From contig NZ_PRDB01000022.1 of assembly GCF_002925905.1 (NCBI RefSeq), forward strand, positions 7,033 through 39,032: a stretch of 32,000 nt of DNA. Direction: 5' to 3'. Source of the stretch: Klebsiella michiganensis (GTDB lineage Bacteria; Pseudomonadota; Gammaproteobacteria; Enterobacterales; Enterobacteriaceae). Made by a program: the position numbers and the translations under genes. This document shows positions 1-32,000 of this stretch, piece after piece. Below the pieces are notes generated by a model. It was not told the DNA's origin. It searched no databases and saw only the letters and a list, made by a program, of their open reading frames with translations. Each line of letters opens with the position of its first letter. Position 1 is the stretch's first letter.

Positions 1-2
1 TG

Positions 3-431
3 ATGTTTGGGCCTATCCGCGTACGCAAAATGAGTCAAGCGGCAGCCCGTGAACAGGCGCTGGCGCTGCTGGAACGTGTCGGCCTGGGCGAACGGGCCGA
101 GCACTATCCGTCGGAGCTTTCAGGCGGCCAGCAGCAGCGCGTGGCTATCGCCCGCGCGCTGGCGGTGAAACCGAAAATGATGCTGTTTGATGAGCCAACC
201 TCTGCGCTCGATCCGGAGTTGCGCCATGAAGTATTAAAAGTGATGCGTTCACTGGCGGATGAAGGGATGACCATGATTATAGTGACGCACGAGATTGGCT
301 TTGCACGCGATGTGGCCTCTCGATTGATTTTTATCGATGGTGGAACCATTGCTGAAGATGGCCCACCTGATATCCTGCTGAATGCCAGTAGCAATCCGCG
401 CCTGAAAGAATTTTTACAGCACGTTTCCTGA
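3..431 (+). CDS. ABC transporter ATP-binding subunit (polar amino-acid uptake type), 5' end cut by window edge
   Basis: The ORF is open from the window edge. It has the ABC signature LSGGQQQRVAIARAL, Walker B MMLFDEPTSALD and H-loop IVTHE. The C-terminal NPRLKEFL is typical of GlnQ/HisP-like ATPases. Confidence 0.9.
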   Translation: MFGPIRVRKMSQAAAREQALALLERVGLGERAEHYPSELSGGQQQRVAIARALAVKPKMMLFDEPTSALDPELRHEVLKVMRSLADEGMTMIIVTHEIGFARDVASRLIFIDGGTIAEDGPPDILLNASSNPRLKEFLQHVS

Positions 432-450
432 ACATAAGTGAATCCATCAC

Positions 451-1473
451 ATGAAGAAAATCGACATCAGTGGTTCCCCGTTTGAGATTGGCCTGCGCCT
501 TGGCGAGCTTGGCCGTGAAGCATGGCATCAGAAACTGATGCTCACGTCATTGTGGCAAACGGTGATGACCCTGCAGGCATCCCCTGAGACCCGGTTAATG
601 CGCACCGAGGTGCAGCGGCATTATCCGCTCATCTGGCAGGAGCTGGAGGGGTTGGCGCAGGGGCTGGAGGCTACTGTTGATCAGGTCTTTGCCTGGAACT
701 GCCGTGGCGATCTGGTGCGCTCAACGTCGGATGGCTGTACGACGGTGGCCGGGGTAAACGCCGCTGGCGAGCGGATTATCGCGCACAATGAAGACGGTTT
801 TCCTCAGTTACGGGATGAATGCTTGCTGGCTACCATTACCCCGAGTCGCGGACTGAGCTTTACGAGTTTTGCCTATCCGGGGTCGATTTGCGGCCACACC
901 TTTGCGGTAAATGAAAAAGGTATCGTTAACACGGTGAATAACATCCGTGCAGTGCATCGTCCGCAGGGATTACCGCGTCAGATCCTGGCTCGCGCCTCGC
1001 TGAATGCGAACACCCTCGACGAGGCCATCACTATACTTACCGGCCAGCCGCGATCCGGGGCGTTTCACCATACGCTCGGGCAGCTGGGCGATGCGCGGCT
1101 GTTCAGCGTTGAGGCCACCGGTCAAGGCTGTTCCGTTCTACCCCTGACGACGGTAACCGGGCATGCCAACCATCTGGTGCATGCGGCACTGGCTGGCGTT
1201 GAGCAGATCGTTACCGACAGTTCAGCGTCGCGGCAGTTACGCCTCGTGCAGTGGCGGGAAACGCAACCTCCGTTTGACGCCGCGGCGGCAAAAACCATTC
1301 TCTCAGATACCCATGACGCAGAACTGCCAATTTACCGGCTGGCTGCCGACGATCCGGATGAGGAGAACACCCTCGCAACGGTAGTTTTCACCCTCGATGC
1401 CAACCACGTCAGGTGGCAAATTTTCGACATTAACCGCGACGATGCTAAATTTCAGGGAGAAGTGCGTGGGTGA
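451..1473 (+). CDS. C45-family peptidase / acyl-CoA:6-aminopenicillanic-acid acyltransferase-like Ntn hydrolase
   Basis: 340-aa ORF starting 20 nt after the ABC gene. DGCTTVAG is a candidate N-terminal-nucleophile Cys context, followed by IAHNEDG. The family call is from motif memory only. Confidence 0.6.
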   Translation: MKKIDISGSPFEIGLRLGELGREAWHQKLMLTSLWQTVMTLQASPETRLMRTEVQRHYPLIWQELEGLAQGLEATVDQVFAWNCRGDLVRSTSDGCTTVAGVNAAGERIIAHNEDGFPQLRDECLLATITPSRGLSFTSFAYPGSICGHTFAVNEKGIVNTVNNIRAVHRPQGLPRQILARASLNANTLDEAITILTGQPRSGAFHHTLGQLGDARLFSVEATGQGCSVLPLTTVTGHANHLVHAALAGVEQIVTDSSASRQLRLVQWRETQPPFDAAAAKTILSDTHDAELPIYRLAADDPDEENTLATVVFTLDANHVRWQIFDINRDDAKFQGEVRG

Positions 1474-1679
1474 GATAGCAGGTCGTCAGTCATAAAGGGC
1501 AGGGTAGTACCGTTGGCCCGGCGTTCGATAGTACCGTCCGGATACTGCCAGATATCTGCGTCCAGGGAGATGTCCTGAAGCGCGGTGTCCGGAATATTCA
1601 GGTTTGCGTCTCTATACGATTCGGGCCATCGCCGTTTCTCATCTGCCTCGTGCGCGCCGAAGCATACTCTCACGGACAT
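1452..1679 (-). CDS. hypothetical small protein (75 aa)
   Basis: ATG ORF with host-like codon composition. It overlaps the convergent C45 gene by 22 nt. There is no clear RBS and no recognisable motif. Confidence 0.25.
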   Translation of the reverse strand: MSVRVCFGAHEADEKRRWPESYRDANLNIPDTALQDISLDADIWQYPDGTIERRANGTTLPFMTDDLLSHPRTSP

Positions 1680-2061
1680 ACTACGAAAAACAAAATGTCT
1701 TGTTCAGTTAAGTATGGCTTTCAGGACATCGCCTGTTAATTAGCCCTTATACCTTAGTTGATGATTTCAAGGTTACTGCTGTTTCTGCTTTTTTATCCTT
1801 TCGTATGTCGCCTGCATCTCACTAAAAAATTTATACAACTTTGTCAGAGTTACACATTTTTACGTATTAACTTTTTTTTTGCTGAGCTTAAAAACGCTTG
1901 ACAAAATCAACGCCAAAGTTAAATTTGAGCGAGTGCTCTAATTTTATGTCATGTATTTAGAATGGTAAAAATGGTTCTTAATGATTTACAAAACACTCTA
2001 TAACAAGGGGAATAGCGTAATGCCACTTTTTTTCCAGGAAACTCAGTTGAAGAGAGCAAAT

Positions 2062-2802
2062 ATGATTACCCTTGCTCTGGCTTTTACTTTCTCTATTTTT
2101 TCCGCACCAACCTCAGCAAATGCCTCACCATCAAAAACTTATCGTATCGCTATTTATAGGGGAGATGCCGGGTGCGCGGGGTGTTCAGAAATGGTGGTGA
2201 AATCGCTCGTCGGTACTGGCCTGCCGCTGAACATCGCTTATGTGGGTGAAAAAGAAACGCTGAAAGTGAATGAGCAAACGCTTAAAAAATTCGATATCTA
2301 CATTCAACCCGGCGGCGGTCAGGATATAGCCGGTTCTTATGACGTCATTGGTGATGATGGCGCTGAGGCTATCCGTCAATTTGTGAAAAGCGGCAAAGAT
2401 TTTAATGGCATTTGCATGGGGGCGTATCTTGCCGATAAAGACTGGATTGGGCTCATTGATGCTCCCCTTGAGTCAGAAGTGGGAAGACCTGGTTCACGCG
2501 CCTATGATGAGGGGGATTACACCTTGCAAGTGAAATGGAATAATAAACAGGAACCTTTTTACTATCAGGATGGCCCCTATCTGAATAACACAACCTCAAA
2601 TGCTGGGTTCCAGGCGATAGCGTATTACGACAATGGGGATGTCGCTATCGCCAGATATAAATATGGGGAAGGGCATGTCATATTATCAGGCCCTCACCCT
2701 GAAGCCGATGAAACATGGATAGATGCCCGAGTTGCGGGTAACACCACCGCGGAAAGTAAAATGAAACGCATTTTAAGCTATCTGGGCATAAACAAGCGCT
2801 AA
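2062..2802 (+). CDS. secreted class-I glutamine-amidotransferase-like (BPL_N-type) protein
   Basis: I chose the internal ATG at 2062 (AGAGAG upstream), which gives the signal peptide MITLALAFTFSIFSAPTSANA. The GICMGAYLA nucleophile-elbow-like motif is present. The longer 1981 start lacks a signal-peptide context. Confidence 0.55.
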   Translation: MITLALAFTFSIFSAPTSANASPSKTYRIAIYRGDAGCAGCSEMVVKSLVGTGLPLNIAYVGEKETLKVNEQTLKKFDIYIQPGGGQDIAGSYDVIGDDGAEAIRQFVKSGKDFNGICMGAYLADKDWIGLIDAPLESEVGRPGSRAYDEGDYTLQVKWNNKQEPFYYQDGPYLNNTTSNAGFQAIAYYDNGDVAIARYKYGEGHVILSGPHPEADETWIDARVAGNTTAESKMKRILSYLGINKR

Positions 2803-2828
2803 TTTCTACTGCGGGTTTTTCATGCGCT

Positions 2829-3416
2829 TCAGAAGGATTTACCAAGGATTTTAAAAGAAATCTCATATATTTCATTAAGAAAAGCGGTTCTTTTTTCTTT
2901 TGAATAATCGAGGATCAGCATACTCGAGTATCCATCTATTAATGCATTTATTTGTCTGGCGGATACCGAAGCGTTTATCGAGGAAAACTCGCCCTCATTA
3001 ATTCCGGAGTCGATGATTTCTTCGAGTATATTGATCCATTGGAGTGATTGATTATGGACCAAATTAGCATAATCACCGTCGCGCGCGGCCATCGGCCAGA
3101 GTTCAAGGTAGAGCAGCCAGTGCGCTGATGGCGCATCAGGTAACAGCGTTTTGATATACAGCCTGACCCTGTCAGTTGGGCTCATACTTTCCGAGGCATT
3201 AAACGTTGCATGACATTCCTCGATGTCATTATCAAACATATATTTTATGGCCGATTTTTTTAATGCTTCCCAGTTACTATAATAATGATAGATGTGGCTC
3301 CTTGAAATATTAAGCTTTTGTGTAAGATCGCGGGTGGAGACATTGTTGAATCCTTTTTCTCTAAAAAGCTGCAGAGCGGCTATCTTTATTAGTTCCGAAA
3401 AATTTGTTGCTTTCAA
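2829..3416 (-). CDS. TetR/AcrR-family transcriptional regulator
   Basis: N-terminal HTH: AALQLFREKGFNNVSTRDLTQKLNISRSHIYHYYSNWEAL. 195 aa, AT-rich. Confidence 0.85.
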   Translation of the reverse strand: MKATNFSELIKIAALQLFREKGFNNVSTRDLTQKLNISRSHIYHYYSNWEALKKSAIKYMFDNDIEECHATFNASESMSPTDRVRLYIKTLLPDAPSAHWLLYLELWPMAARDGDYANLVHNQSLQWINILEEIIDSGINEGEFSSINASVSARQINALIDGYSSMLILDYSKEKRTAFLNEIYEISFKILGKSF

Positions 3417-3500
3417 AATTTAACCTTCATAGTGCGTAAAATTATCGTGTCGCAGAAAACGCTCTATCATTGCTCTGCACCTAATCAACAGCCAAATTTA

Positions 3501-3680
3501 CTACACAGTCATGGCCAGAGGCAATGACTGGGTTTTACACAGGACGGTGAACGTTACCATCATGGCGTGGCGGTTTCTTACATCTGCGATTGCTCCCTGA
3601 ACGATTTCCGAGAGGCGTTCGTAGGTAGAGCAGGGAAGCCAGCCGGGTCAGCGCGGCACAAACCGGCGCACCGTTATGCC
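3501..3680 (-). pseudogene. C-terminal fragment of an IS1202-group (ISNCY) transposase gene
   Basis: The minus-strand translation PGWLPCSTYERLSEIVQGAIADVRNR... aligns by eye with NGTLLPYSTYDRLSEIDQGAIVDNKR of the intact transposase at 18649-20052. An in-frame TGA lies upstream (3648-3650). There is no start codon, and the lipocalin gene abuts it. Confidence 0.45.
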
Positions 3681-3686
3681 ATTATA

Positions 3687-4184
3687 CTATCTGTAGCGCT
3701 CGTAGGTCACACGCCAGCCTTCACCTTTATCGACAGGCGACAGTTCAAGTTTATTTCCTGTTAAATGAAAAGCGCGCTCCATTTTTTGACCAATTAATCC
3801 ACTGGCAAGTGCAGAATTCACCGTTAAGATGAAACGCCCGGCAACATCGTCAATTTTAATATCACCATAAAGTGCTTCATAACCGTTTACCGTATAGGCG
3901 GAGTCAGGTACTGTTTTGTCCGGATTGCTTGCTTGCGCAGACAAGGTTCCGGCATCGGTGATAATAAGTTGTCCGGTGTAAGGTATCTCTTTCAATTCTT
4001 CACCAGTCCCGGTTTCAAATTTGACCATTTTCCACGCGCCAATCAGGGCGGACTGGTTGCTGTCTTTCCCTGATAAGGCACCTTTCTCTGTACAAACCGG
4101 CTGGACATTATTGCCATTGGCCATGACGGGTATAACCCGGGTGGCCATAAAAAGAATGACCGCAACCTTGATGTAAAAACGCAT
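3687..4184 (-). CDS. secreted lipocalin-like domain protein
   Basis: Signal peptide MRFYIKVAVILFMATRVIPVMA. GAWKMVKFE...YTGQLIITDAGTLSAQ resembles lipocalin-like (DUF-type) beta-barrel proteins. Confidence 0.6.
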   Translation of the reverse strand: MRFYIKVAVILFMATRVIPVMANGNNVQPVCTEKGALSGKDSNQSALIGAWKMVKFETGTGEELKEIPYTGQLIITDAGTLSAQASNPDKTVPDSAYTVNGYEALYGDIKIDDVAGRFILTVNSALASGLIGQKMERAFHLTGNKLELSPVDKGEGWRVTYERYR

Positions 4185-4319
4185 ATATATTCTCCATTGT
4201 TTTATGATTAGAAATCTGAACGGCTGATTATAGGATTTTGATTCCTGTGACCTTTTGAAGATAGCTGAATAGCTTATCCTGATAAGCGATATGACTAATT
4301 CTCCTTGTAGCTGATGCGA

Positions 4320-5501
4320 TCATTCGGCTTCGTCCCGAATGGGGTGTGGGAATGCATATTCACTGTTGATTTTTACAATCAGAAAACTGACCAGGGCCAG
4401 TATCAGAATGACCCAAGGCAAACCATTGACGCCGGGTCCCTGAAGGATAATTCCTCCGGTAATCCCCCCCAGGGCAATCGCCGCATTCCAGCTCACCACC
4501 GTCATGGAGATCGCTACATCAGCACCATCTTCCGCCGCATCGGCAAGTGCGGTATTCAACAGCGTTGCAGCACCACCAAATGTCACACCCCATACAGCGC
4601 TACCTACAATAAGAATGGCGGGTGTATAAGAGAACAGCCCCAGGAATAATGAGACGATAGAAAATATAGCCAGCGATGCCAGTACCATTTTACGTAACTG
4701 GCTATCAATTATTTTTCCGGTAAAGATAAGACCCGCGAGAGCGGACAGGCCAAAAATTAATAAAATACCGTCAACATGGGCCCCCATACCTGATAATGAC
4801 GAAAACGGTGCGATATAGGTGTAAAGGATATTGTGTGCAAGCATCCAGGTCAGTACGACCGCGAGGACCGGCCTGACCCCGGGGGTCGCCAGTACTTTCC
4901 TGAACGGTATTTTTTGATGTTTTTGCTGCCCCGCAGAGTCCGGAACGCTGATACGGATCCATATCATTAGTAACAGCGAAAGTACTGACATAATACCGAA
5001 CGTCAGGCGCCAGCCAAGATAATGCCCAAGCCAGGTTCCCAGCGGAACGCCTAGTGAGAGCGCCAGCGGTGTCCCAGCCATGGCTATCGCCATAGCCCGA
5101 CCCTGATGAAGCGGGTCAACAATTCGGCGTGAAAACCCCGCCAGCAGGCTCCACGCCAGTCCCGCAGCCGCCCCGGCCCCCAAACGCGCTAACAGGGTCA
5201 GGTAAACATTTGATGAAAGTGCGGTAATGGTATTAAAAATGAAGCATCCCGCTACGGTCATTAATAAGACATATTTCCGATTCCACGACCGGGTAACGAT
5301 AGTTAACGGAATAGCGGCAAATAATGACCCGAGGGCGTAGACGGTGACCCACTGGCCTGCGCTAGCCAGCGAAATATTCATTCCCTTACTGATTTCTGGC
5401 AATAATCCTGCTGGAATAGTTTCCGTCATGATGCAAATAAATCCGGTCATCGCAAAAGCCATTAATGGCATATAGGGAAATGTGTCTTTCATTTTCTGCA
5501 T
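4320..5501 (-). CDS. MFS transporter (DHA1/sugar-efflux-like, 12 TMS)
   Basis: 393 aa and hydrophobic throughout. An MFS loop 2-3-like motif (TRSWNRKYVL) is present and the helices are regularly spaced. Confidence 0.85.
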   Translation of the reverse strand: MQKMKDTFPYMPLMAFAMTGFICIMTETIPAGLLPEISKGMNISLASAGQWVTVYALGSLFAAIPLTIVTRSWNRKYVLLMTVAGCFIFNTITALSSNVYLTLLARLGAGAAAGLAWSLLAGFSRRIVDPLHQGRAMAIAMAGTPLALSLGVPLGTWLGHYLGWRLTFGIMSVLSLLLMIWIRISVPDSAGQQKHQKIPFRKVLATPGVRPVLAVVLTWMLAHNILYTYIAPFSSLSGMGAHVDGILLIFGLSALAGLIFTGKIIDSQLRKMVLASLAIFSIVSLFLGLFSYTPAILIVGSAVWGVTFGGAATLLNTALADAAEDGADVAISMTVVSWNAAIALGGITGGIILQGPGVNGLPWVILILALVSFLIVKINSEYAFPHPIRDEAE

Positions 5502-5525
5502 TCTGCAATACCGTTAATGATTAAT

Positions 5526-5550
5526 TAAGCCTGCCAGGTGCGCAGGCTTA
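5526..5550 (-). terminator. hairpin between the alcohol dehydrogenase and MFS genes
   Basis: TAAGCCTGC/GCAGGCTTA 9-bp stem with a 7-nt loop. The downstream tract on the minus strand is AT-rich but the U-run is weak. Confidence 0.35.
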
Positions 5551-5578
5551 GCGCCTAATGGAGTAGGTTGTTAGGCAA

Positions 5579-6736
5579 TTAAAGTGCCATATTCAGTATT
5601 GTTTCCGCCACTTCAGCAGTAATTTTTCCATGTTCACCTAATGCGATATGCCCATGTTCTTTTAACTTGCCGATAACGGCTGAAATATCTTCCGCGCCCA
5701 GACCATAATCAGAAAGTCGGGTTTTAACGCCCATCAGTTCAAAAAATTCCACGGTGGCATTGATAGCCTCATCGGCCATTTTTTCGCTATCAGACTCAGG
5801 AATATTCCAGACACGCGCACCGTACTGAGCCAGCTTTTCTGCTTTTTCCTTTTTGCACAAGCGCCATAGTGCAGGCATAACGATAGCGAGGGTACGGGCG
5901 TGGTCGATTCCGTATAATGCAGTAATTTCCTGGCCAATCATGTGAGAGGCCCAGTCAGTTGGGACACCTGCGCTCAACATTCCATTCAGGGCCATCGTCG
6001 CAGCCCACATGATGTTAGCTCTGGCGTCGTAGTTTTGGGGATTTTTAAGGGCTACTGGTCCTTCTTCTTTCAGCGTGCTCAGCAGTCCTTCCGCCAGGCG
6101 ATCCTGCACCTTAGCGTTAACCGGGTAAGTGATGTATTGCTCAAGAACGTGGACAAAGGCATCAACAACCCCGTTTGCGGTTTGTTGTTCAGGCAGCGTG
6201 TAAGTCATTTCCGGTTCGAGCACTGAAAATTTCGGCATAACGTAAGGGGAGGTGAAAAAGAGTTTATCCTGGGTGGTCACCCGATTAATCACCGCCGTGT
6301 TATTCATCTCTGAACCCGTGGCCGCCAGGGTCAGCACGCATCCAAAAGGGAGAGCTTGTTTCACCACGCCGCCATAACTCTTGACGATCTCCCATGGATC
6401 ATTTTCGTAGAGGGCTGCGGCGGCAATAAATTTAGTCCCGTCGATCACTGAACCGCCGCCCACGGCCAGAAGAAAATCAATTTTTTCTGCTCTGACAATC
6501 TCAACGGCTTTCATCAGGGTTTCATAATGTGGGTTTGCTTCTACACCGCCAAACTCATAAACCAGGGTGTTTGTCAGGGACTCTTTTACGCGTTTCAATA
6601 TACCGTGTTTTATAACGCTGCCCCCGCCATAGACAATCATGACCTTTTTACCCTGCGGGACTTCTTGTGCTAACGCAGAAATTTGATCGCGACCAAAAAG
6701 AATTTTTACCGGATTATGATAGATAAAATCTTGCAT
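5579..6736 (-). CDS. iron-containing (group III) alcohol dehydrogenase, YqhD/butanol-dehydrogenase-like
   Basis: The ATG at 6736 is preceded by GAGGT. MQDFIYHNPVKILFG, GGGSVID, GSEMN and His-rich metal-site motifs are present. 385 aa. Confidence 0.85.
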   Translation of the reverse strand: MQDFIYHNPVKILFGRDQISALAQEVPQGKKVMIVYGGGSVIKHGILKRVKESLTNTLVYEFGGVEANPHYETLMKAVEIVRAEKIDFLLAVGGGSVIDGTKFIAAAALYENDPWEIVKSYGGVVKQALPFGCVLTLAATGSEMNNTAVINRVTTQDKLFFTSPYVMPKFSVLEPEMTYTLPEQQTANGVVDAFVHVLEQYITYPVNAKVQDRLAEGLLSTLKEEGPVALKNPQNYDARANIMWAATMALNGMLSAGVPTDWASHMIGQEITALYGIDHARTLAIVMPALWRLCKKEKAEKLAQYGARVWNIPESDSEKMADEAINATVEFFELMGVKTRLSDYGLGAEDISAVIGKLKEHGHIALGEHGKITAEVAETILNMAL

Positions 6737-6929
6737 AATGATTACCTCATTTTCAGAATTAAAAGCCGTCACTACAACGAGGACATATTCACGTCGTGGA
6801 ATATAAAGTACCATTTTGAATTTTATTTATTAATCAACATAAATTTCACTTACTTGTGAAATTTATTTGATAATTAATGACAGGCTGGTACGCTGACGTC
6901 TCCAGTAGGGACCGAGGAGGAGGAATCGT

Positions 6930-7823
6930 GTGGATGAATTAAAGGTTTTTTTAACAGTGGCCAGGCTGAAAAGCTTTACCAAAGCCGCAGCTGAAATAGG
7001 TGTGACACCCTCAGCCATCAGCCACACGGTGAAATCTCTTGAGGAAAGGCTTGGGATCCGCCTGCTGGCCAGAACCACCCGCAGTATCTCCACTACGGAA
7101 GCAGGTGAAAGGCTCATTAACGAAGTTGGCCCGTTAATGGAACAGGTTGATGATGCTATTAGTCGGTTGAGTGAGCTTAGGGAAAAACCCACTGGCGTCA
7201 TACGCCTCACGGCGGCAGATGATGTTATCCAGTATTTGATCCGTCCTGTATTACCGGACTTTCTGAGTCGCTACCCAGATATTCAGATTGAAATCGGCAT
7301 TGACTATGGATTTACAGATATTGTTGATCAGCGTTTTGATGCCGGGATTCGTCCGGGCGATGTTCTGAATAATGATATGATTGCCGCAAAAATAAGCCAG
7401 AACTGGCGCCAGCTTGTTGTTGCTGCACCAGATTATTTTAAGCGTTATGCTAAGCCCAGGAAGCCGCAGGATCTTTTGAACCACAACTGCATTAACGTCC
7501 GCTATTCTGATACGAGTGGATTGTACGCCTGGGAATTCGAGAAAGATGCTCAGAAATTCAGTCTGAAAGTCAAAGGGCAATATATTGCGAACAGCACGAT
7601 TCATCAGCTCGATGCAGCATTAGACGGGCTGGGGATTGCCTATATTCCCGAGTATGTTGCAGATGGATATATCAAAAGCGGCAAGCTGATTGCTGTTCTG
7701 ACCGAGTGGTGTCCATATTTTGACGGCTACCATATTTATTATCCTCACCGCCGACAGGATTCTCCTGCGTTTATGGCTTTTCTGCAAGTTTTGCGTGACA
7801 GGTACAATAATGGAATAAGATAA
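6930..7823 (+). CDS. LysR-family transcriptional regulator
   Basis: GTG start. The N-terminal wHTH is [36 protein letters not shown]. It is divergent from the ADH gene. Confidence 0.85.
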
Positions 7824-7899
7824 ATTTATGAGTAAAGGATTATGTCCACGATAAGCACCTGGGTCGATTCCTGGGAGGCGGCCATGAGGGTAGGGAAGC

Positions 7900-8002
7900 G
7901 CCGTCCCGTCAAGTCAGCGTAATGCTCTGCCAGTGTTACAACCAATTAACCAATTCTGATTAGAAAAACTCATCGAGCATCAGAGATTTTGAGACACAAC
8001 GT
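7900..8002 (-). pseudogene. aph(3')-Ia: relic of the Tn903 central segment: aph(3')-Ia 3' end fused to its own upstream region, ORF deleted
   Basis: GCCGTCCCGTCAAGTCAGCGTAATGCTCTGCCAGTGTTACAACCAATTAACCAATTCTGATTAGAAAAACTCATCGAGCATCA matches, from memory, the widely used Tn903 kan region downstream of and including the last codons. It is joined at CATCA (7978-7982) to GAGATTTTGAGACACAACGT, which is the region upstream of the kan promoter. Confidence 0.75.
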
Positions 8003-8221
8003 GGTTCCCGCCATGTGAAAATCCGGCCAGACCAACATCATTCTGGCGCTCCGAAAGAAGGGATATTCGCCGCCGTGACCAGCCTGAAGCGGGTCGCATA
8101 ATCTTTGGCCGCTTCGTAGTCGAGGAACATGGCATCGAGCGTGCCAATAAATTTTGAGCTTGATAGGATTTTGATGTTATGCTATGGAAAAGGATTATTT
8201 ACAGGTCTGGAGGTAATTTAT

Positions 8222-8575
8222 ATGACGCCAAAAGAAATACTTTGCCAATGGGTTGACGCATTTAATAATGCAGATGTAGAAACTATTTCAGAATTATATG
8301 ATGATAATGCAATAAACCATCAGGTAGCCAATGAGCCAGTTATTGGGAAAGAGGCTATAAAGAAAATGTTTGAACAAGATTTTTCTTTTCCAGAAATGGT
8401 TTGTATAGTTGAAAACATTTTCGAAGATGGACAATGGGCAATTTTAGAGTGGCGTGCCCCATTAGGTTTGAGGGGTTGCGGTTTTTTTCAAATAGTAAAT
8501 AATAAAATTATATTTCAAAGAGGCTATTGGGATAAGCTATCTTTCTTAAAACAGCACAATTTACCTATTGAATAA
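8222..8575 (+). CDS. NTF2/SnoaL-like fold protein (117 aa)
   Basis: The ATG at 8222 is preceded by GGAGGT. WVDAFNNADVETISELYDDNAINH is the typical SnoaL-like N-terminus. The gene is very AT-rich. Confidence 0.6.
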   Translation: MTPKEILCQWVDAFNNADVETISELYDDNAINHQVANEPVIGKEAIKKMFEQDFSFPEMVCIVENIFEDGQWAILEWRAPLGLRGCGFFQIVNNKIIFQRGYWDKLSFLKQHNLPIE

Positions 8576-8576
8576 A

Positions 8577-8599
8577 ATTCATATATACCTTATATGAAT
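8577..8599 (+). terminator. AT-rich hairpin immediately after the NTF2-like gene
   Basis: ATTCATATA/TATATGAAT 9-bp stem with a 5-nt loop, starting 2 nt after the stop. A second perfect 10-bp hairpin, TTAAGGGAAG/CTTCCCTTAA, lies at 8626-8653. Neither has a clear U-tract. Confidence 0.3.
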
Positions 8600-8689
8600 A
8601 GCTTGCAAATTTCTTAAAGTGTGCATTAAGGGAAGCATAATAACTTCCCTTAACCAATCTGTGGATTCTTTACACCATCGTATAATGTG

Positions 8690-9276
8690 ATCCTGCTTTT
8701 CCAGGTAGCCCCGGGTGGCCTCAAAATAGGTGAATGTCGATTCCGGTTTTACAAATCGAAGCTGCATCAGGTGGCTCGTCGCGTCGTCGACGTAGATCAG
8801 TGCGGTACAGGCGGGTGCACGGTTCTCGAACCAGCGATGGTTGCTTGCAGCCATCAATCTGCATCAGTTCGCCGCAGCAGGCCCGGCGATAGCGTGGCTG
8901 CTGAATCTTTGGTGCTCGTTGTTTGCGGGGGATCCAGAGACCGGCTTTGACCATGAGTGAACGGACAGTCTCTTTGGACAGGTGAACATCGTGCAGTTCT
9001 GCGAGTTTCACATATGCAAGCGTCGGCCCAAAGTCGGTATAGCGATCTCGGATTATATTGAGCGCGTACTGTGCAAAACCATCAGGCAGCTGGTTATTGC
9101 TCAGGGTTCCTCAACGGCGGTTAGCCATACAAAGCGGGCCAGATTCACGGTAACGCGACAGAAGACGCCGGCACTGACGAGCGGAGATACCGTGGCGCTG
9201 CGCGGGCATCTGCGTTGTCAGGTGCCGGTCGACAACATGGGTTAACTTCATCCAAAGTAAAAAACTGCGCTGAATG
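8690..9276 (-). pseudogene. N-terminal ~200 codons of a second, diverged IS1202-group transposase gene, multiply frameshifted and 3'-truncated
   Basis: Three minus-strand frames align by eye to residues ~8-205 of the intact copy. Examples are FTLDEVN, HGISARQCRRLLSRYRESGPL, TDFGPTLAYVKLAELH, AGLWIPRKQRAPKIQQPRYRR, GELMQIDG and APACTALIYVDDATSHLMQLRFVKPESTFTYFEATRGYLEKQ. Similarity stops abruptly at ~8690. Confidence 0.75.
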
Positions 9277-9347
9277 GGCCAGAGCAGAATCCCGGGATGG
9301 TTAACTGAGTTCTGATCAAAACCGCATAATCTTGCTGCCTCTACCTT

Positions 9348-16666: not shown

Positions 16667-17723
16667 GGCTTTGTTGAATAAATCGAACTTTTGCTGAGTT
16701 GAAGGATCAGATCACGCATCTTCCCGACAACGCAGACCGTTCCGTGGCAAAGCAAAAGTTCAAAATCACCAACTGGCCCACCTACAATAAAGCCCTCATC
16801 AACCGTGGCTCCATAACTTTCTGGCTGGATGATGAAGCTATTCAGGCCTGGTATGAGTCGGCAACGCCTTCATCACGGGGAAGACCTCAGCGCTATTCTG
16901 ATCTCGCCATCACCACCGTTCTGGTCATTAAACGCGTGTTCAGGTTGACCCTGCGGGCTGCACAGGGTTTTATTGATTCCATTTTTACACTGATGAATGT
17001 TCCGTTGCGCTGCCCGGATTACACCAGTGTCAGCAAGCGCGCAAAGTCGGTTAATGTCAGTTTCAAAACGTTCACCCGGGGTGAAATCGCGCATCTGGTG
17101 ATTGATTCCACCGGGCTGAAGGTCTTTGGTGAAGGCGAATGGAAAGTCAAAAAACACGGCAAAGAACGCCGTCGTATATGGCGAAAGTTGCATCTGGCAG
17201 TTGACAGCAACACACATGAAATCATCTGTGCAGACCTGTCGCTGAACAATGTGACGGACTCAGAAGCCTTCCCGGGTCTTATCCGGCAGACTCACAGAAA
17301 AATCAGGGCAGCATCGGCAGACGGCGCTTACGACACCCGGCTCTGTCATGATGAACTGCGGCGTAAGAAAATCAGCGCGCTTATCCCACCCCGAAAAGGC
17401 GCGGGTTACTGGCCCGGTGAATATGCAGACCGTAACCGTGCAGTGGCTAATCAGCGAATGACCGGGAGTAATGCGCGGTGGAAATGGACAACAGATTACA
17501 ACCGTCGCTCGATAGCGGAAACGGCGATGTACCGGGTAAAACAGCTGTTCGGGGGTTCACTGACGCTGCGTGACTACGATGGTCAGGTTGCGGAGGCTAT
17601 GGCCCTGGTACGAGCGCTGAACAAAATGACGAAAGCAGGTATGCCTGAAAGCGTGCGTATTGCCTGAAAACACAACCCGCTACGGGGGAGACTTACCCGA
17701 AATCTGATTTATTCAACAAAGCC
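16667..17723 (+). mobile_element. IS903 (IS5 family), complete 1057-bp copy
   Basis: The termini are GGCTTTGTTGAATAAATCG ... TGATTTATTCAACAAAGCC. The 9-bp direct duplication GCAATCAGG is at 16658-16666 and 17724-17732. Confidence 0.95.
16744..17667 (+). CDS. IS903 transposase (307 aa, GTG start)
   Basis: VAKQKFKITNWPTYNKALINRGS... matches the IS903 transposase as I remember it. The TTG start at 16699 in the ORF track is probably too long. Confidence 0.9.
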   Translation: MAKQKFKITNWPTYNKALINRGSITFWLDDEAIQAWYESATPSSRGRPQRYSDLAITTVLVIKRVFRLTLRAAQGFIDSIFTLMNVPLRCPDYTSVSKRAKSVNVSFKTFTRGEIAHLVIDSTGLKVFGEGEWKVKKHGKERRRIWRKLHLAVDSNTHEIICADLSLNNVTDSEAFPGLIRQTHRKIRAASADGAYDTRLCHDELRRKKISALIPPRKGAGYWPGEYADRNRAVANQRMTGSNARWKWTTDYNRRSIAETAMYRVKQLFGGSLTLRDYDGQVAEAMALVRALNKMTKAGMPESVRIA

Positions 17724-17975
17724 GCAATCAGGTTATGAGCCGTCGCGCTACCGCAAAAATTCTACGTCCCATGTCATCGCAGTTCGGAACCGCTCAGCAT
17801 AAATCGTTCACAAATCCATTATAGTGTGGCGTTGCAAGGAGAAAAAGTGTTTTGCTGTGTCTGTCGACTTTTGTCAAAGCTCAATTGAAATGTCCTTTAT
17901 CCGGCTCAATTAAAATGTCCACTTTGATCTCAGATTCTCTTTGCTGATAGACTTTCCTTCGACTGAAACAACAGG

Positions 17976-18620
17976 ATGATTGATCTCATGCTTCGATACG
18001 AGTTAACGCCGAACAATGCAGGTTTTATACTGTGGGGAGATTCAGAAGCCCTGAATGAATTGCACGAACTCGTTCATTACATCGTGGATGAAAGCCCACT
18101 GATTAAAGTTAAAGACGGATTTATGTTATCCCTTGCCTATGATATTCGTAAAGCGCGGGAAGGTAATCGTCGTGTTGAGCAACATCAGTATGATCAACAT
18201 GATACATATAAGCTTTATGGTGTTGAGATTTTATGGCCTCTGGTCCTGGTTCAGTCCTCAATACTCAGAAACTCAATGGGTTATATTCAGACAGACAAAA
18301 ACCAGCTGTCTGTCATGTATGCCTTTGAATACCTGATAGAATCAGCATTAACAGAGTCTGACCGAACAACGTCGAATGATATTATGCAAACAGCAAAATA
18401 TGCATCAGACTCTGATTTTAATTTCATTGAGGATAATATTGACAGCAGGTGCTGCTATTTTATCAGCTTATCTCCGGAGCAAAGAAAAAAGCAGTTAATC
18501 AGTATTGTTCGCTCTTTTGATTCATTATGGGGTAAGTATGCCCGTGAAAAGCAGGACATAAAGATGCTGAACGAAATGAATAATACATCATGGGTCTGGC
18601 CGGACAATATCAACTGGTGA
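17976..18620 (+). CDS. IS passenger protein of unknown function (214 aa)
   Basis: AT-rich ORF entirely inside the IS boundaries and convergent with the transposase gene. No motif recognised. Confidence 0.6.
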   Translation: MIDLMLRYELTPNNAGFILWGDSEALNELHELVHYIVDESPLIKVKDGFMLSLAYDIRKAREGNRRVEQHQYDQHDTYKLYGVEILWPLVLVQSSILRNSMGYIQTDKNQLSVMYAFEYLIESALTESDRTTSNDIMQTAKYASDSDFNFIEDNIDSRCCYFISLSPEQRKKQLISIVRSFDSLWGKYAREKQDIKMLNEMNNTSWVWPDNINW

Positions 18621-18648
18621 GCAACAACCGTCCGGTCAGTGAGTACCA

Positions 18649-20052
18649 TCAGCGGGCTCTTTTACCAAAAATATCCTCTGAACGTGACTGAAGCTGTTTG
18701 AGTGCTTCGAGCATGTCATCATTATCCAGTGAGCGCTGGGATTTCTTCCCTTCCTGCTTTGGCCGTCGTCGGGAAGGGCCATCACCAGCGGGAATTGACT
18801 GAGAGCGCGTGTTATCCCGCTTGCTCTGCACCAGACTGATAAACTCCAGGGTTCGGCCAAGACGCTTGTTATCGACAATCGCGCCCTGGTCGATTTCTGA
18901 CAGTCGGTCGTAAGTAGAGTAGGGAAGTAACGTACCGTTCAGGCGCAGCTCTTTTCTGCCATCAGGATAGTGATACACATCGATATATTTACCTATTGCA
19001 CGGCGACTCAGCTCGCTGTCTTCAATCAGGTACAACATTTTATCATATTGTATCGTCAACGATTTTGAGACTTTACGTTTTTCACGAACAGTGAAAATAA
19101 GCTCCAAGTCTTCATCATGTTCTACAGCACGGTGTACGTCAAAATCATGTCGCGGTACTTTGCCAAAACGGCGGTTATAGTCAGCCATATAGGCCTCAGC
19201 GAAGTCATTTGCAGCCTCCATTGAGCAAATGCCCTGTAACCGCAGTTCTTTTACCAGACGATCCTGTAAAGTCAGGTGAGCACGTTCTACACGCCCTTTG
19301 GCGGGGCTGGTTTCTGCACAGATAGTCTGGATGTTCAGTTCATGCATGGCTCGCCCAAACTGAGTATGTCCGTCTCCGCCTGTGGCGTGTTTATTGTTAA
19401 CACGAAAAACACCAGCTTTATCGCTGTACAGTGCCAGCGGTTTACCATGCTTATCAATATAGCGCCGCGTGGCTTCAAAGTAAGAAAACGTGGACTCCGA
19501 TTTAACAAACAACAGTTCCATCAGTTTGCTGGTTGCATCATCAACGTAGACCAGCGCTGTGCAGGCCGGGCCACGGCCTTCAAACCAGTCATGATCACAG
19601 CCGTCAATCTGTATCAGTTCACCAGTGCAAGGACGCCGGTACCGTGGTTGAGGGATCCTTGCGGCGCGTTGTTTACGGGGGATCCATAAACCAGCCCGGA
19701 CCATGATGCGCCGGACTGTTTCTTTGCCAAGAAACAGTCCGTGGAGCTCTTCGAGCTTTTCACGCGCGAGAGTTGGACCGAAATCAGCATAACGCGTCTT
19801 GATCAGTTCCAGAGCCTCGTCTGCGAGCCCGGGAGGCAACTGACGGTTACCACGCATGCCACATCGTCTGCTGGCCATACCAAGCGGACCGCCTTCACGG
19901 TAACGAGCAAGAAGACGGCGGCATTGTCTGTCGCTGATACCAAGGTGCTCGGCCGCACGACGCGTTGTGATGCGACGTTCGATGACGTCCTGTATAATCT
20001 TAACCCGGTTGATCTCTTTCAAAGTAAACACTCCTGAGCTTTCTGCGCTCAT
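18649..20052 (-). CDS. IS1202-group DDE transposase (HTH + rve/integrase core)
   Basis: 467 aa. N-terminal HTH AAEHLGISDRQCRRLLARYREGG. Integrase-core motifs are IQIDGCDHDWF, ALVYVDDATS, LYSDKAGVF and ICAETSPAKGRVER. Confidence 0.85.
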   Translation of the reverse strand: MSAESSGVFTLKEINRVKIIQDVIERRITTRRAAEHLGISDRQCRRLLARYREGGPLGMASRRCGMRGNRQLPPGLADEALELIKTRYADFGPTLAREKLEELHGLFLGKETVRRIMVRAGLWIPRKQRAARIPQPRYRRPCTGELIQIDGCDHDWFEGRGPACTALVYVDDATSKLMELLFVKSESTFSYFEATRRYIDKHGKPLALYSDKAGVFRVNNKHATGGDGHTQFGRAMHELNIQTICAETSPAKGRVERAHLTLQDRLVKELRLQGICSMEAANDFAEAYMADYNRRFGKVPRHDFDVHRAVEHDEDLELIFTVREKRKVSKSLTIQYDKMLYLIEDSELSRRAIGKYIDVYHYPDGRKELRLNGTLLPYSTYDRLSEIDQGAIVDNKRLGRTLEFISLVQSKRDNTRSQSIPAGDGPSRRRPKQEGKKSQRSLDNDDMLEALKQLQSRSEDIFGKRAR

Positions 20053-20154
20053 GATATGCCTCCCGGTAGTTTAAACGGACCAGTGAAGCTTACCATAACG
20101 CGGACATCTGAATTGAGCCACAGGCGGACATTACTATTGAGCCCCTACAACTTT

Positions 20155-20182
20155 GGTGCGCATAATGTATATTATGTTAAAT
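20155..20182 (+). other. dif: chromosomal dif site (XerC arm GGTGCGCATAA, core TGTATA, XerD arm TTATGTTAAAT)
   Basis: 28/28 identity to the E. coli dif consensus GGTGCGCATAATGTATATTATGTTAAAT. Confidence 0.9.
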
Positions 20183-20365
20183 GCCATTAAAGAAGCCGAG
20201 TCTGCCGCAATGCGCCCCCATACCCTTACCTTACCCCGCGCTAAGCCGGGATATTCAAATCATTTCCAGTCGCTAAAGAACTAACGCCATCGTGTCATCC
20301 ACCTGCCGCCGCAAAGCCTGGGAGCGCCTTCCGTCACGCGCAGCTCTCACTCATATCGCGCAGAC

Positions 20366-21364
20366 TCAGGAGTCTGACCCGGTGTGCCTGTTCGATGGCG
20401 TCGCTCCCTGCTGCTCTTTGGGCAATAATGAGCGAGGCGAGATTCCAAAGGCTTTGCGGAAGGCGTGGCTGAAATGAGAGAAATCAGAGAAGCCGAAATC
20501 CAGCGCCGCCTGGGACACGCTACTGACTCGTCCGCGTTCGAGGGCCTCTCGGCTCGCTCGCAGCCTCTCCTGCCAAATCACGGCCATCGGCGTTTTTTTG
20601 TGGCGGGCGAAAGCACGCGTGACGGTGCGAATGGAAACATGGTGCGCCCGAGCCAGGCTCTCAATGTTCAAATCTGGATCGACAAGCTGCCGCCGAATGT
20701 AAATCATCATCCTGGCGTACAGATCGCGCTCAGCACTCACGTTATCCAGATCCTGCAATTCCAGACTCAGCACCAGCAGATCCAGCATCGTCTGGGAGAA
20801 ACGGCCAGAAATATCTGGGTTGTCCAGACACGCGGGCATCGCTGTCGCCTGACGCAGCATTTCACGCAGTGGAATCACGCCGGGCCGACTGTCATCCAGT
20901 ACCATAGCGGTGAGCGTTTCAATCCTCGGCAAACGACAACTCAGCAGATGCCGCGGGATCCGCACCAGGTGATTATCGCCCCCACCCAGGCTGAAACTGA
21001 ACGTCTGCGCGGCGTCGTATAACACCAGGCTATCCGCCGCCAGCGCCGCCTTGCGCCCTCCCTGTTCAAGCTGGCCGTACCCGCCTTGCATATAGCCCAG
21101 CCACAGATCGTCGTCTGGCCCCTGCCTCAGATAACGTGCGGTGCGTTCCCAGCGGTGCAACGGCGCGGACAACGAACAGATATCCACCATCCCCACCCCG
21201 CGTACCGCAAGCCGGGCGTCAAAGTCGACCCCAGCCATGGGCACGCTGGCGGCCGGAATGCAGTGACGCAACACCACGTCGTTCCAATACTCGAAGCGGC
21301 GCGACTCGGCAACGCCAATGGTCGAATAGTGGGAGCAGACCGCAGACGGCATGATGCTATTCAT
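20366..21364 (-). CDS. AraC-family transcriptional regulator
   Basis: C-terminal double HTH: IESLARAHHVSIRTVTRAFARH ... SQAALDFGFSDFSHFSHAFRKAFGISP. It is divergent from the nitrile hydratase cluster. Confidence 0.85.
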   Translation of the reverse strand: MNSIMPSAVCSHYSTIGVAESRRFEYWNDVVLRHCIPAASVPMAGVDFDARLAVRGVGMVDICSLSAPLHRWERTARYLRQGPDDDLWLGYMQGGYGQLEQGGRKAALAADSLVLYDAAQTFSFSLGGGDNHLVRIPRHLLSCRLPRIETLTAMVLDDSRPGVIPLREMLRQATAMPACLDNPDISGRFSQTMLDLLVLSLELQDLDNVSAERDLYARMMIYIRRQLVDPDLNIESLARAHHVSIRTVTRAFARHKKTPMAVIWQERLRASREALERGRVSSVSQAALDFGFSDFSHFSHAFRKAFGISPRSLLPKEQQGATPSNRHTGSDS

Positions 21365-21764
21365 AATTGCTCACCTCGCACCTTAATTCCCGCATCAATA
21401 ACAGACACGGGTTCACAGACAGCAACTATCGTGCCAGCACTCAGATGTCCCTCCAGCTCTCACTCGCATCCGCGCTAAGGCAGAGGAAATATCGCTGACG
21501 CTCCGTCGATGCGCCAGGCGTCCCACGTCGCGAATGGCGTCGAAAAAGCGAGAACCGCACTCAAGGTGTGCACATCTGCGCTATGACGGAGCATCACGCT
21601 ATGGGCCTTTTCAGCCTGCCCGCCCGTTGTCCCTGCCAGCCAAACGACTGTCCTTATGAAACAAGTACGCAGCAAATTTCTCCCTAATATCTGTAACCGT
21701 AAGGTCTTCCGGCCACGTTGGTACCGGGAAATAAACAAGAGATATCAGACATGAGGGTAACGTT

Positions 21765-22658
21765 ATGACTGTTAGTGGCACCACATCTCGTATCAGCCTG
21801 GTCGCCTGCACACTCTGGCTGGCGACGATCCCGGCCCATGCGGTCGATCTCAACTCACAGGATCTCATTCCGGCTCCTGCCGGTACCGATGCCATTCTGG
21901 CGTATTTCACCTACGCCACGCGAGACAGCTTTACCCCCACAGGTGGCGACGAAATTAAGCAAGGCACCGGGCTGGACTCCTTCGTCAGCATCTTTCGTTA
22001 CGTCCACTATATGGATGTGGGAGGCTTCACGGTCGCGCCGCAGGTGCTGATGCCCTACGGACGTCTTTATAACGGCTCCCTGGGCGGTACCCGCCTCGAT
22101 TCCGCCAGCGGCCTGGGCGACCCCATTCTGGCCGCCCCGGTCTGGCTGGTGAACAACCCCAGCACCACCTTCGCCCTCGTGCCCTACCTGTACGTCCCTG
22201 CCGGTTCCTACGATGCCGGGCGCACGCTCAACGTCGGTGAGAACCGCTGGAAGTTCGATCTGCAGCTTGGCGGCGTGCAGCAGCTTGGTAACGGTTTCGC
22301 CACGCAGCTGTCCGCTGATGCGATGTGGTATGGCGACAACGACGATGCCACGGGCATCGGCACCGGCCGCCTCAAACAAGACAACACCTATCAATTTCAG
22401 GGCTGGGTAAGCTGGACGCCGCCCGCAGACAACACCTGGACCGTCTCCGCCGGTTACGCCAAATTGTGGGGCGGTAAGCAGCAGATCGACGGCGTCGAGA
22501 ACGGACAAGCGACGCGTTCGGATCAGGTAAGGCTGGAATTGTCGAAATTCATCACCCCCACGGTGCAAGTGCAGGGCTTGCTCCAACGCGACATCAACGT
22601 CGATGGCGGTTTTAAGGAAGATCTCCACACCACCCTGCGCGTGATGAAACTGTTCTGA
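21765..22658 (+). CDS. outer-membrane beta-barrel channel (MetA-pathway/phenol-degradation-like transporter family)
   Basis: Signal peptide ...LWLATIPAHA. There are alternating beta-strand patterns and a C-terminal aromatic residue (MKLF). The family assignment is from memory of PAPAGTDA...YxxY-type N-termini. Confidence 0.6.
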   Translation: MTVSGTTSRISLVACTLWLATIPAHAVDLNSQDLIPAPAGTDAILAYFTYATRDSFTPTGGDEIKQGTGLDSFVSIFRYVHYMDVGGFTVAPQVLMPYGRLYNGSLGGTRLDSASGLGDPILAAPVWLVNNPSTTFALVPYLYVPAGSYDAGRTLNVGENRWKFDLQLGGVQQLGNGFATQLSADAMWYGDNDDATGIGTGRLKQDNTYQFQGWVSWTPPADNTWTVSAGYAKLWGGKQQIDGVENGQATRSDQVRLELSKFITPTVQVQGLLQRDINVDGGFKEDLHTTLRVMKLF

Positions 22659-22712
22659 TTGAACAGAGGCCTATACACCCCCTTCCACTCACATGTTACG
22701 GAGAAATCCACC

Positions 22713-23195
22713 ATGAGCGAACAGCAGCAAAAGCCGTCTCTCTATGAACGTCTCGGCGGGTATGACGCCGTCTACGCCTTCGCAGGCGAAGTGTTGAAGA
22801 CCTGTATGAAGCATCCCGACATCGGCCATATCTGGGCGCACGTGTCCGAGTCTTCATTTCAGAAAGAGCATATCAACTTCGTTGATTTCTTGTGCAAGCA
22901 CTGGGGTGGCAACACCGTCTATCGGGGACGAGATATGGTGACCGCGCACCGCGGCATGGGGCTGACCGAGGTGCACTGGAAAGCCGTATTCGAGTCTATC
23001 GACGAGTGTTACGAAAACTTCAATGTGCCGCAGGATATTCGTGAAGAGGTCAACGCTTTCCTGACCCAATTCAAGCCCGCGGTCATCGGCAGTCCTTCGT
23101 ATCGCGACGTGGTGCTCTCACATCCGGACATGGACGTGACCAAAGGCATGAAAAGTGTCGGTATCCACTGGCCTAAAGCCGATAAGCCGTCTTAA
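22713..23195 (+). CDS. truncated (2-on-2) globin-family protein
   Basis: The ATG at 22713 follows GGAGA. SLYERLGGYDAVYAFAGEV... and FLCKHWGGNTVYRGRDMVTAHRGMGL, with a candidate proximal His, fit the group-I truncated hemoglobin pattern. Confidence 0.7.
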   Translation: MSEQQQKPSLYERLGGYDAVYAFAGEVLKTCMKHPDIGHIWAHVSESSFQKEHINFVDFLCKHWGGNTVYRGRDMVTAHRGMGLTEVHWKAVFESIDECYENFNVPQDIREEVNAFLTQFKPAVIGSPSYRDVVLSHPDMDVTKGMKSVGIHWPKADKPS

Positions 23196-23203
23196 CACCT
23201 TAC

Positions 23204-23234
23204 GGACACCCGCAGGCTGCGCGGGTGTCCATTT
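23204..23234 (+). terminator. hairpin after the globin gene
   Basis: GGACACCCGC/GCGGGTGTCC 10-bp stem with a 7-nt loop, followed by ATTT. Confidence 0.5.
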
Positions 23235-23330
23235 CAGCCAAACGACTGACCCGGATAACCAAGTCAGGATGGCATTCCGGGCTTATGTTCAAGACAGGCG
23301 CATGAGCAAACACAGAAAAAAGGAAACAAC

Positions 23331-24845
23331 ATGGCTATTCAACGTCCCACTGCTGAACAACTCCAGGAGCTTGCCAGTCGGCTGCATATCAGCCTGACGC
23401 CGGCGCAGGCCGAGGAATATCTGGCGGTGATGCAGGCTAACTTCGACGCTTACGATCTGATCGACTCCCTTCCCGACGATATCCCGGAGGTCCGCTATCC
23501 GCGCGCCGCCGGCTATCGTCCGACTGGCGAGGACAATCCGCTCAATGCCTGGTATTACAAAACGGAGGTAAAAGGTGCAGCGACTGGCGCGCTGGCCGGG
23601 CGGACCATCGCTCTGAAAGACAATGTCTCGCTCGCCGGCGTACCGATGATGAACGGCGCCTCCACGCTCGAAGGTTTCGTCCCATCCTACGACGCGACCG
23701 TGGCCACCCGCCTGCTGGATGCCGGGGCGACGATTCTCGGCAAAGCCACCTGCGAGCACTTCTGCCTCTCCGGCGGAAGCCACACTTCCGACCCGGCCCC
23801 GGTGCACAATCCCCATCGTCATGGCTATTCCTCCGGCGGTTCGTCCTCCGGCAGCGCCGCACTGGTGGCGGCTGGCGAAGTGGACATGGCGATAGGCTGC
23901 GATCAGGGCGGTTCCATCCGTATCCCTTCCGCCTTCTGTGGTACCTACGGCATGAAACCGACCCACGGTCTGGTGCCTTACACGGGCATCATGCCGATTG
24001 AGGCGACCATCGACCACGCCGGTCCCATCACCGCCAACGTGCGCGACAACGCACTGATGCTGGAAACCATCGCCGGGAGTGACGGGCTTGACCCGCGTCA
24101 GTACGCGCCCGTTGTAGAGAGCTATACCGCCGCCCTCGGAAAAGGTGTGCGCGGCCTGAAAATCGGCATTCTGACCGAGGGATTCCAGTTGCCGAATATG
24201 GACCCGCAGGTAGAAACGAAGGTGCGGGACGCCATCGCCCGCCTGCAAGCACTGGGCGCCATTGTTAGCGAAATTTCCGTGCCGGAACACAATCTGGCGG
24301 GCGCGCTTTGGTCGCCTATCGGCTGCGAAGGTCTGACCGCCCAGATGATGCACGGCAACGGCATGGGTTTTAACTGGGAAGGCCAGTACGACGTCAGCCT
24401 GCTGGACAAACACGCGCAATGGCGCGACAGCGCGGATGCCCTCTCCCCGTCGCTCAAAGTTTGCATGTTCGTCGGCCAGTATGGGCTGGAGCGCTATAAC
24501 GGTCGCTACTACGCCAGAGCGCAGAATATCGCGCGTCGGGCCCGCGCCGGCTACGACCGGGCCCTGAGCGATTTCGATCTGCTGGTGATGCCTACCGTGC
24601 CTGTGCTCGCTCAGCCAATACCAGGCCCGGACTGCTCCATCACCGAATACATCTCGCGCGCTTTCGAAATGATCGGTAACACCGCTGCGCAGGACATCAC
24701 CGGTCACCCGGCCATGTCTATCCCCTGTGGCATGGTCGACGGACTTCCGGTTGGCATGATGCTGGTAGGACGTCATTACGCTGAAAACACGCTCTATCAG
24801 GCCGCCGCCGCTTTCGAAGCCTGCGGTGACTGGCGGACGTTTTAA
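23331..24845 (+). CDS. amidase (amidase-signature family)
   Basis: AS signature [36 protein letters not shown]. 504 aa with an AAGGA RBS. Confidence 0.9.
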
Positions 24846-24868
24846 CCTTAACTCTCGGGAAGCCTAAA

Positions 24869-25476
24869 ATGAGCCATAAACACGACCACGACCATACCCA
24901 ACCCCCGTTGATATCGAGCTACGCGTCCGCGCACTGGAATCCCTGCTGCAGGAAAAAGGCCTGATCGACCCGGCTGCGCTGGATGAGCTGATTGACACCT
25001 ACGAGCACAAAGTCGGCCCCCGAAACGGCGCACAGGTTGTCGCCAGAGCGTGGAGCGACCCGGAATACAAACGTCGACTGATGGAAAATGCCACTGCCGC
25101 TATTGCTGAACTGGGTTTCTCCGGAATACAGGGCGAAGACATGCTGGTCGTGGAGAACACGCCGGACGTGCACAACGTCACCGTTTGTACGCTGTGTTCC
25201 TGCTACCCCTGGCCGGTACTGGGTCTGCCGCCGGTGTGGTACAAATCAGCGCCCTATCGTTCGCGTATCGTCATCGACCCGCGCGGCGTTCTCGCCGAGT
25301 TCGGGTTACACATACCAGAAAACAAAGAGATTCGCGTCTGGGATAGCAGCGCCGAGCTGCGCTATCTGGTCCTGCCTGAACGTCCGGCAGGCACGGAAGG
25401 CTGGAGCGAAGCGCAGTTGAGCGAACTCATCACGCGCGATTCGATGATTGGCACCGGTGTGGTTAGCGCACCATAA
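24869..25476 (+). pseudogene. nthA: cobalt-type nitrile hydratase alpha subunit, reading frame broken in a C-run near codon 12
   Basis: The ATG at 24869 gives [13 protein letters not shown] and then runs into a stop. The conserved remainder ([18 protein letters not shown] ... [17 protein letters not shown] ...) is in the +2 frame relative to the ATG (one base missing). That frame has an upstream TAA at 24877 and no start before 25081. The 608-nt span is not a multiple of 3. This may be a sequencing error. Confidence 0.8.
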
Positions 25477-25491
25477 CGAAAGGAGAAAACC

Positions 25492-26145
25492 ATGAACGGG
25501 ATACATGATCTGGGGGGGATGCACGGCCTTGTCCCGATCCCTACCGAGGAAAACGAGCCCTATTTCCATCATGAGTGGGAACGCCGGGTATTTCCTCTGT
25601 TCGCCTCGTTGTTCGTCGGCGGACACTTTAACGTCGATGAATTTCGCCACGCCATCGAACGTATGGCGCCGACCGAATATTTGCAGTCGAGTTACTACGA
25701 GCACTGGCTGCATGCATTCGAAACGCTGCTGCTGGCAAAGGGGGTGATCACCGTTGAAGAACTGTGGGGTGGCGCGAAGCCTGCCCCCTGCAAGCCTGGC
25801 ACACCTGTGCTGACGCAGGAGATGGTGTCGATGGTAGTCAGCACCGGCGGGTCTGCTCGGGTCAGTCACGATGTTGCGCCCCGCTTCCGGGTGGGCGATT
25901 GGGTACGAACGAAAAATTTCAACCCGACCACCCATACCCGCCTGCCACGCTACGCACGCGATAAAGTCGGTCGCATAGAGATCGCTCACGGTGTGTTTAT
26001 CACGCCAGATACTGCGGCGCACGGGCTGGGCGAACATCCCCAACATGTTTACAGCGTCAGTTTCACCGCGCAGGCGCTGTGGGGAGAGCCGCGCCCTGAC
26101 AAAGTGTTCATCGATCTGTGGGACGACTATCTGGAGGAAGCATGA
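25492..26145 (+). CDS. nthB: nitrile hydratase beta subunit
   Basis: MNGIHDLGGMHG...EPYFHHEWERRVF is the canonical NHase beta N-terminus. AAGGAG RBS. Confidence 0.9.
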   Translation: MNGIHDLGGMHGLVPIPTEENEPYFHHEWERRVFPLFASLFVGGHFNVDEFRHAIERMAPTEYLQSSYYEHWLHAFETLLLAKGVITVEELWGGAKPAPCKPGTPVLTQEMVSMVVSTGGSARVSHDVAPRFRVGDWVRTKNFNPTTHTRLPRYARDKVGRIEIAHGVFITPDTAAHGLGEHPQHVYSVSFTAQALWGEPRPDKVFIDLWDDYLEEA

Positions 26146-26609
26146 ATACGGTAGCACAACACGATTACGCCGCCCTCGGGTTACCGCGCGATGAGGAAGG
26201 GCCGGTGTTTGATAAGCCCTGGCAGGCAAAAGCGTTCTCCCTGATAGTCCATCTCCACCGGGCCGGGCTGTTCCCGTGGGCAGAATGGGTACAGACATTC
26301 AGTAAAGAGATCAACGCGGCGCCGGCGCAACCGGGTGAAAGCGCGAATGATGCCTACTATCGTCAGTGGACGGCGGCGATGGAAAACATGATGACGGCAC
26401 TCAACCTGACGGTGCCGGATGAAATCAGCCGACGGACGCAGGAGTGGCGCAAGGCGTATCTCAACACGCCCCACGGCCAGCCGATTGTACTGGCGAACGC
26501 CAGTTGCCCGCCGGCACATAGCCATCATCACCTTTCGCCGGGCGTGCCGGTCACGGTGAGTCCGGCACTCGCTACCAACAGCAAAATCGATAATGGAGTT
26601 ACACCATGA
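26142..26609 (+). CDS. nitrile hydratase accessory (activator/metallochaperone) protein
   Basis: ATGA overlap with nthB. PVFDKPWQAKAFSLIVHLHRAGLFPWAEWVQ resembles the beta-homologous accessory proteins. The tail is His-rich (AHSHHH). Confidence 0.75.
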   Translation: MNTVAQHDYAALGLPRDEEGPVFDKPWQAKAFSLIVHLHRAGLFPWAEWVQTFSKEINAAPAQPGESANDAYYRQWTAAMENMMTALNLTVPDEISRRTQEWRKAYLNTPHGQPIVLANASCPPAHSHHHLSPGVPVTVSPALATNSKIDNGVTP

Positions 26610-26815
26610 GTGATATCACCCTTAATGCCCACACCCCGGCTGCTCCCATTCCTGTCGCGAAACTGCTGCCCTGGGCGCTGTTCACCGCCCTGCTGGCGCT
26701 GCTGGCCATCTATTTCGTTGGCGCAGAACAAGGCGCAACGTCGATGTTTTCCGGCACGCAGGTGCATGAATTCTTCCACGACGCACGTCATCTGTTGGGC
26801 TTTCCCTGCCACTGA
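26606..26815 (+). CDS. cbtB: CbtB (small subunit of putative cobalt transporter)
   Basis: 69 aa with one TM helix and the conserved C-terminus HEFFHDARHLLGFPCH. ATGA overlap with the previous gene. Confidence 0.8.
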   Translation: MSDITLNAHTPAAPIPVAKLLPWALFTALLALLAIYFVGAEQGATSMFSGTQVHEFFHDARHLLGFPCH

Positions 26816-26825
26816 GGAGGCGGAA

Positions 26826-27581
26826 ATGATTGGCAAACTGTTATTTAAAGGGATGATGGCCGGCGTTCTGGCCGGGATGGTGGCATTTGCCTTTGCACAC
26901 CATTTCGGCGAGCCGCAGGTCGATCGCGCGATTGGCCTGGAAAAAAGCATGTCAGCTCACGCTCACCACCACGGCGCGTCAGCAGACGGCGAAGAAGAAG
27001 AGATGTTTAGCCGACAGACCCAGTCCGGGATTGGCCTGATGACCGGCATGGCGCTGTTTGGCGCCGCGCTGGGCGGCGGTCTGGCGCTGGCGTGGGCCTT
27101 TAGCTACCAGCGCTTTGGGCCATCGGACCCGCGTGTGCTGGCGTTGTGCCTGGCGCTGGCCGGCTTCCTGGCAATGAGCCTGATGCCAGGTCTGAAATAC
27201 CCGCCCAATCCGCCCGCAGTCGGCAACCCGGAGACCATCGGCTATCGTACCGGGCTCTATTTCGTCATGATGCTGCTTTCTATCGGCATCGTCATCGCGG
27301 CCGCGTGGTTATCACATCAGCTCACGCCGCGCCTCGGCAGAGGGAATGCGATGATGTGGGCAACGCTGTTCGCCGTGGCGCTGATGCTCGTGGTTTGTGC
27401 CCTGATGCCGACAGTGAATGAAGTCTCCGACCACTTCCCGGCGGACCTGCTATGGCGTTTCCGCATAAGTTCCTTCGGCACGCATCTGGTGCTCTGGGGC
27501 GTCATCGGCGTGGCTTTCGGTGCTTTAGCCGAACGCACGCCGACGACACGCGAACATCGCCCGGCCTTCCGGCGCGGTTAA
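26826..27581 (+). CDS. cbtA: CbtA (large subunit of putative cobalt transporter)
   Basis: The ATG at 26826 follows GAGGAGG. It is a multi-TM protein with a His-rich loop (SAHAHHHG). The 26610 start in the ORF track overlaps cbtB and is rejected. Confidence 0.75.
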   Translation: MIGKLLFKGMMAGVLAGMVAFAFAHHFGEPQVDRAIGLEKSMSAHAHHHGASADGEEEEMFSRQTQSGIGLMTGMALFGAALGGGLALAWAFSYQRFGPSDPRVLALCLALAGFLAMSLMPGLKYPPNPPAVGNPETIGYRTGLYFVMMLLSIGIVIAAAWLSHQLTPRLGRGNAMMWATLFAVALMLVVCALMPTVNEVSDHFPADLLWRFRISSFGTHLVLWGVIGVAFGALAERTPTTREHRPAFRRG

Positions 27582-27585
27582 CAAC

Positions 27586-28155
27586 ATGAGAGCGTCGCTA
27601 ACGCTGATTTGTCAGGGAGAAACGGCAGCCTCCAGAGGTTCACACTTTCCCTGTGATGACCCTCTGGAGGCGCGGGAGTGGCAACGGGCGCGCCAGCTAC
27701 AAAGCAGTGTCGCCCGTTATCACCGCGTCTGGTTCTCCCCGGACGCCGCCGCCAGGCAAACCGCCGCAGCGCTCTCTTTACAGGGTACGCCAGTGACGGA
27801 ACTGGCGGAGCCCGACTACGGCATCTGGGCCGGTCGGCCAGTGCGTGAGGTGATGATGCAAGACGCCGAAGCGTTCCAGGCCTGGCTGGAGGGTGCCGCT
27901 CCCCCGGGCGGAGAGTCACGTGCTCAGCTGCTGGCGCGCTGTGGCAGTTGGCTGGCTAAACACGTCGATATTCGAGGTCGCCACTGTGCCATTGCGCCTG
28001 CCGCCGCAATCCGCGCCACGATCGTCGACGTTCTCGGCGCCCCGCTTCACTCATTTGCGCGTATCGACATCCACCCGCTGAGCATCACCGAGTTGCGCAG
28101 CGACGGACGGCGCTGGAATTTGTGTTTATTAAAGGGCCACATAAATAGTGAATAG
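27586..28155 (+). CDS. histidine-phosphatase-superfamily-like protein with degenerate catalytic motif
   Basis: 189 aa. The N-terminus LTLICQGETAAS occupies the place of the canonical RHGET motif, and IAPAAAIRATI sits where the second catalytic His region normally lies. Confidence 0.5.
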   Translation: MRASLTLICQGETAASRGSHFPCDDPLEAREWQRARQLQSSVARYHRVWFSPDAAARQTAAALSLQGTPVTELAEPDYGIWAGRPVREVMMQDAEAFQAWLEGAAPPGGESRAQLLARCGSWLAKHVDIRGRHCAIAPAAAIRATIVDVLGAPLHSFARIDIHPLSITELRSDGRRWNLCLLKGHINSE

Positions 28156-28328
28156 ACCACGTTCAGCCAGCGGACGGACGTCTGTCACATTTTTAACCCT
28201 TCCATAAATCAGGTCCGACACTCCCCTCGTGTCATTCATATACGCTTTCATCATGGGGATGATATTGAACCAGTGGTTTCAAGATTACGCGAACCACCAT
28301 TGAGCTGAAGTACCAGCCAGTAATATGG

Positions 28329-29231
28329 CTACCTGTGGCTGGAGCAGGCCATTATTTGGTCGATAAGCCAGCGGCCTGCCTGGCCTGGCGGATTATCCAC
28401 ACGATACACTGCTGACATCAACATACTGACCCCACCCTGAGGTTCTTCCTCAATGGCCAGACGTACGAGGCGACCACTATCCAGATCGGTCTGCACGGTG
28501 TGGAGAGGCATTCCTCCCCAGCCCAGTCCATTAAGCAGGAATGCGCGCTTGGCAAACAGGTCAGCGAGTTTCCATGTTTTGGGAGACATTACGCCAAAAT
28601 CGCGCCCTTTTGAATGTTCAGAACGATCGGTCAGTACCAGCTGAACATGGTTTGCGAGTTCACTCTGCGGGATTGGGCCTGGATACGCTGCCAGTGGGTG
28701 CTCTGCCGCAGCTACCATTGCAAAAGGAATATTCACCAAAGGTTCAGTGATGATTCCGGGGGGCGTCAATGGCAGGAAACCAACAATACCCACCGTGGCT
28801 CGTCTATCCAGAACGGGCTGGAAAGTAGCGCCAAGAGCTTCTACGTACACATGAAGCGGTACTGCCGGGAACTGTTGACGAAACTCTTTAGCGACTCCCG
28901 CAAGGGCATCAATGGGAAAAAAGACATCCACAACCACAGCCAGTTCGGGTTCCAGTCCGGCCGCCATGCCTTTTGCCTGCGATTTCATGGCATCCACAAT
29001 AGAAACGGCTTTTCGCGCGCTGACAAGCAATGCCGAGCCTGCAGGTGTCAGCAATGGATAGCGCCCTGAGCGATCGAATAAGGTGACACCTAATTGCAGT
29101 TCCAGCCCACGCACAAGCTCACTGGCTGCTGACTGAGCCCGGCCAAGACGACGGGCAGCGGCCGAGAAGCTCCCTTCATCTACAGCAGCAACAAATGTTC
29201 GAAGCTGGTCGAGCGATATTCCGTCAAGCAT
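28329..29231 (-). CDS. LysR-family transcriptional regulator
   Basis: wHTH LRTFVAAVDEGSFSAAARRLGRAQSAASELVRGLELQLG. It is divergent from the azoreductase-like operon. Confidence 0.85.
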   Translation of the reverse strand: MLDGISLDQLRTFVAAVDEGSFSAAARRLGRAQSAASELVRGLELQLGVTLFDRSGRYPLLTPAGSALLVSARKAVSIVDAMKSQAKGMAAGLEPELAVVVDVFFPIDALAGVAKEFRQQFPAVPLHVYVEALGATFQPVLDRRATVGIVGFLPLTPPGIITEPLVNIPFAMVAAAEHPLAAYPGPIPQSELANHVQLVLTDRSEHSKGRDFGVMSPKTWKLADLFAKRAFLLNGLGWGGMPLHTVQTDLDSGRLVRLAIEEEPQGGVSMLMSAVYRVDNPPGQAGRWLIDQIMACSSHR

Positions 29232-29366
29232 AAACCCTCACCAATGTATCTGAATTCAAGATGGTATCCATAAGATTATAACGGCTGTTCAGATGCATTC
29301 GTAGGTGCAATTATGGTGGCGCACTATTTTTTACGTTGACCATAGTCCACTCACCGGAGATTTAAT

Positions 29367-29981
29367 ATGACTACTATTCTGCATATCGACTCGAGCATCC
29401 TGGGTAGCAACTCTGTCAGCCGCAGCCTGACTGCTGAAATCGTCGCTAAAGAAGTGAAATTAAACCCTGGAGCCACACTTCTGCGACGCGATCTTGTTGC
29501 AGATGAATTGCAGCATTTGAGCCCTGCCCATCTGGCTGTGTTTCAGGGAAATACACCGACTTCAGAATCGTTAGCGAACGACATCGCTCTGGGCAGCACC
29601 TACATCGATGAGTTGTTCTCAGCGGATATCATTATTATTGGCGTTCCGATGTACAACTTTTCGCTTCCGAGCCAACTCAAGGCATGGCTGGATCGTGTAC
29701 TTGTCGCGGGAAGGACATTCCACTACACCGCGAATGGTCCGGAAGGTCTGCTTCCAGCAGGTAAAAAAGTGTATATCGCTTCAACTCGCGGTGGCGTTTA
29801 CAGCGGTACCAGCCCTGTCGCCCATCTTGACCATCAGGAAACGTTGCTTACCGCTGCGCTTAATTTCATCGGACTCTCTGACATCACCATTTTTCGTGCG
29901 GAAGGTCTTGCTCTGGGAGATGACGCCAGAGCAACGGCACTTGCCAGGGCGAAGAACGAGGTTGAAACAACGGTTATCTGA
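29367..29981 (+). CDS. azoR: FMN-dependent NADH-azoreductase / flavodoxin-like quinone reductase
   Basis: ILHIDSSILGSNSVSR N-terminus, PMYNFSLPSQLKAWLDRV motif, 204 aa. Confidence 0.8.
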   Translation: MTTILHIDSSILGSNSVSRSLTAEIVAKEVKLNPGATLLRRDLVADELQHLSPAHLAVFQGNTPTSESLANDIALGSTYIDELFSADIIIIGVPMYNFSLPSQLKAWLDRVLVAGRTFHYTANGPEGLLPAGKKVYIASTRGGVYSGTSPVAHLDHQETLLTAALNFIGLSDITIFRAEGLALGDDARATALARAKNEVETTVI

Positions 29982-30026
29982 CCCGTGACCGGGGTTACGT
30001 TGAAAAACCGACACAAGGAGTTAAAT

Positions 30027-31079
30027 GTGGAAATAGGCATAAACAGTTTCGCTTCACTTTTACCTGAAAGGAACAATGGGCGTATACCTAATCCGGCGGA
30101 ACGTCTTGCGGCATTACTGGAGGAAATCACTCTTGCCGACGAGGCTGGTATAGATGTGTTTGGTGTCGGTGAACATCATCGTACTGATTTCGCCGATTCG
30201 TCACCTGCTGTCATTCTTGCGGCGGCCGCCGCACGAACGAAAAAAATCAGACTAACCAGCGCGGTATCGGTTCTCAGTACGGTTGATCCGGTGAGGTTGT
30301 TTCAGGACTTCTCCACCCTGGATCTGCTCTCGCAGGGCCGTGCCGAAATCACCGTTGGTCGTGGTTCTTTTGCAGAAGCTTATTCGCTATTTGGTCACTC
30401 CAGGGATGACTATGACGCTCTATTTACAGAGAAGCTTGAACTTTTGCAGCAACTTGTCAGGGAAACACACATCACATGGTCAGGCCGTTACCGTCCAGCG
30501 CTTACGGGCCAGGGCGTCTATCCCCGGCCAATGCAGAATCCGCTGCCGGTTTGGGTAGGTGTTGGCGGGACACCGCACTCCTTCATCCGGGCCGGAGCTG
30601 CGGGTCTGCCGCTGATGGTGGCGCTTATCGGGGGCAGACCCGATCGTTTCCGGCCATTAATCGACCTCTACCTGCAGGCCGGTATTCGTGCCGGCTACCA
30701 TCGCGAACAGCTTAGGGTGGGGCTACATGTTACCGGCTTTGTGGCTGACTCCGCGAAAGCAGCAAAGGACGCGTTTTACCCAGGCTGGCTGCATACTTTC
30801 ACACAAGTGGGCAAAGAGCGCGGTTGGGGGCCAGTGACGCGTGAGCAATTTGATGCCTCCTGTAGCCCTGATGGAGCATACCTCGTTGGCGATCCGCCAA
30901 CCGTGATAGCCAAAGCACAGGCAATATCGACATCATTGGGCGGTATTGACCGGCTGTCATTTCAGATGAGTGCTGCCACTGCAGGATCTGAGGCAATGGG
31001 TCATTCAATCAAACTTATCGGACACGAAGTGGCTGCGGCCCTTCGTGAAAAAAAGCACACAGCCAGAATTGTATATTGA
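30027..31079 (+). CDS. LLM-class (luciferase-like) flavin-dependent oxidoreductase
   Basis: The GTG at 30027 lies 6 nt after AAGGAG. (V)EIGINSF..., FGVGEHH and TVGRGSF motifs are present. The alternative GTG at 29985 has no RBS. Confidence 0.75.
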   Translation: MEIGINSFASLLPERNNGRIPNPAERLAALLEEITLADEAGIDVFGVGEHHRTDFADSSPAVILAAAAARTKKIRLTSAVSVLSTVDPVRLFQDFSTLDLLSQGRAEITVGRGSFAEAYSLFGHSRDDYDALFTEKLELLQQLVRETHITWSGRYRPALTGQGVYPRPMQNPLPVWVGVGGTPHSFIRAGAAGLPLMVALIGGRPDRFRPLIDLYLQAGIRAGYHREQLRVGLHVTGFVADSAKAAKDAFYPGWLHTFTQVGKERGWGPVTREQFDASCSPDGAYLVGDPPTVIAKAQAISTSLGGIDRLSFQMSAATAGSEAMGHSIKLIGHEVAAALREKKHTARIVY

Positions 31080-31092
31080 AGGAAAATCTATC

Positions 31093-31938
31093 ATGACCGA
31101 TTCTCTTGAGAGCCAGGGCGTGAATCGCGCCATTGCCTACCGTACGAAGGGCCATCGATTAGGCCCCATTACGCGATTACTGAGCCCGGATGATCTGGGA
31201 GATGATATCAAGCCGTTCGTTTTTCTTGATTTGTTTGAGTTCTTCCCACCGTATAACCGCGGTTTTATACCTCATTCACATTCAGGTATTGCAACCCTTA
31301 CGGCCTTCTTTGAAGGTGGTATGACTTACGGGGATACCACAGGAAAACAAGGTTCCATGTCTGATGGTTCTGTGGAGTGGATGCGAGCAGGTAGTGGGGT
31401 CTGGCATGCGGGTGAGCCCTTACCGGGGAAAGTCATGCGAGGTTTTCAGCTCTGGGTGGCTTTACCGCCTGAACTGGAACTGGCATCGGCAGAAAGCCTT
31501 TATTTCGAAGCTGAAGCTATTATGCACGATGGCCCAGCCCGTATTTTACTGGGACAGTACAATGGCAGGACCAGTCCAGTCCCTTCACCAGCATCAATGA
31601 CTTATCTGCACGTGCGGCTTTCAGATGGTCAGAAGTGGACTTATCAGCCGCAGGCAGATCATGATATCGCATGGCTGGCAACTAACGCCGGGCAACTGGA
31701 GATCGGAAATACCCTGCTCGAACGTGAGCTGGCAATTTTCGCAGAAGGTCATGGGGCTATCAGCATCACGGCTCATGAAGCGGCCGAATTTGTGATCGGA
31801 TCAGCGGTCAAACACCCTTACCCTCTCATCCGGGAGGCTTCCTCTGTCCATACAAACGCGGCTTCGCTGGCAGAAGGAGAACGAACTATCGCCTCTATTC
31901 GCAACAGCCCGGCATTCAGTGCGCTTACATCGCGCTGA
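31093..31938 (+). CDS. pirin-family protein
   Basis: The cupin metal motif HSHSGIATLT...GSVEWMRAGSGVWHAGEP is present. I chose the ATG at 31093, because the 30970 start would overlap the LLM gene by 110 nt. Confidence 0.8.
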   Translation: MTDSLESQGVNRAIAYRTKGHRLGPITRLLSPDDLGDDIKPFVFLDLFEFFPPYNRGFIPHSHSGIATLTAFFEGGMTYGDTTGKQGSMSDGSVEWMRAGSGVWHAGEPLPGKVMRGFQLWVALPPELELASAESLYFEAEAIMHDGPARILLGQYNGRTSPVPSPASMTYLHVRLSDGQKWTYQPQADHDIAWLATNAGQLEIGNTLLERELAIFAEGHGAISITAHEAAEFVIGSAVKHPYPLIREASSVHTNAASLAEGERTIASIRNSPAFSALTSR

Positions 31939-32000
31939 TAACTCTCATCGATATTCAAAGAAAAATCATGACACGCCGTAGTCATACTCATAAAACTGTC

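Follow-up and report, generated by a model that had tools for sequence, protein, structure and literature searches.

The 32,000-bp stretch of DNA analysed here (the window) carries an insertion sequence, assigned to ISKpn21, whose end is separated by exactly 5 bp from the XerC arm of a chromosomal dif site. The best explanation, of which we are highly confident, is that ISKpn21 transposed in a targeted manner beside a dif site rebuilt by a phage, in a Klebsiella michiganensis-like replication terminus. An earlier note on this DNA had pointed to reports that a subgroup of IS1202-family elements sits beside XerC/D sites, and this was correct (Harmer et al. PMC10132070; Siguier et al. preprint). 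The note's further suggestion of a chromosomal-dif example in an enterobacterium holds for the window, but the novelty that it implied does not, as such cases are already published and common. The reading is thus correct but not new: the IS, the 5-bp rule and enterobacterial chromosomal dif targets have all been published.

ISKpn21 and the adjoining dif site

The element, its genes and its target comprised the following features (TSD, target site duplication; Tnp, transposase).

17872 to 20149, minus strand: ISKpn21 (IS1202 family, ISAba32/ISAjo2 subgroup), 2278 bp, with IRL as the right end beside dif and IRR as the left end
17867 to 17871: left copy of the TSD, ACTTT
20150 to 20154: right copy of the TSD, ACTTT
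17872 to 17920, plus strand: IRR and one subterminal copy of the 17-bp motif GCTCAATNNNAATGTCC; tip TGTCAA, reading outward as TTGACA
20102 to 20149, minus strand: IRL and one subterminal copy of the 17-bp motif, from repeat comparison
18649 to 20052, minus strand: intact Tnp, 467 aa, with N-terminal HTH domains (NCBIfam transpos_ISNCY_2; Pfam HTH_28, HTH_23, HTH_32)
17976 to 18620, plus strand: passenger gene for a DUF6904 protein (Pfam PF21845, E = 3e-48)
20155 to 20182, plus strand: chromosomal dif, with XerC arm GGTGCGCATAA (20155–20165, judged phage-derived), central region TGTATA and XerD arm TTATGTTAAAT

Read directly, the junctions run CTGTCG, ACTTT (17867–17871), the IS from TGTCAAAGCTCAAT to ATTGAGCCCCTACA (17872–20149), ACTTT (20150–20154) and then GGTGCGCATAA TGTATA TTATGTTAAAT (20155–20182). 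The IS therefore ends at 20149, a 5-bp spacer occupies 20150–20154 and the XerC arm starts at 20155, with the right ACTTT copy abutting dif directly, exactly as the earlier note had described. The termini are TGT...ACA, and the 17-bp motif occurs twice at either end (GCTCAATTGAAATGTCC at 17879–17895 and GCTCAATTAAAATGTCC at 17904–17920, with inverted partners at 20102–20118 and 20126–20142). The terminal inverted repeats (TIRs; TGTCAAAGCTCAATTGAAATGTCC vs TGTAGGGGCTCAATAGTAATGTCC) were identical at 17/24 positions, and the second 17-bp motif lay 7–8 bp inside each end. Megablast searches of E. coli RefSeq genomes returned full-length matches (query 1–2278) that ended exactly at these positions in many different flanks. 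As the ends were thus fixed independently of the TSD, a 5-bp identity at those positions would arise by chance with a probability of ~1/1024. ACTTT also fits the A-Y-N-T-T bias seen over 38 surveyed insertions.

The stretch 17872–20149 was 96.2–100% identical to RefSeq copies labelled 'ISKpn21 family' (megablast), and Harmer, Pong & Hall (2023; PMC10132070) give ISKpn21 a length of 2278 bp, a Tnp of 467 aa and a TSD of 5 bp; on these grounds of sequence we identify the element as ISKpn21. The window copy represents a less common variant, 100% identical to 5 E. coli records (most records being 96.5% identical), with an IRL tip of CCCCTACA rather than CCATTACA; in E. coli ECONIH5 (L001), an IS of 100% identity is surrounded by other sequence. 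Subgroups of the IS1202 family are distinguished by TSD length, namely 5–6 bp (the ISAba32 subgroup of Siguier et al., which corresponds to the ISAjo2-type short-TSD group of Harmer et al.), 16–17 bp or 27–28 bp (Harmer et al. PMC10132070; Siguier et al.), and the published hallmark of the first is imperfect TIRs of ~24–26 bp starting with TGT, with the binding motif repeated 7–10 bp inside each TIR. The window element shares the TIRs with an inner motif repeat, the 5-bp TSD and a single Tnp of 400–500 aa, and its Tnp matched NCBIfam transpos_ISNCY_2 with E = 4e-149 and 496.7 bits (cut-off 250). The sequence and this profile match bear out the whole of the earlier description, which had listed an IS1202-group element of 2278 bp with TGT...ACA ends, duplicated subterminal repeats and the TSD ACTTT, and had placed the 5' end of the Tnp gene toward dif (Tnp start at 20052, dif at 20155–20182). 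The DUF6904 passenger had no PADLOC defence-system match and no NCBIfam match; since relatives of ISKpn21 that lack a passenger also adjoin dif-like sites, this gene is probably dispensable for targeting.

Positions 20155–20182 matched the E. coli dif consensus at 28/28 positions; this was the sole match in the window even when ≤3 mismatches were allowed, and 100 shuffles gave 0 matches. The polarity of KOPS (GGGNAGGG) switches at this site, the 5 to its left being on the plus strand and the 2 to its right on the minus strand, and cumulative GC skew reaches its maximum at ~18–20 kb of the window. The KOPS flip and the GC skew show that the site is the real replication terminus dif, and its 28-bp core is predicted to be still functional. 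The closest relatives of the window were ~6-Mb Klebsiella michiganensis-type chromosomes, and a megablast search of 5,426 E. coli genomes gave no match to the right flank (20155–23500), so that an E. coli origin was rejected.

The filamentous prophage and its attachment sites

To the left of ISKpn21 lies a prophage, for which the gene products below were assigned using PHROGs and Pfam labels on identical loci.

9359 to 17871, plus strand: filamentous prophage, interrupted by an IS903-type element; an exact insertion relative to the close relative L011
10056 to 11063, plus strand: Rep (Rep_trans)
11089 to 11397, plus strand: G5P-like protein
13916 to 14989, plus strand: Zot-like protein
14962 to 16161, plus strand: secretin (pIV)
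9348 to 9381, plus strand: attL hybrid site, with chromosomal XerC arm AGTGCGCATAA, 12-nt phage central region TGTGATCAGGGA and phage XerD-like arm TTATGTAAAAA
9414 to 9441, minus strand: second phage dif-like site, inverted, the attP hairpin partner (GTTGCGCATAA TGGGGA TTATGCAAAAG)

Coat and minor protein genes were also present, and 9359–17871 contained no recombinase or integrase gene apart from the IS903-type transposase. Compared with the GenBank phage collection at 'distant' sensitivity, the prophage gave no nucleotide match. The reconstituted plus strand of attP folds at -35.6 kcal/mol (z = -8.8), the packaged strand being assumed from gene orientation. A relaxed scan to the left of the phage for further dif-like sites returned 29 matches, several of them overlapping at three real sites, which is at the level of shuffled sequence (mean 15.5, maximum 22), and nothing convincing beyond those three.

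L011 provides an exact empty site for phage and IS together, in which window position 9361 is joined directly to 20150. Its native XerC arm is AGTGCGCATAA; the window keeps the A of this arm at attL and has a G at attR, and the A/G polymorphism thereby splits as a XerC-side exchange predicts. We considered whether the G might be a host polymorphism, as it occurs without the phage in some sister genomes (L003), and kept the phage-derived reading because the flank allele of the window matches L011 (A) and A is retained at attL. Judged by these alleles, the XerC arm next to ISKpn21 is phage-derived. Because an earlier phage integration rebuilt dif, the XerC arm and the 5 bp adjoining the IS would both be phage DNA, the central region and the XerD arm being chromosomal. 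The earlier note had reasoned that removal of the IS and one TSD copy leaves the phage right end fused to dif, and this is supported by the empty site in L011 and by a related prophage (L097) whose right end is fused directly to GGTGCGCATAATGTATATTATGTTAAAT with no IS.

In the sequence of events that we propose, a filamentous phage with a CTXphi-type site would have integrated by XerC at dif, rebuilding dif, and an intact ISKpn21 would then have transposed to a position 5 bp outside the XerC arm, with its IRL and the 5' end of Tnp toward the site and with duplication of the 5 bp ACTTT. From the literature, movement would be copy-out-paste-in by way of a circle; the Siguier preprint credits Hudson et al. 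2014 with the report of ISKpn21 circles in which 5 bp separate the ends. A metagenome contig (L094) has IRL-ACTTT-IRR head to tail, which may represent copies in tandem, the junction of a circle or an effect of assembly.

Order of the insertions and alternative routes

Two further insertions mark the same locus.

16667 to 17723, plus strand: IS903-group IS (IS5 family), 1057 bp, with a 9-bp TSD (GCAATCAGG) at 16658–16666 and 17724–17732
8640 to 9344, minus strand: fossil IS1202-family element, with the N-terminal part of Tnp frameshifted and truncated and its IRL-side end 3 bp (CTT) from the chromosomal XerC arm

The IS903-type element lies in the non-coding right end of the prophage; it is absent from L092, L093 and L095, which are otherwise at least 99.97% identical, and its insertion is therefore the later one. 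The fossil matched residues 20–201 of ISKpn21 Tnp at 64–73% identity (tblastn), and the same fossil adjoins the native dif in L005, L007, L010 and L011. These findings place the layers in the order fossil IS, phage, ISKpn21 and IS903. For the step of phage before ISKpn21 we infer the order, because this exact phage was not found without ISKpn21: the exact restored phage-dif junction, used as a pattern, had no match in viral and metagenome contigs, and an exact-protein look-up of the secretin returned IS-bearing loci only. A phage site unoccupied by an IS was seen only in the 91%-related L097, and in L096, also 91% related, the site is differently occupied.

It is very unlikely that ISKpn21 instead inserted into the double-stranded replicative form of the phage, beside the XerC arm of attP, and entered the chromosome as cargo. 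Such a route would fit the lack of an IS-free copy, the finding that every assembly examined with an identical secretin has ISKpn21 at this position and with this TSD, and the different IS1202-family element that L096 carries at the identical nucleotide (after GTCGACTTT). However, those assemblies share flanks that are at least 99.97% identical, so clonal descent can explain the co-occurrence, and the related prophage in L097 has no IS. The central region of a double-stranded attP would moreover be 12 nt long, against 6 nt in every one of the 38 surveyed targets. The junctions expected of circular forms were likewise absent: IS-ACTTT-GGTGCGCATAA-TGTGATCAGGGA from the metagenome collection, and GGTGCGCATAA fused to TGTGATCAGGGA from the viral collection.

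It is extremely improbable that ISKpn21 was brought in from another dif-adjacent copy, through gene conversion or homologous recombination, and not by fresh transposition. The copy in L094 lies at the same place and is 97.3% identical over 17721–20154 (~150 bp of flank, the IS and the right TSD) in a background otherwise 99.99% identical, which suggests exchange between IS variants. Such an exchange would nonetheless act on an IS already in place, and ACTTT perfectly duplicates 5 bp of local phage sequence, which is what marks a direct insertion.

A broader view, which we regard as very unlikely, is that the same few base pairs of dif are contested by IS1202-family elements and by filamentous phages that exploit Xer, that both stack there, and that phages could spread the IS between species. 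Each phage integration would make a fresh target, each IS would end up inside the right end of a prophage, and, if a second phage copy integrated, rolling-circle replication from origin to origin would package the IS. That two related phages each have a different IS1202-family element at one and the same nucleotide position is compatible with this view, and ordinary dif targeting explains it equally well. Targeted transposition of ISKpn21 beside the phage-rebuilt dif is the reading that we carry forward.

Xer-site targeting and comparison with known systems

The survey of copies and relatives that the earlier note had proposed covered 66 relatives with enough upstream flank in species-representative genomes; a dif-like site was defined as ≤4/21 mismatches to an enterobacterial consensus, and all sites found have a 6-bp spacer. 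Such a site lay immediately beyond IRL in 38/66 relatives, and in 35 of these 38 a spacer of exactly 5 bp separated the ACA/ATA tip from the XerC arm; a scan of 1.16 Mb on both strands yielded one other dif-like site only. By Tnp identity, a dif-like neighbour was present for 27/31 relatives at 66–94% and for 6/9 at ≥95%. Betaproteobacterial relatives gave 4/26, a low score that may only reflect their being scored with the enterobacterial consensus. Among the nine near-identical copies, the exceptions were L045, with no convincing Xer site, L014, with a very degenerate one, and L037, which abuts another IS end. E. coli RefSeq genomes had 27 chromosomal places with ISKpn21 matches (megablast), and all of the sampled chromosomal copies (7/7) were at dif or a dif-like site. 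Sister genomes carry ISKpn21 copies that inserted independently at the same dif, each with a TSD of its own (ATCTC in L002 and ATGTT in L008). Copies and relatives were thus overwhelmingly found beside Xer sites, in the same orientation and at the same 5-bp distance, rather than at many unrelated sites; targeting of Xer sites is a strong preference, and it is not absolute.

These results agree with two papers from 2022–23, which reported that a subgroup including ISKpn21 inserts 5 bp from the XerC arm in one orientation (Harmer et al. PMC10132070; Siguier et al. preprint). Harmer, Pong & Hall (2023; PMC10132070) place ISKpn21 itself on the C side of dif or dif-like sites, at a distance of 5 bp, and published targets of the subgroup include chromosomal dif sites in Klebsiella and Serratia (Harmer et al. 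PMC10132070; Siguier et al.), among them the chromosomal dif of Klebsiella pneumoniae ARLG-3226 and of other Klebsiella and Serratia strains (Siguier et al. preprint, Figs 5C and 7). Neither Harmer et al. (PMC10132070) nor Siguier et al. mentions phages or IMEX elements, and both describe the mechanism of target recognition as speculation. Putatively, Tnp recognises the XerCD-bound site or its architecture and not plain sequence, with the conserved XerD arm as the probable chief determinant.

As a discovery the window matters little, and it is useful as a clean, well-controlled example. It keeps a dated stack at one dif (fossil IS, phage, ISKpn21, IS903), with empty sites from close relatives for the phage and ISKpn21 jointly and for the IS903-type element; for ISKpn21 alone, the empty site comes only from the 91%-related prophage. 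The stack indicates that a phage-supplied XerC arm is acceptable to dif-hunting IS, and it shows that phage integration displaces older IS copies from dif.

For the phage, the comparator is the IMEX layout of CTXphi from Vibrio cholerae, with the attachment-site model that Val and colleagues reportedly proposed in 2005. As in CTXphi-type IMEX, the window phage has a filamentous gene set without an integrase, is integrated at dif and carries two inverted dif-like sites that form a plus-strand hairpin, with a XerC-side crossover at the boundary of the XerC arm and the central region; the prophage layout is also shared, in that one end carries both a hybrid site and an inverted site that is intact, and the other end carries a regenerated dif. 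In contrast to CTXphi, which is not known to encode a secretin of its own, the window phage belongs to a different lineage and encodes its own secretin.

Compared to published ISKpn21, nothing essential differs in the window copy, which has the same 2278 bp, 467-aa Tnp, 5-bp TSD, TGT ends and extra passenger ORF and the same fixed orientation, with IRL 5 bp from the XerC arm. In K. pneumoniae ARLG-3226 and other Klebsiella and Serratia strains the same IS lies beside the single chromosomal dif, and the stacking of several family members at one site is also described (Siguier et al.). Tn7 at attTn7 and safe-haven transposons, an analogy drawn in both papers, are likewise oriented and at a fixed distance from a conserved essential site that is left intact; unlike Tn7, ISKpn21 has a single DDE transposase without a known target-selector protein, and its target is a recombinase-binding site, not the end of a gene.

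The ISKpn21 copy and the dif site

Direct reading of window positions 17700-20400 gave a left junction of ...CTGTCG ACTTT / TGTCAAAGCTCAATTGAAATGTCC... (17867-17872) and a right junction of ...GGACATTACTATTGAGCCCCTACA / ACTTT / GGTGCGCATAA TGTATA TTATGTTAAAT (20149-20182), exactly as the earlier note had described them, with ACTTT duplicated on both sides of a 2278-bp element and the right copy directly at the XerC arm of dif. A 17-bp motif (GCTCAATNNNAATGTCC) occurred twice at each end, once at the terminus and again 7-8 bp inward, and two ORFs lay between the ends:

17976-18620, plus strand: 214-aa passenger protein
18649-20052, minus strand: 467-aa transposase, start codon 102 bp from dif

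The transposase gene was intact, and its product matched the NCBIfam model transpos_ISNCY_2 (E = 4e-149), well beyond that model's curated cut-off, and had N-terminal HTH domains. The passenger was a DUF6904 protein, for which searches for defence-system and NCBIfam matches found none. Megablast against all complete E. coli genomes returned 72 places in 52 genomes (27 chromosomal, 45 plasmid), and all carried the annotation 'ISNCY-like element ISKpn21 family transposase / DUF6904'. Matches that spanned the whole element began and ended exactly at window 17872 and 20149, with 100% identity in five records and about 96.5% in the others. ISKpn21 has been described as a 2278-bp element with a 5-bp TSD, a 467-aa transposase and an extra ORF (Harmer, Pong & Hall 2023, PMC10132070). 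The element in the window is therefore ISKpn21 itself or else an isoform very close to it.

The 28-bp site at 20155-20182 matched the E. coli dif sequence at 28/28 positions and was the sole match in the window at up to 3 mismatches (0 in 100 shuffles). Because KOPS motifs change strand at this site and cumulative GC skew reaches its maximum there, it is the true terminus site. The DNA is not that of E. coli: to the right of dif lay an AraC-family gene also found in chromosomes of about 6 Mb, one of which is Klebsiella michiganensis FDAARGOS_647 (CP044109). In L093 (12156-17200), an assembly with the same prophage locus, tailed-phage lysis and tail genes directly followed the XerD arm in place of this gene, which could reflect an insertion or rearrangement on the XerD side, or a chimeric contig.

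Placement of ISKpn21 and its relatives at Xer sites

The earlier note had raised an association of an IS1202 subgroup with Xer sites, and this was verified in two papers. In all the examples that Harmer et al. (PMC10132070) examined, ISKpn21 lay 5 bp from dif or a dif-like site, on its C side, and Siguier et al. reported that 61/166 family members, all in the ISAba32 subgroup, sit 5-6 bp from a Xer site, with IRL always facing the XerC arm. We surveyed one genome per species by a protein-guided scan, which gave 80 loci with transposase relatives of 54-100% identity, and scored those 66 in which the sequence upstream of the transposase gene reached at least 170 nt for GTGCGCATAA-N6-TTATGTTAAAT (≤4/21 mismatches) just beyond IRL on the expected strand. 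A dif-like site lay directly past IRL in 38 of these 66 loci, with a 6-bp spacer in all 38 and an ACA or ATA tip exactly 5 bp from the XerC arm in 35; the whole 1.16 Mb scanned (both strands) held one further such site. By transposase identity to ISKpn21, sites were found in 6/9 loci at ≥95%, 27/31 at 66-94% and 4/26 at 54-65%, the last group being mostly betaproteobacteria that the enterobacterial consensus used here probably undercounts. Across the surveyed targets the XerD arm was almost invariant and the XerC arm variable, and the duplicated 5 bp were biased to A-Y-N-T-T, to which ACTTT conforms. All seven E. coli chromosomal copies sampled were either beside dif (next to hipA) or at a dif-like site. 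Copies and relatives lay overwhelmingly at Xer sites, contrary to the pattern that would refute the earlier note's reading. Since three near-identical copies departed from this rule (in L045, L014 and L037, the last adjoining another IS end), the preference is strong but not absolute. This dif has been hit independently in sister genomes, as the differing duplications (ATCTC, ATGTT and ACTTT) show.

The placement rule and orientation are thereby established; as to how the target is read, the published proposals are that the transposase contacts XerC/XerD or that it recognises the architecture of the site. ISKpn21 circles whose ends are 5 bp apart, reported by Hudson et al. 2014 as cited by Siguier et al., would imply copy-out-paste-in transposition. 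The IRR tip, which reads TTGACA outward, fits the idea of a junction promoter put forward by Siguier et al.

Several other contexts were observed. In the E. coli ECONIH5 chromosome (L001, 16533-20500), an ISLad2-family element was adjacent to a 100%-identical ISKpn21, with mismatched flanks (ATGTT, GACTT), at a dif-like site (AGTGCATATAA CGTGGA TTATGTTAAAT), a short way upstream of two integrase genes; here two family members are stacked at a non-terminus Xer-like site. To the right of ISKpn21 in the chromosomes of E. coli G5 (L104) and TC24 (L106), the XerC arm GGTGCGCATAA was followed by a non-dif centre and a variant or absent XerD arm (TGTGTG ACTCGTTATGT in L104, TGAACC TTATGTTGAAT in L106). 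Such sites have the look of hybrid left junctions, formed when other Xer-integrated elements came in later than the IS, as with the fossil element in the window. ISKpn21-type sequences of 74-100% identity in assemblies labelled Streptomyces malaysiensis (L087, a 651-bp contig), a Veillonella MAG (L037) and a Bacillota MAG (L036) most likely represent contamination or mis-binning, not true hosts.

Prophage integration and the probable order of insertions

Two further elements bear on the history of the locus:

about 8640-9344 (CTT to 9347): fossil element of the IS1202 family, its transposase frameshifted and truncated
16667-17723: IS903-group element, 1057 bp, in the right non-coding end of the prophage (9-bp TSD GCAATCAGG, whole span 16658-17732)

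The native site in four of the relatives with the AraC-family gene read ...GCTGCCTCTAC CTT AGTGCGCATAA TGTATA TTATGTTAAAT, its left part being the fossil. At the left junction in the window, CTT was followed by the XerC arm AGTGCGCATAA (9348-9358), TGTGATCAGGGA TTATGTAAAAA, then a loop of 32 nt and a second site in inverted orientation (9414-9441), rightward of which lay filamentous-phage genes (Rep, G5P-like, coat proteins, Zot-like, secretin). A nucleotide match for the prophage (9359-17871) was sought in the GenBank phage collection and none was found. In L011, a close relative of the host that is empty for phage and ISKpn21, window 9361 was joined straight to 20150, so phage and ISKpn21 form an exact insertion at the boundary between XerC arm and central region. 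Arm position 1 retained the host A at the left junction and was G at the right junction, a split that agrees with what XerC-side strand exchange with phage attP would predict, and the reconstituted + strand attP folded into the expected bulged hairpin (-35.6 kcal/mol, z = -8.8). The empty site, the A/G partition and the hairpin together support the earlier note's reading of the phage right end as fused to dif; the XerC arm beside ISKpn21 and the duplicated ACTTT are phage DNA. The layout, with an inverted dif-like pair, the host XerC arm kept at attL and that of the phage at attR, matches the one reported for CTXphi (Val et al. 2005).

What is left of the fossil transposase corresponds to residues 20-201 of the ISKpn21 transposase (64-73% identical) and contains a frameshift. 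No more than 3 bp (CTT) separated the dif-side end of the fossil from the XerC arm of the chromosome, a spacing that recalls ISSen13 in Table 8 of PMC10132070. Several genomes of the K. michiganensis type have this fossil next to their native dif, which marks it as old and fixed. The fossil, which many relatives share, entered beside the ancestral dif; the phage then integrated and displaced it by 10.8 kb; ISKpn21 probably entered afterwards, beside the rebuilt dif; and the IS903-type element entered the phage right end last. No event in the window is more recent than this final insertion, because it was missing from L092, L093 and L095, assemblies of the same locus otherwise ≥99.97% identical.

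ISKpn21 could instead have inserted into a circular phage form before integration. We disfavour this order, as the target spacer would then have been 12 nt versus 6 bp in all 38 surveyed targets, and a search of metagenome and viral collections for a circular junction found none. Insertion after phage integration appears the better reading. An ISKpn21-free copy of this exact phage was looked for in viral and metagenome contigs and none was found. In L097, a 91%-related prophage, the homologous right end was fused directly to GGTGCGCATAATGTATATTATGTTAAAT. In another 91%-related filamentous phage (L096, IMG/VR UViG 2728369121), a different IS1202-family element (6955-8849; 452-aa transposase, IRR TGTCTAGCCAATGTTGAAATGTCG) occupied the identical nucleotide, after GTCGACTTT, on a contig that stops inside the IS with the far junction out of view.

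L094 (12100-12182), a metagenome assembly of the same locus, contained a head-to-tail ISKpn21 junction (IRL-ACTTT-IRR), for which a tandem copy, the junction of a circle and an effect of assembly are all possible sources. Over window 17721-20154, which takes in flank, IS and right TSD, identity between this locus and the window fell to 97.3%, against 99.99% in the background. On the minus strand, window 1473-1556 and 3519-3638 resembled the C-terminal part of IS1202-family transposases (57% over 28 residues and 45% over 47 residues, respectively). Both fragments lay in the variable, low-GC block that separates the peptidase (AAT) gene from dif, a block wholly missing from L007, and they may represent earlier layers built up by the same stacking process. 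At window 7940-8005 (breakpoint about 7978-7982), an aphA1 (aph(3')-Ia) deletion scar had left just the 3' end and upstream region, joined at a short microhomology; the relatives L002-L005 carried the full 271-aa gene, with 262-271/271 identity to the Tn903 protein. The K. michiganensis origin of aphA1 has been published, with an ISKpn21 copy noted nearby and dif unmentioned (PMC12670165).

Consequences for dif and relation to published cases

The insertion left the 28-bp dif core untouched. The only KOPS motif inside ISKpn21 (GGGAAGGG, 18771-18778) was directed toward dif with the IS in its obligatory orientation, the same polarity as flank KOPS, although for a single motif this may be chance. 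Because the core is untouched, the KOPS polarity is right and the arrangement persists in many assemblies, Xer/FtsK dimer resolution is probably unaffected. By analogy with CTXphi, a prophage of this kind that stands alone would not be expected to produce virions, with or without ISKpn21.

The earlier note's proposal of a chromosomal-dif example in an enterobacterium holds as observation and interpretation, but not as a first case, since Siguier et al. had named several strains of Klebsiella and Serratia with ISKpn21 at chromosomal dif, tandem copies included. Neither Harmer et al. nor Siguier et al. mention phages or IMEX elements. ISKpn21 beside dif is therefore an instance of already known, published behaviour of a named IS, to which this locus makes small additions: its phage setting, a XerC arm of phage origin, a fossil IS at attL and, in a related phage, another IS at the identical nucleotide.
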